Part shown: positions 1 to 61,018 of the stretch, piece after piece
Numbering within the stretch: position 1 is the stretch's first letter
Layout: each line of letters starts with the position of its first letter
Assembly (NCBI GenBank): GCA_050693035.1
Contig: JBOGWB010000067.1
Coordinates: 1-61,018, forward strand
Source: Actinomycetota bacterium
GTDB lineage: Bacteria > Actinomycetota > UBA4738 > CALAEC01
Length of the DNA: 61,018 nucleotides
Reading direction: 5' to 3'
The notes under the pieces: generated by a model
Database searches by the model: none
The model's input: the letters and a program-made list of their open reading frames with translations, nothing else
What the model was told of the DNA's origin: nothing
Made by a program: the position numbers and the translations under genes

Positions 1-1
1 T

Positions 2-790
2 GATGGCCTGGCGGATCCACCAGGTGGCGTAGGTGGAGAACTTGAATCCCTTGGAATAGGCGAACTTCTCCACCGCGCGGATCAGGCCGAGGTTCCCTTC
101 CTGGATCAGGTCGAGGAACAGCATCCCCCGGCCCACGTAGCGCTTGGCGATGGACACGACCAGCCGCAGGTTGGCCTCGATGAGCTTCTTCTTCGCCAGC
201 TGGCCGTCCCGCTCCACCTTGCGGAGGAAGACCACCACGTCGTCCCGGTTCCTGGGACGCCAGGTGCGGGACACCCGCTCCCGGCCGATCCCCTCGACCT
301 TGTTGAAGCTCTTCTCCTGGTGCTCCCTGATCCGGTTCACCGAGTCGAGGACCCGGCGGAACAGCTTCTGGTCGACCCGAGCGTCCCCGTCGATGCGGTC
401 CATGAGGTCGGTGGCGAACTCCCCGCCCTCGATCCGCATGGCCAGGTCGACCTCCTGCGCCGCGGTGAGGAGGGGGACCTTCCCGATCTCCTTGAGGTAC
501 ATGCGGACCGGGTCGTTCGTGGGCGCCTTGAGGACGTCGTCGTCCCTGTGGAGGACAGACTGGGCCTCCTCGGCAAGCTCTTCGCCGGGGACCTCGATGA
601 CCTCGATCCCCTCCTGCCGGAGGTGCTCCTCGATCTGGGCCAGGAAGTCCTCGACCTGCTCGGGGGTGAGGTCGGCCTCCGGGATGGCCTCGACGAGCTC
701 CTCGGACGTTACGAAGCCGCGCTCCCGACCTCGAGCAGCGATGACTTCCTTGGCCTCCTCGAGACCGGGATCCCTCACGATGTCCGCCAC
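2..790 (-). CDS. rpoD: Primary RNA polymerase sigma factor (5' part; runs off window start)
   Basis: Manual translation from GTG at 790 (GGAG upstream) gives region 1.2 [17 protein letters not shown] and region 2 [46 protein letters not shown]. Lies directly after dnaG. Confidence 0.96.
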
Positions 791-791
791 G

Positions 792-2591
792 TCAAACTCC
801 TTCGCCGGCTCGGGCCCGGACCTTCCGGCGCTCCCCTTCGAGAGAGATGAGCTCCTCGAAGAGGGTGTCGTAGGATTGCGGGTCTTTGGTCGGGTTCAGC
901 CTCTCCAGCCGTTTCTTAAGGGTATCAATCCGGCGCTGGAGTGACAGTTCTTCCAGGCGCGAGACCACCCGCTCCGCATAGGCGGCGGTGGGCTCCCCCC
1001 GTACCGGCTCGATGGACAGCTCGGCCAGCAGCCTCGCCAGCCCCTCCTCCTGGGCCCGCTCCACGAGCTCCGCGGGGCGAACGGGATTGGCGCGGACGAA
1101 CGACAGCACCTTACGGTGACGCTCGATCGAGAAGAGTCCCTCCTCCAGCGCGGCCAGCTCCTCACTACACGTATCGGCATATTGGAGCTGAAGTTTCAGC
1201 GCCTCCCGTTCCACTTCTCGCGCCGGAACGCGCGCTTCCTTGTCGTTCTTGTCGTTCCCCTGGTCGGGGATGCGCACCGGGTCGGGGACACGACCTCCCC
1301 GTCCCATCCGATCCAGGGAGAGCGCGACGGAATTGACGCTCACCCCCGCCAGGTCCGCCAGGAGTCCGGCGTACTCGGACCGCCGCACGGGGTCCTCGAG
1401 ACCGGCCACGATGGGGAGGGCAAGGTTCACCGCCCGGGTCTGGGCCTCGGGGCCGAGGAGATCCCTGGCGCCCACGGCCCGACGGATCATGTACTCCACG
1501 AGAGGCACCGCGTGGACCGCCAGCGACTCGAAGGCGTCCGCGCCACGTTCCTTCACCAGGTCTGCCGGATCGAGGCCTTCCGGAAGGAGGAACACCGACA
1601 CTTCCACTGGGAACTGCTCGAAGAAGCCGTAGGCTCGCTCGGCGGCCCGGGCCCCCGCTTCGTCGGAGTCGAAGGCCAGCACGACTCGCTGAGCGAAGCG
1701 GGAAAGGAGCCGCATGTGGCCCTCCGAAAGGGCCGTCCCACACGTGGCCACGGCGGTCTCCACCCCGCCCCGGTGAAGGGCGATCACGTCCGTGTACCCC
1801 TCCACCACGTGCGCCTGCCCCGAGGACGTGACGGCGGCCCTGGCCCGGTGGAGGTTGTAGAGCATCTCTCCCTTCCGGTACACGGGGGTTTCCGGAGAGT
1901 TGAGGTACTTGGGACCGTCCCCCTCGAGGAGGCGGGCCCCGAACCCCACCGCCCGCCCCGCGATGTCGTGGACCGGGAAGGTGATCCGGGACCGGAACCG
2001 GTCCCGCACCGAGCCCGATGGATCCTTCAGCGCCAGCCCCGCCTCGATCAGGAGCTCCGGGGAGAGCTCCGGGGCCAGCTTCCGAAGGAGGAAGTCCGGA
2101 TGGCGCGGCGCGAAGCCGACCCCGAACTCCTGAACGGCCTCCTTCGAGAACCCCCGGTCTTGGAGGTACTTCCTCGCCGCCTCCGCCTCCCCGGCCTCCA
2201 TGAGGAACGTGTGGTAGATCTCGGCGGCCTGTTGGTTGGCCCGGTGCAGGGAGTCCCGCCGCGAGCGGGCCCGACGGTCGCCGGGCGCGAGCCCCTCGTA
2301 CCGGAGCGTCACCCCCGCCCCCCGGGCCAGCCGCTCCACCGCCTCCGGGAACGTGAGGTGCTCCACGGCCATGAGGAAGTGGAAGACGTTCCCACCCTGG
2401 GAGCATCCGAAGCAGTAGTAGACCTGCTTGGCGGGGTCCACGGTGAACGAGGCCGTCTTCTCGGTGTGGAAGGGACACAGGCCCGAGAAGGCCCGGCCGG
2501 CCTTCTTCAGTCCCACGTACTGCTGGACGACGTCGACGATGTTGGTCCGCTCTCGAACCTGCTCCACGTCGTCCTGACGGATCCTGGCCAT
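792..2591 (-). CDS. dnaG: DNA primase
   Basis: Zn ribbon [29 protein letters not shown] and FDSDEAG, YLNSPET motif. Confidence 0.97.
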
Positions 2592-2603
2592 GGGTCCCCG
2601 GGG

Positions 2604-3605
2604 CTACAGCATCCACCCCTGGGGAAGGAAGAGGCGCTCGAAGGTGCGGAGGGCGTACCGGTCCGTCATCCCGGCGATGTAGTCGACCACCTGGGTGGGA
2701 AGGTCTCCGGGGGCCGCCCGGTACTCGGCGGGGATCTCCTCGGGGTGGTCGAGGTAGTGGGAGAAGAGCGACCGGATCACCCCGACGGCCTTCTCCTGCT
2801 GGTCGTGGGCCTCCTCGCGCAGGTAAACCCGCTCGAACATGAAGTCCCGCAGCGAGTCGAGGGCCCGGGCCGCCGGCTCGGACATCGCCACCTCGGGGGC
2901 CATAGCGCTCGTGTCCACGATGTCGCGGACCAGGGTGTCGACCCGCCTGCCGTGGCTGCGGCCGAGGACCGAGACGGCTTCCTCGGGAAGGTCTTCCTCG
3001 GTCAGGATGCCCGCCCGGATGGCGTCGTCGATGTCGTGGTTCACGTATCCCAGCCGGTCGGCGAACCGAACGACCTGGGCCTCCAGCGTGGCGGGCATCG
3101 GCATCGACCACGTGTGGTTAACGATCCCGTCCCGGACCTCCCAGCTGAGGTTGAGGCCCCGCCCGTCTCGCTCGAGGTGATCCACCACTCGAAGGCTCTG
3201 CTCGCTGTGCCGGAACGGACGGCCCAGGAAGGGCGACAGCGCTTGCTCCCCGAGGTGTCCGAACGGGGTGTGGCCGAGGTCGTGCCCGAGGGCGATGGCC
3301 TCCGTGAGGTCCTCGTTGAGGCGGAGGGCGCGGGCGATGGTCCGGGCGATCTGGGAGACCTCCAGGGTGTGGGTGAGGCGCACCCGGTAGTGGTCACCCT
3401 CGGGGGCGATGAACACCTGGGTCTTGTGCTTCAGGCGACGGAACGCCTTGCTGTGGACGATCCGGTCCTGGTCCCGCTGGAAGGCGGTCCGGAGGTCGTG
3501 CGGTGGCTCCTCTCGGTCCCGACCCTTGGACTCAGCGCTGAGGGTGGCCCGGTCTGAGAGCGTGCCCCGCTCGATCTCCTCCAGCTGCTCTCGGACGGTG
3601 CCCAC
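2604..3605 (-). CDS. dgt: Deoxyguanosinetriphosphate triphosphohydrolase-like HD protein
   Basis: RTAFQRDQDRIVHSKAFRRLKHKTQV, RLTHTLEV, HDLGHTPFGH, DYIAGMTD. Start moved from the ORF-track 3932 to GTG 3605, where TACCCT lies 7 nt upstream (leaderless). Confidence 0.92.
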   Translation of the reverse strand: MGTVREQLEEIERGTLSDRATLSAESKGRDREEPPHDLRTAFQRDQDRIVHSKAFRRLKHKTQVFIAPEGDHYRVRLTHTLEVSQIARTIARALRLNEDLTEAIALGHDLGHTPFGHLGEQALSPFLGRPFRHSEQSLRVVDHLERDGRGLNLSWEVRDGIVNHTWSMPMPATLEAQVVRFADRLGYVNHDIDDAIRAGILTEEDLPEEAVSVLGRSHGRRVDTLVRDIVDTSAMAPEVAMSEPAARALDSLRDFMFERVYLREEAHDQQEKAVGVIRSLFSHYLDHPEEIPAEYRAAPGDLPTQVVDYIAGMTDRYALRTFERLFLPQGWML

Positions 3606-3697
3606 CGGGCGTAGGGTAGCACGCGCCTCCGACGCCCCTCCTGACCTGGCCCGATGCCGAGCCGGAGGCGAGCGGGAAGAAGCGGGAGAGGTCCCGC

Positions 3698-4306
3698 CTA
3701 CCTGCCGAGCACCCGGTAGTAGAGGTACGCGAAGACCTCCCTGCTGTACCCGGCCATCCGGGTCGCCTGGCTCCGGGCGGCCGAGTGCCACGTGGCCGAG
3801 ACATAGCCCTCGATCCCCAGGTCCCTGGCCATCCGGCGGATCCTGAGGTTGTGCCACGGATCCGAGACGAGGAAGGCGCTCCGGAGCCCCTGCTCGTCCA
3901 TGACGGCGGCAGCGGCTGTGAGGCTCTGCCACGTGGTCTTCCCCCGGGGGGACGGGATGACCGCTTCGCCGGGCACGCCCTCCCCCACCAGGTAGTCGGC
4001 TCCCGCCTCCGCCTCGGTGAAGACCTCGTCGGGCTGCCCCGCTCCCAGCACCAGGATGCGGTCGGAGAACCCTTGCTCGAAGAGGAGGACGGCGTGGTCC
4101 AGCCGTCCCCGGAACACCGGCGAGGGGTCACCCTCGTACTGGGCCGCCCCCAGCACGACGATGGCATCGGCCCGCTCGATCCGGCTCGCCTCGTCGTTGT
4201 GGGCGGCCCGCCACACCGCCACGGTGGTGGCCACCAGCCCCGCCACGGCGAAGAACAGGACCACCACGATCGCGGTGAGGAGGGGGTGTCGACGGAGCCG
4301 ACTCAC
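3698..4306 (-). CDS. YdcF/DUF218 (ElyC/SanA-like) membrane-anchored protein
   Basis: N-terminal TM helix; DAIVVLGAAQY, RLDHAVLLF, LVSDPWHNLR motifs. Confidence 0.85.
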   Translation of the reverse strand: MSRLRRHPLLTAIVVVLFFAVAGLVATTVAVWRAAHNDEASRIERADAIVVLGAAQYEGDPSPVFRGRLDHAVLLFEQGFSDRILVLGAGQPDEVFTEAEAGADYLVGEGVPGEAVIPSPRGKTTWQSLTAAAAVMDEQGLRSAFLVSDPWHNLRIRRMARDLGIEGYVSATWHSAARSQATRMAGYSREVFAYLYYRVLGR

Positions 4307-4347
4307 GGCGGGAATGTACCACCGGCCGTTGACGCCGACCTCAGCAT

Positions 4348-4776
4348 CTACACGGGGCAGAGGTCCTCGACCCTGGCCGTGACCACTGGTTCCCTCTCCG
4401 ACCGGGACACGGCCGCCTCGAGCTCCTCCCTCGAGTCAGCCGTCACGGCGAGGACGTACTCGCCCGCGCGGACGTCACCCTGGCCGCGGAGTCCCCCGAA
4501 GCAGCCCTCCGGAGCGACGACCACCGCGGTGCCGGCCCGCTCCATCAGCCCCTCGGCGTCGTCCTCGAGGTGGTTGGGATCGTCCGCGGACCGGAACACC
4601 GCGATCCAGACCGGGAGGGGGCTCGGGCTACCGCCGGTCGGGGTGGCCTCCGAGGGTGGGGTGGCCGGCGGAGTGGCCTGGCGCCCGGCACAGGCCACGA
4701 GGAACACGGCCAGGACTGCGGCAGCGGCAGCGGCCACGGCGGAGCCTCTCATCCCACGGCTGCTCATCGCGCTCAT
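4348..4776 (-). CDS. Putative lipoprotein with SPOR-like alpha/beta domain
   Basis: Hydrophobic signal ending in the lipobox LVAC, Pro/Thr linker, ~85-aa domain with 2 Cys. ATGA overlap with the upstream gene places the start at 4776. Confidence 0.65.
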   Translation of the reverse strand: MSAMSSRGMRGSAVAAAAAAVLAVFLVACAGRQATPPATPPSEATPTGGSPSPLPVWIAVFRSADDPNHLEDDAEGLMERAGTAVVVAPEGCFGGLRGQGDVRAGEYVLAVTADSREELEAAVSRSEREPVVTARVEDLCPV

Positions 4777-6077
4777 CGCTCCGGCCCTCCGGGCTCGAAG
4801 GGCACGATCCACGTCTGTTCGGCCAGGCCGGCGTGCCGGGCCCGGAAGGCCGCCAGGGCCTCCTCGGGCAGCGAGCCGGGAGGGATCGGTACGGCCACGG
4901 CCCAGGCGCCGGGACCGACCGCGGCGGGCGCGGCCCCGTGCCCCACGACCAGCGCGCCGGGGACATCCAGCTCCTCCGCCATCGACCGGGCCTGGGATTC
5001 GGAGTCGAAGTCCCCGACCATGAGGGCGAGTCCCGCCCCTGTCTCGTCGAGGATGGCCTCCTGGCCGACCTCGGCGCCGGCGGGATGCTCCCCTTTCTCA
5101 CCGGCCTCCAGGAAGTCGGGGTCGGGCTCCGCCACGGGGTCGACCGAGGCCGCCCCGCACCCCAGGCTCTCTGATCCCGAAGGACCCTCGGACACGAGCC
5201 GCCACTCCCCCGTCGCGGGGTCGGGCACGTTCCACACCAAGCGATCACCGAGGAACCCTGCCAGGTACATCTCTCCGGGGAGGTCCCGAACCCTCGAAGG
5301 ATGGCTTTCCCGCAACGCCCACAACTGGAACGAGGGCGGCTCGGTGGCGGAGGCCCGGCCGGTGACGCGCACGAAGAGGACGGCACCGTCCGGACCCACC
5401 ACCGGGGTCCGCAGGACGGACCACCGGTCGGCATCCGCCCGGAACCGAGTGAGCCGGGTCCAGGCCCCGCCGTCGAAGTCGTAGCGCCACAGATCGTTCA
5501 GGGCGTCGTCGTGCGCGGGCCCGGCCGCCTCTCCCACCACCGCGACCATCTCGTCGGCGGCCGTGAACACGGGTGAGAAGATCGCCGCGGCACCGCGAGG
5601 CGGTGGCACCATCCGGCGCGCCGCCGTCGCCGGTGACCACACCTCGAGGACGGAGAGGTCCACCGACCACGCCAGGTCCCCCGACGGGGTCCAGGCCGGG
5701 TGGGTCAGCTCTCCGCGACCCTCGACCGTGGCCACCGCACCGGGCTGCACCACCACCAGTTGGTCCGGACCCGCCACGTCGTTGACGTATGCGGTCCCGC
5801 TTCCCGGGCGACTCGCCGCGTGTCGAAGCACTCCCGCGGACCCGGGATGCCGGAACGCCCGACGCTCGCCCGAGGACCCCACCATCACCAGTCCGTTTCC
5901 CTGCACAACGGCGAGCCCGTGTCCCCGTGCCGCCGGGGAGGATGGAGTCGCGGCCTCGAGAGCGAAGGCTGGGCCGGGGCATCCTTCAGGTACCCCTGCA
6001 CCCGGCGGAGCTGAAGCGATGCTCCCCGATGCCACGCCGATGAGGGTCGCCGCGATGAGAACGAGCCTTCCGACCAT
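4773..6077 (-). CDS. Secreted TolB-like beta-propeller protein with C-terminal SPOR-like domain
   Basis: Signal peptide; repeated P.W/F.P.G motifs (HPAWTPSGD, SPVFTAAD, TPVVGPDG); C-terminal VGDFDSESQARSMAEEL. GGAGG SD. Confidence 0.65.
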   Translation of the reverse strand: MVGRLVLIAATLIGVASGSIASAPPGAGVPEGCPGPAFALEAATPSSPAARGHGLAVVQGNGLVMVGSSGERRAFRHPGSAGVLRHAASRPGSGTAYVNDVAGPDQLVVVQPGAVATVEGRGELTHPAWTPSGDLAWSVDLSVLEVWSPATAARRMVPPPRGAAAIFSPVFTAADEMVAVVGEAAGPAHDDALNDLWRYDFDGGAWTRLTRFRADADRWSVLRTPVVGPDGAVLFVRVTGRASATEPPSFQLWALRESHPSRVRDLPGEMYLAGFLGDRLVWNVPDPATGEWRLVSEGPSGSESLGCGAASVDPVAEPDPDFLEAGEKGEHPAGAEVGQEAILDETGAGLALMVGDFDSESQARSMAEELDVPGALVVGHGAAPAAVGPGAWAVAVPIPPGSLPEEALAAFRARHAGLAEQTWIVPFEPGGPER

Positions 6078-6086
6078 CGAGTCCTC

Positions 6087-6686
6087 CTAGTAGCCGGTGA
6101 CGTACTGGAAGTGGTGGGGGTCACGCGTTCCGCTGAAGTTCAGCCCCCAGTAGAAGCGGTGGCCCGGATAGCGGCCCCGGAAGATGTCGGGGAGATACCG
6201 CCCGTGGTCCTCGCCGTCCGCGCCGTGCCCGTTCCAGTACGTCTGGCCGAACGGGTTGCGGAACGTGTTCGTATCGATGGCCGCGCCCCACGAGTGGACC
6301 GACCAGGTGGTGCCGCCCCGCTTCAGCCGGCACGCGTACCCGTAGACGCCGTAGTCGAAGGCGCCGTCCCGATGGACCGAGTTGACGTGCCCGCGGATGT
6401 TCCATCCCACGTTTCGAGCGAGGTAGGGGTGGTAGTACACGTACCCGCCGACGTTGCGATCGACGGCCGAGGGGAACCACGTCCTGGCGTTGTTCGCCCG
6501 GTCGCTGCAGTGCTGCCCGAACCGGTTGATCAGCTGGGACAGACCCCGCGGGCGATAGGGCACACCGTCCGGAGAATGGTCGTGGACGAAGTCCCGCCAG
6601 TGCCCGGCGGTCGCCGGGCTCCCCAGCGCGACCACCACAATCGCGACCGCTGCCAGCGCAGCCCCGAGAGAGTTCCGTAGACGCAT
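6087..6686 (-). CDS. Secreted M15-family Zn peptidoglycan peptidase
   Basis: Signal peptide MRLRNSLGAALAAVAIVV; M15 motif SVHSWGAAID (SxHxxxxAxD); upstream ACR; C-terminal DPHHFQ. Start trimmed to ATG 6686. Confidence 0.8.
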   Translation of the reverse strand: MRLRNSLGAALAAVAIVVVALGSPATAGHWRDFVHDHSPDGVPYRPRGLSQLINRFGQHCSDRANNARTWFPSAVDRNVGGYVYYHPYLARNVGWNIRGHVNSVHRDGAFDYGVYGYACRLKRGGTTWSVHSWGAAIDTNTFRNPFGQTYWNGHGADGEDHGRYLPDIFRGRYPGHRFYWGLNFSGTRDPHHFQYVTGY

Positions 6687-6696
6687 CGCCGCCCCC

Positions 6697-7098
6697 TCAG
6701 GTGCACGCCCGGGTGGAGCTGACCACCCGTTCCACGTTCCGCCACCGGTCCCAGGAGCCGTCGGGGCACAGGTACAGCACGTCGATACCGTCCCCGCCGT
6801 CGATGAGATCGATCCCGGCGCCGTCGAAAAGGACATCCCTGTCCCGGCCGCCGCACAGCCGGTCGTCTCCTCGGGCGCCGGACACAGTGTCGTTGCCCGC
6901 GAAGGCCGACGCGACGTCGTCGCTCGGTGTTCCTTGGATCAGGTCGTCGCCCGGGGTTCCCTCGATGGTCGTCGGCGTCCCGAGACACAGGGCGTTGGAT
7001 GCGGCGGCGCCTGCGTCCTGTACGAACGTCGCGACTACAAGCGCCACTCCCACGGCGAGTGTCGATCGCCATCGGAGGTCGGCTGACTGAGCGGGCAC
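6697..7098 (-). CDS. Small secreted protein with RTX/hemolysin-type Ca-binding repeats
   Basis: Signal peptide, then GTPGDDLIQG, GNDTVSG, GDDRLCGG, GIDLIDGGDGID nonapeptides. GGAGG SD before the GTG. Confidence 0.75.
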   Translation of the reverse strand: MPAQSADLRWRSTLAVGVALVVATFVQDAGAAASNALCLGTPTTIEGTPGDDLIQGTPSDDVASAFAGNDTVSGARGDDRLCGGRDRDVLFDGAGIDLIDGGDGIDVLYLCPDGSWDRWRNVERVVSSTRACT

Positions 7099-7185
7099 TG
7101 GCTCCCACCTCCCTCGGTGTCACCGGTGGAGGGGGCAACCGGTATTCGTTCAGTGACGGCTCACGCTAGCACGACACATCCGCGA

Positions 7186-7234
7186 GCGAATCCCCCGTCC
7201 TGGGGATTTGGCGTCTCGCTGAGGGGGATTTCGC
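7186..7234. terminator. Inverted repeat downstream of ppdK
   Basis: GCGAATCCCCC (7186-7196) pairs with GGGGGATTTCGC (7223-7234) with one bulge, just after the ppdK stop. No clear U-tract. Confidence 0.4.
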
Positions 7235-7239
7235 CCGAG

Positions 7240-10059
7240 CTACTTCGACGCTTCCTCGCGCTCCCCGATCACGCTCTGCGCCGCGGCCAGGCGGGCGATG
7301 GGCACGCGGTACGGCGAGCACGACACGTAGTCGAGCCCCGCACGATGGAAGAACCGCACCGACGCCGGGTCGCCTCCGTGCTCGCCACAGATCCCGAGCT
7401 TGATGTCGTCCCGGGTCTTCCGGCCCTTCTGGCACGCCACCACGACGAGGTCGCCCACGCCGCGCTCGTCGAGGGACTCGAACGGATTCGTGGCGAGGAT
7501 CTTCTCCTCGAGGTACCGGGCCATGAACTTGCCCTCGACGTCGTCGCGGGAGAACCCGAACGTGGTCTGGGTGAGGTCGTTCGTACCGAAGGAGAAGAAC
7601 TCGGCGACCTCGGCGATCTCGTCGGCCACGAGAGCGGCCCGGGGCAGCTCGATCATCGTCCCCACGAGATACGGCAGGTCCACGCCGCGGTCACCGATGA
7701 CCTCGTCGGCGATCTCGCGGATCTGCCGTTCCACGCTGACGAGCTCCTCCCGCGTGGACACGAGAGGAACCATGATCTCGACGATGGGGTCTCCGTCGCG
7801 CTCCTTCACGTTGCACGCGGCCTCGACGATGGCCCGGATCTGGGTGCCGTAGATCTCCGGGTACAGGATCCCCAGACGGCACCCGCGGAGTCCGAGCATG
7901 GGGTTGGCCTCCTCCAGGGCGATCACCTTGCCGAGCACGTCCTCCGCCCCCCGCTTCCCGCCTGATTCCTTCAGGATCTCGCGGGAATTCTTGGTGTTGG
8001 GGCTGGCCAGCGCGACCTCGAGCTCCTTCGACGACGGGAGGAACTCGTGCAGCGGCGGGTCGAGCAGCCGGATCGTCACCGGCAGGCCGTCCATGGCCTC
8101 GAACACGGCCTCGAAGTCCTTGCGCTGGTCGGCCAGGAGCTCCTCGAGGCCGTCGAAATAGGGCTTGATCTCGGGGGACCCCAGCTCCTTCTCGAGCTCC
8201 CGCACGCGCCTCTCCGCCTCCGCCCTCGACTTGCCTCGGGCCTCGGCCAGCTCCCGCCGCGCCTGGTCCAGGCGAAGGTGGACCGCCCGCGCCGCCGGCG
8301 CGGCCAGGATCACCTTCCGGAAGGTGGGAAGGCGGGGGTCTCCCGGCGTGCCGAACATGTGCTCCGTCCGGCACAAGCCGATGCCCTCCGCGCCGAACTC
8401 GCGGGCCTTGGCCGCGGACGGTCCGTCGTCGGCGTTGGTACGCACCTTGAGCTGGCGGATCTCGTCGGCCCAGGAGAGGAGGGTCTCGAAGTCGCTGGAG
8501 AGCTTCGGCTCGACCAGCGTCACCTCGCCGGAAACGATCCGGCCGGTGGTCCCGTCGATCGAGATGACGTCGCCCTCCTTCACCTTCGTCCCGTTCACCG
8601 TCAACTGTCGCTTCGACCCGTCGATCTTCAGGGCCTCCGCCCCGACCACGGCCGGCTTGCCCATGCCCCGGGCCACCACCGCGGCGTGGGAGGTCTTGCC
8701 ACCGTGGGAGGTCAGGATGCCTCGTGCGGCGATCATCCCGTGCAGGTCGTCGGGGTTGGTCTCCCTCCGGACCAGGATCACCGCCTCGCCCTTCTCACCC
8801 AACTCCGCGGCGGTATCGGCATCGAAGACCGCCTTCCCCACGGCGGCTCCCGGCGAGGCGTTCATCCCCTTGGCGAGAACCTTCACGTCCGCGCCGGGGT
8901 CGAACTGCGGGTGCAAGAGCTGGTCGAGCTGCTCCGGCTCGACCCGCATGATCGCGTCGTCTTTGGTGATGAGGCCCTCGTTGGCCATCTCGACGGCCAT
9001 CCGCACCGCGGCGCCGCCGGTTCGCTTCCCCACGCGGGTCTGGAGCATCCACAGCTTCCCCCGCTCGATGGTGAACTCGATGTCACACATGTCGCGGTAG
9101 TGACGCTCGAGCTTCTCCATGATCCCGAGGAGCTCCCGGTATGCCTGGGGATTGATCCGCTCCAGCTCGGCGAGGGGAAGGGTGTTGCGGATCCCCGCCA
9201 CCACGTCCTCGCCCTGGGCGTTCTCCAGATAGTCCCCGTACACGCCCTGCTCCCCCGTCGCCGGATTGCGGGTGAAGGCCACGCCGGTGCCGGAGTCCTG
9301 CCCCAGGTTCCCGAACACCATCGCCTGGACGTTCACCGCGGTGCCCAGGTCGTCGGGGATCTTGTACTGCTTGCGGTAGGTCTTGGCCCGCTCGTTGTTC
9401 CACGAGCGGAACACGGCCTCGATGGCCATCCGCAACTGGTCTCGAGGATCCTCCGGGAACAGCTCGCCGGTGTGCTCCTTGACGATGGCCTTGAACCGCT
9501 CGAGCAGCTTCTGCAGATCTTTCTCGTCGAGGTCGGTGTCCTTGGCGTCCTTGCCCTTCTTGGCCTTGGCCTTCTCCAGGACCTCCTCGAAGACCTCGCC
9601 GGGGATTCCCATGACGATCTTCCCGAACATCTGGATGAACCTGCGGTAAGCGTCCCAGGCGAACCTGGGATTGCCGGTTTGGCGGGCCAGTCCCTGGACC
9701 GAGCGGTCGTTCAGCCCCAGGTTGAGGACGGTGTCCATCATCCCGGGCATCGAGTACTTAGCGCCGGACCGCACGGAGACCAGCAACGGGTCGTTCTCGT
9801 CTCCGAGTCGTCGGCCCATGCTCTCCTCGAGCCGGCGGAGGTGCTCCTCGATGTCCTGCTCCAGGCCGTCGGGCCAGCGCCCGGTCTTCAGATACTCGAT
9901 GCAGGCCCGGGTGGAGATGGTGAATCCCGGGGGCACCGGCAGGTCGAGGTTAGTCATCTCCGCGAGGTTGGCGCCCTTCCCCCCGAGGAGGTCCTTCATG
10001 TCCCTGTTGCCTTCGTGGAAGTCGTAGACGACTTTCCGAGTGGTGGTCTGCTGCGACAT
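7240..10059 (-). CDS. ppdK: Pyruvate, phosphate dikinase
   Basis: LLGGKGANLAEM, VSVRSGA..SMPGMMDTVLNLGL, phospho-His motif GGKTSHAAVVARG, GIGLCRTEHMF, GICGEHGGDP. ATG 10059 with GGAGG. Confidence 0.97.
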   Translation of the reverse strand: MSQQTTTRKVVYDFHEGNRDMKDLLGGKGANLAEMTNLDLPVPPGFTISTRACIEYLKTGRWPDGLEQDIEEHLRRLEESMGRRLGDENDPLLVSVRSGAKYSMPGMMDTVLNLGLNDRSVQGLARQTGNPRFAWDAYRRFIQMFGKIVMGIPGEVFEEVLEKAKAKKGKDAKDTDLDEKDLQKLLERFKAIVKEHTGELFPEDPRDQLRMAIEAVFRSWNNERAKTYRKQYKIPDDLGTAVNVQAMVFGNLGQDSGTGVAFTRNPATGEQGVYGDYLENAQGEDVVAGIRNTLPLAELERINPQAYRELLGIMEKLERHYRDMCDIEFTIERGKLWMLQTRVGKRTGGAAVRMAVEMANEGLITKDDAIMRVEPEQLDQLLHPQFDPGADVKVLAKGMNASPGAAVGKAVFDADTAAELGEKGEAVILVRRETNPDDLHGMIAARGILTSHGGKTSHAAVVARGMGKPAVVGAEALKIDGSKRQLTVNGTKVKEGDVISIDGTTGRIVSGEVTLVEPKLSSDFETLLSWADEIRQLKVRTNADDGPSAAKAREFGAEGIGLCRTEHMFGTPGDPRLPTFRKVILAAPAARAVHLRLDQARRELAEARGKSRAEAERRVRELEKELGSPEIKPYFDGLEELLADQRKDFEAVFEAMDGLPVTIRLLDPPLHEFLPSSKELEVALASPNTKNSREILKESGGKRGAEDVLGKVIALEEANPMLGLRGCRLGILYPEIYGTQIRAIVEAACNVKERDGDPIVEIMVPLVSTREELVSVERQIREIADEVIGDRGVDLPYLVGTMIELPRAALVADEIAEVAEFFSFGTNDLTQTTFGFSRDDVEGKFMARYLEEKILATNPFESLDERGVGDLVVVACQKGRKTRDDIKLGICGEHGGDPASVRFFHRAGLDYVSCSPYRVPIARLAAAQSVIGEREEASK

Positions 10060-10127
10060 CCGATTCCTCCAGCGGTGTGGTGCCATTCACTCTAGACGGG
10101 GTTGTCCGGACCGGCGAACCGAGGGCC

Positions 10128-10157
10128 TTGGCGCAACGTTTTTCATTGCGGTATGAT
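10128..10157 (+). promoter_or_regulatory. Sigma70-type promoter of the Xre/RES module with an inverted repeat in the spacer
   Basis: TTGGCG-N18-TATGAT; CGCAA (10132-36) and TTGCG (10146-50) form an inverted repeat over the -35 and spacer. Confidence 0.5.
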
Positions 10158-10186
10158 GGGTACCTGTCGGCGGCAGGAGGGACCAT

Positions 10187-10519
10187 ATGCCCGTGCCGGT
10201 CAGAGAGAAGCTGAGGGCGGTCACCCAGGACCTGGGGAGCCAGGCCCGGGTGGCCCGGGCCCTGGGGGTGAGCCCGTCGAGGGTCAGCCGGTGGCTGAAG
10301 ACGGAGGACCCCGACCCGGAGAACCAGCGGAAGGTGGAGGGGCTGGAGTTCGTGCTCGCCTACCTCCTGTCCTTCCTGCATCCCGAGACCGCGGTCTCCT
10401 GGCTGAACGGCCTCAACGGCTTCCTGAACGACTTCCGCCCCATCGACTACCTGGCCCGTGGACGGATCACCGAGGTCATCGAGGCGGCCAGGGCGCATCG
10501 GGCGGGATCGTTCCACTAG
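10187..10519 (+). CDS. Xre/MbcA/ParS-type antitoxin (HTH plus C-terminal toxin-binding domain)
   Basis: HTH SQARVARALGVSPSRVSRW; C-terminal AVSWLNGLNGFLNDFRPIDYL pattern; directly upstream of a RES gene. Confidence 0.85.
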   Translation: MPVPVREKLRAVTQDLGSQARVARALGVSPSRVSRWLKTEDPDPENQRKVEGLEFVLAYLLSFLHPETAVSWLNGLNGFLNDFRPIDYLARGRITEVIEAARAHRAGSFH

Positions 10520-10522
10520 GCC

Positions 10523-11077
10523 TTGCTGTACCGAGTGTTCCCTCGCGCCGCGGGAGCCGAACCGGCCGAGCCGGGCGGCCCGTTCCACGTCCCCCGTTTC
10601 GACCAGGGGCGAGGCCGGCACGACAATCCCGACTCGTACGGGGCCCTCTACCTGAGCCGGGTTCCCATCTCTCCCGTGGCCGAGGTCCTTCGGGAACATC
10701 GGGGCCGCCCGTTCATCGACTCCATCCTTCTCAGCGAAGACTCTCGCCTCTCCCTGGCGACGATCGACGATCGAGACCTGGGTGCGCTGCTTGACCTCGA
10801 CGATCCCAGGAACCTGGTCCGAAGGGAGCTTCGCCCATCCGGGATGGCCACCCGGAATCGATACCTCACGCAGCCGATAGCACTGCGCCTCTACGACGAG
10901 GGCGTGGAAGGGTTCGAGTGGTGGTCGACCATCGAGGCATCCTGGATCAACGTGACGCTGTTCCAGGACCGGGTCGCGGATCGGCTCTCGCTGGCCGGCG
11001 AGCCGGAGCCCCTGACGGTGGACCACCCGGCCGTCCGGGAGGCCGCCGAGGCGGTCGGCGTGCTGCTGGCCGGCTGA
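10523..11077 (+). CDS. RES-domain toxin (putative NAD+-consuming enzyme)
   Basis: R-E-S triad (LYR, VAEV, WWST), GRHDNP..ALYLS, TQPIA, NVTLF. TTG start 3 nt after the antitoxin stop. Confidence 0.85.
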   Translation: MLYRVFPRAAGAEPAEPGGPFHVPRFDQGRGRHDNPDSYGALYLSRVPISPVAEVLREHRGRPFIDSILLSEDSRLSLATIDDRDLGALLDLDDPRNLVRRELRPSGMATRNRYLTQPIALRLYDEGVEGFEWWSTIEASWINVTLFQDRVADRLSLAGEPEPLTVDHPAVREAAEAVGVLLAG

Positions 11078-11080
11078 AGG

Positions 11081-11605
11081 TCAGGCGGGATCGCCGCAGT
11101 CGGTGAACCACCGGAGCTCGGTGCCGACGAGCCCCAGCGTCATCTGGCCCGTGGTGGGCTCCCCGTTCGCCGTCAGGGAGATCCGGAGCCTGTAGGCGTC
11201 CTCGACGACGACGCTTTCGCCGTCGGTGGCGTACTCGGCCTCCCCGAGCTGCGACGTCCTCCGGATCTCGACGTCTCGAACCGTTCCCGCCACCTCGCCC
11301 AGGTACGCGCGGCACTGCGCTCGCCCGTACCTCTCGATCACCTCCGGGTGAAGGCGGGCCACGAGGAATCGCACGTTGCTGTTGGCCTGTGCCCGGTTGA
11401 ACGACGCCACGAAGGCTTCCGCGGTCTCCGGCGGCGCCGGCTCGTCCGTCGGTTCTCCGGTTGGCGATCCGGTGGGTTCGGGCGAGCTCGTGGGGGCGGC
11501 CGTCTCCCTCGTGGCGGGAGTCAGGGCAAGTCCGATGGCCCCCGTGAGCAGCAAGAGGGGGCCGATGGCCAGCAGCAACAGCCCGAACCTGGGGTTCCTC
11601 AGCAA
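11081..11605 (-). CDS. Membrane-anchored hypothetical protein (NTF2-like shape, 2 Cys)
   Basis: TM helix FGLLLLAIGPLLLLTGAIGLAL, Pro/Thr linker, then alpha-alpha-beta domain. Probable TTG start 2 nt after the upstream stop. Confidence 0.65.
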   Translation of the reverse strand: MLRNPRFGLLLLAIGPLLLLTGAIGLALTPATRETAAPTSSPEPTGSPTGEPTDEPAPPETAEAFVASFNRAQANSNVRFLVARLHPEVIERYGRAQCRAYLGEVAGTVRDVEIRRTSQLGEAEYATDGESVVVEDAYRLRISLTANGEPTTGQMTLGLVGTELRWFTDCGDPA

Positions 11606-11607
11606 GG

Positions 11608-13449
11608 CTACGAGGGCTCCCAGGGCTGGTCCTGCCCGACGAGAACCGCTCCCGGGCGGGTGACCGTCAGGGTGTTCCCGCCCGCCATGATCTGGGCGGT
11701 TGCGCCGACGAGGTGAACTGTGAGGGAGGGGTCGCACATGCACTCGGTCACCGGAGGTCCCGAGGCGTGTCCCCCGATGCCGGCTCCGACGTCGAAGAAA
11801 CTGGCCGCCCCCCCGGCTGGCAGGGCACAGCACGGAGCATCCACGCAATCCACCCGCGTCATGTCCGCATGGACATCGAAGGAGTGGGACAGCGACGTTT
11901 CGACGGTGGCGGTGACCCGGTTGGTGGAGGGCCATACCTCCCTCGGGACGAGGCTTCCCGCATCCACGACAACGAAGTTGCGGACGGCGATCGACACAGC
12001 ATCCCCCTCCGTCTGAGCGGAGCCGCTGGCGTCGTCGCCGCCAACGTAGTCGGACCGATCGAGCTCCTCGTGGTCGTGGAGGTCCGTGATCGCGTGAAAT
12101 GTCCGCTCGCCGTCTCCCAGGCCGGCGAGGGCGGCCTCCTGCTCGTTCGGATCGCCGCCGGCGAGGTGCCCGACCGAATACGAGATCGCCCCATCTACAT
12201 TCCCTACCGCCCATGCCGAGGCGGTCAGCTCCACCGGGCACTCCCCATCAGTCTCGTTGGTGCATTCCTGATTGGCGCCGATGGAGAGGTCGCTCGAGCC
12301 GCCGACATCGAAGGTGTTCTGGTGACCGGGGCAGTCGCTCTCGAGCGAGACGGAAAGTGTCGTCACCTCGTCCAGCCTCGCGGAGCCGCTGGAATCCGGC
12401 GTCGCGCCCCCGGGCCACGGCTCCGGTGACTGGGGGGTTCGGCTGCCCCGGTCGTGCAGGTCGCCGAGGCCCTGCATCCATCCCAGCGAATCCTCCGGAC
12501 CGCTCCGGCTGGACGCTTCCACGTACGTGTTTACTCCCAGAGGATGAATGCTGGCCGATTGAAAGTTCCGCCGCCCGACCTCGCCTTCCCCGGCGGGGCC
12601 GTCCTGACGCTCCCGGGTTACTTCCTCGAGCTCGTACACGTGGCTGACCAGCGAGACCTTGTAGACACAGCACTCGGTCCCGTTGGCGGCGCGGATCACC
12701 ACGGGCTTTCCACCGACAGGCGCGTAGTACGCGGCCCAGTCGCAGACCGGCTTCTCGGGGATCCAGTCGGGAGTCAGGGTCACTCCAGGGCCCGGTTCGG
12801 GAGTCTCCCCCGGCCCCGTGGTCACCCCGGGCTCTTCCGGTTTTCCAGCACGGCCTCGCTCCCGAGTGGTCCAGAAGACGTAGAAGCCGCCCACGATGAC
12901 GATGCCGCCGATGACGATGATGAAGATGAAGAACTGGCGAAGCGCCCCGCCCCCGGTCGGTTCTGTGGAGACCCGTGGTCCGGCCGGGGAGGGTGACGGC
13001 TGCTCCGGTGAAACGATCTCCATGGTGGCGAGACGGGCGACTTCCTTGAAGTCCGACGTCCAGAGGACGGTACGCCCGACGGACTGGTTGTTCTCCATCT
13101 CGATGTCGGCGCAGCCGTTCTGGTCCGTGATCGCCGCTCCATGGGTGGCGTCGCCGGACGTTGGGGGGTCGCCGAGAGTGACGGCCATCCGCTTCCCCGA
13201 CACAGGGTTCCCGTTACGGTCCCGGACGCAGATCCTGACGGTGAACGGCTCGCCGGGCCTCACTTCCGTGGGTCCCTCGTAGATCACCGTCGTTCCGTCG
13301 GAGAACTCGGCGGTGGGTTTGTTCTGTGCTGATGCCGGAACCATGCCGACCAGGGCGGAGCCTGCGACCACCAGGGAGATGATCGCGGCGCTCACCAGGC
13401 GCCGCCCGTTCCTTCGTGGTCTGTCGTTGCCGCCTCGCCTGGCCACCAC
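11608..13449 (-). CDS. Hypothetical single-pass membrane protein: signal, Ig-like domain, TM, Cys-rich beta domain
   Basis: GGAGG SD before GTG 13449; signal ending ASA; Big-1-like VRDRNGNPVSG..TDQNGCA; TM FFIFIIVIGGIVIVGGFYVFW; 11 Cys after the TM. Confidence 0.7.
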   Translation of the reverse strand: MVARRGGNDRPRRNGRRLVSAAIISLVVAGSALVGMVPASAQNKPTAEFSDGTTVIYEGPTEVRPGEPFTVRICVRDRNGNPVSGKRMAVTLGDPPTSGDATHGAAITDQNGCADIEMENNQSVGRTVLWTSDFKEVARLATMEIVSPEQPSPSPAGPRVSTEPTGGGALRQFFIFIIVIGGIVIVGGFYVFWTTRERGRAGKPEEPGVTTGPGETPEPGPGVTLTPDWIPEKPVCDWAAYYAPVGGKPVVIRAANGTECCVYKVSLVSHVYELEEVTRERQDGPAGEGEVGRRNFQSASIHPLGVNTYVEASSRSGPEDSLGWMQGLGDLHDRGSRTPQSPEPWPGGATPDSSGSARLDEVTTLSVSLESDCPGHQNTFDVGGSSDLSIGANQECTNETDGECPVELTASAWAVGNVDGAISYSVGHLAGGDPNEQEAALAGLGDGERTFHAITDLHDHEELDRSDYVGGDDASGSAQTEGDAVSIAVRNFVVVDAGSLVPREVWPSTNRVTATVETSLSHSFDVHADMTRVDCVDAPCCALPAGGAASFFDVGAGIGGHASGPPVTECMCDPSLTVHLVGATAQIMAGGNTLTVTRPGAVLVGQDQPWEPS

Positions 13450-13666
13450 CGCGCCCCCTCCTTCGGTTCCCCACAGTCGGGCCCATGGGCACACGGCCAG
13501 GTCGAGCCCTGGCGGGGTTGAGGGATGCTATCGGGGCACGTGGAGACAGGAAATGACCAGAAAGGACTAGTCCGCTAGGCGCTTCGATCCCCGCCGGGCG
13601 GGCAGCACCCCAACCTGAGAGGAAGCTGGGAGCCGGCGCAGAGTTGACCGGGACCGCCGGAGACGG

Positions 13667-14113
13667 TTAGAGGCGAAGGGCCCGGGGCGGAGACATGATG
13701 GCCTCGGGGTCCTCGCGCCACCGCTCGGGCTGGACGTCGATGTACAGCTCGATCTCGTTCCCGTCGGGATCCTCTATGTACAGGCTGTGGGTCACGTTGT
13801 GATCCGCCGACCCGTTGACCTTCACCCCCGCCTCGATGAGCTCCTCCAGGGCCTGCCGCAGCTCGTCGTCGGTCGTTCCGATCTTCAGCCCGAAGTGGTA
13901 CATGCCCACCCGGGGCCCGGGAGGGATGGGCGTCGCGTTGGGGCCCACCTCGAGCAGGAGCAGCTCGTGATGGGTGCGCCCCGACGAGAACGCCGCGCCC
14001 TGGGTCCCCAGTCGCGCGATCTCCTTCCACCCGAGCGTTTCGCCGTAGAAGCGCCGAGAGCGTTCCAGGTCCCTGACGTAGAGGACGATGTGTCCGAGCT
14101 CCTTCACTTCCAC
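13667..14113 (-). CDS. VOC (glyoxalase/extradiol dioxygenase-like) protein
   Basis: LGHIVLYVRDLERSRRFY, HHELLL, GMYHFGL, SLYIEDPDGNEIELY. Confidence 0.92.
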   Translation of the reverse strand: MEVKELGHIVLYVRDLERSRRFYGETLGWKEIARLGTQGAAFSSGRTHHELLLLEVGPNATPIPPGPRVGMYHFGLKIGTTDDELRQALEELIEAGVKVNGSADHNVTHSLYIEDPDGNEIELYIDVQPERWREDPEAIMSPPRALRL

Positions 14114-14126
14114 CGTGCGTGGTTCC

Positions 14127-14519
14127 TCAGAACGAGCCCGGCTGGAAGATCGACAGGATGTTGCCCTCGGGATCCTTGAACCAGGCCCCTTTCTCGCCCT
14201 CGAGATCGGCGATCCCGTCCACGGTCTTCAGGCCGGGCATGTCGTACTCCTCGAACGTCACGCCCTTGGCGCGGAGGTCCTTCACCGCGGCCTCGACGTC
14301 GTCGACAAAGAACCCTCCCAGGGTGTGCTGGGCGGTGCCGGCGAACTGGGTCGGGTAGAGCGACAACAACGAGTCTCCGCTCCGGTAGGTGATGCCGGCG
14401 GGGTTCTCCATCACGATCTCCAAGCCCAGCACGCTCTCGTAGAACTTCCGGGTCCCGTCCAGGTCCTTGGCGGGGATCGTGGCGGAGAACGTCCACTCGG
14501 ACGGTCTCTTCGTGGCCAT
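14127..14519 (-). CDS. VOC family protein
   Basis: ATIPAKDLDGTRKFYESVLGL, FFVDDVEAAV, AWFKDPEGNIL. ATG 14519 with GGAGG. Confidence 0.9.
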   Translation of the reverse strand: MATKRPSEWTFSATIPAKDLDGTRKFYESVLGLEIVMENPAGITYRSGDSLLSLYPTQFAGTAQHTLGGFFVDDVEAAVKDLRAKGVTFEEYDMPGLKTVDGIADLEGEKGAWFKDPEGNILSIFQPGSF

Positions 14520-14576
14520 GGGGGCCTCCTCTCGTGGGGGTCGAACCCATCCTACTCGGCCGCCCCCGAGAAGGGA

Positions 14577-14605
14577 GGCGGGCGGCGCAGGGTGCGCCGC
14601 CCGCC
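14577..14605 (-). terminator. Intrinsic terminator hairpin
   Basis: Perfect 13-bp stem GGCGGGCGGCGCA-ggg-TGCGCCGCCCGCC, followed on the minus strand by TCCCTTCTC, 30 nt after the 14635 stop. Confidence 0.65.
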
Positions 14606-14634
14606 GGTTGGGACCGGTGAACCCGCTTCTCAGC

Positions 14635-15132
14635 TCACTCGCGGGCCTCGAGGCCACGGTACGCCAGGAGCGCGCCCGCCACGAAGATGGCCACCGCGAG
14701 GTAGATCAGGCCGAGGTGCCCGATGGTGTCGAGCCCGTTCGGGTAGTGCGCGGGCAGGGCCACAGCCAGGCCGAGAACCGGCGCGGCCACCGCTCCGGTC
14801 CATGCCCACCTCTCCCCCCGTCGTACCCCGTAGATCACCAGGAACAGGACGGCGAGCCCGGTCGCGGCGATGAAGCCGGCCACGGCCAGGTGCAGATGGC
14901 CGATGTAGTGGAACAGCGAAGGGCTGAACGCCTGGATCTCCGCCCGCCCCACGTCCACCTGCTCGGGCCCGATACCCAGCTCGAGGAACTGGTCGGTGAA
15001 GTTCAATACGGCGAAGATCACCGCGTACCCGATGAACCCCACCGCCGCCAGACCCATCAGCCAGGATCCCCAGCGAAGAGACGGGTTGTCCACCCTCACC
15101 TCGACGCCGGACCGCATGGTTTCCGTTGCCAT
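14635..15132 (-). CDS. Four-TM hypothetical membrane protein with intramembrane His residues
   Basis: AAGGAGG SD before ATG 15132; four hydrophobic segments; YIGHLHLA and HYP..GHLG motifs. Confidence 0.75.
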   Translation of the reverse strand: MATETMRSGVEVRVDNPSLRWGSWLMGLAAVGFIGYAVIFAVLNFTDQFLELGIGPEQVDVGRAEIQAFSPSLFHYIGHLHLAVAGFIAATGLAVLFLVIYGVRRGERWAWTGAVAAPVLGLAVALPAHYPNGLDTIGHLGLIYLAVAIFVAGALLAYRGLEARE

Positions 15133-15182
15133 GCGTACCACCTCCTTCTGCTCGGTAGAACGCTCGGAGGCTTCCGCAGACA

Positions 15183-15198
15183 GGTGACGGCCGTCACC
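15183..15198. promoter_or_regulatory. Perfect 16-bp palindrome with CRP/GlxR-like GTGA-N6-TCAC core
   Basis: GGTGACGGCCGTCACC, about 50 nt upstream of the 15132 start. Confidence 0.45.
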
Positions 15199-15232
15199 GA
15201 GGTCGCGTGACGTTCACTACATGGTGACGAAA

Positions 15233-15405
15233 CTAGGCGATCCTCTGGGCGATCTCGAAGAGGTTCCCCTCGCCGTCCCGGAAGTAGCACCCGTTGCCAT
15301 CACCTCGAGGATCCTCCCGGCGCCGAAGTCGAACTGGACATAGTCCTCCCCGACCTCGGTCTCCGCGAAGCCAAGGACATCCCGGTAGAACGACCACCCT
15401 GGCAT
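15233..15405 (-). pseudogene. Internally deleted, frameshifted VOC gene remnant
   Basis: One frame reads FYRDVLGFAETEVGEDYVQFDFGAGRILEV (VOC N-half). A shifted frame reads CYFRDGEGNLFEIAQ* (VOC C-terminal DxxGN motif). The middle is missing. Confidence 0.7.
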
Positions 15406-15440
15406 TCGGAGCGGCCCGCCTCGCCTGACGCCCGCTCCTC

Positions 15441-18400
15441 TCAGACAGCCTCCGAGCACGCCGACACGTGCAGGTACTGGCGGCACTCGGCGTCGGTAAG
15501 CGGACGGGTCGCCCGATCGAGCGCCAGATCCACGAGCTCATCGACGTCGAGGACGTAGATCCGAACCGTGCCGTCCTCGCCGGAGACGGCGAGACGGCTG
15601 CCGTCAGGCGAGAAGGAGACCCGGAAGACGCCGGCAGCATGCCCGGTGAGGGTCAGCAACTCCCTGCCGGTGGCGACCTCCCACACCTTGGCCGTCCCCT
15701 CCAGGCCCGCGGTCACCAGGTCGGTCCCGTCAGGGCTGAACGCCACGTCCAGCACGCCGCCCGGATGACCCTCCAGCGTGTGGAGCTCCCGGCCCGCCGC
15801 CACGTCCCATACCCGTGCGGTTCCGTCGATGCTGCCGGAGGCGACGAGGGCGCCGTCGGGGCTGAACGCCACCCCAAAGACGTTGTTCGTGTGGCCCCGC
15901 AGGTCGCGCAAGTTCGTCCCGGACGCCGCGTCCCAGATCTTCACCGTCTCGTCCTGACTGACCGTAGCGATGCGGGAGCCGTCCGGGCTGACGTCCACGT
16001 CGAAGACGTCCTCGGCGTGACCTTCGAAGGTCAGCACCTCCCTGCCGGTCCCCAGATCCCACAGCTTGGCGGTGCCGTCGATGCTGGAGGTGGCCAAGCG
16101 GCCTCCGTCGGGGAAGAACGCCGCCGCGCTGACCGGGCCCCGGTGCCCCTCGAGCGTCAGCAGCCGCTTGCCCGTGTCCGCTTCCCACAGCCGCACCCAG
16201 CCGTCCTCTCCCGCGGTGGCGAAGCGGGAGGCGTCGGGACTCCACCGCACGTCGATCGTGGGGCCTGGCGTCAGGCCGAGGATCTCCTCCCCGGCAGCCG
16301 CGTCCCAGACGCGGACCCTGCCGTCGAGCCCCGCGGTGACCAGACGAGCGCCGTCTGGGCTGTACCGGAGGGCGAAGACCGGGCTGTCGTGGGCGTCGAG
16401 CGTCACGAGCTCGCGGCTCCCCGCCGGGGTGATGTCCCAAACCTTCGTGGTGCCGGAGGTGCCGGCGCCCGCCACGAGCCTCCCGTCGGGGCTGAACGTC
16501 ACGTGCTCGACGGCGCCGCCCTGCCCGCTCAGTACGAGCAGCTCCCGGCCGGTGGCCGCGTCCCAGACCCTGACCGTCCCGTCTAGGCTGCCCGAGGCGA
16601 GCACCGAACCGTCCGGGCTGAAGTCGACCGCCTCAACCGAGCTGGTGTGACCGGACAACATGAGCCGCAGGGCTCCCGTCCGCGCGTCCCACACTCGGAC
16701 CATCCCGTCACCGTCGGCCGTGGCCAGCCGCGTCCCGTCGGGGCTGAACCTTACATCCACGACCTCCGAGCCCACGGCCAGCAGCTCATCCCCGGACCGC
16801 ACGTCCCACACCCGGGCCACGCCGTCGCCGACGGCCAGGCGGACCCCGTCGGGATGGAAGTGCACCCCCAGAGGGGAATCGTGCCTCAGCACCTGGAGCC
16901 TGCGGCCGCTGGCCAGGTTCCACACCATGACCGAGTTGTCCTTGCTCCTCGTGGCCAGCAGGGACCCGTCCCTGTTGAGGTTCATGCTGTAGACGCTGGC
17001 GGTGTGTCCACTGAACGTGCGGATGACCTGGCCGGTCCCCGCGTCGGCCAGCTTCGCCGTCCCGTCCTCACTGGTGGTGACCAGCCGGCTCCCGTCGGGG
17101 GTGAACTCCACCTGGATGATCCTGGTGGAATGGAGCTCGAACGTATCGATCTCCTCCCCCGACGGCATCTCCCATACCGTGACCTCACCCTCATCATCGG
17201 ACGTGACGAACCGTGAGCCGTCGGGGCTGAAGGTCGCGCCGAACAACCCCGGGAGGCTGAGCTCGACACGGGATCCGTGGACGGCGCGGCGCAGGGCCTC
17301 CTCCGCCTCGCGGAGGACGATCCCGTCGGGGCCACGGGTGGTCTCCACGGCATGCAGCGCCAGATTGATGCTGAGGTCGGGGTCCACCTCGAGGTTCGCC
17401 CGGGCCGCAGCGGCCAGCTCACGAGCGGTGGCCAGGCGAGCCTCCCGGGACGCCCGGGACCGCTGTGCGAAAGCGAAGGCGGAAAGGCCCCCTGCGACAA
17501 GCGCGGCGACGGTGAGCGCGGCCACCAAGCTGCGCAGCCGCCTGAGAGACCGCCGCTCCAGGGCCCGCTCGCGGGCCGCTCGGGCCTCCTCCTCCGCCCG
17601 ACGTGCATCGCGCTGCGCAAGGCTGGACCCGAGGTACGCGCGCTCGCTCGCGGTGACGGCCACCGGCGGCGCCGTCGTCCATGATTCCATCTGCTCGAGC
17701 CGCGTGCCCTGCAACAGGAAGCTCGGGTCGCGGGAGGCCTCCTCCCAGTCACGGGCGGCGTCGGTCAGCCGTCGCTCCGATCGGAGATCCTCTCGGCCGT
17801 CTTCGATCCATCCGGCCAACCGGGGCCACTCCCGGAGCAGCGCCTCGTGGGCCACCTCCACCGTCGGCTCCCTGGTCTCGGGGTCGCGGTCGAAGGACAC
17901 CAACCGGTGCGCCCCGAGCGCGGAGATGACGCCGTCGAGCGCTGCCTGGTCGACATCCAGAGATGCCAGCTCGGACCGGCGGACGAGCCGGCGGGTATCT
18001 TCGGTCCCCTCCCCCAGCGTCACCAGGCGGAGGAACAGCTGGCGACAGGCGTCCCTGCCGACGTCGTCCCAACCCTCGTACAGCTCCTCCGCGCTGCGGG
18101 CCAGGGCCCCGGTCACCCCACCGATCCCGTTGTACGCCCGTATGGTGAGCGACGATTCCCTTCGCCGCTCGAACAGCTCGGTCAGCGCGTACTGGAGCAG
18201 CGGAAGACCGCCGGGCTGATCGGTGACATCCGCCACCATCCGGGCAGCGAGCCCCGGCTCCGAAACGACACCCAACCGCATGGCCGGCCCCGAGATGGCC
18301 CGCTCGATCTCCTGGGGAGTCATCGGGATCAGCGTCTCGGTCCGCGACCGCATCAGGCCCGCGAGCCCCCGATACCGGAGGGGCCGGTCGTAGAAGTCCG

Positions 18401-20468
18401 CGCGCAGCGTGATCACCACGCGAACCCGGGTTCGATGGGCGGAGACTGCGGCAATCAGCAGAGACAGGAACCGGGCCCGCCGGTCCTCGTCCTCCACCAT
18501 CGTGAACAGCTCTTCGAACTGGTCCACCACGAGCACGAGCTCGGAGCGGTCGCGCGGAAGGACACGCGCTGCCGCTCGGACCAGTCCCTGCTCGTCTCGG
18601 CGCAGGTCTTCGAGGAGGTCCCCCGAGATCGCCGGGGCGATCCGCGAGAGCGCTTCCTCCAACGCGTCCAGCGGATCCGAGCCCGGGAACATCTCCACCA
18701 CGAACCACCGGCCGGATCCCCGGACGGCACCCTGCCGGAGCGCGGGGACCAGCCCGGCGCGCACCACGGACGACTTGCCGCTTCCGCTCGGGCCGACGAC
18801 GGCCAGGAAGCGGGAGGCCGGCCCGCGCTCTTTCATCCGACCGAGCAGCCGCTCCACGAACTCCTCGCGACCGAAGAAGTCCGCTGCGTCGGCCTCGAAG
18901 AACGGCTTCAATCCCTTGTACGGGTTGACCGCGGCGGCGACGGGCGCCTGTCGACTCGTCCGGGGGGCGGCTCCGATCGCCCCGCCGACCGCCTCGGCCA
19001 GCTCCATGGCGTCGGCGAAGCGGTCGGCGGGGTCGTCGGCCAGAGCCCTGTCGACCACGGCCCCAAGCTTCGTCGGCAGGCCCCTTGGAGATCTGCGGGC
19101 GCCGCGTCGGGGTCGCGGTCCCGTGGGCGGGCTGCCGGTGAGCATCTCGAACAGCACGGCGCCGAGCCCGTACAGGTCGCTTCGGGGGGTCGACGGCTGC
19201 CCTCGTCGCTGCTCGGGGGATCGGTAGGGGAAGAGTCGCGCGGCGTCGGCCGCTTCTCCCGCCAGTAGCTCCTCGGCGATCCCGAAGTCGGAGAGATAGG
19301 CGTTACCCTCTTGGTCGAGCAGGATGTTCGAGGGTTTCACGTCCCGGTGGACGACCCCTTCGCGATGCGCCGCCGACAGCGCCGCCGCCACGTCCTTCAC
19401 GACCAGAGCGGCTCTTGCGGGTTCAAAGGGACCATCGGCCAGGGCCCGCTGGAGGCTTCCTCCGCGAAGCCACCGCATCACCAGGAACGCGCCGCCCGGC
19501 TCGCGCCAGTAGTCGTACAGAGGGACGATGTTCGGGTGCTCCAGCCGGGCCACCAGCTGGGCCTCGGCCTCGAACCGCCGGATGAACTCGGGTTGGTCGG
19601 CGAGATGCGGATGGATCACCTTGACCGCGACTTCCCGACCCACCTGCGGTTGGATGGCCCGGTGGACGACGCCGAACGTGCCTTCACCGATCTGCTCGAG
19701 GAGCTGATACCCCCGAATGGGTTGGCCCAGAAGCTCCAGCGCCGGATCCTGGTTGAGGATCTGAACCTGTAGCCGTTGCACCTCCGGCGACGGGTCGATC
19801 CCCAGCTCCTCGGCGAGGACGTCGCGGGCCCGCCCGTATGCGGAAAGCGCGTCGGCCTGCCGGCCGGACCGATAGAGCGCCAGCATGAGCTGCCCCCAGA
19901 GCCGCTCTCGAAGGGGGTAGCGCTCCACGAGTGACTCGAGCTCGGGGATCACATCGGCGTGCTGTCCCAGCGCGAGCTCCGCGGCGACACGGTCCTCGAT
20001 GGCGGCGAGGCGGAGCTCCTCGAGCCGAGCCGCTTCCGCCTCCAGCGACACACCTTCCCCCACGTCGGCGAACGGCGCCCCACGCCACAGTTCGAGCGCC
20101 TCGGCCAGGGAGTCGGCGGCGACCCGCGGGTCGGCGGTGAGCGCCCGCCTCCCCTTCCGCGTGAGCTCCTCGAATCGCAGCACGTCGATCTCGTCGGACA
20201 CGGCGTGCAGCACGTAGCCGAGAGCACCACCCTCGATGCGATCGGGACCGAGAATCTTCCGAAGCCGTGACACGTACGCCTGCAGGGAATTGCGGGCGGC
20301 GGCAGGGGGCTCATCCCCCCAGATCTCCTCGATCAACACACCGGTGGGGACGACGTGATTCGCCTCAACGAGCAGATGCGCGAGCACGGCGCGCTGCTTG
20401 AGGCCTCCGAGCGAGACCCGACGCTTCCCTTCGGCGACCTCGAGGGGCCCGAGGAGCCGGAACTCCAT
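15441..20468 (-). CDS. SARP/AfsR-type wHTH-BTAD + Ser/Thr kinase + STAND (nSTAND1-like) NTPase + TM + WD40 protein
   Basis: FRLLGPLEV..QRAVLAHLL; BTAD YPLRERLWGQLMLALYRSGRQADAL; kinase IGEGTFG, AVKVI, HRDVKPSN, DFG; Walker A GPSGSGKS; Walker B LVVDQFEE; TM; about 14 FSPDG..WD repeats. Confidence 0.92.
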   Translation of the reverse strand: MEFRLLGPLEVAEGKRRVSLGGLKQRAVLAHLLVEANHVVPTGVLIEEIWGDEPPAAARNSLQAYVSRLRKILGPDRIEGGALGYVLHAVSDEIDVLRFEELTRKGRRALTADPRVAADSLAEALELWRGAPFADVGEGVSLEAEAARLEELRLAAIEDRVAAELALGQHADVIPELESLVERYPLRERLWGQLMLALYRSGRQADALSAYGRARDVLAEELGIDPSPEVQRLQVQILNQDPALELLGQPIRGYQLLEQIGEGTFGVVHRAIQPQVGREVAVKVIHPHLADQPEFIRRFEAEAQLVARLEHPNIVPLYDYWREPGGAFLVMRWLRGGSLQRALADGPFEPARAALVVKDVAAALSAAHREGVVHRDVKPSNILLDQEGNAYLSDFGIAEELLAGEAADAARLFPYRSPEQRRGQPSTPRSDLYGLGAVLFEMLTGSPPTGPRPRRGARRSPRGLPTKLGAVVDRALADDPADRFADAMELAEAVGGAIGAAPRTSRQAPVAAAVNPYKGLKPFFEADAADFFGREEFVERLLGRMKERGPASRFLAVVGPSGSGKSSVVRAGLVPALRQGAVRGSGRWFVVEMFPGSDPLDALEEALSRIAPAISGDLLEDLRRDEQGLVRAAARVLPRDRSELVLVVDQFEELFTMVEDEDRRARFLSLLIAAVSAHRTRVRVVITLRADFYDRPLRYRGLAGLMRSRTETLIPMTPQEIERAISGPAMRLGVVSEPGLAARMVADVTDQPGGLPLLQYALTELFERRRESSLTIRAYNGIGGVTGALARSAEELYEGWDDVGRDACRQLFLRLVTLGEGTEDTRRLVRRSELASLDVDQAALDGVISALGAHRLVSFDRDPETREPTVEVAHEALLREWPRLAGWIEDGREDLRSERRLTDAARDWEEASRDPSFLLQGTRLEQMESWTTAPPVAVTASERAYLGSSLAQRDARRAEEEARAARERALERRSLRRLRSLVAALTVAALVAGGLSAFAFAQRSRASREARLATARELAAAARANLEVDPDLSINLALHAVETTRGPDGIVLREAEEALRRAVHGSRVELSLPGLFGATFSPDGSRFVTSDDEGEVTVWEMPSGEEIDTFELHSTRIIQVEFTPDGSRLVTTSEDGTAKLADAGTGQVIRTFSGHTASVYSMNLNRDGSLLATRSKDNSVMVWNLASGRRLQVLRHDSPLGVHFHPDGVRLAVGDGVARVWDVRSGDELLAVGSEVVDVRFSPDGTRLATADGDGMVRVWDARTGALRLMLSGHTSSVEAVDFSPDGSVLASGSLDGTVRVWDAATGRELLVLSGQGGAVEHVTFSPDGRLVAGAGTSGTTKVWDITPAGSRELVTLDAHDSPVFALRYSPDGARLVTAGLDGRVRVWDAAAGEEILGLTPGPTIDVRWSPDASRFATAGEDGWVRLWEADTGKRLLTLEGHRGPVSAAAFFPDGGRLATSSIDGTAKLWDLGTGREVLTFEGHAEDVFDVDVSPDGSRIATVSQDETVKIWDAASGTNLRDLRGHTNNVFGVAFSPDGALVASGSIDGTARVWDVAAGRELHTLEGHPGGVLDVAFSPDGTDLVTAGLEGTAKVWEVATGRELLTLTGHAAGVFRVSFSPDGSRLAVSGEDGTVRIYVLDVDELVDLALDRATRPLTDAECRQYLHVSACSEAV

Positions 20469-20531
20469 GGGGGGACGCTAGCGCAGGCAGGTCGAGGAGG
20501 GAAGGTCTTGCCGCTTCTGCCCCAGCCGGTT

Positions 20532-20565
20532 CTGCAAGCCGCCTGCAAGGACCGTTCTCCAGGCT
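20532..20565 (+). promoter_or_regulatory. Direct repeat CTGCAAG x2 (11-bp period) upstream of a -10-like CAGGCT
   Basis: CTGCAAG at 20532 and 20543; CAGGCT at 20560-20565; in the divergent gap between the BTAD regulator and the secreted genes. Confidence 0.5.
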
Positions 20566-20638
20566 GAGCGTCGTCATCGAGGAAAGGGGGTCCAGGGTGA
20601 GAAGGCAAGGACGGGCAGGAGGGAGGAAGGAGGCACAG

Positions 20639-21133
20639 ATGGTTCGACGCGTCGTGGCGATCACGGGAACCGTGCTGGCGGCGATGCTCATGGTGGGGCC
20701 CGCCGCCGCGGCGGCCCCCACTGTCGCGAGGAACGACCTGGCGTTCTCCGACCACATCGACTGTGGAGCCTTCGGGGACTACGACTTCAGCTTCGACATC
20801 GACATGGAAGGCACCCAGACGATCCAGGACTTCGGCGACCGAGTGAAGATCCACGAGACCTGGTTGGGGGACGCGGTCGCCAGCAACGGGACGACCCTTC
20901 GGGTCCACCACGCCATCAACATCGAGCTGGACTTCGTGGCGAACACCATGACCGTCACCGGGCTCGCGTTCGGGACCAGGGTGGACGGCACCTCGATCTC
21001 GCGGATGGACCGGGGGCGGCTGGTCCTCGACCTTGGAACCGGCGAACCGATCTCCGTGTCGGGAAAGTGGTCGCCGGGACCGCCGAATCCCCCCTTGTGG
21101 ACCTGCGAGCTGATCGCGGCCGCCCAGGCCTAG
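20639..21133 (+). CDS. Secreted beta-rich hypothetical protein
   Basis: AAGGAGG SD; signal peptide ending AAA; one Cys near each terminus (possible disulfide). Confidence 0.75.
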   Translation: MVRRVVAITGTVLAAMLMVGPAAAAAPTVARNDLAFSDHIDCGAFGDYDFSFDIDMEGTQTIQDFGDRVKIHETWLGDAVASNGTTLRVHHAINIELDFVANTMTVTGLAFGTRVDGTSISRMDRGRLVLDLGTGEPISVSGKWSPGPPNPPLWTCELIAAAQA

Positions 21134-21155
21134 TCGGAACTTGGAGGTGAAGGAC

Positions 21156-21629
21156 ATGAACCGAAGGACGTTGCTGGGGGTCGTTGCGGCGCTCCTGCTC
21201 GGACTGCTGACCCTGGGAACGACAGGGATCCCCGCAGGAGCGGAAGACGAGACTGTGGGGCAGACGACCGCGGAGACATTCGTCATGTACGGCGGCGAGA
21301 GGCACTTCAGGAGCCTCGATCTCGCCCGCCGGGGCCCCAGCCGGTTCGATCGGCTGTACGTCTGGGGCAAGATGTACAGCGACGAAGAGCGCCAGACCCA
21401 GGTCGGCAGGGTCCGGGCCATCTGCGAGTGGTTCACCACGCGCAGGCCGTATTGCACGAACGAGGCCGAGATCGATGGTCGCGGGAAGATCCTGAGCGCC
21501 AGCTTCCAGGACATCCGGCAACCGGGGTTCACCGACGCCATCCTGGGCGGGACCGGCGACTTCCGAGCCGCCCGGGGGCAAGTGATCGTGGACTTCACCA
21601 CGGGCACCATCACCGTGGAGCTGGAGTAG
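21156..21629 (+). CDS. Secreted dirigent/allene-oxide-cyclase-like beta-barrel protein
   Basis: Signal peptide; C-terminal AILGGTGDFRAARG matches the dirigent GGTGxFxxARG motif; Cys pair in ICEWFTTRRPYC. Confidence 0.7.
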   Translation: MNRRTLLGVVAALLLGLLTLGTTGIPAGAEDETVGQTTAETFVMYGGERHFRSLDLARRGPSRFDRLYVWGKMYSDEERQTQVGRVRAICEWFTTRRPYCTNEAEIDGRGKILSASFQDIRQPGFTDAILGGTGDFRAARGQVIVDFTTGTITVELE

Positions 21630-21650
21630 GCCGCCCAGACCGTAACGGAC

Positions 21651-21685
21651 GCGAGGACCCTCGAGCCGACCTCGGGGGTCCTCGC
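21651..21685. terminator. Hairpin between convergent genes (bidirectional terminator)
   Basis: 15-bp stem with one G-U pair: GCGAGGACCCTCGAG-ccgac-CTCGGGGGTCCTCGC. Confidence 0.65.
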
Positions 21686-21711
21686 TTACCCTCCGGCCCG
21701 GCTCGACGCGA

Positions 21712-23049
21712 TCAGGAAGAGAAGCTCTCGGCGGGGACCTCCGAGCGGCGGGCCGCGAGGAGGCGAGCCGGGGTCAGCCCCTTGCCCTTGAGGTCCAGGA
21801 CCAGCGGAGGACCGAACTCGTACCGGTCGGCCAGCCGCTCCGCGGTCTTCTCGGAGACCAGGATCCGGTCCGGCTCCGCGTTCTCCTGGAGCCGGCTGGC
21901 CAGGTTCACCGTGTCGCCCCACAGGTCGTAGGCGAACTTGCGCTGTCCGATCACCCCGGCCACGGCGGGCCCCGTGGCCCCGCCTACCCGCACCACGACC
22001 TCATCCCCTGACGGCCACCGGACCTCATGGGCCACCGCCCGCATGTCGAGGGCCATCTCCGCGGCCCGCTCGGCGTGATCGTTTACGGGCACCGGCGCTC
22101 CGGCAACCGCCATGTACGCGTCGCCGATGGTCTTGATCTTCTCCAGCCCGTGCCGGTCGGCGATCTGGTCGAACCGGCGGAAGAGCGTGTCGAGCGTATC
22201 GGCGAACTCGTCGGCCGTGCACCTGGCGGCCTGTTCCGTTGAGCCGACGGCGTCGGCGAAGACCACGCTGACCTCGTCCAGGTCGTCGGCGATCCGGGCA
22301 CCCTCTCTCCGGACCTTGAGCCGGTCCACGATGGCCTGGGGCAGGATGTTCAGCAGGAGGCTGTCGGAGCGGAGCCGCTCCCGGTCGAGCTGTCGCTCCC
22401 GCAGGAACAGCAGCCGGGTGAACCGTTCCATCCTGTACGCGGCAAGCCCTCCGAGCGCTCCGAACGTCGTCAGGAAGAGGGTCGCCAGCACGGTCTTCAC
22501 TCCAAAGATGTAGACCGCGGAGACCACGTAGGGCAGGTACGCGGCGATGCCGATCACCGTGACCAGCATGACCAAGACGAACCGGAGCCGGAGAAGCGTA
22601 TAGGTGAACGCCGTGATCAGGATGAGGCCCACGTATCCGTATTCGGGAGGCAGCGTGAGGACCTGGGACACGTAGTACACCCACAACAGGACGGTCGCCG
22701 AGGCGACCACCACCGCCACCCACTCCCAGATCCGCTCGAAGAACCGAGCGAACGAAACGGCGAACCCGGCAAGCAGCAGGGGGATGAACACCCCGTACCG
22801 CATGAAGACGTCGACCCTCTTGTCCGCCAGGGCCAGGATGTGGTCGTAGAGAATCACGCCCCACAGCACCCACAGGATCACCCCGCCCAGGAAGGCGAAG
22901 CGGATGTTGCCGAGGTTGTGCCGGAAGTAGTCGGCCCGGAAGACCCTCTCCAGAGCGCCGTCCCGGAACCGCAGGGTGAGTGGGTCGAGGGCGCCGGGCT
23001 CGAGGGTTCTCTCATCCGTCGACGTGCTTGCTCTCTCCAAGCTTTCCAA
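21712..23049 (-). CDS. Membrane-bound class III adenylate/guanylate cyclase
   Basis: About 6 TM helices, then VVFADAVGST, EKIKTIGDAYM, KFAYDLWGDTVNLASR. Probable TTG start after GGAGGAG. Confidence 0.9.
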   Translation of the reverse strand: MESLERASTSTDERTLEPGALDPLTLRFRDGALERVFRADYFRHNLGNIRFAFLGGVILWVLWGVILYDHILALADKRVDVFMRYGVFIPLLLAGFAVSFARFFERIWEWVAVVVASATVLLWVYYVSQVLTLPPEYGYVGLILITAFTYTLLRLRFVLVMLVTVIGIAAYLPYVVSAVYIFGVKTVLATLFLTTFGALGGLAAYRMERFTRLLFLRERQLDRERLRSDSLLLNILPQAIVDRLKVRREGARIADDLDEVSVVFADAVGSTEQAARCTADEFADTLDTLFRRFDQIADRHGLEKIKTIGDAYMAVAGAPVPVNDHAERAAEMALDMRAVAHEVRWPSGDEVVVRVGGATGPAVAGVIGQRKFAYDLWGDTVNLASRLQENAEPDRILVSEKTAERLADRYEFGPPLVLDLKGKGLTPARLLAARRSEVPAESFSS

Positions 23050-23148
23050 GGTGACTCCTCCGAAGTGCCGCCGTCCCGACTGGATGGCCCGCCCATGATG
23101 ACGGCCCCGCCCCACTTTGTCAGCAGAGCAGGCCAGAGAAAGGGGAAG

Positions 23149-23174
23149 GCGGCCGGGGAAGAACCCCCGGCCGC
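23149..23174 (-). terminator. Intrinsic terminator of the ABC operon
   Basis: GCGGCCGGGG-aagaac-CCCCGGCCGC stem, followed on the minus strand by CTTCCCCTTTCTCT. Confidence 0.65.
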
Positions 23175-23192
23175 GCCTCCCTTGCTATCTGC

Positions 23193-23966
23193 CTACACCG
23201 AGCGCTGGTAGGCCCGGAACGCCCTCACCGCGAACCACATCGTCACGGCGCCCAGGATGGCCAGCCATGCCAGCCGGGAGCCGATCAGACTCCAGTCCGG
23301 CGAGCCGGTCACGGCCGACCGCGCCGTCTCCACCGCCCACGTGAGCGGGTTGAACTTCGACGCGGTCCGGATCCACCCGGGCATCAGCGCCGGCGCCATG
23401 AAGATCGACGACAGGAACGTCAGGGGCAGCAGCAGGAACTGGTTGACCCCGATGATCGATTCCTCCTGCCGCAGGAGCAGGGCGATGGAGTTGGAGAACG
23501 CCCCGATCGGCACGGCCACCAGGACCGCGGCCAGGAGCATCACCAGGATGCCCACCAGGCCGCCCGGATACCCGGCCCCCATGATCAGCCCGAGCAGGAC
23601 GATGATGGCCACCTGGATCGCCGTCACCAGCCCCACCTGGACCAGCCGCCCGGCGACCAGCGAGGTCCGGCTGGCCGGGGAGACCAGGAACCGGTCGAGC
23701 ACGCCCCGGTCGAGGTCCTCGTACTCCCCCATCCCACTCCATCCCGCGGAGAAGGCCGCCGTCATCACGGCGATCCCCGGGGTGAGGAAGGTGATGTAGT
23801 CGGTTCCGAACCCGGGAAGCTGGGACACCGACTCGAACAGCTGGCTGAACAGCACCAGGTACACGACCGGGATGAACAGCGTGAAGGCCACGTACCACGG
23901 CTGACGGATCAGGTTCCGCGCGTGGCGTGCGGTCATGAATCCTGTGTGCGCGAGTACCGTCGACAT
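23193..23966 (-). CDS. ABC-2 type exporter permease (DrrB-like)
   Basis: Six TMs; RNLIRQP, DLDRGVLDRFLVSP, FNPLTWAV. Confidence 0.92.
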   Translation of the reverse strand: MSTVLAHTGFMTARHARNLIRQPWYVAFTLFIPVVYLVLFSQLFESVSQLPGFGTDYITFLTPGIAVMTAAFSAGWSGMGEYEDLDRGVLDRFLVSPASRTSLVAGRLVQVGLVTAIQVAIIVLLGLIMGAGYPGGLVGILVMLLAAVLVAVPIGAFSNSIALLLRQEESIIGVNQFLLLPLTFLSSIFMAPALMPGWIRTASKFNPLTWAVETARSAVTGSPDWSLIGSRLAWLAILGAVTMWFAVRAFRAYQRSV

Positions 23967-23993
23967 CTCTCGATCCCTCCTTCTTCTTCTCTC

Positions 23994-24986
23994 TCAGCGG
24001 GAAGCGCCCACGAGCTCGCCGCGCCGCTCCCCTTCCCGGTCGGCCTTCTCGAAGGCCCGGCCGGTGTAGCGCAGGTACACGTCGTCCAGGGACGGGCGGG
24101 CGATGGTCAGCGACTGCACCCGCATGCCCGCACCTTCCAGCGCGGCCAGAACCGCCGGGGCCGCCGTCGCTCCGTGATCCACCCACGCCCGCAGCTCGCC
24201 GTCCTCGAACGTGGCCTCGCGGACGCCGGGGAGCCGCTCCACCGTCGGGAGCACCTGCCCGTTGGCCCCGTCGGCCAGCTCGATGTGGAGGGCGTCGCCC
24301 TTGAGCTCCGCCTTCAGCTCCTCGGGCGTGCCGGTGGCGACGACCCGGCCCCGGTCAACGATGGCCAGGTTGCGGGCCAGGCGGTCGGCCTCCTCCAGGT
24401 AGTGCGTGGTGAGGAGGATGGTGAGGCCCTCCTCCCGGGTGAGCCCGGCGATCATGTCCCACATGTCCGCGCGGACCTCCGGGTCCAGGCCGGTGGTGGG
24501 CTCGTCGAGGAACAGCACCCGCGGCCGGTGGACCAGCCCGAGGGCGATGTCCATCCGCCGCTGCATGCCGCCGGAGAAGGTCTTGACCCGGCGGTCGGCC
24601 GCTTCGGCCAGCCCGAACCGCTCCAGCAGCCAGTCCACTCGCTCGGCGAGGTCCCGCCCCCGCATCCCGTACAGCTGGCCCTGGAGGCGGAGGTTCTCCC
24701 GCCCGGTGGCCTCCCGGTCCACCCCGGACTTCTGGGCCACCAGGCCGATGTGGTGGCGGACCCGGTCGGGGTCCCGGAGGACGTCGATCCCGGCCACCCG
24801 GGCCTCGCCTTCGTCGGGGCTCGACAAGGTGGTGAGGATCTTCACCACGGTGGTCTTCCCCGCCCCGTTCGGTCCGAGCAGGCCGAACACGGAGCCCTCC
24901 TCCACCGTGAAGGACAGGCCGTCCAGCGCCCGGACGTCCTTCGGATACGTCTTGACCAGGTCTTTCGCCTCGATGGCGTCTGTCAT
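23994..24986 (-). CDS. ABC exporter ATP-binding protein (DrrA-like)
   Basis: GPNGAGKTT, FSGGMQRR, FLDEPTTGLD, TTHYLEEA, C-terminal PSLDDVYL. Confidence 0.95.
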   Translation of the reverse strand: MTDAIEAKDLVKTYPKDVRALDGLSFTVEEGSVFGLLGPNGAGKTTVVKILTTLSSPDEGEARVAGIDVLRDPDRVRHHIGLVAQKSGVDREATGRENLRLQGQLYGMRGRDLAERVDWLLERFGLAEAADRRVKTFSGGMQRRMDIALGLVHRPRVLFLDEPTTGLDPEVRADMWDMIAGLTREEGLTILLTTHYLEEADRLARNLAIVDRGRVVATGTPEELKAELKGDALHIELADGANGQVLPTVERLPGVREATFEDGELRAWVDHGATAAPAVLAALEGAGMRVQSLTIARPSLDDVYLRYTGRAFEKADREGERRGELVGASR

Positions 24987-25109
24987 GAGTCTCCTCCCTC
25001 CTATCTCTCTCGTTTCGACGGCTCTCCGGGTTGCAACTCATCGTTGCCACCGGGTCTTCCGTCAGGTATCATCTCGACAGGCAAGCATCTTAATTGGTGA
25101 AAGGTTCAA

Positions 25110-25604
25110 ATGTCAAGGGAAATCCGCGAGGACCGCCGGAGCCGCCTCATCGACGAGGTAGGCCAGGCCGCCCGGGAGTACGGCACCGCCAACGACGCCG
25201 TGGATCAAGCCGCCGCCGAGCGCCTGGGGATCAACCGGACGGACATCGCGGTCCTGGACATCCTGGATCAGGCCGGCGGGAAGACCACCGCGGGGGCGCT
25301 CGCCGAGGCCTCTCACCTGACCACGGGGGCGATCACCGCGGTGGTGGACCGGCTGCAGAAGAAGGGGTACGTCCGCCGGGCCCGGGACAAGGAGGACCGC
25401 CGCCGGGTGTTGGTCGAGCTAACGGAGAAGGTGCGGAAGAAGACGATGGAGCTCTACGGCCCCATCGCCGAGGCCGGCTACCGGAATCTGGAGGAGTACA
25501 CGGACGAACAGCTCGAGTTCATCCGCGACGTCATGCGCCGAGCCACCAACCTGCTGATTGAGCAGGCTGGCCGGATCCGAGGCTGGCGTGAACGGCCATC
25601 CTGA
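25110..25604 (+). CDS. MarR family regulator
   Basis: wHTH TAGALAEASHLTTGAITAVVDRLQKKGYVRR..DRRRVLV; divergent from the ABC exporter. Confidence 0.93.
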   Translation: MSREIREDRRSRLIDEVGQAAREYGTANDAVDQAAAERLGINRTDIAVLDILDQAGGKTTAGALAEASHLTTGAITAVVDRLQKKGYVRRARDKEDRRRVLVELTEKVRKKTMELYGPIAEAGYRNLEEYTDEQLEFIRDVMRRATNLLIEQAGRIRGWRERPS

Positions 25605-25763
25605 CGAGGCTGGACACACAGCCCCGGCGACGGGGTGGATATTGCTGCGTCTGGCCACGATCCAGATCTCTCCAAAGGCTGGGAGGCACGATCCTATCGA
25701 CCCTTTCGCTGATAAACCGAGCCTCAGTCTCACCCAGCTCGGGTCAGAAGGGTCTACCCGGGG

Positions 25764-26192
25764 CTAGCGCTGGCCGGGGGGGACCTCGTCGTGGACTCGG
25801 AAGGAACCAGATCGCGTCTGCTCGCCAAGGCGGGCTACCACACGGTATCCCCCGGGGCCAGGGAACTGTATGTTCACGTTGATTGCCAGGACAGCGCGCT
25901 GATCGCTCCCTACGGGAATCCGGGGTGGGCGCCCTATCTCTAGGTCCGCCTCCACCCGCCCCAGTTCCGAGCCGTCTTCGCTTTCGATAGTAAGAATTAG
26001 GTGGTGCGGCCGGTTTGTCTCAGTCCATGGGACGAGGACGCTTACTCCAATGGCGAAATGTGTCAGCGGCGGTGGCACGTCTGGCGGCTGTCGCCCCCGC
26101 CATTGATCGGTCCAACCCGCTCCGAGGACGTGCAAGAGCCCATTCACGGCCTCGGCATGGTTCGCGAGGAGCATGTACTCGATCTCTGCCAT
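25764..26192 (-). CDS. Small beta-sandwich protein, DUF6941-like
   Basis: EYMLLANHAEAVNGLLHVLGAGWT, FPGPGGYRVV. The family name is from recalled pattern only. ATG 26192 with GGGAG. Confidence 0.65.
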   Translation of the reverse strand: MAEIEYMLLANHAEAVNGLLHVLGAGWTDQWRGRQPPDVPPPLTHFAIGVSVLVPWTETNRPHHLILTIESEDGSELGRVEADLEIGRPPRIPVGSDQRAVLAINVNIQFPGPGGYRVVARLGEQTRSGSFRVHDEVPPGQR

Positions 26193-26194
26193 GA

Positions 26195-26233
26195 TATACT
26201 CCCTCTGTATACAGTCGTAAACAGAGTATACAG
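26195..26233. promoter_or_regulatory. AT-rich divergent promoter/operator with GTATAC boxes
   Basis: Palindrome CTGTATACAG (26205-14); GTATACAG repeated at 26226-33; TATACTC/GAGTATA inverted repeat. Confidence 0.5.
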
Positions 26234-26254
26234 GCCGCCTGAGTGAGGCGCAAG

Positions 26255-26542
26255 ATGCCGCTGTGGATAGAAGCCTGGGAGTGGAATGAGGGGAATCTCG
26301 ATGAGTTGGCATCCCATGGGGTGGCGCGAAGAAATGTCCTCCAAGTCAGTCAGGGGGACCCCCGATTCCGCCGAAACAGGAGGGGTAGGGCCGCATCTCA
26401 TCAGATGATCGGCCCTGACGATGGCGGGAAGATATGGGTTGTGTGTATCGTTCAGGCCCCAGACCGGCCCGGCGTGTGGCGGGCGGTAACGGGATGGCAA
26501 GCGAGAGCGTCTGAACGGGAGTGGTATCGGAGGAGCCGATGA
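26255..26542 (+). CDS. BrnT/RelE-fold toxin candidate
   Basis: WEWNEGNLDELASHGV..V, MIGPDDGGKIWVVC, RAVTGW..EREWY pattern; ATGA-coupled to the RHH gene. Confidence 0.7.
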   Translation: MPLWIEAWEWNEGNLDELASHGVARRNVLQVSQGDPRFRRNRRGRAASHQMIGPDDGGKIWVVCIVQAPDRPGVWRAVTGWQARASEREWYRRSR

Positions 26543-26907
26543 GTGACGAGCAAAGAGACCCTGCTGCAGAGCTCTTCGAGCACCGAGACGATGCGGGCGA
26601 ATGGAGCGAGGAGCCCGAGGAAATAGAGGTACGACCTTCACCGAGCGAGGTGGTTTCATTCCGCGTGCCGTCCGGAGAATTCGATCTGCTGGAAGATGCA
26701 GCGAGGAACGCAGGGGAGTCAATTTCGGAATACATTAGGAAGGCGCTTGCTCTGCGACTGCATGGGACGCCCATCGGGCCGACCATTGAGATCACTTCGG
26801 GAGCAGAACGTCTACTTGTTCGTAGTCATATCGTCACCGGCGGCTACAGAGAGGCCCCGAGTTCTATCGTTCAGGACTTCCCGCCGATGCAAGTCGCAAA
26901 TCTCTAG
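26539..26907 (+). CDS. CopG/RHH antitoxin candidate with C-terminal extension
   Basis: Acidic N-terminus; RHH VVSFRVPSGEFDLLEDAARNAGESISEYIRKAL; about 45-aa tail. Confidence 0.75.
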   Translation: MSDEQRDPAAELFEHRDDAGEWSEEPEEIEVRPSPSEVVSFRVPSGEFDLLEDAARNAGESISEYIRKALALRLHGTPIGPTIEITSGAERLLVRSHIVTGGYREAPSSIVQDFPPMQVANL

Positions 26908-27021
26908 CTTTGCGGCAACCGAGCGAGCGTTACCTTCAGCCCGTGCCGCGTCCGATGTAATCGCTGCCCTTTGGCAGCCGGGCCGGCCATTCCGCGTAAC
27001 CTTCCGAAAGGGGAATGTTCC

Positions 27022-28431
27022 TTAGAGGTTGGCTTCCCTCGTCTGTTGGCTAGATGCGCTTTCCAGGTGGCCTACAAGGGTCTCGATGGGTAGGCGATCC
27101 TGAGCCATGGTGTCGCGGTCGCGGACGGTTACGGCGTTGTCTTCAAGGCTCTCGAAGTCGACCGTGACGCAGAACGGGGTCCCCACCTCGTCCTGCCTCC
27201 GGTATCGCCGGCCGATCGATCCGGCGTCGTCGTAGTCGCACATCCACTGCCCCTTCAGCAGGTCGAACACTTCCTTCGCCTTCGGGACCAGTTTCTCGTT
27301 CCTCGATAGCGGCAGGACCGCCACCTTGATCGGGGCCAGGTCCTTGTGCAGCTTCAGCACCGTCCGCTTCTCCGTGTCCCCCTTGGCGGTGGGGGCCTCC
27401 TCCACCGTGTAGGCGTCGATCAGGAACGCCAGGGCGGCCCGGTCCACTCCCGCCGCCGGCTCGACCACGTACGGGTGGAACCGCTCGTCCTTCTCCTGGT
27501 CGAAGTACGTGAGGTCCTCGCCGGAGTGCTTCTGGTGGGCCTTGAGGTCGAAGTCCGTCCGGTTGGCGATCCCCTCCAGCTCGCCCCAGTCGGTGAACGG
27601 GAACCGGTACTCGATATCCACGGTCCGCTTGGAGTAGTGCGACAGCTCATCCGCCGCGTGCTCGCGGATCCGGAGGTTCTCCTCCTTCATCCCGAGGTCC
27701 CGGTACCACCGCATCCGCTCCCCGATCCAGTACTCGTGCCACGCATCGTCGGTGCCAGGCTCGCAGAAGAATTCCATCTCCATCTGCTCGAACTCCCGGG
27801 TCCGGTAGATGAAGTTCCCCGGGGTGATCTCGTTGCGGAACGACTTGCCGATCTGGGCGATCCCGAACGGCAGCTTCTTCCGCATGGCGGCCTGGACCGT
27901 GGCGAAGTCCACGAACATCCCCTGGGCCGTCTCCGGACGGAGGTAGACCTCGTGGGCCTCGTCCTCCACCGGGCCCATGTGCGACTTGAACATGAGGTTG
28001 AAGTTCCGGGGGTCGGTGAACTTGTCGTGGCCGCAGTTCGGGCACTTCGCCGTGCCCGCCGCGAGGTCCACCGTCCGGGCCCCCTCCCCCGCCTCGTGGC
28101 CCGACTGCGGAGCGTGGAACCCCGGCAGGTGATCGGCCCGGAACCGCTGATGGCAGTTGAGGCACTCCACCAGGGGGTCGGTGAACGAATCCAGGTGGCC
28201 GGAGGCCTCCCACACCTTGGGCGACATCATGATGGAGGACTCCAGGCCCACCACGTTGTCCCGGAGCTGGACCATGTCCCGCCACCACGCCGCCCGGACG
28301 CTCCGCTTGAGCTCCACCCCGAGCGGTCCGTAGTCCCAGAACGACCGCAGCCCGCCGTAGATCTCGCTGGACTGGAAGACGATCCCCCGGCGCTTGGCCA
28401 GGGAGGTGATGAGGTCCATCAGGTCGGCCAC
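27022..28431 (-). CDS. glyQS: Glycine--tRNA ligase (homodimeric type)
   Basis: [75 protein letters not shown]. Confidence 0.97.
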
Positions 28432-28495
28432 GAGGCCCCCTTTCCCGGCCGCTGGCCGCGGCCGCTGGCGTGAGACCTATGGTACCGGAACCAAA

Positions 28496-28924
28496 CTACG
28501 AGGACTCGAGAAGCTGCTTCAGTGCGGTCAAGTTCTCAGCGACCGCCTCAGCGATCCTTCCCGACGCGAGCGGGGCGGCCAGTTTCACCAGACCACGGCC
28601 CTCGAGCTGCGCCGAATTCTTCAGGCGAGTGCCACCCTCGTCAGGCTCCAGGTCGTAGGTCATCATCCCTTCGAGCGGTCCGAATCCTCCGCGGATCGAC
28701 AACCGGCGGGGCGGTTCGAACTCGGTCACCTCAAACGTCTCTTCGCTCCTCGACGGCACGGACCGAACCTGGCGGTAGGTTGTTCCGACGCCGACTGGGC
28801 CGTCTGATACCTGTCGGGTTTCGACGATGGCGTAGTTCCATCTCGGGATGTTCTCGAACTTCGCCAAGAACTCGAAGACCTCATTCACCGGGCGATCGAT
28901 CCTGAGGTTGTTCTCGAATCTCAT
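28496..28924 (-). CDS. SRPBCC (polyketide cyclase/dehydrase-like) protein
   Basis: IDRPVNEVFEFLA..NIPRWN, GPVGVGTTY, EVTEFEPPRR. Confidence 0.88.
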   Translation of the reverse strand: MRFENNLRIDRPVNEVFEFLAKFENIPRWNYAIVETRQVSDGPVGVGTTYRQVRSVPSRSEETFEVTEFEPPRRLSIRGGFGPLEGMMTYDLEPDEGGTRLKNSAQLEGRGLVKLAAPLASGRIAEAVAENLTALKQLLESS

Positions 28925-29009
28925 CGGCTCTGACCCCCGAGCCAGGCTAACAGCACCTTGACCGGATCAGGCAGGGAAAGTAGCTTCCGGTGCCAAGCTC
29001 GGAGGGTCG

Positions 29010-30080
29010 ATGCCGGCGCCGGCAGAATTCGCGCAGATCATCGTGATCGGCCTGGGAGCGGAGGCGTGGCTTCTCCTCTATCTCGCCGCCTTCGGCTCCT
29101 GGCGGTGGCCCGCGGACACCCCCGAAGGGATCCTGCTCCTCCTGCTCACAGCCGCCTCCATCATCCTCGGCGTGCTCTTCGACCGGATCGCCGATAGCGC
29201 CTACACGGCCGTCCGCGAGTCCTCGCCCGTTCTTCGGCTTCTTCGTCCCCTGAGGATCGGCGAAAGCACCCCGAAGGGAATGATCGTCCGCATGCGGCTC
29301 CGGCTCAACGAGTCGGATTCTCCGCGGAGTCGGTTCCTCGAGTACCAGCGAACCCGATTTCGCATCGCTCGAGCCACCACGTTCAATCTGGCCATGATGG
29401 CGCCGGCGGGGGGCCTCTACCTCGGACTGAGGACCGACGTCGGCGCGGGGCCGATTGTGGCCGCCGTGCTCTTGCTCTCTCTCAGCGCGGTCATCAGCTT
29501 CTACACAGCGGAAAGGATCGGTACCGCTTGGGTCAGAGTGCTCAGCGAGGCCTACACGCATTGGGCCCGGGAGAATCCCGAGAAGGCCGCCGATGACATC
29601 GTGCCAAGCCACGGTCCTTCGCTCCGGCCCGTCAACCCGAAGTGCTTTCGCGTCGCCGCGGTCTGCTTCCGGGAGGGGAACCATGGTCCCGAGTACCTCC
29701 TGGTGAGGACGTCGGACGGGAGGTTCTGGACGTTCCCCAAGGGCCACGTCGAACGAGGGGAGCCCCATGAGGAGGCGGCCAGTCGAGAGGCGGAGGAGGA
29801 GGCGGGCGTGGTCGGTGAGATATCGAGATCTCCCTTCACCGTGTACCGCTACCCCACCGCCGGAGGGCCTTGTGAGGAAGTCGTGGTGGATGCCTATCTC
29901 CTGCGGTTCGAGAGGATGGGGGATCCTCGAAAGAGCGAACAACGGGAGCTGCGGTGGGCGGACGAGAGCAAAGCGAAGAGCCTCCTAACGAATGGTCGGA
30001 CCGTGCTCTACGGCCTGGAGCACATCCGTCTCATCGACGCGGCTCGAGAAGCCATCGCTAGGGCTTCACGTTCTGATTGA
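29010..30080 (+). CDS. Four-TM domain fused to a NUDIX hydrolase
   Basis: Four hydrophobic segments in the first ~170 aa; Nudix box WTFPKGHVERGEPHEEAASREAEEEAG; GGAGG SD. Confidence 0.8.
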   Translation: MPAPAEFAQIIVIGLGAEAWLLLYLAAFGSWRWPADTPEGILLLLLTAASIILGVLFDRIADSAYTAVRESSPVLRLLRPLRIGESTPKGMIVRMRLRLNESDSPRSRFLEYQRTRFRIARATTFNLAMMAPAGGLYLGLRTDVGAGPIVAAVLLLSLSAVISFYTAERIGTAWVRVLSEAYTHWARENPEKAADDIVPSHGPSLRPVNPKCFRVAAVCFREGNHGPEYLLVRTSDGRFWTFPKGHVERGEPHEEAASREAEEEAGVVGEISRSPFTVYRYPTAGGPCEEVVVDAYLLRFERMGDPRKSEQRELRWADESKAKSLLTNGRTVLYGLEHIRLIDAAREAIARASRSD

Positions 30081-31458
30081 GGCGGAAGACGTTCTCTGGG
30101 TCGTAGGCTCGCTTGAGGGCGACCAGACGCTCGTATTTGGCATCTCCGTAGATCCCCCGCACCACACCCTCGCCGGTCTCGACGACGTCGTTCACGTACG
30201 CGCCCTCCGCCGTGAACGGTTTTAGGCCGTCCATGGTCGACCGCCCCCACGCGACGTGGGCCGCGTCGTCCTTCGGGTCCGTCCACAGGGTCTCGGCCCC
30301 CACCCAGAACGCCGCGTTCCGGCCGGTGAACGCCATCGCCTCCTCCGGCACCCGGGCGATCGCGCCCCCCTGGGCCCAGAAGCCGACGTTGCATTCCCCG
30401 GGAGCGTCGGCGGCCCGCTCCGTGCACACGTCGACGAGCCCTTCGCTGAGCTCGTTGACGAAGCCACCCTTCATGTAGAACCGCTTGCCCCACGCCATCG
30501 ACTCGTCGTTGGCCGCCTGCAAGGCCAGGTAGGACTTCGGCTTGATCGAATCCGCCAATTCCCCGTTCCCACGGAGCGGCTTCAGATCTCGCTCGGCCTC
30601 CTCGAACGATCCGCTGTGGGTGGCTCCCAGGATGAGCACCGGCTGCCCGACCAGCTCGGGCCACGGATCCTCCGGCCCGACGACGCCGAAGCCGAGCGTC
30701 AGCATGACCTCCTCGGGCGCCGACGCGGCGACCTCGCGGAACCCCCCCACCACCTCCCCCGCCCGCTCGAGCGGGTAGATCACCGAGCCGTTCGTCACTT
30801 CGGGCCCCACCTCGTGGAGGCGGAACTCGAAGGAGGTCACCACGCCGAAGTTCGGCCCCGCTCCCCGCATCCCCCAGAACAGATCGGCGTTCTCCTCCTC
30901 GTTGACGTGCAGCAGGCGCCCGTCCGCCGTGACCAGGTCGACGGAGACCAGATTGTCGACGGTGAACCCGAAGCGTCGCTGGAGCCGGCCCATCCCTCCA
31001 CCTAGCGTGAGCCCCGCCACACCGGTGTGACCGACCACTCCGACGGGGCAGGCCAGCCCGAACGTCTGAGCCTCGTGGTCCAGCTCCGACAGAAGCGCGC
31101 CACCGTTGACTCGAGCCAGCCGGCGATCTGGATCCACGCGCACGCCGCGCATCCGCGACAGGTCGATGACGATCCCGCCGTCGCAGGTCGAGAAGCCACC
31201 CACGCTGTGACCGCCGCTGCGCACCGCGACCACGAGGTCCTGCTCCCGGGCGAAGCGCACCGCCGAGATGACGTCGGCGGGGCCAGTCGGGCGAACGACC
31301 ATAGCCGGATGGCGGTCGATGGCCCCGTTCCACACGACCCGGGCGGCGTCGTACCCGGGGTCGTGTGGAAGAACGACCCCGCCCCCAAAGGTCTCGCGGA
31401 ACGCGGCCAACGCGGGTGCGTCGACCGGTCCTTCCCGGCCGCTCGTGCTCATGCTCAC
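30058..31458 (-). CDS. FAD-binding oxidoreductase (BBE/VAO family)
   Basis: VRSGGHS (covalent-FAD His), HTGVAGLTLGGG, RGAGPNFGVVT, YVND, YDPENVFRLNQN. Confidence 0.93.
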   Translation of the reverse strand: MSMSTSGREGPVDAPALAAFRETFGGGVVLPHDPGYDAARVVWNGAIDRHPAMVVRPTGPADVISAVRFAREQDLVVAVRSGGHSVGGFSTCDGGIVIDLSRMRGVRVDPDRRLARVNGGALLSELDHEAQTFGLACPVGVVGHTGVAGLTLGGGMGRLQRRFGFTVDNLVSVDLVTADGRLLHVNEEENADLFWGMRGAGPNFGVVTSFEFRLHEVGPEVTNGSVIYPLERAGEVVGGFREVAASAPEEVMLTLGFGVVGPEDPWPELVGQPVLILGATHSGSFEEAERDLKPLRGNGELADSIKPKSYLALQAANDESMAWGKRFYMKGGFVNELSEGLVDVCTERAADAPGECNVGFWAQGGAIARVPEEAMAFTGRNAAFWVGAETLWTDPKDDAAHVAWGRSTMDGLKPFTAEGAYVNDVVETGEGVVRGIYGDAKYERLVALKRAYDPENVFRLNQNVKP

Positions 31459-31470
31459 GCTGTCCTCCTC

Positions 31471-31502
31471 ACCCGGACCGCACCCGGACCGCACCCGGAC
31501 CG
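31471..31502. repeat. Tandem 11-bp repeat ACCCGGACCGC, about 2.9 copies
   Basis: Copies at 31471, 31482 and 31493, abutting the SD of the oxidoreductase gene. Confidence 0.85.
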
Positions 31503-31564
31503 ATCGGCATCGTCCGCTTCTCGCCGGCCCGGGGTCAACTCACTGCGCCGCCTAGACTTCCCCC

Positions 31565-32464
31565 ATGCCCCGGCCGCTCCGTGTTGGTCTGCAGCTCCCG
31601 GAGGTGGAGCGCCACGTGCCCTGGCCCGAGTACGTGGCCATGGCCCACGCGGCCGAAGCGGCCGGATTCGACTCCATCTTCGTCGGAGACCACTTCCTGT
31701 ACCGGGGCGACGGCAGGCCCGAGCGGGGCCCGTGGGAGGCCTGGACGCTCCTGTCCGCGCTGGCCGCCGCCACCGAACGGGTGCAGCTCGCACCGCTCGT
31801 GGCGTGCACTGCGTTCCACAGCCCCGTCGTCCTCGCCAAGATGGCCGCGACCGTTGACGCGGTGAGCGGCGGCCGGCTGGTGCTCGGCCTGGGCGCCGGA
31901 TGGAACGAAGTAGAGTTCCGGGCGCTGGGGATCCCGTTCGACCATCGCGCGTCTCGGTTCGAGGAAGCCTTCGGGATCATCCGGCGCCTCGTCGCCGGAG
32001 AGCGCGTCACGTTCGAGGGCCGTTTCTACCGGGTCGAAGAGGCGGTGCTCCTCCCCCGCCCCTCCCGGAGACTCCCCCTGATGATCGGGAGCGAGGGTGA
32101 GCGGATGCTCCGCATCGCCCTGCCCCACGTGGACGCGTGGAACAGCTGGTCCGCGTGGTACGGCAACACGCCGGAGGGTTTCGCCTCCCTGAACGCGAAG
32201 ATCACCGCCCTCGCCGAAGAGATCGGTCGCCATCCCCGCGAGATCGCCCGCACCGCATGCGCCCTCGTGGTGTTGGATCGCGATGCCCCGGATCGGCGGA
32301 ACACGGAGGGCGTCGTCCCCCTCGAAGGCTCCCCGGAGCGGATCGCCCAGGGCCTCCGAGATCTCCGAGAGGCAGGGGCGGACGAGGCGATCCTCGTGTT
32401 GAGTCCCATCACCGAGGCCTCGATCCGGACGGCCGGCGAGGTGCTGGCCGCCCTCGACGCCTGA
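31565..32464 (+). CDS. Luciferase-like (LLM) flavin-dependent oxidoreductase
   Basis: AEAAGFDSIFVGDHF, LAKMAATVDAVSGGRLVLGLGAGW. TAGACT 6 nt before the ATG. Confidence 0.92.
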   Translation: MPRPLRVGLQLPEVERHVPWPEYVAMAHAAEAAGFDSIFVGDHFLYRGDGRPERGPWEAWTLLSALAAATERVQLAPLVACTAFHSPVVLAKMAATVDAVSGGRLVLGLGAGWNEVEFRALGIPFDHRASRFEEAFGIIRRLVAGERVTFEGRFYRVEEAVLLPRPSRRLPLMIGSEGERMLRIALPHVDAWNSWSAWYGNTPEGFASLNAKITALAEEIGRHPREIARTACALVVLDRDAPDRRNTEGVVPLEGSPERIAQGLRDLREAGADEAILVLSPITEASIRTAGEVLAALDA

Positions 32465-32496
32465 CCCGATGACGGCCACGCCCTGAGCAGCTGGGC

Positions 32497-33249
32497 CTAT
32501 CCGGACGCGGGGGGCCTCAGGCCGACGAATGCCTCCGTGCCCTTCCCCTCCTCGCGCTCGATGACTCGGCGTTTGGCCCGGAAGCCGACCTCCTCCACCA
32601 GCCGGATCCATTCATCGCGTCGGAAGAGGCCGCACACGTGTCGGTCGTGCTCCACGCGCATGGAGCCATCCTCCTCGCGCAGCAGGTAGGCAAAGTCCGT
32701 GTAGTACGTCTCGTCGGTGGGGTCGGGGTCCCACGTCCATTCCAGGTAGCGGAGGCCTCGCCCGTCACCGTCGTTCCCGCCGTGCTCTGAGCTCGATTCG
32801 AACGTCTCACGAACCAGATCGGGGGCGAACAGCGCCACACCGCCCGGCCGGCAGTGGAGGAAGGCCGTCTCCATGACGGCCCGGAGGTCCGGCAAGGTGG
32901 TGATGTAGTCGATGGCGTCGTGCACGAACACCGCGTCGAAGTCGCGGTCCAGACGCAGGGTGCGCATGTCGCCCTCGACGTGCTCGCATTCCGGATTGAG
33001 CTTCCGGCTCACCGCCAGCATCTCCGGGGACAGGTCGGTCAGGGTCATGGTGAAGTGAGCCTTGAGGTGGGAGGCGTTGTTGCCGCCTCCGCTGCCGAGC
33101 TCGAGGACCTCCCGGACCGGACGGGCGGAGGTCTCCACGATGAGACGCCGGTAGGCCTCGGCCTCCTCGACGTATTCCTCGGGCGCGGTGAGCAGATGGA
33201 ACCACTTCGCGAGCTCGCGATAGAGCTTGGGCGTCTCGGGAGAGGGCAA
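32497..33249 (-). CDS. Class I SAM-dependent methyltransferase
   Basis: VLELGSGGG, TDLSPEML, GDMRTLRL..FDAV, RPGG. Confidence 0.9.
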   Translation of the reverse strand: MPSPETPKLYRELAKWFHLLTAPEEYVEEAEAYRRLIVETSARPVREVLELGSGGGNNASHLKAHFTMTLTDLSPEMLAVSRKLNPECEHVEGDMRTLRLDRDFDAVFVHDAIDYITTLPDLRAVMETAFLHCRPGGVALFAPDLVRETFESSSEHGGNDGDGRGLRYLEWTWDPDPTDETYYTDFAYLLREEDGSMRVEHDRHVCGLFRRDEWIRLVEEVGFRAKRRVIEREEGKGTEAFVGLRPPASG

Positions 33250-33254
33250 CGCGG

Positions 33255-33725
33255 TCAGGTGCTGATGCTGGGCTTGGGGGGACGAGCCGCCTGGTCCAGC
33301 ATGTCCAGGGCCTCAGGAGGAAGCCCTTGCATCCGGATAGCCTGGCGCATCCGGGCGAGATAGGAATCGGTCGGTCGTACGAACCCTCGCTGGTGGGCCA
33401 CCCGGTAGGTGACGCAATCTGCCCACCGCTCCCCCATCAGGACCCGAACGTCCTCCCGCCGGTAGAAGGTGGGGTGCCCCACGTACGTATCGAGCTCTTC
33501 CAGGTCCGCGGGTGTCACCGCCCACACCACTCCCCACACCCGCCCGTGGGGATCGGGTTCCATGTTCGCCGCCCCGCTCTCCCATCGCTCCGAGTACACC
33601 GTGAACTCCAGGCGATACCCGTCGAGCCGCCCGGCGCCGAGCGCGACCGCCTCGGGGCAGTTCCGCTGCATGAGCCTCGGGTCCATGTTGCTGCCGTAGG
33701 CGAAGTAGCACTCCGACCTATTCAC
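33255..33725 (-). CDS. Gamma-glutamylcyclotransferase (AIG2-like) protein
   Basis: YFAYGSNM, VWGVVWAV, LDTYVG..YRR, PTDSYL. GTGA overlap with the uppS stop. Confidence 0.85.
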   Translation of the reverse strand: MNRSECYFAYGSNMDPRLMQRNCPEAVALGAGRLDGYRLEFTVYSERWESGAANMEPDPHGRVWGVVWAVTPADLEELDTYVGHPTFYRREDVRVLMGERWADCVTYRVAHQRGFVRPTDSYLARMRQAIRMQGLPPEALDMLDQAARPPKPSIST

Positions 33726-34462
33726 GACTCGATCAGCCCCCCGAACCGCCGGTCGCGCTTCTGGTAGTCGCGGATCGCTTCGAACAGGTGCTCCCGGTTG
33801 AAGTCGGGCCACAGGACCGGGGTGAACCACAGCTCCGCGTAGGCGGCTTCCCAGATCAGGTAGTTCGAGATGCGCATCTCGCCGGAGGTCCGGATGACCA
33901 GGTCGGGATCGGGCACGCCGGGGAGGTAGAGCCGGGCGGAGATGCTCTCGGGGCTGATCCGCTCGCCGGCGAGGCGCCCCTCGTCGTGCTCGGCGATGAG
34001 CCGCTTCACGGCGTCCACGATCTCGGTCCGGCCTCCGTAGTTGAACGCCACGATGAGCTGCATCCGGCTGTTGCGTCGGGTGACCCGCTCGGCCTCCTCC
34101 ATCTCCCGGAGCACCGAGCGGGGGATTCGCCAGTCCCGGCGCCCCATGAACCGGACCCGCACCCCGCGGTCGTTCAGCTCGTCGCGGCGTCGGCGGAGGA
34201 GGCCCCGGTTGAAGTTCATCAGGAACCGGATCTCGCTCTTCGGCCGGCGCCAGTTCTCCGTGGAGAACGCGTACACCGTGAGATAGCGGAGGCCGACGTC
34301 GAGGGCGCCTTCCACCGTGTCGAACAGGGCCCGCTCCCCCGCCTCGTGTCCCTTCGTCCTCGGGAGGCCCCGCTGCTTGGCCCACCTGCCGTTGCCGTCC
34401 ATGACGATGGCCACGTGGCTCGGGATGCGCCGGAGGTCGAGGTCGTGGAGGTAGGAGGCCAT
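33722..34462 (-). CDS. uppS: Polyprenyl diphosphate synthase
   Basis: HVAIVMDGNGRWA, YAFSTENWRRP, IRTSGEMRISNYLIW. Confidence 0.96.
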   Translation of the reverse strand: MASYLHDLDLRRIPSHVAIVMDGNGRWAKQRGLPRTKGHEAGERALFDTVEGALDVGLRYLTVYAFSTENWRRPKSEIRFLMNFNRGLLRRRRDELNDRGVRVRFMGRRDWRIPRSVLREMEEAERVTRRNSRMQLIVAFNYGGRTEIVDAVKRLIAEHDEGRLAGERISPESISARLYLPGVPDPDLVIRTSGEMRISNYLIWEAAYAELWFTPVLWPDFNREHLFEAIRDYQKRDRRFGGLIES

Positions 34463-34465
34463 GGC

Positions 34466-35206
34466 CTAGCGAGAGGGTGAGCTGGGCCGAGCCAGGAGCG
34501 GCAGGCTCCGCATCCGCCGCTCCAGATGGTACTCGGCGAAGCCGTACAGGAGGGCCCGGGCCTCGGCCCGCAGCGGCGGCGCCGGTGAGGCGTCTCCCGT
34601 CCCGTCGAGCTCGCCCTGCGTGAGCGAGCTGAGCCACTCGAGGGCGCCGGGATCGGCCTTCACGCTGCCGTGGTCCTCGCAGTCGTCGCACACCGCCCCG
34701 CCCTGCGAATGCGAGAACCGGGCCGGCGTGGCGCCGCACACCGCGCACCCCAACAGGGCCGGAGCGAAGCCCGACAGCCCCAGGAGCCGGAGGAGGAACG
34801 CCTCGGCCACCGCGGCGGGATCGGCGGGACGATGCTCCAGCGCCCGGAGCCCCTGGAGCAGCAGGATGAACAGACGGACGTTGCGCTCGTGCTCCTCCGC
34901 GACCTTGTCGGTGGCTTCGAGCATGGCTTCCCCCGCGGAGAACAGCGCGAAGTCGTCGCGGAGGGCCCGGAACGGGTGGAGGATCTCTGCCTGGGTCACG
35001 GTGTCGAGGCTCCGGCCCCGGTAGAGCATCAGGTCCACGTGGGTGAACGGTTCCAGGCGGGCGCCGAACTTGCTGGTCGTCCGGCGGATGCCTTTGGCCA
35101 CGGCGCGGACCTTCCCCGAAGCCTGGGTGAGGATGGTGACGATCTTATCGGCCTCGGCCAGCTTCACCGACCCGAGGACGATCCCCTGGTCCTTGTAGAG
35201 GGGCAT
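34466..35206 (-). CDS. recO: DNA repair protein RecO
   Basis: EADKIVTILT..GKVRAVAKGIRR, LEPF, Zn motif CAVC..CDDC. Confidence 0.95.
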   Translation of the reverse strand: MPLYKDQGIVLGSVKLAEADKIVTILTQASGKVRAVAKGIRRTTSKFGARLEPFTHVDLMLYRGRSLDTVTQAEILHPFRALRDDFALFSAGEAMLEATDKVAEEHERNVRLFILLLQGLRALEHRPADPAAVAEAFLLRLLGLSGFAPALLGCAVCGATPARFSHSQGGAVCDDCEDHGSVKADPGALEWLSSLTQGELDGTGDASPAPPLRAEARALLYGFAEYHLERRMRSLPLLARPSSPSR

Positions 35207-35249
35207 CGGGAGAATGGTAGCGGAACGGCTGGGGTGGGGCGCGGAGGCG

Positions 35250-35576
35250 CTAGGTCAGGACGATCCACACCAGGACGCCGCCCGCGATGCCCGCCAGCGC
35301 GACCACGACCGCCAGGGCGATCCGGAGAGGCGACGCGGTCGCCATGCGCAGCGCGCCGCTCCCGGTCTGCTTGGCGCGGTCGAGCGCTCGCTCTGCCCAC
35401 GCCCACTCCGACGCCAGGATGGCCAGCCCGAGAAGGATGACCACGATGCCCGGGCCCGGGGTGACCATCATGACCAGCCCAGCGAAGAGGACCACGAACC
35501 CCACCACCGTGACGGCGATGCGCTTCCCGCTTCGGCCGATGTACCGGACGATGGAACGAAGGGGTTGGAGATCCAC
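35250..35576 (-). CDS. PGPGW-domain membrane protein
   Basis: MMVTPGPGIVVILLGLAILASEWAWA. GTG 35576 with TAGTCT 7 nt upstream. Confidence 0.85.
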   Translation of the reverse strand: MDLQPLRSIVRYIGRSGKRIAVTVVGFVVLFAGLVMMVTPGPGIVVILLGLAILASEWAWAERALDRAKQTGSGALRMATASPLRIALAVVVALAGIAGGVLVWIVLT

Positions 35577-35578
35577 GG

Positions 35579-35884
35579 TCAAGAGACTACTTGGCCGTCG
35601 CGTACGATGGCCGCCCCATCCACCATGAGTTCGTCGAGGATCCCCACGACGATGGCTCGGATGGGAGCCACCTCCCACCCCACCACCTGCCGCGCGGAGT
35701 TCCCCTCGTCGATGATCAGCACCGTTTCGCCGGCCCCGGCCCCCACCGTGTCCGCGGCGATGATGTAGCTGCCGTCCGGCTTGCCGGAGGAGTCCAGGAG
35801 GTCGCACACTAGGAGCTTCCGGCCTTCGAACACCGGCGCCTCGATGGTCGCCACGATCGTACCCACCACGCGTCCCACCTTCAC
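35579..35884 (-). CDS. BMC vertex (BMC-P, EutN/CcmL) protein
   Basis: MKVGRVVGTIVAT..ADTVGAGAGETV..GNSAR..IVGILD. Confidence 0.93.
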   Translation of the reverse strand: MKVGRVVGTIVATIEAPVFEGRKLLVCDLLDSSGKPDGSYIIAADTVGAGAGETVLIIDEGNSARQVVGWEVAPIRAIVVGILDELMVDGAAIVRDGQVVS

Positions 35885-36165
35885 GTGACGCCTCCCCCCG
35901 TCTCCTCCACCGCGTCCACGATCCCGACGATGGCGTGGTCCACCGGGACGAACGTCTCCCGGAGAGCCTGCGCAGCCTCCCGAGCTCCCACGAAGTAGAC
36001 CAGTTCGCCCGGCCCGGCCATGTACACACCGTCGGCCGCCACGACCGGGCTTCCCGTGGGTCGCTGCCGCCGGTCCAGGGGCTGGACGATGAGGAACTTC
36101 ACACCCTCCAGTCCGTCGGCCTTGACGCTCGCCACCACGGTCCCGATGACCCGTCCCAGCTGCAT
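35881..36165 (-). CDS. BMC vertex (BMC-P, EutN/CcmL) protein
   Basis: MQLGRVIGTVVASVK..AADGVYMAGPGELV..VDHAIVGIVD. Confidence 0.93.
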   Translation of the reverse strand: MQLGRVIGTVVASVKADGLEGVKFLIVQPLDRRQRPTGSPVVAADGVYMAGPGELVYFVGAREAAQALRETFVPVDHAIVGIVDAVEETGGGVT

Positions 36166-36761
36166 CAGCCGGCCTTCTCCACGCCTCTGGCCCGGAGGAG
36201 GAACCGGGGATCGGCCGCCAGGTTCTCGTCCATCCCCTCGTGCAGCCGGGCGATGACCACGTGGGCGACCTCCTGGCCCGACCCCTTGATCCGGTCCAAG
36301 CCGTACCCGATGGCCGCCTCGACCTCGGCCAACTCGCCGCCGAACAGCACGTAGCCCTTTCCGCCGAGCTCGTCGGCCAGGCCCAGGCCCCGGATCACCA
36401 CGTTGGCGCCCTTGACCCCGGCGTCGGCGGCGTGGATCACCGCCGCCACGGTGGTCGTCTCGATGACACCGAGGGCTTCGCCGCCCTCCTCCCCGCGAGC
36501 CCCGCCGATGGAGCGCACCACCGCCGGGTGCACGTCGGGCAGGAACACCACATCCACCAGCGACCCGTCCCCGACCTGGCGCCCGGCCTCGACCGCCTCC
36601 TGGACGTCGGCGGTGAGACCCCCCACGAGGACCAGGTACTTGCCCGGGTGCACGGTCCCCGCCCGGATCACCTCCAGCGGGGCTCTCTTGATCATGGCGT
36701 CGCCGGCCTCGATCCCCCTGGCGATCGAGTCGAACTCGAGGACGGCGATGGCCGGCTCCAT
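36165..36761 (-). CDS. Tandem-domain BMC shell protein (single-layer BMC-T, PduT-like)
   Basis: Two BMC repeats: IAVLEFDSIARGIEAGDAMIK..PGKYLVLVGG and LGVIETTTVAAVIHAADAGVK..GGKGYVLFGG. ATG 36761 with GAGGAGG. Confidence 0.9.
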   Translation of the reverse strand: MEPAIAVLEFDSIARGIEAGDAMIKRAPLEVIRAGTVHPGKYLVLVGGLTADVQEAVEAGRQVGDGSLVDVVFLPDVHPAVVRSIGGARGEEGGEALGVIETTTVAAVIHAADAGVKGANVVIRGLGLADELGGKGYVLFGGELAEVEAAIGYGLDRIKGSGQEVAHVVIARLHEGMDENLAADPRFLLRARGVEKAG

Positions 36762-36778
36762 GGGTTCCTCCTCCGCCC

Positions 36779-38242
36779 TTAGACGATGCGCAGAGCGCCG
36801 ACCACGGTGATCCGGCGTTCCCGGCAGAACGTCCGGGCCCGGGTGAGCCCGTCTCCGGTCGGACTGGCGATCGAGTAGGAGGTGAATCCCTCGCCTCCCT
36901 CCCCCAGCCCCGCGAGGTTCGACCCGTTGGCCACGAAGATGCTGCAGTTCATGGCCCGTCCCATCCGGGTGATGGCGTCGACGTTGGTGGAGTGGATCAC
37001 CGCGGTGTGCCGGAACCCGTGCTCGGACTTCACCGCGAGGTCGATGGCCTGATCCACGTGGGGCACCCGGGTCACCGGCATCACCGGCATCATCTGCTCG
37101 GTCCACACCAGGTTGTGCTCGTTGGGGACCTCGGCCACGGCCAGGCGAACGTCGTCCCCGATCCGGATCCCGATCTCGGCCAGGATCACCGAGGCGTTCT
37201 TGCCGATCCATCGCGGATCGATGACCCCCGGCTTGTTCGGCGGGCCCATCTCTCGAAAGATGACCCGCTCGAGGCGCCGCAGCTCGTGCTCCTTCAGCAC
37301 GTACGCACCCTGCTGGCCCATGGACCGGACCAGCCGGTCGGCCACGCTGTCCACGACGATGGTGGTCTTCTCGTCGGTGCACACCACGTTGTTGTCGAAG
37401 GACCCGCCGGCGATGACGTCCCGAGCCGCCCTGTCGATGTCCGCCGTCTCGTCGACGACCGCCGGTGGGTTTCCCGGTCCCGCCGTGATGGCCCGCTTGT
37501 CGGACTTCAGGGCTTGCTGAACCACCCCCGGGCCCCCGGTCACCAGGAGCAGTCGGACGTCGGGGTGATGCATGAGCTCCTTGGCGCTGTCGATGGTCGG
37601 CTCGGGGATGGCCGAGATGAGGTTCTCCGGCCCACCTGCGGCGACGACCGCCCGGTTGATCAGCCGGATGTTCTCCGCGGACACCCGTTTCGCGTTGGGG
37701 TGCACGTTGAACACCACGGCGTTGCCGGCGGAGATGATCGAGAGGGTGTTGTTGATGATCGTCGAGGTCGGGTTGGTGGTGGGGGTGATCGCAGCGACCA
37801 CGCCGAACGGCGCGAACTCGGTCACCATCATGCCCTTGTCCCCGGTGACCGCCTCGGACTCGAGGTCCTCGGGGCCGGGGGTCTTCGTGGTCACCAAGAC
37901 GTTCTTGCGGACCTTGTCGGCGGCTCGGCCCAGCCCCGTCTCGGCGCGGGCCATCTCCGCCAGCCGCTCGGCGTTCTCGAGCATGTCGGTGCGGATCTGC
38001 GCCACGATCCGTTTCCGGCCCTCCATACCGATCTGGCGGTACGCCTGGAAGGCGCGAGAGGCCGCCCCCACCGCCTCGTCGATGGTGGGAAAGATCCCCT
38101 CGCCCGGCGGTACCTCCGAGGAGGCCCTGGAGAGCTCCTCCTCGCCTCGCAGGGCGGCGCCGGGACGCTCCCCCGCCTGGCCCAATCGCCGGCGGACCCG
38201 CTCGATGATGCCCTGGATCTCTTCCTGAGTGAGCGTCTTCAT
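36779..38242 (-). CDS. CoA-acylating aldehyde dehydrogenase (EutE/PduP-like) with N-terminal encapsulation peptide
   Basis: TPTTNPT, TGGPGVV, AGPGNPP, SFDNNVVCTDEK (catalytic Cys), HGFRHTA; N-terminal helix TQEEIQGIIERVRRRL. Confidence 0.93.
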   Translation of the reverse strand: MKTLTQEEIQGIIERVRRRLGQAGERPGAALRGEEELSRASSEVPPGEGIFPTIDEAVGAASRAFQAYRQIGMEGRKRIVAQIRTDMLENAERLAEMARAETGLGRAADKVRKNVLVTTKTPGPEDLESEAVTGDKGMMVTEFAPFGVVAAITPTTNPTSTIINNTLSIISAGNAVVFNVHPNAKRVSAENIRLINRAVVAAGGPENLISAIPEPTIDSAKELMHHPDVRLLLVTGGPGVVQQALKSDKRAITAGPGNPPAVVDETADIDRAARDVIAGGSFDNNVVCTDEKTTIVVDSVADRLVRSMGQQGAYVLKEHELRRLERVIFREMGPPNKPGVIDPRWIGKNASVILAEIGIRIGDDVRLAVAEVPNEHNLVWTEQMMPVMPVTRVPHVDQAIDLAVKSEHGFRHTAVIHSTNVDAITRMGRAMNCSIFVANGSNLAGLGEGGEGFTSYSIASPTGDGLTRARTFCRERRITVVGALRIV

Positions 38243-38541
38243 GTGTCACTCCGATGCTTGTGGTAGCGGTCCTCGCCACCGACCTCCCAGGTGTCGACGA
38301 TGGCCATGATCACCGCGTCGCAGGGCCGGTCTCGGGTCATCTCGGTCTGGCGCGCGGAGCTGCCCTGGGCCACCAGGACGACCTCGTCCGGCCCGGCTCC
38401 CACCGCGTCGGCGGCCACCACGAACTGGCCGGTCTCCTTGCTGTCGACGTCGAGGGTCCGGATCACCAGGAACTTGAGTCCTTCCATCGAGGACTCCTTC
38501 TTGCTGGATACCAGCGTGCCGGCCACACGTCCGAGGAGCAC
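38239..38541 (-). CDS. BMC vertex (BMC-P, EutN/CcmL) protein
   Basis: MLLGRVAGTLVSSKK..ADAVGAGPDEVVLVAQGSSAR..DAVIMAIVD. Confidence 0.94.
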   Translation of the reverse strand: MLLGRVAGTLVSSKKESSMEGLKFLVIRTLDVDSKETGQFVVAADAVGAGPDEVVLVAQGSSARQTEMTRDRPCDAVIMAIVDTWEVGGEDRYHKHRSDT

Positions 38542-38564
38542 GTCCGCCTCCTTCCTTCCCCGAC

Positions 38565-38594
38565 CGGGGGGCGCCGCGATGACGGCGCCCCCCG
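38565..38594 (-). promoter_or_regulatory. Strong intercistronic hairpin after the BMC-H gene
   Basis: Perfect 12-bp stem CGGGGGGCGCCG-cgatga-CGGCGCCCCCCG between the BMC-H stop (38607) and the BMC-P start (38541). Confidence 0.65.
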
Positions 38595-38606
38595 CCGGGA
38601 TGGCTC

Positions 38607-38933
38607 CTACTGGCCCGCCGCCGTCTGGCCGGGACCCATCTCCCGCTCGGCCTGCTCCTTGCGCCCGAGTGGCAGGACCACGTCGATGTTGACGTGCGGA
38701 CGGGCGATCACGTGACTGGCGACCATCTCGCCGATCTTCTGGGCGTTCTGCTCGCCGGCCTGCACCGCCGCCTTCACCGCGGCGACGTCGCCGCGCACGA
38801 TGGCGGTCACGTAGCCGCCTCCGGTCTCCTCGAACGAGACCAGCTCGACCTTGGCCGCCTTCACCATCGCGTCAGCGGCCTCGACCATTGCCGGAAAGCT
38901 CCGGCACTCGATCATCCCAAGGGCCTCAGCCAT
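38607..38933 (-). CDS. BMC hexamer shell protein (BMC-H, PduA/EutM-like)
   Basis: ALGMIECRSFPAMVEAADAMVKAA..GGGYVTAIVRGDVAAVKAAV..HVIARPH. Confidence 0.96.
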   Translation of the reverse strand: MAEALGMIECRSFPAMVEAADAMVKAAKVELVSFEETGGGYVTAIVRGDVAAVKAAVQAGEQNAQKIGEMVASHVIARPHVNIDVVLPLGRKEQAEREMGPGQTAAGQ

Positions 38934-38946
38934 CGGATCCTCCTCC

Positions 38947-39579
38947 CTACCTGGTCGCTTCTCGACCTTCCAGTCCTTCGATGGCGGCCACGGCGGCCTG
39001 CCATCCCACATCGATGTCACGTTCCTCCCCACCGAGGTACACCCGGCCCATCGACCCGAAGGACCGAACCTCGAGGACGTTGATCTCCGCGGCCTTCTCG
39101 GCCTCGTTGGCCGCGAGCGCCGCGTACGCCGCCGGCTCGCACTCCAGGACGTACAGGGTGTCCCCTCGGAGCAGCATCTGGCCGTGGCGCTGCCGGTTGA
39201 TCAGCTGCGCGTGGTGGTCGTCGACGCGGCGGATGATCTGGCTCGACAGGATCCGCGGCTTGATGCGGTCCTCTTCCTTCAGGGAGATGGCGTCGAGGAT
39301 GGCCGACCCCGCCGCCCGCGCCTCCGCCTGCTCCGGCGAATGCACCTCGAGAAGGCCGAAGTACCGCTCGACGATCTGCATCCCCGGCTTCACCCCGGTG
39401 GCCTTGAGAGCCACATCGGTGAGCCGGTTGATCTCGATCCCTGGCGCCACCTCAACGTACAGCGATGCGTCCCCGGCGAGGGGCAGGAACCCCTGGGCCA
39501 CCGTCCCGAGGAACGCGGCGTACTGAGGCTGGAGGCTGTCCAGGAAGCAGTACCCGCGGAGCTCGATCCCGTTGCTCAC
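38947..39579 (-). CDS. Permuted double-stacking BMC-T (CcmP/CsoS1D-like)
   Basis: [49 protein letters not shown] motifs typical of the gated trimers. Confidence 0.9.
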
Positions 39580-39594
39580 GCCGCCCCCTCTCTG

Positions 39595-40452
39595 TCAGTA
39601 GCGCGATCCACCCTTGCCCCCACTCACGATCTCGACCCCGGCCGACGCGCCGATCCGGGTGGCGCCCGCGGCCACCATCTCGCGGACGTCCTCGGCCGTA
39701 CGGATGCCCCCGGCCGCCTTCACCCCCATCTCCGGGCCCACCGTCTCTCGCATGAGCAACACGTCGTGAACCGTGGCCCCGCCCGGACCGTAGCCGGTGG
39801 ACGTCTTGACGAAGTCGGCCTTGGCCGCCTTGGCCAGGTGCGACGCGATGACCTTCTCCTCGTCGGTGAGCAGGGCCGCCTCGATGATGACCTTGAGCAC
39901 GACGCCGGCCTCGTGGCAGGCGTCGGCCACCATCTCGATGTCCCGGCGGACCAGTTCGTGGTCGCCGCTCTTCAGGGCCCCGATGTTGATGACCATGTCG
40001 ACCTCCCGGGCACCGTCGCGGATGGCCCGCCGAGCCTCGAGCGCCTTCACCTCGGATGTGGTGGCGCCGAACGGAAACCCGACCACCGACGCCACCCGCA
40101 CCGGCGTTCCTCGGAGGTTCTCGGCGGCCCGTTTCACCCACGCCGGGTTCACGCAGACGGCGGCGAAGCCGTACTGCGCGGCCTCGCCGCACAGCCGATC
40201 GAGGTCCGCCGCCGTGGCGTCGGGCTTGAGCAGCGTGTGGTCGATGTATCGCGCCAGGTCCTGGGGGACCTTCGCCCCGTCCCCCGTGTAGCTGATCCGG
40301 CCGGCGCCCGTGCCCACGAAGCCCCGGACCTTGTCCGAACAGTGCGCAGCGCAGGACCCCTCGCAGCCGACGCACCGGCCCTCCGGGGCGCCCGTCAGGG
40401 CGGCCAGAACCTCCTGAGTGACCACGTCGACCAGATCGTTGCGCTCGCTCAT
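39595..40452 (-). CDS. deoC: Deoxyribose-phosphate aldolase with N-terminal encapsulation helix and 4-Cys motif
   Basis: [29 protein letters not shown] (Schiff-base Lys), [12 protein letters not shown]; about 65-aa N-terminal extension. Confidence 0.95.
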
Positions 40453-41090
40453 CGCACTCCGTCCTTGAGGTATCGCCGCTCGATCTCACCGATCTTCCCA
40501 ACCCTCCGGGCGTGCCGGCCGCCCGACCAGGCTGTCTGGAGCCAGGCCTGGACGATCTGGAGAGCGAGGCTCTCACCGAGCAGCCCCGCCCCCAGCGCCA
40601 GGACGTTGGCGTGATTGTGCTCCCGAGCGTTCTTGGCGGAGGAGACGTCCCAGCACGTCGCGGCTCGGATCCCGGGGACCTTGTTCGCCGTGATCGCCGA
40701 CCCGATCCCGGCGCCGTCGACCACGATCCCCCACCGGCACTCGCCCCCGGCCACCAGCCGGGCCACGGTGTGCGCGTAGTCGGGGTAGTCCACCGAGTCG
40801 GTGGTCTCCGTCCCGCAATCGTGGACGGTGAACCCGTTCTCCCGGAGATGCGCTTCGAGCCGCTGTTTGAGGTGGAAACCGCCGTGGTCCCCGCCGATGG
40901 CGATGTCCGCCAGCACCGGGTTCGCCATGGGGGGCGGCACCACCGATCCCTCTTGCTCGTGGGGGACCGGCGTCCCTGCGAGGGCCGCCGTCTCGGTGCC
41001 GGTCCGCACCCCCGTGTCCACGGCGGCGACGACCGCCGACACGAGGTCGCGCACGTCCCGCTCCGAAGGAACGATCTCCGCCACCGTCAC
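40449..41090 (-). CDS. rpiB: RpiB/LacAB-family sugar-phosphate isomerase with N-terminal encapsulation helix
   Basis: [46 protein letters not shown] overlap with the GntR stop. Confidence 0.9.
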
Positions 41091-41869
41091 CGCCTCACGA
41101 TCTGGGCCGGCCGCCGCATCTCCACCCGGTACTCGTAGCGATCCCCGGCGAACAGCAGGCGGGTCCACTCCACCGCCCGGTCGTCGGGGGTGAACGCGAT
41201 CCGGTGGATAACCAGCAGCGGGCTTCCTGGCTCGTAGCCGAGCAGTCCTGCGTCGGGCTCCGCGGCCAGTCCCGGGTTGATGGTCTCCACCGCCCGGGCC
41301 AGGGAGAGGCGGAGTGGCTCGCCCTGCAGCAGCTCGTACAGGGAACCCTCCTCGATGCCCCCCGTTTCGAAGAGGTCGTCGCGCTCTCCCAGAAGCGCCT
41401 GGGGGAGCCACGTCTCCGCGAGGCCGACCGGATCGCCGTCGGCGAGGAACAGGCGCCGGAGGAACCTGCACGGCGCTCCCTCCTCGAGGCCCAGCCCTTC
41501 GGCCACCTCGGGCGGCGCCGGGGTCACCGAAGAGGCCAGCAGGCGGTGCGAGGGGGTGTAGCCCTGGCTCCGGAGCAGCTCGGAGAACGACGTGAGCACC
41601 GGGACGTGCTGGATCTTCGGGACGCCGACGAAGGTGCCCTTCCCCTGGATCCTCCGGATCACGCCGTCCGCGGCCAGGTCGTTCATGGCCTGCCGGATGG
41701 TCGATCGAGAAACCTCGTACCGCCGCTCCAGCTCGGCCTCGGTGGGAAGCCGATCCCCTGGGCCGAGGCCCCGGCGATGGATCTCACCCACGATGGCCTC
41801 CCTGAGCTGGAAGTACAGGGGAAGAGGAGCCGCCCGGTCGAGCTCCGTTGCTCCGGTCGACACGGTCAT
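41087..41869 (-). CDS. GntR (HutC subfamily, UTRA domain) regulator of the BMC operon
   Basis: PLYFQL..GDRLPTEAELERRYEVSRSTIRQA..QGKGTFV; UTRA SLYELL..FAGDRY. Confidence 0.94.
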   Translation of the reverse strand: MTVSTGATELDRAAPLPLYFQLREAIVGEIHRRGLGPGDRLPTEAELERRYEVSRSTIRQAMNDLAADGVIRRIQGKGTFVGVPKIQHVPVLTSFSELLRSQGYTPSHRLLASSVTPAPPEVAEGLGLEEGAPCRFLRRLFLADGDPVGLAETWLPQALLGERDDLFETGGIEEGSLYELLQGEPLRLSLARAVETINPGLAAEPDAGLLGYEPGSPLLVIHRIAFTPDDRAVEWTRLLFAGDRYEYRVEMRRPAQIVRR

Positions 41870-41887
41870 GTCCCGGTTCCGGCTCGG

Positions 41888-41910
41888 ATCATCATGATGA
41901 TAGGACGTCC
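41888..41910. promoter_or_regulatory. Adjacent palindromes overlapping the GntR-operon -10
   Basis: ATCATCATGATGAT (perfect 14-mer, 41888-41901) and GGACGTCC (41903-41910); minus-strand TATCAT at 41897-41902. Confidence 0.55.
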
Positions 41911-42000
41911 GGTCATCCGTGTGATTATCGGCCGCTCCACTCCAGGAATCAAGTACCTCTTGCCTCGATTCGGATAGGCTCCACCACCGTGAGGGGACCG

Positions 42001-42393
42001 ATGAGGAGATGGGCGCTCGCCTCCATGGTGCTGCCGCTGCTTCTCGCCGCCTGCGCCGGAGGTGGCCGCGAGGAAGCGACGCGACCGGCGCAGTCTCCGA
42101 CCACACCATCGCCACCGCCGCCGCCCGAGGAGGAGTGCCCCGCTCAGACCACCATCACGATGAACTCACGATCCTTTGATCCGACGTGTGTGGAGGTCGC
42201 CAAAGGAGACACCTTGACCCTCGAGAATCCCAGCGGCGCCTTGCACAGCTTCACCCTGGACAAGCCGAAGGTGGACCTCGACGTGGAGGCGGACGAATCG
42301 GGGACGTATGAGGTCGAGGGCCTGAAACTCAGGGATTACCGCTTCTACTGCAAGTACCACGCCGGGATGTTCGTGGACGTTCGGGTGACCTAG
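42001..42393 (+). CDS. Cupredoxin (type-1 copper) lipoprotein
   Basis: Lipobox LAAC, Pro linker, ligands HSFT and YCKYHAGM. Confidence 0.85.
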   Translation: MRRWALASMVLPLLLAACAGGGREEATRPAQSPTTPSPPPPPEEECPAQTTITMNSRSFDPTCVEVAKGDTLTLENPSGALHSFTLDKPKVDLDVEADESGTYEVEGLKLRDYRFYCKYHAGMFVDVRVT

Positions 42394-42401
42394 CGGAAGA
42401 T

Positions 42402-43295
42402 TCAGTACCCCAGACGGGCGAGGGCGCTGGGGTCGCGCTGCCACTCCCGCAGCACCTTGACCCGCAGATCGAGGAAGACCTTGCTTCCGAGGATCCGCTC
42501 CAGCTCATGGCGAGCCCGGGTGCCCACCGTCTTCAGCATCTCTCCCCCGCGCCCGACGACGATGCCTTTCTGCGACTCCCGCTCCACCAGCACCGAGCAG
42601 GAGATGCGCACCAGATCACGCTCCTCGTCGCGTTCCATCTCCTCCACCTGCACGGCCACCGAGTGCGGGATCTCCTCCCGGGTGAGCTGGAGGATCTTCT
42701 CCCGCACGATCTCGGCCACCCGGAACTCCACCGGCTGGTCCGTGACCTGCCCCGGCTCGTAGAGGGACTCTCCTGGCGGCATCAACGACGCGAGCACCTC
42801 GAGGAGCTCCTCGATGTTCTCCCTCGTCTTCGCCGACACCGGCACGACGTGGTCGAAGTCAGCGAGCGCCGCCGCCCGCTCGAGCTGCGCCAGAAGCTCG
42901 CCTTTCGACACGCGGTCGATCTTGTTCACGGCGCAGACCTTGGCGCACGGGAGCGGCGCCACCCGCTCGCGGGCGACGAACTCGTCGCCCCGACCGACCC
43001 CGCCCGCCGCGTCCACGACGAGCATCACCGAGTCCACGCCCTCGGTGCTCTCTTCCACCATCCGGTTGAGACGTTCTCCCAGCAGCGTCCGGGGCTTGTG
43101 GAAGCCCGGGGTGTCGGTGAAAACGATCTGGTAGCCCGACGTGCTGAACACGCCGCGAACGCGTCCCCTGGTGGTCTGGGGCTTGTCGGTGACGATCGAG
43201 ACCTTCTGACCTACAAGCGCGTTCACGAGGGTCGACTTGCCGGTGTTGGGTCGCCCCACCACCGCCACGAAGCCGGAGCGGAAGGGCGAGGTCAC
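42402..43295 (-). CDS. era: GTPase Era
   Basis: GRPNTGKSTL, PQTTR, DTPG, NKID, KH-domain REEIPHS..GIVVGRGG. Confidence 0.97.
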   Translation of the reverse strand: MTSPFRSGFVAVVGRPNTGKSTLVNALVGQKVSIVTDKPQTTRGRVRGVFSTSGYQIVFTDTPGFHKPRTLLGERLNRMVEESTEGVDSVMLVVDAAGGVGRGDEFVARERVAPLPCAKVCAVNKIDRVSKGELLAQLERAAALADFDHVVPVSAKTRENIEELLEVLASLMPPGESLYEPGQVTDQPVEFRVAEIVREKILQLTREEIPHSVAVQVEEMERDEERDLVRISCSVLVERESQKGIVVGRGGEMLKTVGTRARHELERILGSKVFLDLRVKVLREWQRDPSALARLGY

Positions 43296-43705
43296 CTCAA
43301 GTCTTCAGGACCGAACGCGTCGGGAAGGAGCTCCGCCAGCTCTCGCTCGTCGCGCATGCCGCCGGGGCCCTCCGAGATCACCACGAGGTCCTGGCCGAAC
43401 TCGTGGAGGACCTGGCGGCACCCCCCGCACGGCCAGGCCGGCCCGTCGGGGGACGACCCCACGACGGCCACCGCGACCAGCCGGCGCGCCCCTTCCGACG
43501 CCGCTCGCTGCACCGCGGACCTCTCCGCGCACACCGAGAGCGGGTACGCGGCGTTCTCCACGTTCGCCCCGGCGAAGATCTCCCCGTCGTCGGTGAGAAC
43601 CGCCGCTCCCACCAGGTACCGGCTGTACGGGGCGTAGGCGTGCTCGCGGGCCTCTCGAGCCGCCTCGAGCATCGCTTCGATCTTGCCGTCGTCGGGCCGG
43701 CTCAC
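43292..43705 (-). CDS. cdd: Cytidine deaminase
   Basis: AYAPYSRYLVGAA, NVENAAY, CAER, PCGGCRQ. GTGA coupling to the upstream gene. Confidence 0.95.
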   Translation of the reverse strand: MSRPDDGKIEAMLEAAREAREHAYAPYSRYLVGAAVLTDDGEIFAGANVENAAYPLSVCAERSAVQRAASEGARRLVAVAVVGSSPDGPAWPCGGCRQVLHEFGQDLVVISEGPGGMRDERELAELLPDAFGPEDLR

Positions 43706-44985
43706 GACTGCTCGCCCTCCGACGTGTTTCGCCTGACCGGCGCGAGCCGTTCCACGAGGACCTTGGAGATGCGCCGGCCCTGAACCCTCTCCGCGGTGAG
43801 CCGCAGGTCCTGGAAATCGACGTGTTCGCCCTGAGCGGGAAGGCGTCCGAGGATGCCCATCATCAATCCCCCCACAGTGTCCCACTCCTCGTTCGGCAGC
43901 TCCATGTCGAGGAGCTCGTTCAGCTCGTCGACCGGGAGACGGGCGTTCACCCGGTACCGCCCGTCGCCGGCCGGCTCGACCTGTGGCTCCTCGCGGTCGT
44001 ACTCGTCGACGATCTCCCCGACGATCTCCTCCAGGAGGTCCTCCAGGGTCACCAGGCCGGCCACGGCCCCGAATTCGTCGACCACGATGGCGACGTGGAA
44101 CTTCTCCCGCTGCATGTCTCTCAGGAGGTCGGACACCTTCTTCGATTCCGGAACGAAGTGAGGCTTCCTGATCAACTGTTCGAGCGCACGCGCACGCTCG
44201 CCGAGGGCGTGAATCTCCCGGAGGACGTCCTTGGCGTAGACGATCCCCACGATGTCGTCGCGTCTCTCCCGATGGACGGGGATCCGCGAGAACCCGTGGC
44301 GGACCACCGTGTCGAGCACCTCGTCGAGGGAGCTTCTGACGTCGAGAGCCACGATGTCGGGCTCCGGAGTCATCACTTCCCGGACCACCGTGTCGCCGAA
44401 CTCGAAGATCGAGTGGATGAGCTCCTTCTCTCCCTCCTCGATCTCCTTCTCCTCGGAGGCCACCTCTGCCATCGCCTTGATGTCCTCCTCGGTGGCGAAC
44501 GGTCCCTCTGGAAGGCCCCTGCCCGGCAGGATGATGTTGGCGATCCTGATGAGGCCGCGAGCCAGAGGGTCGAACACCGTCCCGAGGCCCACGATGAGCG
44601 GCGCGAGGCGGAGAGCCACCCCGTCCGTGTGCTGGATGACGTACGTCTTCGGGCTGACCTCGGCGAGAACGAAGAGCAGGACGGTCATCGCGAACGTGGC
44701 GACGAACTCGCCCCAGTTGCCGACGACCCGCACCGCCACCACGGTGGCGATGGCCATCCCTCCGAGGTGGCACAACAGCGTGAGGAGAAGGATCACGTTG
44801 AGGTACCTGGCGGGGTACTCGACGATCCGCACCAGGGATGCGGCCCCCCGCCGTCCTTCCTCCTCCAGCCGGTAGGCCCGAACCCGGTTCATCCGGGTGA
44901 TGGCCACCTCCGACGCGGCCATCACGCCGGCCAGCACGATCAGGACGATGACGGCCACGAGCCCGCTCCAGTCGGCCGCGGTCAC
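43702..44985 (-). CDS. CNNM-CBS-CorC (hemolysin-family) membrane protein
   Basis: ASEVA, AEVSPK, VREVMTP, GFSRIPV, VVDEFG..VTLEDLLEEIVGEI, CorC domain. Confidence 0.93.
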   Translation of the reverse strand: MTAADWSGLVAVIVLIVLAGVMAASEVAITRMNRVRAYRLEEEGRRGAASLVRIVEYPARYLNVILLLTLLCHLGGMAIATVVAVRVVGNWGEFVATFAMTVLLFVLAEVSPKTYVIQHTDGVALRLAPLIVGLGTVFDPLARGLIRIANIILPGRGLPEGPFATEEDIKAMAEVASEEKEIEEGEKELIHSIFEFGDTVVREVMTPEPDIVALDVRSSLDEVLDTVVRHGFSRIPVHRERRDDIVGIVYAKDVLREIHALGERARALEQLIRKPHFVPESKKVSDLLRDMQREKFHVAIVVDEFGAVAGLVTLEDLLEEIVGEIVDEYDREEPQVEPAGDGRYRVNARLPVDELNELLDMELPNEEWDTVGGLMMGILGRLPAQGEHVDFQDLRLTAERVQGRRISKVLVERLAPVRRNTSEGEQS

Positions 44986-45419
44986 GCCTTCACCCCGGAG
45001 TACGCTTCCTGCCGCTCCCACATCCGGGCGCGGTCCTCGTCGCTCCCGTGGTCATAGCCGAGGAGGTGGAGGATCCCGTGGACCAGGAGCAGCCGGAGCT
45101 CCGCGTCGAGGTCGTCGTTCTGGGCCGCGGCGACCTCCGGACAGATCACCACGTCACCGAGCATCCGTGGCCCGCCCTCCGGTGCCGCTTCGTCGAGCGG
45201 GAAGGACAACACGTCGGTGGGGCCCTCCTCGTCCATGTACCGCTCGTGAAGGTCGGCCATCTCCTCCGCGGTGACCAGGGAGACGGAGAGCTCCGCCCCC
45301 GCGATGCCCTCGCCGGCGAGGGTACGCTCCGCCAGCGCCACGAGGGACTCGTGATCGACCGTCAACCCCTGGCGATCGGACATGGCGACGGCGGGTTTCG
45401 GAGGGTCGGAGTTCATCAC
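44982..45419 (-). CDS. ybeY: rRNA maturation endoribonuclease YbeY
   Basis: PTDVLSF, LGDVVIC, HGILHLLGYDH. Confidence 0.95.
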   Translation of the reverse strand: MMNSDPPKPAVAMSDRQGLTVDHESLVALAERTLAGEGIAGAELSVSLVTAEEMADLHERYMDEEGPTDVLSFPLDEAAPEGGPRMLGDVVICPEVAAAQNDDLDAELRLLLVHGILHLLGYDHGSDEDRARMWERQEAYSGVKA

Positions 45420-46393
45420 TGGCCGGCCCGGGCCTGGCCCTCGCCGTAGAGCCGGTAGGCCTCCACGATGTCCTGCACGATCTTGGCGCGGACCACGTCC
45501 CGCGCCCCGAGATGCACGAACTCGATCCCTTCGATGCTCTCCAGGATCTCCTCGATGACCAGCAGGCCCGACCGTTGGCCGGCGGGGAGGTCGGTCTGGG
45601 TGACGTCCCCGTTGATCACGGCCTTGGAGCCGAACCCGATCCGGGTGAGGAACATCTTCATCTGCTCCGGCGACGTGTTCTGCGCCTCGTCGAGGATGAT
45701 GAACGAGTCATTCAGCGAGCGGCCGCGCATATAGGCCAGCGGGGCGACCTCGATGGTCCCCCGCTCCATCAGGCGCTGGAACGCGTCGGCGTCCATCATC
45801 TCGTACAAGGCGTCGTACAGCGGCTTCAGGTAGGGATCGATCTTCTCGTACAGGGTGCCGGGCAGGAACCCGAGCCTCTCCCCCGCTTCCACCGCCGGGC
45901 GGGTCAGGATGATCCGGGAGATCTGGCGCTCCTGGAGGGCCTTCACCGCCGTGGCCACGGCCAGGTAGGTCTTGCCGGTCCCGGCGGGCCCGATGGCGAA
46001 GGTGACGATGGCCCGGCGGATGGCGTCCACGTACTTCTTCTGCCCCACCGTCTTCGGGCCGATGGTCTTCCCCCGCGAGGTGAGCAGCACGTCGGCCAGC
46101 ACGTCGGTGGGCCGGATGGCGTCCTTCTTGATCAGGTCGATGGTCTGCCCGACGGACACCGAACTCAGCTCCTGCCCCGCCCCGAGCAGCGTCAAGAGCT
46201 CCTCGAACAGCAGGGCCACCCGTTCCGCCTCCTGGGGTTCGCCGGTGATGGTGATCTCGTTCCCCCGGACGACGATCTGGGAATCGAAGGCGGCCTCGAT
46301 GACCTTGAGGAATTCGTCCCGTTGCCCCAACAGCGCCACCATCGACTGGTGGCCGGGAACCAGGATCTTCACTTGCGTGTTGGCCTCGGCCAA
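45416..46393 (-). CDS. phoH: PhoH-like ATPase
   Basis: GPAGTGKTYLA, LTRPAVEAGERLGFLPG, YMRGR, DEAQN, GDVTQTDLP. Confidence 0.95.
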   Translation of the reverse strand: MAEANTQVKILVPGHQSMVALLGQRDEFLKVIEAAFDSQIVVRGNEITITGEPQEAERVALLFEELLTLLGAGQELSSVSVGQTIDLIKKDAIRPTDVLADVLLTSRGKTIGPKTVGQKKYVDAIRRAIVTFAIGPAGTGKTYLAVATAVKALQERQISRIILTRPAVEAGERLGFLPGTLYEKIDPYLKPLYDALYEMMDADAFQRLMERGTIEVAPLAYMRGRSLNDSFIILDEAQNTSPEQMKMFLTRIGFGSKAVINGDVTQTDLPAGQRSGLLVIEEILESIEGIEFVHLGARDVVRAKIVQDIVEAYRLYGEGQARAGQ

Positions 46394-46459
46394 TGTGTTT
46401 CTCGGGAACCTCTCCCGTTCGTCCGAAAAGGGGTCGCTAACGCGACCCCACTTCCTCCG

Positions 46460-46465
46460 ATTATA
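46460..46465 (-). promoter_or_regulatory. Consensus -10 (TATAAT) upstream of the phoH-ybeY-CNNM-cdd-era operon
   Basis: Minus-strand GGTATAAT in the HIT-phoH gap. Confidence 0.55.
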
Positions 46466-46506
46466 CCGCCGCGCACCAGTCTCTACCCCGAACGATCACG
46501 CAACAT

Positions 46507-46863
46507 CTAGCCGGGGGGCCACTTCATCGGCCTGCCTCCGAGCAGGTGGAAGTGCAGATGGTGGACGCTCTGGCCGGCGTGGGCACCGACGTTGGTGACC
46601 AGGCGCCAGCCGGTCCGGTCGACGCCCTCGGCCCGGGCGAGGTGGGCGGCGGTGGAGAAGACCTCCGCGAGCAGCCCGGCGTGCTTGTCCCTGATGGCGC
46701 GGGCGGACTCGATGTGCTCCTTGGGGATGATCAGGATGTGCGTCGGCGCCTGCGGGTTGATGTCGCGGAACGCCACGACGTGATCGGAGGCGTGGACCAC
46801 GTCGGTTTGCTGCTCCTTCGTGGCGATCTTGCAGAAGAGGCAGTCCTCCACGACCTTCCCCAT
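46507..46863 (-). CDS. Histidine triad (HIT) nucleotide-binding protein
   Basis: DCLFCKI, FRDINPQAPTHILIIP, HLHFHLLGG. Start is ATG 46863 or GTG 46851. Confidence 0.93.
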   Translation of the reverse strand: MGKVVEDCLFCKIATKEQQTDVVHASDHVVAFRDINPQAPTHILIIPKEHIESARAIRDKHAGLLAEVFSTAAHLARAEGVDRTGWRLVTNVGAHAGQSVHHLHFHLLGGRPMKWPPG

Positions 46864-46902
46864 CTCGGCGTGCTGCGCGCCGATGCTACCGCGGGGCACG
46901 AC

Positions 46903-47514
46903 TCAGGGTCGAGGCCGGGGTTCGGCCGCGTCCTCAGCTGCACGGGTGGGGGTCGCGTCGCGCCTCAGCCACCCCGGGCGCAGGTCGGGGGGTGGAAGGG
47001 CCGACTCCGCCGGGCCCCGGGACACCCGGCAGTCTCCCGCCCTCAGGAGGCGCCCGCCCAGGACCATCAGCGCCGGAGCCCCCCGGAAGCGACGCGACGC
47101 GTGGAGATGGGGAGAGGTGGAGGAACCCGTGTCGCCCACCCGGCCGATCATGCCACCGGCCCGAACCGGGCCCGTGGCCTCGATGGTGTCCAGGTGGGCC
47201 ATGTGGATCCGCTCCTTCCCGTCACGGGAAATCCAGACCACGGAGTTCCCCCATCCGTCCTCCCCCACCCGAGAGAACACCCGGACCCGGCCGTCCCCGG
47301 GGGCGAGGATGGCCCACCGATAGTCGGTGGGGCTCCCCATGTCCAGGGCGGGCCCGAACCCCTGAGGGGTGCCGTGGTTGGGGTGGGTGGAGGCGCACCA
47401 GTGCCTCCCCCGGGGGAACACGTCGCCCTCGGCCCCGGAGGCCGGGAGCGATGCGAACACCGGGGAGAGGCCGACCAGCACAAGCAACAGCCCATGGAAG
47501 GGTTTCGCGGGCAC
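46903..47514 (-). CDS. Secreted M23-family metallopeptidase (paralog 1)
   Basis: Signal peptide; HPNHG..ALD, GWGNSV, AHL, GRVGDTGSSTSPHLH. Confidence 0.8.
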   Translation of the reverse strand: MPAKPFHGLLLVLVGLSPVFASLPASGAEGDVFPRGRHWCASTHPNHGTPQGFGPALDMGSPTDYRWAILAPGDGRVRVFSRVGEDGWGNSVVWISRDGKERIHMAHLDTIEATGPVRAGGMIGRVGDTGSSTSPHLHASRRFRGAPALMVLGGRLLRAGDCRVSRGPAESALPPPDLRPGWLRRDATPTRAAEDAAEPRPRP

Positions 47515-47603
47515 CGGGAGACCCTAGCAGGTCAGGGGGACGGATCACACTATCTCGGGCTTTCCCGGCGTCGGGCCCAGGCTTGCTCCGCCGCTCGGGG
47601 GGA

Positions 47604-48728
47604 TCAGGGCGCGGAGTCGCCCGAGGGCGTGGGAGCCGGCTCGGCGACGGGCTCCTCGCAATTGGAAACGGTCTCGGCCGTGCACCGGTCGAAGCCGTCC
47701 CCGCCGTCGACGAGGTCCTTCCCCTCTCCGCCGTCGAGGACGTCGTCGCCGCCGAGTCCGTACAGCCGGTTGGGGCCAGCGTCCCCGGTGATGGCGTCGC
47801 CCAGGGGCGAGCCGACAACGTCCTCCACCTCCACCAGGGTGTCCTCGCCCTGGCCCGAGGCGGTGCCCTCCCCGAGGTGGAGGGTCACGGGCCCGGCGGC
47901 ACGAGCGTACGTCGCCCGGTCGATCCCGGCGCCGCCGTCGAGGAGGTCGACACCCTCCCCTCCGTCGAGGACATCGGCGGCGCCTCCGCCGGAGATGTGG
48001 TCGGCGCCCCGACCCCCGAGCAGCCGGTCGGCGCCCTTCCCCCCGAGGATGACGTCGTGGCCACGGCCGGCGCAGATCCGGTCGTTCCCCCCGCGACCCT
48101 CCACCCGATCGTCACCCGCCCGAGCGACGATCACGTCGTTACCGGACGTCCCGACGAGGACGTCGTCGCCCCGCGTCCCCACCAGGGTCGCCTCGCGCCC
48201 GAGACACGTCGGCGGGATGGGGCCCCGCGAGACGTAGCATCGTCCGGCCTCGATCCGTCGCCACCCGAGGATGAGCCTGGCCGGCTCGCCGTCCCGGCGG
48301 GCCGAGCTGTGGACGTGGGGCGAGGTCGCCCTGCCGGTGCTGCCCACTCGCCCGATGCGGTCCCCCGCGACGACCGTTCCCGTGGCCCCGAATGAGGCCA
48401 GGTGGGCGAGGTGGATCCGCTCCTTGCCGTCGGCGGAGATCCAGATGATGGAGTTCCCCCAGCCGCTGCCCCAGCCCTCCGAGTGGATCCGGACCCGACC
48501 CTTCCCGGGTGCGTAGACGGGCCATCCGCCGTCCTGGGGGCTACCGAGGTCGAGGGCGGGCCCGTAGCCGTCGAGCGTGCCGTGGTTCGGGTGGGTGGAG
48601 GCGCACCACCGATTTCCCTTGGCGAAGATGTCGCCGCCGGCCGCGAGCCCCGGCCGGGCCCCGACCAGGACCGCAGCGAAGGTGACGATGAGGAGGGTGG
48701 GGGCGCGGGCGGCGCCGGGCCTGGGCAC
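47604..48728 (-). CDS. Secreted M23-family metallopeptidase with C-terminal RTX Ca-binding repeats (paralog 2)
   Basis: Same catalytic domain (GRVGSTGRATSPHVH), followed by many GGxGxD repeats. Confidence 0.82.
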   Translation of the reverse strand: MPRPGAARAPTLLIVTFAAVLVGARPGLAAGGDIFAKGNRWCASTHPNHGTLDGYGPALDLGSPQDGGWPVYAPGKGRVRIHSEGWGSGWGNSIIWISADGKERIHLAHLASFGATGTVVAGDRIGRVGSTGRATSPHVHSSARRDGEPARLILGWRRIEAGRCYVSRGPIPPTCLGREATLVGTRGDDVLVGTSGNDVIVARAGDDRVEGRGGNDRICAGRGHDVILGGKGADRLLGGRGADHISGGGAADVLDGGEGVDLLDGGAGIDRATYARAAGPVTLHLGEGTASGQGEDTLVEVEDVVGSPLGDAITGDAGPNRLYGLGGDDVLDGGEGKDLVDGGDGFDRCTAETVSNCEEPVAEPAPTPSGDSAP

Positions 48729-48781
48729 GCGGGGACTCTACCAGGGACGCTCCGGTCCCCCAACCCTCCGAGACCTCGCCC

Positions 48782-49516
48782 TCAGCCCAGGCGGCCGTAC
48801 CTGGCCAGGACCACCGCCGCCGCGGCCACCGCGGCCGTCTCCGTGCGAAGCACGTTCGGGCCCAGAGAAGCCAGGAGCGCCCCGCGGTCCCGCGCGGCCT
48901 CGGCGTCCTCGTCAGGGATCCCTCCCTCAGGCCCGATCACCAGAGCCAGCCGGTCCGGTGGTTCCGGGGGAAGGAGACGCAGGAGCCCCTGGTCGGCGCG
49001 TTCCCACAGGACCACAGCGGGGCCCGCCTCGAGCGCGGCGCCCAGCGCTTCCTGCCACGGCGAGGGCCCGCTCACCTCGGGAAGGAACCGCCTCCGGGCC
49101 TGCTTGGCGGCCTCCCGGGCCACCGCCTCCAGCCGCTCCCCGGCCCGGGACGCCCGCTCCCCCTTCCACCGGCGCACGCTCCTGGCCGCCTCCACCAGCA
49201 CGATCTCGTCCGCCCCGACCTCCACGAGCTTCTGAACGGCCCAGGTCAGCCGGTCACCCTTCGGCGGCGAGAGGAGGGCTCGAAGGACGGGCCGGGGGCG
49301 CTCCTCGGTGGCCCGTTCTTCGACCTCGCCCTCCACCAGGAGCCCGGACGCCCGGACCACCCGGCACCGGGCCAGCCCCCCGCGGCCGTCCGAGGACGTG
49401 AAGCGATCGCCCGGCCGAAGGCGCAGGGAGCGGAGGGCGTGATGGGCGTCGTCGGTGCTCAGGATCACCGTCTCGCCGGGCTGGGGAGCCCCGGCGAAGA
49501 AGTGCGGAACCCCCAC
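48782..49516 (-). CDS. rsmE: 16S rRNA m3U1498 methyltransferase
   Basis: HHALRSLRL, QKLVEVG, EAAKQARR, IGPEGG, LGPNVLRTETA. Confidence 0.95.
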   Translation of the reverse strand: MGVPHFFAGAPQPGETVILSTDDAHHALRSLRLRPGDRFTSSDGRGGLARCRVVRASGLLVEGEVEERATEERPRPVLRALLSPPKGDRLTWAVQKLVEVGADEIVLVEAARSVRRWKGERASRAGERLEAVAREAAKQARRRFLPEVSGPSPWQEALGAALEAGPAVVLWERADQGLLRLLPPEPPDRLALVIGPEGGIPDEDAEAARDRGALLASLGPNVLRTETAAVAAAAVVLARYGRLG

Positions 49517-49530
49517 GGCCGGGCGGCGGG

Positions 49531-50634
49531 CTAGTGGCGCCGCCGCAGGCGACCGGGCACGGGGTCGTTCCCCGGTAGCTCGCCGCGGAGCTCCGCAAGC
49601 TCCTCGACCAGCTTCCGCTCCTTCTTCGGAAGGCCCTCCGGGACCACCACGTCCACCTCCACGAAGAGATCGCCGCGCCCCCGACGGCGGAGCCGCGGGA
49701 GCCCCAGCCCGCGGAGGCGAAGGAGGGTTCCCGGCCGGGCTCCCGGAGGGATGGTGAGGGGCCGGGGCCCATCCAGGGTGGGAAGCTCCACGGTGGCCCC
49801 CAGGAGGGCCTGGGTCACGGGCACCTCCAGCGTGCAGGCCAGGTCCTCCCCCCGCCGCTCGAACAACGGGTGAGGCTCCACCCGAAGCGCCAGGTACAGG
49901 TCGCCGGCCGGGGCCCCCTGCCGCCCCTCCTCACCACCGGCCTGCACCCGGAGCTCCATGCCGTCGGCCACGCCTGGGGGGATGTCCACCGAGACGGACT
50001 GGGTCCGGGGGACCCGCCCGTCCCCCCGGCACACCTTGCAGGGCGAGGCGATCTCTTCCCCCGTCCCCTCGCAGTTCGTGCAGAGGCGGGAGGTCATCAT
50101 GGTGCCGAAGACGCTTCGCCGGACGTCGGAGATCTCCCCCGTGCCCTGACACCTGCTGCACCGACTGGGGAAGGTCCCGGGCTCGCATCCGTTCCCCCCG
50201 CACCGGTCACATCGCTCCAGGCTCTCCACCTGGATCTCCCGCTGCGCTCCGAACGCGGCTTCCTCGAAGGTGAGGTCGAGAACGGCGTGGAGGTCCGCCC
50301 CGCGGCGGGACCGGGTGGGCCGGCCGCGGGTTCGGGCGCCGGTGAACGATCCGCCGAAGAACGCTCCGAACAGGTCGGCCAGGTCCGGGCCGAATCCGAA
50401 CATGTCCGGGGTCAGACCCTCGCCGCCGAACATGTCGTACTGCCGGCGCTTGGCGGGGTCGGAGAGGGTCTGGTAGGCCAGGTTGACCTCCTTGAACCGG
50501 CGGTCCGCGTCGGGGTCCTGGCTCACGTCGGGGTGGAACTGGCGGGCCAGCCTCCGGTACGCCCGCTTGATGTCCTCCGCCGAAGCCTCCGGCGGCACGC
50601 CGAGAACCTGGTACAGATCGCGAGCCTGGGTCAT
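49531..50634 (-). CDS. dnaJ: Chaperone DnaJ
   Basis: J domain with HPD; four CxxCxGxG repeats; PAGDLY. Confidence 0.97.
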
Positions 50635-50658
50635 CCAGACGAGTGTAGCGGCCGGAAC

Positions 50659-51762
50659 CTATCCGGCCAGGGCATCGACGATCTCGGTGAGCCGGCGGGC
50701 CACCGCGCCAACCGATGAGATGGCCGTGAGGTACTCCATCCGGGTCGGACCCACCACCGCGATGGCCCCGACCGGCCGCCCGCCGGCCAGGTACGGGGCA
50801 ACCACCACGCTCGCTTCCCGCATCGCCTGGAGGGGGATCTCGCTCCCGATCAACACCGTGACGTGCTCGCTCTCCGTCGGCAGCCCTCGGAGCAGCCCGA
50901 GTACCGCGACTTCCTCGTCCAGGGCGTCGAAGAGCCGGCGAACGGTCTCCCGGCGCTCGAACGCCTCCTCGATGTTGCCCACGCCGCCCAGGAAGGCGTG
51001 CTCGGCGCCTCTGTCGAGATCACGGAGGGCCGCGCCGACCGCGGCGAGCAGGGAGCGCTCGGCCCCGGTGGCCCGTCCCGTGAGGGCCTCGACCCGGTCG
51101 CCCGCCTCGCCCAACGACAGGTCGTGGATCTCCCGGACCAGGGCCTCGGACACCCGGCGAACGGCCTCCTCGTCACCCGCGGCCGGAAGGTCCAGCGCCC
51201 GCTTGTCTACCCGGCCGGTGTCGGACACCACCAGCAGGAGGGCCGCAGAGCCGAGCGGGACGAGGTCTGCCCGGACCACCCGGCTTCCCTCGACCACCGG
51301 GGTCAGGGCCACGGCTGCGTACCTGGTCAGACGGGACAGCACATGGGCGGTGCGCCGGAGAGCCTCCTCCACGTCGCCCTGGAGCTCGGACAGTGACTCG
51401 GAGATGGCCCGCCGCTGCCCCGGGGTGAGCCGGGGAGGGTCGGGCAGGCTGTCAACGTAGAAGCGGTACCCGAGGTCGGTCGGAACCCGGCCCGCGGAGG
51501 TGTGGGGCTGATCGAGGAAGCCGAGGTCGGTGAGCACGGCCATGTCGTTGCGGATGGTGGCGGGGCTCACGCCGAGCCGATAGCGGACCGCCACGGTCCC
51601 GCTTCCCACCGGCTCGGCCGACCGGATGTAGTCCGTGACCACGGCGCGAAGGACGACGGCCCTCCGTGGGTCGAGGACAGGCTCGGTTGCCCCGGTGCCG
51701 GGGGCTCCTCGAGCTCCCCCGCGAGCGGACCCTGACCCTCTGCGAGCGCGCTTCGGACTCAT
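50659..51762 (-). CDS. hrcA: Heat-inducible repressor HrcA
   Basis: VSPATIRNDMAVL, QPHTSAGRVPTDLGYRFYVD, VVGPTRMEY. Confidence 0.96.
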   Translation of the reverse strand: MSPKRARRGSGSARGGARGAPGTGATEPVLDPRRAVVLRAVVTDYIRSAEPVGSGTVAVRYRLGVSPATIRNDMAVLTDLGFLDQPHTSAGRVPTDLGYRFYVDSLPDPPRLTPGQRRAISESLSELQGDVEEALRRTAHVLSRLTRYAAVALTPVVEGSRVVRADLVPLGSAALLLVVSDTGRVDKRALDLPAAGDEEAVRRVSEALVREIHDLSLGEAGDRVEALTGRATGAERSLLAAVGAALRDLDRGAEHAFLGGVGNIEEAFERRETVRRLFDALDEEVAVLGLLRGLPTESEHVTVLIGSEIPLQAMREASVVVAPYLAGGRPVGAIAVVGPTRMEYLTAISSVGAVARRLTEIVDALAG

Positions 51763-51778
51763 GTCCTCGAACCCATTA

Positions 51779-51805
51779 TTAGCAGTCTCGAGGTTCGAGT
51801 GCTAG
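51779..51805. promoter_or_regulatory. CIRCE element (HrcA operator)
   Basis: TTAGCAGTC-N9-GAGTGCTAG against consensus TTAGCACTC-N9-GAGTGCTAA (2 mismatches), 17 nt upstream of hrcA. Confidence 0.9.
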
Positions 51806-52912
51806 CACCAGGTCGTTCGCCAGCAGCATCCCCCGGTCGGTGAGGGCGAACCTCCCCCCCTGCCGCCGGGCCAGGCCACCCGCCACGTAGGCCTGGGCGA
51901 CGGCGGCGGGTACCCAGGATTCCGGGATCCCCCGGGCGAGCCGGATAGAGAGGAGGACCCGCTCCAGTCCGGCCTGCTCGGGGTCCGGGTGCTCCTCCCC
52001 CTCCACGGGCAGCCGGCCCGCGGCCACCTCGTCCAGGTAGCGCTGCGGGAGCCGGACGTTCCACCAGCGTCTCCCTTCGCGGTACGAGTGGGCTCCGGCG
52101 CCCAGACCGAGGTACGGCCGTCCCTCCCAGTAGCCCAGGTTGTGCCGGGACTCGTGGCCCGGCCGGGCCCAGTTCGACACCTCGTAGTGCTCGAACCCCG
52201 CCGCGGTCAGGCGGTCGCAGGACGCCTCGTACAGGTCGGCCTGGAGGTCGGGATCGGGGGCGGGGATCCGCCCCGCGCCGACCCGCTGCCCCAGTGGCGT
52301 GCCCGGTTCCACCGTCAGCGCGTAGCAGGAGAGGTGGTCGGGCCGGAGGTCGATCGCTTCCTCCAGCGTCGCGTTCCACGACTCCGGGGTCTCCCCGAGG
52401 GCGCCGTAGATGAAGTCGAGGTTGACGTCCCCGAAGCCTGCCGCCCTGGCGTCGGCGAAGGCGCGGCGCGCCGAGCCGGCCGAGTGGATCCGCCCGAGCG
52501 ACGCGAGCACCGCCGGGTCGAAGGACTGGACCCCCATGGACAGGCGCGAGATCCCCACGGCTCGAAGGCGCTCGAGGTAGGAACGGTCCACGGTGTCGGG
52601 ATTGGCTTCGCAGGTGACCTCGGCGTCCTCGGCGACGTCGAATCGGTCCCGAAACGCGGCCACCAGGTCGCCGAGGGACTCGGGAGGGAGCGTGGTCGGG
52701 GTGCCCCCGCCCAGGTAGATGGAGACGAACCGCACGCCGTCCCACGCCTTCGCGAGGAGGTCGGCCTCCCGGCGGAGGGCCTCCGCGTAGGCCGGGCCGA
52801 GATGCGACATTCCGGCGTACGCGTTGAAGTCGCAATAGCCGCACCGAGTCAGGCAGAAGGGGACGTGGACGTAGAGCCCGCCGTCGGCCGGAGCAACAAC
52901 GGACGGCCTCAT
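51779..52912 (-). CDS. hemW: Radical-SAM heme chaperone HemW (HemN-like)
   Basis: [39 protein letters not shown]. Confidence 0.93.
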
Positions 52913-54717
52913 TGCCCCGGCCCCCGGTCCACCCGGAGGGCGGCGATGAAGGCCTCTTGGGGGACGTCCACCTTCCCGACTCGCCGCATTCGCTTCTTCC
53001 CGGCCTTCTGCTTCTCGAGCAGCTTCCGCTTGCGGGTCACGTCACCGCCGTAGCACTTCGCCAGGACGTCCTTCCGCTTGGCCCGCACGGTCTCGCGGGC
53101 GATGATCCGCGTCCCCATGGCCGCCTGGATGGCCACGTCGAACAGCTGGCGAGGGATCAGCTCGCGGAGCCGCTCGACCATCCGACGACCGTACGCCGCC
53201 GCCTTCTCCCGGTGAACCACCGACGAGAACGCATCCACCGGCTCTCCCTGAAGCAGGATGTCCACCCGCACCAACTCCGAAGGCTTGTGGTCCCAGTGCT
53301 CGTAGTCGAGCGACGCATAGCCGCGGGTCCGCGACTTCAGCTGGTCGAAGAAGTCGAAGATGATCTCGGCGAGTGGAAGAAGGTACCGCACCTCCACACG
53401 CTCCGGCGCGAGGTACCGCATCTCCTCGAGGGTTCCCCGGCGGGCCTGGCACAGGTCGAGCACCGCACCGAGATGCTCGGAAGGCGTGACGATCGTGGCC
53501 AGGACGTAGGGCTCCTCGACCCGGTCGTAGGTGCCCGGCGCCGGCATCTCGGAGGGGTTGTGCACCTCGCGGACCTCTTCCCCACTCACCACCCGGAAGG
53601 CCACGTTCGGCGCGGTGGCGATGAGCGAGAGATCGAACTCGCGCTCCAGTCGTTCCCGGACGATGTCCATGTGCAGGAGCCCGAGGAAGCCGCACCGGAA
53701 TCCGAACCCCAGGGCTCGCGACGACTCCGGCTCGTACACGAGCGCAGCATCGGACAGGCGGAGCTTGTCGAGCGCGTCGCGCAGCGGGGCGAAGTCGTCC
53801 CCGTCCACCGGGTACAGGCCGCTCCACACCATGGGCTTCGGCTCTCGGTATCCGGGCAGGGGCCCGGCGGCCCGTCGGGACGCCAGCGTGACCGTGTCGC
53901 CCACCTTCGCCTGCCGGACGTCCTTCACCCCGGTGACGACGTAGCCGACCTCCCCCACCCCCAGCGACTGCAGGGGGAAGGGATCGGGCGCGAACACGCC
54001 CACCTCCTCCGTCTCGGACTCGAGGCCGGTGGCCATCATCCGGACCCGCGCCCTGCTCGGCAGAGAGCCGTCGGCGACGCGCACGTACGCGAGCACCCCG
54101 CGGTAGGCGTCGTACGCGGAGTCGAAGATGAGGGCCCGGGGCGGTGCGTCGGGATCGCCTTTCGGCGGCGGTATCCGGTCGATCAGGGCCGCCAGCAGAT
54201 CGGGAACGCCCTCGCCGGTCTTCGCCGAGACGCGGAGAACGGCGTCCTCGGCCTGGCCGGTCAGCTCGGCGAGCTCCCGCACGGCCTCCGGGACGTCGGC
54301 CTGGGGAAGGTCCACCTTGTTCACGGCGGGGACGATGGTGAGCCCGGCCTCCTCCGCCAGGTGGTGGTTGGCCAGGGTCTGAGCCTCGATCCCCTGCGCC
54401 GCGTCCACCAGGAGGATTGCCCCCTCGCACGCCGCCAGGGCCCGGGACACCTCGTAGGTGAAGTCCACGTGGCCGGGCGTGTCGATGAGGTTGAGGACGT
54501 ACTCGACCCCCTCGTGCTCGTATCGCAGCCGGACGGCCTGCGCCTTGATGGTGATCCCCCGCTCCCGCTCGAGGTCCATCCGGTCCAGGTACTGCTCCCG
54601 CATCTGCCGCTCCGGTACGGCGTGGGTGAGGTCGAGGAAGCGGTCCGCGAGGGTGGACTTCCCGTGGTCGATGTGGCTGATGATCGCGAAGTTCCGGATG
54701 CGCGCCGGATCGGTCAC
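52909..54717 (-). CDS. lepA: Elongation factor 4
   Basis: [55 protein letters not shown] start at 54717. Confidence 0.97.
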
Positions 54718-54723
54718 GCGGCC

Positions 54724-54760
54724 ATGGTAGCGGGGCCCGGGCGCCCCCACCTGGTACAAT
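54724..54760. promoter_or_regulatory. Back-to-back leaderless -10 elements for lepA and rpsT
   Basis: Minus-strand TACCAT (54724-29) 6 nt before the lepA GTG; plus-strand TGG-TACAAT (54755-60) 8 nt before the rpsT GTG. Confidence 0.6.
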
Positions 54761-54768
54761 CGCCGCTT

Positions 54769-55038
54769 GTGGCCAACATCAAGTCTCAGATCAAGCGGAA
54801 TCGCCAGAACGAGCGGCGGCGCGTTCGCAACCAGGCCCTCCGTACCAGGCTGAAGTGGGAGGCCAAGAAGGTGCGGACCGCGGCCGCGGGCGGAGACCAG
54901 AAGGAAGCGGCGGTGGAACAGTTCCAGCGGACCGCCCGGCTCCTGGACAGGGCCGCCTCCAAGGGAGCCATCCACAAGCGCACCGCGGCCCGCCGGAAGT
55001 CTCGGCTGGCCCGCCGGGTCTCCTCCGCCGAGGGCTGA
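54769..55038 (+). CDS. rpsT: 30S ribosomal protein S20
   Basis: [40 protein letters not shown]. Confidence 0.96.
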
Positions 55039-55045
55039 GGACGCG

Positions 55046-56014
55046 TTAGTCGCGTCCGGCGTGGGCGGTCTCGCCCGCCCCGGCCATCCTGACCAAGAGC
55101 TTCGTCAGCACCACGTCACCGGGTGCTCCCTGCTTGAGCAGCCGGTCCGCCTCGCTCACGTGCTCGTGGAGGGCGGCCAGCTCCCCCTCCGCGAACCGCC
55201 GGGACTGGTCCCGGTACCGGCGTACCTGCCAGTCGAACCGGAGTCCCGCGGCCCTGGCCGCGTCGGCGGGAGCCAGGCGCTCGGGTAGCGCGCGGACCCG
55301 GAGCAGGTCCCGGAGCCGCGCGGCCAGGCCCCCCAGGATCATCAAAGGTTCTTCTCGGGCCTCCAGGAGCGCCGCCAGGATCCGGAGAGCACCGGGCAGG
55401 TCTCGCCCGAAAGCCAGATCGCAGAGCTCCCACACCCGGTGCTCGCCCAGGCCGCGGAACTGGGCGGCCACCGTCTCCGGGGTGAGCCCCTCCTTCGGGA
55501 AGGCCGCCGCGATCTGCTCCACGGCCTGGTCGAGCAGGGCAGGATCCTCTCCCAGGGTCTCGACGAGCGTCGAGGCGCCCGCGGGGGAGGCCGGGAGTCC
55601 CCGGCGCCCGGCCCGGGCCCGCACCCACGCGGGGAGCTCACGCCGTTCCACCGCCACCCGCCGCACCTCCACTCCTTTCGGTAAGGCCTTCGAGAGGGCC
55701 GCCGGAGGCCCCTTCGCCCGGGGCCCCACCTCGACCAGGAGCATCAGCGTGGCGTCGGGCGCGGGCGAGCCCGCGTAGCCCCCCACCTCGTCCCGAGCCT
55801 CGTTGGAGAGGTTCCCCGCGTCGGTGACCAACAACGCCCGGGGCTCACCGAACAGCGACGGCGTGGCCAGGTCGCCCGTGGCGCCGGGGGCCCACTCCGA
55901 GGCGTCGACCTCCCGGGGCCGAACCTCGCCGAGCTTCTCCAGGGCCTCGGTGCGAAGGAGGAAGGGGTCCTCACCCCACAGCACGACCACGGGCCGGATC
56001 CGGACCACCGTCAC
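55046..56014 (-). CDS. holA: DNA polymerase III delta subunit
   Basis: [23 protein letters not shown]; usual position between comEC and rpsT. Confidence 0.9.
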
Positions 56015-56169
56015 GTTCCGTTCATAGCACGAGCAGGTCGGCTCGGTGCTTCTGGTAGCGCAACAGCCGAAGAGCGACCAGATAGCCGATCACGGCGCCG
56101 GCCGTGGACAACCATCTTCCCCATCTGGGCCTGGGTCCAGCCTCAACCTCGGCCGGCTCGCTTGCACGC

Positions 56170-58629
56170 TCACCGCGCGGATTCTACGAGAACTCCTTCC
56201 GGACCGAACCGGACCGTCACATCGCCTGACTGGTCGGTGCGAAGCACCAGCGCTCCGGAGCGCCGGAGGGCCGACAGGACCCACGACACCGGGTGCCCGT
56301 ACTCGTTCGGACCCACGCTCACCACGGCGACGTCCGCGCTCACCGCGTCGAAGAACTCGACGATCGAGGTGGCCCCGCCCTGATGCGGGACCTTGAGCAC
56401 CGTGGCGGCAACCGGGTCGCCGTCGGCGAGGAGGTCGCGCTGGGCGGGTTCCTCGACGTCTCCGGTGAAGAGGACCGAGGAACCCGGGTCGGAGTGGCCG
56501 GACGGATGGAGCAACAGCACCAGCGAGTTGTCGTTGGGCTGGTCGCTCGAGCAGCCATCGGGTCCGAGAACGTCGATCGCCAGGCTTCCCACCTCGAGCC
56601 GCTCTCCTCCTCGCGGATGGCGGACCGGGATCCCCTCGGCCGCCGCCGACTCGAGCATCCGTCGGTACTGTGGTGCGTCGTGCGGGCAGCCTGGCTCGAT
56701 GAGGAGCGCCGCCGGGAACCGGGCGAAGATCGCGGGGAACCCGCTCACGTGGTCGGCGTGGGCGTGGGAGGCCACCGCCAGGTCGATCCGGCGGATCCCC
56801 AGCCGTGCCAGGTGCCGGGCCACCGCCTGCTCGTCAGGGCCGGAGTCGATCAGCAGCGTCGCACCCTCGGGGGTGCGGACAACCGCGGCGTCGCCCTGGC
56901 CCACGTCGAGGAAGGTGAGGGTGAGGGTGGAAGGCGGACCGGCCCGGCCGCCGGCCGGCCACAGGAAGGCGCCCGCGACGGCCAGCGCGACCAGGCTTCC
57001 CGTGGGCCGCTTCCCGCGACGGAGGCGCCATGCGGCCAGGAGGGCCAGGACCGCCGCCAGCACGGGGAACGCCGGGCCCTCCGAGACGACCTGCGGCAAC
57101 GGCGCCCGAGCCAGGCGGTCGGCCACTCCCTCGAGGTAGCCGAGGGGCACCTCACCCATCGATCCGAGCACCCGGCCGGCCGGGAGCCACAGGTGGGAAG
57201 CCCCCGCCGCGGCCAGCCCTCCCAGCAGCGACGGCGCCACCGCGGGGAACGCCAGCAGGTTCGCCAGCAGCGTCGCCGTGGGAACCACCCCGAAGCGCAG
57301 CAGCAGGAGCGGGGTCACCGCGACCTGGGCCCCCAGGGTCGCCGCCGCGGCCAGGGCCACCGGGCGCGGGAGCCACCCCAGCCGCGCGGCGATGGGGCCC
57401 GCCAGGGCTACGATCCCCGCGGTCGCCGCTACCGATAGCTGGAAGCCGACCGACCGGACCAGCCACGGGTCCACCAGGAGGAGAAGAAGGACCGCTCCGG
57501 CGAGGAGCGGCCCCGAGCTTCGGGGGCGGCCGGCGAACGACCCGGCCAGCGCCAACCCGGCCATGGCGCTGGCTCGAAGCACCGATGGTTCCCACCTGGT
57601 GAGCACGGCGAAGAAGGCCACCCCGGCCACCCCGACCAGGAGGCGGGTGGCCATGGACGCCCGGAGGGCCGCGGCCAGGGCGAGCAGCGGAGCCAGGAAC
57701 ATGGCCACGTTCGAGCCCGACACGGCCAGCAGATGCCCCAGGCCCGAGGCGCGGAAGTCCTCCTCGACCTCGGGATCCATCCCCGAGGTGTCCCCGATCG
57801 ACAGGCCGAGCAGGAGCCCCGCCTCCCGCCGGGCCAACGCCACGCGGGCTCCGTCACGCAACCAGCTTCGGGCCAGGTTGGACAGGCGGAGGACCGGGCT
57901 CGCCGGCCGCCCGGACACATCGATCCGCCCGACCGACACGGTGGCGGCCAGTCCACGATCGCGGAGGTACTCGGCGAACCCTCCCTCGTCCGGCCGGATC
58001 GCCAGCAGCGTTCCGTCCACGTCCACCTGTTCGCCGAGGTTCGCCGGAGGCGCGTCGCCCCGGCCACGCAGCCACAGGCGAGCCGAGAGGTCCGCCTCCA
58101 CCGGGTCGGGCCCGGGCAGAGCCAGCCGTCGCACAGCGACCTCGAGGCTCCATCCTGTTTCGAGGCTGCCGACGTCGGAGGTGGCCGTTCCGCGAAAGAC
58201 CACCCGGCGCCCATCCAGCGCGCCCAGAACGTCGACCGGTGGGGCCCGCACCGCCGCCCACCCGGCGCCCAGGAGCGACACGGCCACCAGGGCGGCCAGC
58301 GCGGACCACCCGGCGGTCGGGGCGGAGTGCGGGAGATCCCGCGGTTCACCGTCTGCCGTGGCCATTCCCGCAGCGCCGAGGATGCGGTCCCGGAAAGAGG
58401 GAGGCGGCCGGGGGTCCCGAGGGACCAGACCCGACGAGCGAAGGAGATCGATCGATCGGTCCCGCCGCCGCTCGGCGCGGAGCGCACCGAATGCCGCCGC
58501 CGCAACGATGAGGAGCCCCGACAAGGCGGCGACGAGCCCATCCCTCCTCGCCAGGCGATCGCCCAGCGAGAGCGATCCGAGGCCGAAGCAGACCGCCGCC
58601 GACGGAAGCACCCACGCCCGCTCGCTCAC
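56170..58629 (-). CDS. comEC: DNA uptake channel ComEC (Competence + metallo-beta-lactamase domains)
   Basis: FRASGLGHLLAVSGSN, PSVLRA, GFQLS, FLDVGQGD, HAHADH, NDNS, VSVGPNEYGHP, RTD. GTGA coupling with comEA. Confidence 0.94.
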   Translation of the reverse strand: MSERAWVLPSAAVCFGLGSLSLGDRLARRDGLVAALSGLLIVAAAAFGALRAERRRDRSIDLLRSSGLVPRDPRPPPSFRDRILGAAGMATADGEPRDLPHSAPTAGWSALAALVAVSLLGAGWAAVRAPPVDVLGALDGRRVVFRGTATSDVGSLETGWSLEVAVRRLALPGPDPVEADLSARLWLRGRGDAPPANLGEQVDVDGTLLAIRPDEGGFAEYLRDRGLAATVSVGRIDVSGRPASPVLRLSNLARSWLRDGARVALARREAGLLLGLSIGDTSGMDPEVEEDFRASGLGHLLAVSGSNVAMFLAPLLALAAALRASMATRLLVGVAGVAFFAVLTRWEPSVLRASAMAGLALAGSFAGRPRSSGPLLAGAVLLLLLVDPWLVRSVGFQLSVAATAGIVALAGPIAARLGWLPRPVALAAAATLGAQVAVTPLLLLRFGVVPTATLLANLLAFPAVAPSLLGGLAAAGASHLWLPAGRVLGSMGEVPLGYLEGVADRLARAPLPQVVSEGPAFPVLAAVLALLAAWRLRRGKRPTGSLVALAVAGAFLWPAGGRAGPPSTLTLTFLDVGQGDAAVVRTPEGATLLIDSGPDEQAVARHLARLGIRRIDLAVASHAHADHVSGFPAIFARFPAALLIEPGCPHDAPQYRRMLESAAAEGIPVRHPRGGERLEVGSLAIDVLGPDGCSSDQPNDNSLVLLLHPSGHSDPGSSVLFTGDVEEPAQRDLLADGDPVAATVLKVPHQGGATSIVEFFDAVSADVAVVSVGPNEYGHPVSWVLSALRRSGALVLRTDQSGDVTVRFGPEGVLVESAR

Positions 58630-59246
58630 ACCGTCACCAGGTCCCTGATATCCGCGAGCCGTACCTCTCCGATGCCGCTGACCTCGAGGAGGTCGTCCAC
58701 CGATGCGAACGGCCCGTTGCGTTCGCGGTGCTCGACGATGGCCGAAGCCAGCACCTCTCCGATCCCCGGCAGCGTCTCGAGCTGTTCCGCGGTGGCGGAG
58801 TTGACGTTGATGAGGGCTTCCGCACCCATCGAGCCTCCGGAAGCCGACGAACCCGAACCTGCCTCTCCACCCGCGGAACGGCGAGGGACCATGACCTGCT
58901 GTCCGTCGACGAGGAGGGCAGCGAGGTTCAGGGCATCCAGATCGGCTTCCCGACGCGGGCCGCCGGCGGCCTGGATGGCGTCGATGACCCGTTCCCCTTG
59001 GGCGAGCTCGTACACGCCGGGTCGGCGAACCCGCCCGGCCACGTGGACCACCACGGGCACGGCACTCGGCGACGGCGCCGGCTCGGGCCGCACCGCCCGG
59101 ACGGTCACGGGCCTCGGCAGGGACCGCACGTACCACAGGACCGCTCCCCCACCCACCAGGACGCCGACCGCCGCGAGCGCCGCGAGCTCCCGCCGGCCCA
59201 GGCCGGCCAGCCACTCACGGAGACCCCCGTTCAGGCTTCGGTCCAC
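58626..59246 (-). CDS. comEA: DNA-binding competence protein ComEA
   Basis: TM; SLBB VHVAGRVRRPGVY; HhH INVNSATAEQLETLPGIG. GGGAGG SD before GTG 59246. Confidence 0.93.
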   Translation of the reverse strand: MDRSLNGGLREWLAGLGRRELAALAAVGVLVGGGAVLWYVRSLPRPVTVRAVRPEPAPSPSAVPVVVHVAGRVRRPGVYELAQGERVIDAIQAAGGPRREADLDALNLAALLVDGQQVMVPRRSAGGEAGSGSSASGGSMGAEALINVNSATAEQLETLPGIGEVLASAIVEHRERNGPFASVDDLLEVSGIGEVRLADIRDLVTV

Positions 59247-59346
59247 GCTCCTCCCGCTCGCGGTCGTCGCAGCGCCGGATGTTAGCGAGGCCCACAGACA
59301 CGACCGCCGATATGCTGAGGCGGACCACCGTGAAGGAGCGGAAGCC

Positions 59347-59994
59347 ATGGACATCGTCAACAAGAAGGTCGAGCGGTACATGGAGAGCCTCCTGGCGTCG
59401 CGGGGCGACGAGGTGCTCGAGCAGATGGAGGCGGAAGGACGGGAGCGGGACTTCCCGATCGTCGGTCGCACGGTCGGCGTCACCCTGGAGGTCCTGGCCC
59501 GGGCGATTGAGGCGCGACGGGTGCTGGAGATGGGCTCGGGTTTCGGTTTCTCGGCCTACTGGTTCGCCCGGGCAGTCGGTCCGGGCGGCGAGGTCCACCT
59601 GACGGACGGTGACCCGAAGAACGAAGCGAAGGCTCGCGACTATCTGGAGCGGGCGGGCCTGGCTGACCGCTGCACCTTCCACGTGGGGAACGCGCTCGAC
59701 ATCATCGACGAGCTTCCAGGTGAGTTCGACGTGATCTTCTGCGACATCGACAAGAGCGGCTACCCCAACGCGTGGAAGAAGGCACGCGAGCGGATCCGCC
59801 TCGGCGGGCTGTACCTCTGCGACAACGTCCTGTGGTCGGGACGGGTCGCCGAGGACGGCGGGGTCGACGACCCGCGCCCCGATTGGACCGAAGCCGTCCG
59901 GGAACAGAACCGGGCCATCGCGGAAGACGAACGCTATCTCTCGGTGATCGTCCCTACCCGCGACGGCGTGATGGTGGCGCTTCGCGTGGAGTAG
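59347..59994 (+). CDS. O-methyltransferase (Methyltransf_3)
   Basis: VLEMGSGFGFSA, FDVIFCDIDKSGY, CDNVLWSG, PTRDGV. Confidence 0.92.
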   Translation: MDIVNKKVERYMESLLASRGDEVLEQMEAEGRERDFPIVGRTVGVTLEVLARAIEARRVLEMGSGFGFSAYWFARAVGPGGEVHLTDGDPKNEAKARDYLERAGLADRCTFHVGNALDIIDELPGEFDVIFCDIDKSGYPNAWKKARERIRLGGLYLCDNVLWSGRVAEDGGVDDPRPDWTEAVREQNRAIAEDERYLSVIVPTRDGVMVALRVE

Positions 59995-60283
59995 CGGCGG
60001 CGGACCGGATCCGGTCCCGCGCCGTCTCGACGTCCAGGCCGCTCACCGCGAACACCTTCGACCGGGATCTCGCGCCGGCGCGGAGCTCAACCGCGGAAGG
60101 CGCGACTCCCAGAACCGACGCGATCGTCCTCCGCGCCTCCTCGTTGGCCTTCCCTTCCACGGGGGCGGCAGCGACTCCAACGACCAGGCCCTGCTCTGTG
60201 AGCGAGAGGCCGGACCGGGAACGCGGCTTGATCCTGGCGCCGACCAGCAGCACGCCTCCCAGCTCACGCAGGTCGAGCGTCAC
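59954..60283 (-). CDS. DUF167 (YggU-like) protein
   Basis: KPRSR, VAAAPVEGKANE, GARSRSKV. Confidence 0.88.
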   Translation of the reverse strand: MTLDLRELGGVLLVGARIKPRSRSGLSLTEQGLVVGVAAAPVEGKANEEARRTIASVLGVAPSAVELRAGARSRSKVFAVSGLDVETARDRIRSAAATPREAPPSRRRG

Positions 60284-61017
60284 CCCGTCACCAGGTTCAC
60301 CAGACGGGGGGGACGGACCACCACCCTCACCACCTCGCGCTCGGCGAGAGCCCGACGCGCCTTCTCCGACTCACGGGCCAACCGCTCCGCGTCCTCCTCC
60401 GAGATGTCCGGACCCACCTCGATCGTGTCCCGGACCTTCCCGTCCACCTGTACCACCAGCGTGACCGTCTCCTCGCGAGTCAACCCCGGGTCGTATTCGG
60501 GCCACGCGGCGACGTGCACGCTCGCGTCGTGCTCGAGCGCCTCGCGCCACAGTTCCTCGGCCAGGTACGGGGCGAACGGTGCGATCAGAAGGGTCAGCGC
60601 CTCCGCCGCGTCGCGAGCGCCGTGACCGGCGTCGAGCGCCGAGCGCACCTCGTTGGAGAGGACCATCAGCTTCGAGATGGCCACGTTGAACTTGAACCGC
60701 TCGAGGTCCTCGGTCACCGCCTTGATGGTTCGGTGGGTCAGCCTTCGCAGCTCGTCCGGTTCCGTCCCCGGTCCGTCCTCCGCCGCATCGAACACCGCGG
60801 CATGGACCCGACCCAGCCACGCGTTCACCCCGGGCCGGCGGTTCGGGTCGGGGGCGATCAGCTTCCAGTCGATGTCGTCCTCGAAGGGCCCCGCGAACAG
60901 GATGGTCAGCCGCATGGTGTCGGAGCCCCACCGCTCCACCAGGGGCATGGCCTCCACGAGGTTCCCCTTCGATTTGGACATCGAGGCGCCTCCGTAGATC
61001 ACCTGGCCCTGGTTGAT
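60280..61017 (-). CDS. leuS: Leucine--tRNA ligase (3' part; starts beyond window)
   Basis: SMSKSKGN (KMSKS loop), GSDTMRLTILFAGP, FNVAISKLM, PFAPYLAEELW, VVQVDGKVRD. Confidence 0.95.
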   Translation of the reverse strand: MNQGQVIYGGASMSKSKGNLVEAMPLVERWGSDTMRLTILFAGPFEDDIDWKLIAPDPNRRPGVNAWLGRVHAAVFDAAEDGPGTEPDELRRLTHRTIKAVTEDLERFKFNVAISKLMVLSNEVRSALDAGHGARDAAEALTLLIAPFAPYLAEELWREALEHDASVHVAAWPEYDPGLTREETVTLVVQVDGKVRDTIEVGPDISEEDAERLARESEKARRALAEREVVRVVVRPPRLVNLVTG

Positions 61018-61018
61018 G

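What the first reader, a model, noticed from the sequence alone, without database searches (positions are those of the whole stretch)
35579..41869. Minimal GntR-RpiB-DeoC-AldDH microcompartment operon (SPU-like)
Seen: ten co-oriented, mostly translationally coupled genes in the order gntR, rpiB, deoC, BMC-T (stacking type), BMC-H, BMC-P, aldDH, BMC-T, BMC-P, BMC-P. Established: RpiB plus DeoC are the signature of the bioinformatically defined sugar-phosphate-utilisation BMC class. One BMC-H with both trimer types and three pentamers resembles the Haliangium ochraceum-type shell. To my knowledge the in vivo substrate of these organelles is unresolved. Inference: the organelle cleaves (deoxy)pentose-5-phosphate to G3P plus acetaldehyde and traps the aldehyde as acetyl-CoA. 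This is the best candidate for an under-described system in the window.
Basis: partly seen in the sequence, partly recalled or inferred. Interest (0 to 1): 0.8.

Follow-up and report, generated by a model that had tools for sequence, protein, structure and literature searches.

The report
Known SPU3-type deoxyribose-phosphate microcompartment operon
This is a real, intact ten-gene operon for a protein-shelled bacterial organelle that most likely breaks down deoxyribose-5-phosphate from DNA, but it belongs to a type (SPU3) that is already catalogued in hundreds of genomes and partly characterised, so it is an ordinary new example.

Summary
Ten co-oriented, mostly overlapping minus-strand genes (35579-41869) encode a GntR/UTRA regulator, an RpiB-like protein, deoxyribose-phosphate aldolase (DERA), a CoA-acylating aldehyde dehydrogenase and six shell proteins: one BMC-H, a CcmP-like stacking trimer, a PduT-like trimer and three distinct pentamers.

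The locus meets every feature I could test of subtype SPU3. About 80 fetched loci from Actinomycetota, Chloroflexota, Acidobacteriota and others share the same nine-gene order.

Details added here:
- All three enzymes carry conserved N-terminal targeting helices.
- The RpiB-like protein has an invariant Asp in place of the catalytic Cys, but its sugar-phosphate pocket is invariant.
- The operon's DERA is the only clear DERA found in the genome. The genome also holds phosphopentomutase, a pyrimidine-nucleoside phosphorylase and an adjacent cytidine deaminase, but no PduL-type phosphotransacylase.
- A palindrome, unique in the genome, sits before gntR and is conserved in the GntR-bearing sub-clade. 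It is probably the operator.

Verdict: a new member of a known kind, of low interest. The in vivo substrate and the role of the RpiB-like protein remain untested for any SPU3 locus.

The parts
41087..41869 (-). GntR/HutC-family regulator with a UTRA effector domain (260 aa)
   Evidence: PF00392 66 bits and PF07702 109 bits. Its stop overlaps the rpiB start as GTGA. A homologue is found directly upstream of rpiB only in the window's own sub-clade: 9 of 59 loci with enough upstream sequence by the automated count, and L020 also carries one.
41888..41901 (-). Probable GntR operator: the perfect 14-bp palindrome ATCATCATGATGAT, 19 nt before the gntR ATG
   Evidence: The same core appears before gntR as GGTCATCATGATGACC in L023 and L025, as TCATCATGATGA in L020 and L082, and as the variant GGTCGTCCGGATGACC in L021 and L022, although the intergenic regions are otherwise unalignable. 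The 12-mer core occurs once in the 2.15-Mb genome.
41924..41952 (-). Promoter-like site TTGATT-17-GATAAT in the divergent gap between gntR and a cupredoxin gene
   Evidence: 2 promoter-like sites in 7.5 kb against 0.2 expected from shuffles, both in this gap. This is a consensus match only.
40449..41090 (-). RpiB-like cargo protein (213 aa): targeting helix, about 35 aa of linker, then an RpiB fold with Asp125 in place of the catalytic Cys
   Evidence: PF02502 183 bits. Alignment to E. coli RpiB 1NN4 and to 3HE8 gives DGAG where they have CGTG. D125 and A127 are invariant in 74 loci, as are the equivalents of D9, H10, H99, N100, R133, H134 and R137. The AF2 model has helix 10-25 (pLDDT about 93) and a disordered stretch 26-61.
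39595..40452 (-). Deoxyribose-5-phosphate aldolase (285 aa), the signature enzyme, with a 64-aa N-terminal extension (helix plus Cys cluster)
   Evidence: TIGR00126 287 bits; 272 bits to DERA 8QPS. D152, K187 and K216, which I take to correspond to E. coli D102, K167 and K201 (correspondence from motif position and my own knowledge of DERA, since the E. coli alignment was not printed), are invariant in 80 loci. AF2 gives helix 2-20 and then a low-confidence segment. Cys cluster C27-x2-C30-x3-C34-x3-C38.
38947..39579 (-). BMC-T of the double-stacking (Tdp) kind, CcmP-like (210 aa)
   Evidence: NF053796 338 bits; 289 bits to CcmP 4HT5 and 5LSR, 239 bits to the H. ochraceum trimers 5V76 and 5V74. 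The pore Glu-Arg pair (E71, R72) aligns with the CcmP 'ER' pair.
38607..38933 (-). Single BMC-H hexamer protein (108 aa)
   Evidence: PF00936 106 bits. Best solved match among natural proteins is H. ochraceum HO-5815, 138 bits. It carries KAAK and ARPH edge motifs.
38239..38541 (-). BMC-P pentamer 1 (100 aa)
   Evidence: PF03319 96 bits. Best solved match is the H. ochraceum BMC-P in 5V74, 106 bits.
36779..38242 (-). CoA-acylating aldehyde dehydrogenase (487 aa) with an N-terminal targeting helix
   Evidence: PRK15398 622 bits; 420 bits to 5JFL, with the Cys of FDNNVVCTDEK aligned to the Cys of FDNNLPCVAEK (that this is the catalytic Cys is from my own knowledge). The N-terminal motif LSxxEIQxII is conserved across loci.
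36165..36761 (-). BMC-T of the single-layer (Ts) kind, PduT-like (198 aa), with His in place of the PduT pore Cys
   Evidence: Two BMC domains, 111 bits. Aligned to PduT 3PAC, the window reads TVHPGK where PduT reads TICPGK.
35881..36165 (-). BMC-P pentamer 2 (94 aa)
   Evidence: PF03319 90 bits; 40-45% identical to the other two pentamers.
35579..35884 (-). BMC-P pentamer 3 (101 aa)
   Evidence: PF03319 89 bits. Its start overlaps the P2 stop as GTGA.
35250..35576 (-). PGPGW small membrane protein, possibly an eleventh co-transcribed gene; not part of the conserved cassette
   Evidence: PF09656 67 bits. A GTG lies 2 nt after the P3 stop and no terminator-like site lies between them. It does not follow P3 in any related locus: in L016 and L019 the next recognised gene is recO, 3 kb and about 100 nt away respectively, and the only PGPGW hits (L079, L085) are weak, upstream and on the opposite strand.

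Best explanation
The locus is an SPU3-type catabolic bacterial microcompartment (metabolosome).

Shown by sequence:
- A self-contained operon encodes a Haliangium-like shell: one hexamer, one gated CcmP-like stacking trimer, one PduT-like trimer without a pore cysteine, and three distinct pentamers.
- It also encodes three cargo proteins, each with an N-terminal amphipathic helix joined by a flexible linker.

Inferred mechanism:
- Deoxynucleosides are converted in the cytosol to deoxyribose-1-phosphate and then deoxyribose-5-phosphate (dR5P). The enzymes are cytidine deaminase (next to the operon), pyrimidine-nucleoside phosphorylase and phosphopentomutase (both elsewhere in the genome).
- dR5P relieves repression by the GntR/UTRA regulator at the palindrome before gntR, and enters the shell.
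- Inside, DERA cleaves dR5P to glyceraldehyde-3-phosphate, which leaves, and acetaldehyde.
- The shell holds the acetaldehyde while the acylating dehydrogenase converts it to acetyl-CoA and NADH.
- Neither the operon nor the genome encodes a PduL-type phosphotransacylase, and the operon has no alcohol dehydrogenase or PduS. Acetyl-CoA/CoA and NADH/NAD+ must therefore cross the shell, most plausibly through the gated pore of the stacking trimer.
- The RpiB-like protein most likely binds DERA and helps pack the core, and does not isomerise ribose-5-phosphate.
For: - Gene content and order.
- Item-by-item fit to the published SPU3 description: tested.
- Enzyme residues: the DERA triad is invariant and the AldDH Cys is present.
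- Targeting helices are conserved across about 80 loci and modelled as helix plus disordered linker.
- Shell: the proteins best match the H. ochraceum shell, whose structure with these components is solved in the 5V74 entries.
- Genome context: the BMC DERA is the only clear DERA. deoB scores 455 bits and a pyrimidine-nucleoside phosphorylase lies 0.6 kb from it. A PNP is present, cdd is two genes upstream, and there is no PduL.
- Housekeeping isomerase: a separate RpiB with a GGSGQGEQ loop (the Glu-base type reported for M. tuberculosis, from my own knowledge) is encoded elsewhere, so pentose-phosphate metabolism does not need the operon's copy.
- Published biochemistry: an SPU6 DERA cleaves dR5P, and its RPI is inactive on R5P and forms a roughly 1:1 complex with DERA.
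- Conservation: the same nine-gene order is found in about 80 loci, and the concatenated tree follows phyla.
Against: - No experiment exists on any SPU3 locus, and none in vivo on any SPU type that I found. The substrate is inferred from one enzyme family.
- The RpiB-like pocket residues and the DGAG loop are invariant in 74 loci. A pure scaffold would not need that, so part of the chemistry may be missing from the model.
- How NAD+ and CoA are regenerated is unexplained.
- The genome is 89% complete, so the absence of PduL is not proof.
- Inducer identity and operator function are inferred from position and conservation only.
Confidence: 0.85

Rival explanations
1. The organelle is an SPU3 microcompartment, but its physiological substrate is not, or not only, dR5P. 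The RpiB-like protein would be an active isomerase or ring-opening partner that uses Asp125 with the retained His. It would feed or remove another sugar phosphate linked to the aldolase step.
For: D125, A127 and all sugar-phosphate-binding residues are invariant in 74 loci from several phyla. The protein is always adjacent to DERA and is fused to it in some SPU3 loci. The authors of the 2024 study leave rare sugar phosphates open. The protein differs from the genome's own housekeeping RpiB, so it was not kept for pentose-phosphate metabolism.
Against: The SPU6 orthologue showed negligible R5P isomerase activity, and complex formation did not change DERA kinetics. dR5P has no 2-hydroxyl, so it cannot itself be isomerised (established chemistry). 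DERA scores as a true equivalog, 287 bits against a cut-off of 117.
Confidence: 0.12
2. The locus is a decaying or silent remnant that no longer forms an organelle.
For: Only 15 of the 61 genomes searched in the same order (own genome included) have any BMC gene, so the trait is often lost.
Against: All ten frames are intact with coupled junctions. The residues I take to be catalytic and pore residues are conserved. Shell and cargo proteins are 83-95% identical to the nearest relative, L016, while flanking housekeeping genes are only 53-68% identical, which indicates strong purifying selection. It holds the only clear DERA in the genome.
Confidence: 0.02
3. The cassette is a recent horizontal arrival, a genomic island dropped into the era-recO housekeeping cluster, and not a lineage trait.
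For: The operon interrupts the conserved ybeY-CNNM-cdd-era ... recO-uppS run. Its distribution among relatives is patchy. Its RpiB-like gene best matches the Cys-type RpiB structures (3HE8, 1NN4), not the genome's own Glu-type copy.
Against: G+C is uniform with the flanks, 0.69-0.70. Relatives (L016, L019, L021-L023, L025) carry the cassette in the same ybeY/era/recO/uppS neighbourhood. The concatenated DeoC+Tdp+AldDH tree needs only 5 phylum changes, where the minimum is 4 and the shuffled mean is 21.9. No integrase or repeats flank it.
Confidence: 0.1

Closest known systems
SPU3 subtype of sugar-phosphate-utilising BMC loci (Axen 2014; Sutter et al. 2021, PMC8217296, Supplementary Data 2; curated in Dwyer et al. 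2024, PMC11585597)
   Same: - The enzyme set is AldDH plus pfam01791 plus pfam02502 only.
- AldDH and DERA carry N-terminal targeting peptides.
- The shell has one BMC-H, three distinct BMC-P with two adjacent, a CcmP-like stacking trimer and a BMC-Ts with no PduS partner and no pore cysteine.
- Actinobacteria are among the listed hosts. The published Tdp tree holds a 210-aa CcmP-like SPU3 trimer from an Actinobacteria MAG, the same length as this one.
   Different: - RpiB and DERA are separate, translationally coupled genes, not the fusion seen in some SPU3 loci.
- RpiB has its own targeting helix.
- A GntR/UTRA regulator with a conserved palindrome heads the operon, but only in this sub-clade.
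- A PGPGW membrane gene follows the operon in this genome only.
SPU6 locus of Chloroflexi bacterium GWB2_54_36, the only SPU system with enzyme data (Dwyer, Sutter & Kerfeld 2024)
   Same: [quoted passage not shown]
- The DERA catalytic triad is conserved.
- RPI has Asp in place of Cys66.
- DERA has an N-terminal extension of about 65-70 aa.
   Different: - SPU6 has a C-terminal targeting peptide on AldDH, a stacking trimer of a different clade, no BMC-Ts and an EutQ-like protein.
- Here the AldDH peptide is N-terminal, the stacking trimer is CcmP-like and a BMC-Ts is present.
Haliangium ochraceum (HO) model shell
   Same: The best solved-structure matches of BMC-H (among natural proteins) and of pentamer 1 are the HO proteins. 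Both trimers also match HO trimers. Both systems have one hexamer and three pentamers.
   Different: HO has two stacking trimers and no DERA or RPI in its main locus (the number of HO trimers is from my own knowledge). Its function is unknown.
Cytosolic deo pathway (DeoA/DeoB/DeoC of E. coli and Bacillus)
   Same: The chemistry is the same: nucleoside phosphorylase, then phosphopentomutase, then DERA yielding G3P and acetaldehyde.
   Different: Here the DERA step and acetaldehyde oxidation are placed inside a protein shell. The regulator is GntR/HutC-type, not DeoR. The aldolase gene is separated from deoB and pdp.

Membership tests
SPU BMC (general) | A DeoC-type pfam01791 aldolase (DERA) in the shell locus, with its catalytic Asp and two Lys | tested here: met
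   TIGR00126 287 bits. D152, K187 and K216 are invariant in 80 loci. Their correspondence to E. coli D102, K167 and K201 is by motif position, not by a printed alignment.
SPU BMC (general) | A pfam02502 RPI adjacent to DERA, with Asp at E. coli Cys66 (reported for all SPU RPIs) | tested here: met
   PF02502 183 bits. The window reads DGAG where 1NN4 and 3HE8 read CGTG. The Asp is invariant in 74 loci.
SPU BMC (general) | An acylating aldehyde dehydrogenase with a targeting peptide | tested here: met
   PRK15398 622 bits. The Cys aligns with that of 5JFL. The conserved N-terminal EEIQGIIERV helix has the highest helical moment of the three cargo proteins.
SPU BMC (general) | [quoted passage not shown] | tested here: inconclusive
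   There are three PF03319 proteins, 40-45% identical to each other, and P2 and P3 are adjacent and overlapping. Colour-clade HMMs were not available, so clade membership was not tested.
SPU BMC (general) | A DERA N-terminal extension absent from cytosolic DERA (helix plus further elements) | tested here: met
   Solved DERAs align only from residue 64-66 onward. AF2 gives helix 2-20 and a second helix 39-48. The extension is conserved in 45 aligned sequences.
SPU3 | No PTAC, alcohol dehydrogenase, TPI or PduS in the locus | tested here: met
   The ORF map and Pfam scans of the locus and its flanks show none. PF06130 has no hit in the whole genome, which is 89% complete.
SPU3 | [quoted passage not shown] | tested here: met
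   There is only one single-domain BMC gene in the genome. The window protein carries KAAK and ARPH, and is closely similar to HO-5815, 138 bits over residues 1-93.
SPU3 | A BMC-Tdp of the CcmP-like clade | tested here: met
   338 bits to the CcmP model; 289 bits to CcmP against 187 bits to CsoS1D.
SPU3 | A BMC-Ts without a PduS partner and without a pore cysteine | tested here: met
   His38 aligns with PduT Cys38. No PduS-like gene lies in the locus.
SPU3 | Assignment by the BMC Caller locus and shell HMM set | not testable with these tools
   The HMM set is not available here. The subtype is assigned from the written description only.
SPU6 | C-terminal targeting peptide on AldDH, no BMC-Ts, an EutQ-like protein, Chloroflexi only | tested here: not met
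   The AldDH helix is N-terminal. A BMC-Ts is present. There is no extra small ORF. The host is an Actinomycetota MAG.
SPU2 | A fourth BMC-P (an extra green-clade copy); a pore Cys in most BMC-Ts; Bacteroidetes, Spirochaetes or candidate-phyla hosts | tested here: not met
   There are three BMC-P only, and His sits at the pore position.
Functional metabolosome (assembled shell with encapsulated cargo) | The shell assembles and recruits cargo; the pathway is active in vivo | not testable with these tools

The most novel reading that the evidence does not exclude
The encapsulated RpiB-like protein is not a dead packing scaffold. It would be a working partner of DERA. Its DGAG loop (Asp for Cys, Ala for Thr) and all sugar-phosphate-binding residues are invariant across phyla. 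This would fit a protein that binds dR5P and opens its furanose ring, or hands the open chain to DERA. It would also fit an Asp-based isomerase acting on a sugar phosphate not yet linked to these organelles.

A related open point is the partly conserved C-x2-C-x3-C(-x2-H) cluster in the DERA extension. It could be a metal or redox site, in an organelle that has no known NAD+-recycling enzyme.
Probability: 0.25. Interest if true: 0.5.

Novelty: new member of a known kind. Interest (0 to 1): 0.2.

Why it matters
SPU microcompartments are among the most widespread bacterial organelles, and they are thought to recycle DNA-derived deoxyribose in soils and sediments. No SPU3 locus has been tested. 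This example adds nothing new in kind.

It is, however, a compact and fully intact operon of ten genes in 6.3 kb. It has its own regulator and a probable operator, it holds the host's only clear DERA, and its shell is very close to the structurally solved Haliangium model. That makes it a convenient template for heterologous reconstitution.

It could also serve to test three open questions:
- what the RpiB-like protein does;
- how NAD+ and CoA are exchanged without recycling enzymes;
- what the regulator senses.

Tried and rejected
- **Other operator copies.** I searched the whole genome for more copies of the palindrome, for example before deoB, pdp or cdd. The 12-mer core is unique and looser patterns gave only scattered G+C-rich hits, so a wider regulon is not supported.
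- **Recent inter-phylum transfer.** The concatenated tree is largely phylum-coherent. The few odd placements are near-identical to actinobacterial rows and look like binning or labelling problems: L034 labelled 'Verrucomicrobiota', and L085 and L087 labelled 'Acidobacteriota'.
- **SPU6 or SPU2 classification.** Both were rejected on defining features.
- **A second DERA.** There is only a weak DeoC/LacD-family hit, 34.6 bits on C50.
- **Fold of the Cys-cluster segment.** AF2 gave pLDDT 41-62 with no defined fold for that segment, so nothing can be said about a metal site from the model.
- **GntR as a general SPU3 feature.** It is not. It was found in 9 of 59 loci with enough upstream sequence by the automated count, and also in L020.
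- **Direct link to the published SPU3 trees.** The trees confirm a 210-aa CcmP-like SPU3 trimer in an Actinobacteria MAG. They hold no sequences, so I could not compute identity.

Full report
**Observation.** The stated ends match the P3 stop (35579) and the gntR ATG (41869). Pfam and NCBIfam scans confirm each gene:
- a GntR+UTRA regulator;
- an RpiB-family protein;
- deoxyribose-phosphate aldolase (TIGR00126, 287 bits against a cut-off of 117);
- a CcmP-like tandem-BMC trimer (338 bits);
- one BMC-H;
- a CoA-acylating aldehyde dehydrogenase (PRK15398, 622 bits);
- a PduT-like tandem-BMC trimer;
- three EutN/CcmL pentamer proteins.

Five junctions overlap by 1-4 nt. The rest are 13-65 nt gaps, each with a GGAGG-like site. 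This is the only BMC locus in the genome, a 2.15-Mb, 89%-complete MAG.

**What it is.** The sugar-phosphate-utilising (SPU) class was defined in 2014. It was expanded in 2021 to more than 280 loci in 26 phyla and seven subtypes, with the DNA-degradation/deoxyribose model already proposed. The written description of SPU3 lists the following, with Actinobacteria among the hosts:
- AldDH, pfam01791 and pfam02502 as the only enzymes;
- N-terminal targeting peptides on AldDH and DERA;
- one standard BMC-H;
- a pentamer triplet;
- a CcmP-like stacking trimer;
- a BMC-Ts with no PduS partner and no pore cysteine.

Each item that can be tested from sequence is met:
- The stacking trimer scores 289 bits to CcmP against 187 to CsoS1D, and keeps the pore Glu-Arg pair.
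- The single-layer trimer has His where PduT has its pore Cys.
- No PduL-type phosphotransacylase exists anywhere in the genome.
- The three pentamers are 40-45% identical to each other, and two are adjacent.

SPU6 and SPU2 are excluded on their own defining features. The colour-clade HMMs were not available, so the subtype call rests on the description.

Among natural proteins, the best solved-structure match of BMC-H is HO-5815; only an engineered BMC-H tandem fusion scores higher. The best match of pentamer 1 is the Haliangium pentamer. Both trimers also match Haliangium trimers.

**How common it is.** A scan of one genome per species found 447 confirmed relatives of the extended DERA. In the 80 best loci, the order rpiB-deoC-Tdp-H-P-aldDH-Ts-P-P is the same wherever the contig is long enough. 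These loci come from Actinomycetota, Chloroflexota, Acidobacteriota, a Polyangiaceae MAG and others.

A concatenated DeoC+Tdp+AldDH tree is largely coherent by phylum: 5 label changes, where 4 is the minimum and the shuffled mean is 21.9. It places the window with unnamed Actinomycetota and Gaiellaceae MAGs. Within the window's order, 15 of the 61 genomes searched (own genome included) carry BMC genes.

Relatives carry the cassette in the same ybeY/cdd/era/recO/uppS neighbourhood, and G+C matches the flanks. It is therefore a lineage trait with losses, not a fresh island.

**Mechanism, and what is shown against what is inferred.**

*Shown by sequence:*
- The DERA Asp and two Lys, and the AldDH Cys, are present; the DERA residues are invariant in 80 loci.
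- All three enzymes have N-terminal extensions with conserved amphipathic helices: RpiB 'PSExEVRxLVxxVV', DERA 'LIEAVTREVLAAL' and AldDH 'LSxxEIQxII'.
- AlphaFold models give helix 10-25 plus a disordered linker for RpiB, and helix 2-20 plus a poorly defined 40 residues for DERA.

*Shown for the genome:*
- The operon's DERA is the only clear DERA.
- Phosphopentomutase (455 bits) lies 0.6 kb from a pyrimidine-nucleoside phosphorylase on another contig.
- A purine nucleoside phosphorylase family gene is present.
- Cytidine deaminase lies two genes upstream of the operon.

*Inferred:* deoxynucleosides give dR5P in the cytosol. DERA cleaves it inside the shell. Acetaldehyde is trapped and oxidised to acetyl-CoA, and G3P leaves. 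With no recycling enzymes, CoA and NAD+ exchange through the gated trimer, as the 2024 paper also suggests for PTAC-less subtypes.

*Published support:* an SPU6 DERA is active on dR5P in vitro. Its RPI is inactive on R5P and forms a roughly 1:1 complex with DERA. The 2024 paper contains no in vivo work, and I found no experiment on SPU3.

**The RpiB-like protein.** It has Asp125 at the catalytic Cys position and Ala127 at the neighbouring Thr position. Both are invariant in 74 loci. So are the equivalents of D9, H10, H99, N100, R133, H134 and R137, which form the sugar-phosphate pocket.

The genome has a separate housekeeping RpiB of the Glu-base type, with a GGSGQGEQ loop. The published view is a packing role. 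The strict conservation of the pocket is not what a pure scaffold would need, and this is the main open point.

**The regulator.** The 130-bp gap between gntR and a divergent cupredoxin lipoprotein gene holds the only two promoter-like sites in 7.5 kb. It also holds a perfect 14-bp palindrome, ATCATCATGATGAT, 19 nt before the gntR ATG.

The same core recurs before gntR in relatives whose intergenic regions do not otherwise align:
- GGTCATCATGATGACC in L023 and L025;
- TCATCATGATGA in L020 and L082;
- the variant GGTCGTCCGGATGACC in L021 and L022.

The 12-mer core is unique in the genome. By the automated count, GntR is present in 9 of 59 loci with enough upstream sequence, all in the window's sub-clade, and L020 carries one as well. 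I read the palindrome as the autoregulatory operator of a clade-specific repressor. Its inducer is probably a sugar phosphate, since it has a UTRA domain. This is inference only.

**The Cys cluster.** The DERA extension contains C27-x2-C30-x3-C34-x3-C38:
- C27 is at least 90% conserved in the 45-sequence alignment.
- C30 and C34 are conserved in about 80% of the 80 loci.
- C38 is Cys in 45% and Ser or Thr in the rest.
- Three fetched loci, labelled Acidimicrobiia, Ilumatobacter and Acidobacteriota, lack the 12-residue segment.

The main text of the 2024 paper mentions cysteine only for the RPI active site and the mass-spectrometry method. The AF2 model is uninformative for this segment. Another first-stage note flagged the same motif. 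My only contribution is to show that its conservation is partial.

**Verdict.** The claim that the system is under-described is overstated. This is a new member of a known kind. Earlier follow-ups in this scan reached the same verdict on the same cassette in other genomes, but those are not independent evidence. Interest is low. The residual value lies in the untested role of the RpiB-like protein, cofactor exchange, and the regulator with its operator.

Noticed in passing
window 41888-41901 (minus strand): A perfect 14-bp palindrome, ATCATCATGATGAT, lies between a -10-like GATAAT and the gntR start. It is conserved before gntR in related loci as GGTCATCATGATGACC or GGTCGTCCGGATGACC, and its core is unique in the genome. 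It is probably the GntR/HutC operator of the BMC operon.
   Followed up: yes
window 40339-40380 (DeoC residues 25-38): The DERA N-terminal extension holds a C-x2-C-x3-C-x3-C cluster. The first three Cys are 80-90% conserved across SPU3-like loci. The fourth is often Ser or Thr. The whole 12-residue segment is deleted in three fetched loci (L076, L078, L092).
   Followed up: partly
window 35250-35576 (minus strand): A PGPGW-family small membrane protein gene starts 2 nt after the last pentamer gene, with no terminator-like site between them. It may be co-transcribed with the organelle operon in this genome, but it does not follow P3 in any related locus.
   Followed up: partly
window 42001-42393 (plus strand): A small lipoprotein with a cupredoxin domain and a C-x2-H-x4-M-type copper motif is transcribed divergently from gntR. 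It sits inside the otherwise co-oriented era ... recO run.
   Followed up: no
window 43292-43702 (minus strand): Cytidine deaminase lies between the CNNM/CBS gene and era, two genes upstream of the operon. The same cdd position is seen in Gaiellaceae relatives (L021, L022) and in L016. This may be a functional link to deoxynucleoside salvage or catabolism.
   Followed up: partly
genome contig C16:3966-7142 (minus strand): deoB (phosphopentomutase) and a pyrimidine-nucleoside phosphorylase are separated by a glyoxalase/VOC-like ORF. They are not linked to the only DERA gene, which sits in the BMC operon on C67.
   Followed up: partly
genome contig C30:21319-21774 (plus strand): A housekeeping RpiB with a GGSGQGEQ loop (the Glu-base type reported for M. 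tuberculosis) lies next to a low-molecular-weight phosphatase-like ORF and an ORF that looks like glyA; neither neighbour was scanned. It is a different lineage from the BMC copy, which resembles the Cys-type RpiB of Firmicutes and E. coli.
   Followed up: partly
loci L034, L085, L087: Contigs labelled Verrucomicrobiota (L034) and Acidobacteriota (L085, L087) carry cassettes that nest within, or are nearly identical to, actinobacterial ones. L085 and L087 have end branches of only 0.006-0.03, next to Acidimicrobiia L079. This is likely binning or labelling error, not transfer.
   Followed up: no

Follow-up and report, generated by a model that had tools for sequence, protein, structure and literature searches.

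A DERA gene within an SPU6-type operon

The window analysed here, a 61,018-nucleotide stretch of an Actinomycetota contig, carries a co-oriented minus-strand operon that encodes a GntR regulator, RpiB, deoxyribose-5-phosphate aldolase (DERA, DeoC), BMC-T, BMC-H, BMC-P, AldDH, a second BMC-T and two further BMC-P proteins (Table 1). The GTG start of the RpiB gene overlaps the GntR stop codon, and the RpiB stop codon in turn overlaps the DERA start. Every BMC domain of the genome falls within this operon. The neighbourhood combines an RpiB-type RPI, AldDH, BMC-H, BMC-T, three BMC-P proteins and a GntR/UTRA regulator with no PduS, and by this gene content the operon around DERA is a typical SPU6 microcompartment architecture.

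Table 1. Features of the operon and of the DERA gene, in window coordinates
Feature	Position	Strand	Basis
GntR/UTRA regulator	41087-42115	-	Pfam scan
RpiB-family gene with its own N-terminal EP-like helix	40449-41090	-	PF02502, E=8e-54
DERA/DeoC gene (P0001), SPU6 microcompartment signature enzyme	39595-40452	-	PF01791, E=8e-23; AF2 core match; catalytic residues
Encapsulation-peptide-type helix, residues 2-19	40396-40449	-	AF2 helix, conservation
Linker of variable length, residues 20-26	40375-40395	-	pLDDT <60; length and sequence vary among relatives
Cys3 + (His37 or Cys38) knuckle, residues 27-38, probable metal site	40339-40374	-	Conservation, ligand table, tree test
Helix 39-47 and short strand, residues 39-60	40273-40338	-	AF2, hhalign
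Class I aldolase TIM barrel, residues 61-285	39598-40272	-	Pfam, conservation, AF2 match
Schiff-base Lys216 codon	39805-39807	-	Conservation
Shell and AldDH gene block	35579-39579	-	Pfam scans, translations
BMC-T	38947-39579	-	Pfam scan
BMC-H	about 38607-38924	-	Pfam scan
BMC-P	38239-38541	-	Pfam scan
AldDH, CoA-acylating type	36779-38242	-	Pfam scan
Tandem BMC-T without Cys	36165 to about 36761	-	Pfam scan, translation
BMC-P	35881-36165	-	Pfam scan
BMC-P, last of the operon	35579-35884	-	Pfam scan

The DERA gene encodes 285 amino acids plus a stop codon in the window translation, and a Pfam scan assigned it to DeoC through PF01791. Its ATG at 40452 is the earliest start codon downstream of the preceding in-frame stop, overlaps the RpiB stop codon (ATGA), is preceded by AAGGACGGAG, and encodes the same Met at which homologues begin. 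GC3 in the DERA frame is 0.90, which favours this frame and ruled out an opposite-strand ORF at the gene. In a full-length AF2 model (pLDDT 79.8) the barrel matches solved DERAs, with Foldseek aligning the core to 8qps at 64% identity over 203 columns (E=7e-26). Almost no variation occurs at the catalytic residues D152, K216 and K245, and the protein unites a PF01791 barrel with the catalytic Asp, Schiff-base Lys and second Lys of a class I aldolase.

The original prediction had described positions 40339-40452 as a DeoC N-terminal module made of an encapsulation helix and a C-x2-C-x3-C-x3-C motif, lying about 25 residues ahead of the aldolase core IDHTLLKP. This interval coincides exactly with DERA codons 1-38, from M1 to C38, and helix, cysteine motif and core are all present in the translated protein. 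The layout holds with the gene placed on the minus strand, and the gap between C38 and I70, where the core motif opens, is 31 residues rather than about 25. The PF01791 match and a helix predicted by AF2 at residues 2-19 support the reading as DeoC with a putative encapsulation-type helix.

Elsewhere in the same genome, on contig C50, lies a second DERA paralog (39% identity). Its N-terminus begins 11 residues ahead of the core and has no extension, showing that in this genome the N-terminal extension is specific to the microcompartment DERA paralog.

Several neighbouring features were also recorded. RpiB has an Asp (VVDGAGIG) at the position of the E. coli RpiB catalytic Cys, a replacement that has been reported for all SPU RPIs (PMC11585597). 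Directly upstream of the GntR gene are an Era GTPase and an ORF with a cytidine-deaminase domain (42402-44773, minus strand), and the placement of a nucleoside-catabolic gene beside a deoxyribose-phosphate organelle may or may not be significant. The last BMC-P gene is immediately followed by one for a small membrane protein of the PGPGW family (PF09656, E=9e-19), at 35250-35600 on the minus strand.

Architecture of the N-terminal extension

All SPU DERAs have been described as carrying an N-terminal extension of ~70 residues, consisting of a helix and two low-confidence strands and regarded as a putative encapsulation peptide (Dwyer, Sutter & Kerfeld 2024, PMC11585597). Full-length AF2 modelling of the window DERA gave low to moderate confidence in this region. 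The N-terminus was also modelled by itself with AF2, using residues 1-79 and a 110-sequence alignment (mean pLDDT 78.4). This model places the first helix at residues 2-19 with pLDDT 85-93, drops to a pLDDT of ~59 across residues 21-30, which include C27 and C30, and recovers to 84 over residues 31-50, where a short helix at 34-37 is followed by a second helix at 39-47. A strand at 53-55 completes the AF2 secondary structure of the extension. Between the first helix and the helix-strand unit lies the cysteine cluster, which reads C27-VG-C30-EGS-C34-AAH-C38, or C27-x2-C30-x3-C34-x3-C38; since the short helix spans 34-37, C34 and C38 would sit at a helix start.

Encapsulation peptides commonly follow a pattern of paired hydrophobics, hh-xx-hh-xx-hh-xx-h. 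The family consensus of helix 2-19, LIEAVTREVLAAL, fits this pattern, and T12, E14, V15 and L19 of the helix are nearly invariant. The hydrophobic moment of window residues 7-19 is a modest 0.33, a value reached by 13% of shuffles, and that of the family-consensus helix is 0.49, reached by 5% of shuffles.

The second half of the extension resembles part of the aldolase itself. Residues 39-60 align to the last helix and beta-8 of the barrel, residues 252-273 (40273-40338 versus 39634-39699, both on the minus strand), and hhalign of the N-terminal against the C-terminal profile returned a probability of 88% with E=2.8e-6 over 22 columns. The same self-match appeared when the N-terminal profile was searched against the PDB with hmmsearch, where the results comprised DERA N-termini, this beta-8 self-similarity and otherwise noise. 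The resemblance suggests that the extension may have arisen partly via duplication of the C-terminal alpha/beta unit of the barrel.

Other comparisons of the N-terminus gave no relatives. A Pfam scan of the 68-residue N-terminus matched no family at E<=1, the N-terminus-only model matched solved folds only at noise level (best VIA Z=2.6, Foldseek E about 8), and an ESM Atlas feature search with residues 1-66 found no usable match.

Conservation of the cysteine cluster

In a six-frame search of the 2.15-Mb genome, C-x2-C-x3-C-x3-C occurred in only three long high-GC3 ORFs, one of which encodes a NuoI-like ferredoxin. Because the motif is rare among the ORFs of the genome and is conserved among hundreds of relatives, a chance origin was ruled out.

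Among database relatives, the 120 closest (73-93% identity) nearly all show the form C-x(2 or 4)-C-x-G-[SA]-C-A-A-H-C. A search of species genomes with an N-terminal profile found 80 loci, all of which share RpiB-DERA-BMC-T-(BMC-H)-BMC-P-AldDH synteny, in Actinomycetota, Chloroflexota, Acidimicrobiia, Acidobacteriota, Gemmatimonadales, Verrucomicrobiota and other taxa, with the Cys motif present in 9/9 Chloroflexota loci of the set. When searched against 1.84 billion cluster representatives, the profile matched only 79 clusters, nearly all of them DERA N-termini.

From clades further away, a scan of metagenomes contributed another 75 unique DERAs with the extension. At least four Cys were found in 60/75, with spacings of 2-3-3, 3-4-3, 1-3-3, 1-4-3 or 5-2-2, and the sequences with fewer had three Cys (2/75), two Cys as C-x3-C or C-x12-C (11/75) or a single Cys (2/75). 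The first pair is often CPxC in distant relatives, a few of which have C-x2-C-x2-C, and some relatives contain 5-6 Cys. All 110 sequences of a set picked for possessing the cluster have C30, while C27 and C34 are each present in at least 90% of them, and conservation of C27/C30/C34 at this level (>=90%) extends to ~35% identity in the extension. Gly32 is nearly invariant in the window DERA and its SPU6-clade relatives. One unpublished genome, G030/G133, is excluded from the alignments, and none of the claims depends on it. The cysteines of microcompartment-linked DeoC, whose conservation the original prediction had named as a point to check, are conserved in close homologues and, with varied spacing, in most of the distant ones.

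Two other hits, P0138 (1879 residues) and P0176, were rejected as spurious relatives, being repetitive and containing neither DeoC nor a clearly related Pfam family; the N-terminal profile aligned to 25 stretches of P0138 (profile positions 31-54), which is probably a compositional artefact. Further arrangements were noted. P0178, a 474-residue protein from a Logan assembly, has an EP-like helix, a weakly matching PF02441 flavoprotein-like domain (25 bits), C-x6-C-x2-C-x2-C-x2-H and then the barrel. Four DERA ORFs of 380-396 residues (L178, L180, L181, L182) have a region of ~150 residues before the EP-like helix and a C-x-C-x3-C-x3-C cluster, where the added region could be a fused domain or a mere upstream open frame.

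Compensation at the fourth ligand position

The His in the motif of the closest relatives lies next to C38, and residues 37 and 38 were tabulated over 225 unique linker segments from the SPU6 clade and representatives, about 198 of which have the cluster. Both H37 and C38 occur in 129 unique segments, H37 only in 42 and C38 only in 25. None has neither residue, as two apparent cases were a one-residue register shift and a frameshifted fragment. A tree of the SPU6 clade alone requires at least 12 changes of C38 and at least 3 of His. With His present in almost every member of this clade, the raw H37/C38 contingency table is uninformative when counted per event there, and a rate comparison on a wider tree was used in its place.

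The wider tree was built with FastTree from barrel columns only, using 269 full-length rows from the SPU6 and metagenome sets (leaving out fragments and rows without a full barrel), and was midpoint rooted with states assigned by Fitch parsimony. Branch time with C38 present was nearly the same on the two backgrounds, 11.1 substitutions per site with His versus 11.2 without, and C38 was lost 12 times with His versus 2 times without (binomial p=0.006, an approximate value given FastTree, the midpoint root, parsimony and related sequences). In both losses on the His-less background a replacement ligand is present, the patterns being C-x5-C-x2-C-x2-C in L168 and C-x2-C-x2-H-x3-C in L166.

These patterns argue that four putative Cys/His ligands are maintained via compensation, with either C38 or the adjacent H37 as the predicted fourth. 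Four Cys/His residues arranged in two close pairs and kept in this way resemble the ligand set of a zinc knuckle, and ligand compensation fits a tetra-coordinate metal site and argues against disulfide pairs. The earlier proposal of a four-Cys metal site gains from both conservation and compensation, with the amendment that the conserved set is three Cys plus a Cys or His, not strictly four Cys.

Co-occurrence with shell genes and loss of the site in some clades

In the genomes compared, the extension tracks with microcompartment shell genes. Within the phylum of G042 it is present in 32/351 genomes, and BMC shell genes were found in 16/16 genomes tested with the extension versus 10/20 without a match (Fisher p=7.6e-4, subject to the non-independence of related genomes and to possible misses of divergent forms by the query). 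In several of the 16 genomes the shell genes are >100 kb away or on other contigs. This co-occurrence provides indirect backing for the packaging of the predicted DERA cargo within a shell.

Two loci place DERAs with the extension and Cys cluster among unrelated genes, one together with RpiB (L101:9338-10906) and one alone (L117:9992-10891), and neither has shell genes within 10 kb. Since DERAs of this kind in species genomes are accompanied by shell genes at other places in the genome, both look like satellite loci.

The cysteine cluster itself has been lost or has degenerated in several lineages. One SPU6 clade, with members in Acidimicrobiia, Acidobacteriota and Gemmatimonadales, has deleted the 12-residue knuckle (e.g. 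...RYDVCDTGEKVR...) and retains the complete operon as well as the helix and the helix-strand unit that flank the deletion. Other clades have two Cys and a His, or two Cys only. The deletion or degeneration of the knuckle despite the same operon indicates that the putative Cys/His site is dispensable, and would make it accessory both to catalysis and to the organelle as such. The metal site first proposed from the window is in this respect a conserved feature that several lineages with the same operon have nonetheless lost or let degenerate.

A candidate metal site and its alternatives

The four-ligand Cys/His cluster is probably a small metal site. We infer metal binding, zinc over Fe-S, and a structural or assembly role from the sequence patterns, and give roughly even credence to the specific proposal of a structural Zn-type knuckle that fixes the targeting helix and adaptor for cargo assembly. 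In this proposal the window DERA would be the deoxyribose-5-phosphate aldolase cargo of an SPU6-type microcompartment, and its 60-residue extension would have three parts: an encapsulation-type helix on a flexible linker; C27, C30, C34 and H37 or C38, which would bind one metal ion tetrahedrally, our best guess being Zn(II) in a structural capacity; and the helix-strand unit resembling the last helix and beta-8 of the barrel. The metal would staple a segment too small to fold alone, and stapling could hold the targeting helix and adaptor in a defined position against the barrel, for contacts between cargo proteins or between cargo and shell. Consistent with a mononuclear Zn-type site are the CPxC and C-x2-C-x-G forms, the Cys/His interchange, the patchy loss and the redox-neutral enzyme. 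CPxC is the classic mononuclear knuckle form, and patchy loss is typical of structural Zn sites such as those of the adenylate-kinase lid and the C+/C- ribosomal proteins.

An Fe-S cluster, [4Fe-4S] or [2Fe-2S] and possibly bridging two DERA chains, would instead make the extension an oxygen or redox sensor for assembly or an electron relay, which we consider possible but doubtful. The Cys triads C-x2-C-x3-C, C-x3-C-x2-C and C-x2-C-x2-C, all of which occur in the family, frequently followed by C-P, are also established [4Fe-4S] triads. There are variants with 5-6 Cys, P0178 has its flavoprotein-like domain directly before the cluster, and the two-Cys clades with C-x3-C could still form a four-Cys site across a DERA dimer. 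Two published observations would also suit a cluster: NAD+ recycling is unexplained in SPU6 loci, which are without PduS, and full-length SPU6 DERA from E. coli, produced aerobically, is insoluble, as a missing oxygen-labile cluster could explain (PMC11585597). Against this, the spacing in the window DERA, C-x2-C-x3-C-x3-C-S, differs from the ferredoxin-type CxxCxxCxxxCP, and neither Fer4 (E<=1) nor any other Fe-S Pfam family matches the N-terminus. Redox partners were also looked for. PduS is absent from the 89%-complete genome, whose two Complex1_51K proteins are NuoF-like; the translated tandem BMC-T contains no cysteine at all and therefore cannot hold a PduT-like pore Fe-S cluster; and no CxxCxxCxxxCP ORF was found in any related locus, up to 10 kb around. 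This lack of an Fe-S partner favours a Zn-type knuckle over an Fe-S cluster, as do the redox-neutral aldolase reaction, the frequent CPxC first pair and the deletion of the whole cluster in a clade with an otherwise identical operon. Electron transfer inside the shell, one of the roles suggested at the outset, is the least supported of those roles given the absent PduS, the Cys-less tandem BMC-T and the redox-neutral chemistry. An Fe-S cluster at the knuckle, perhaps shared by two DERA chains, that makes loading or aggregation dependent on redox state or O2, or that serves as an internal electron acceptor, is in our judgement unlikely.

The cysteines could also act without metal. Redox-dependent cargo condensation is known for the beta-carboxysome protein CcmM, and a thiol/disulfide switch similar to its SSUL modules could tune cargo condensation to the redox state of the lumen, with the close pairs C27/C30 and C34/C38 each able to form a disulfide. 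However, 42 of ~196 unique cluster-bearing sequences have three Cys and a conserved His, which is no substitute in a disulfide, so that disulfide pairs cannot explain these sequences. The dependence of C38 loss on the presence of His37 and the knuckle features of conserved Gly and CPxC point the same way, and make such a switch improbable. We assign a similarly small likelihood to cysteines that are functionless and kept for packing or by descent, with the extension acting via its helix and helix-strand unit. That helix, helix-strand unit and operon all persist in several clades with a deleted cluster or 0-2 Cys would agree with such a reading, as would the report that extension-less DERA is active and still binds RPI (PMC11585597). 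It accounts poorly for the persistence of C27, C30 and C34 in divergent extensions, for the replacement ligands that arise upon loss of one, and for the rarity of four Cys within 12 residues in this genome.

Relation to described systems and implications

The closest described relative of this system is the SPU6 DERA of Chloroflexi bacterium GWB2_54_36 (PMC11585597), which shares the family, the extension and an operon with GntR/UTRA, an RPI with Asp, DERA, AldDH, one BMC-H, BMC-T and three BMC-P. The extension is absent from DERAs outside microcompartments. In that account the whole extension is the putative encapsulation peptide, and the Cys3+(Cys/His) knuckle is not described. SPU3 RPI-DERA fusions are also known (PMC11585597), and two fusions in our set (P0191, P0202) keep the same helix, Cys cluster and helix-strand unit in the linker between RpiB and DeoC. 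These fusions differ from the unfused window DERA in having an internal helix and C-x3-C-x2-C-x2-C or C-x4-C-x2-C-x2-C.

The main text of Dwyer 2024 (PMC11585597) uses the word cysteine only in connection with RPI, Sutter 2021 contains 0 matches to cysteine, Fe-S or iron-sulfur, and the SPU and DeoC passages of Axen 2014 make no mention of the motif. Literature searches that paired microcompartments and DeoC or aldolase with cysteine or iron-sulfur returned nothing further of relevance. The extension is already published, and the Cys knuckle and beta-8-like repeat are undescribed in the main text of Dwyer 2024, in Sutter 2021 and in these passages of Axen 2014. The published SPU6 sequence logo must show the motif, which goes undiscussed.

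Lineage-variable structural zinc sites with Cys4 or Cys3His ligands are found in the adenylate-kinase lid and in retroviral CCHC knuckles. The DERA cluster is like these in having four close ligands, a knuckle pair followed by ligands at a helix start, Cys/His interchange and loss without loss of enzyme function. It is unlike them in that it matches no such family in sequence or fold, its 2-3-3 spacing is more compact than the 2-4-4 of the retroviral knuckles, and zinc is here a prediction. Fe-S components of other microcompartments include PduS, the pore cluster of PduT and a putative C-terminal motif of PduK. These are also Cys clusters on microcompartment proteins, but they lie on an electron-carrying flavoprotein or on shell proteins, whereas the cluster described here is on a redox-neutral aldolase in a locus that has no PduS and a BMC-T without Cys.

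The window DERA is an ordinary member of its family, and the interest lies in a family-wide feature that goes undiscussed in the SPU papers cited here. Few bacterial microcompartments are as widespread as the SPU organelles, and the only biochemical study used a truncated DERA with the extension removed, the full-length SPU6 enzyme being insoluble in E. coli (PMC11585597). If the metal site is real, the right metal or anaerobic purification may yield soluble full-length cargo. An Fe-S cluster, if that were its nature, would make this the first signature aldolase of a microcompartment with a metallocluster. With a metal site, the extension would be an adaptor with a defined structure instead of a loose tag, which would bear on SPU assembly and on the targeting of cargo to engineered SPU shells.
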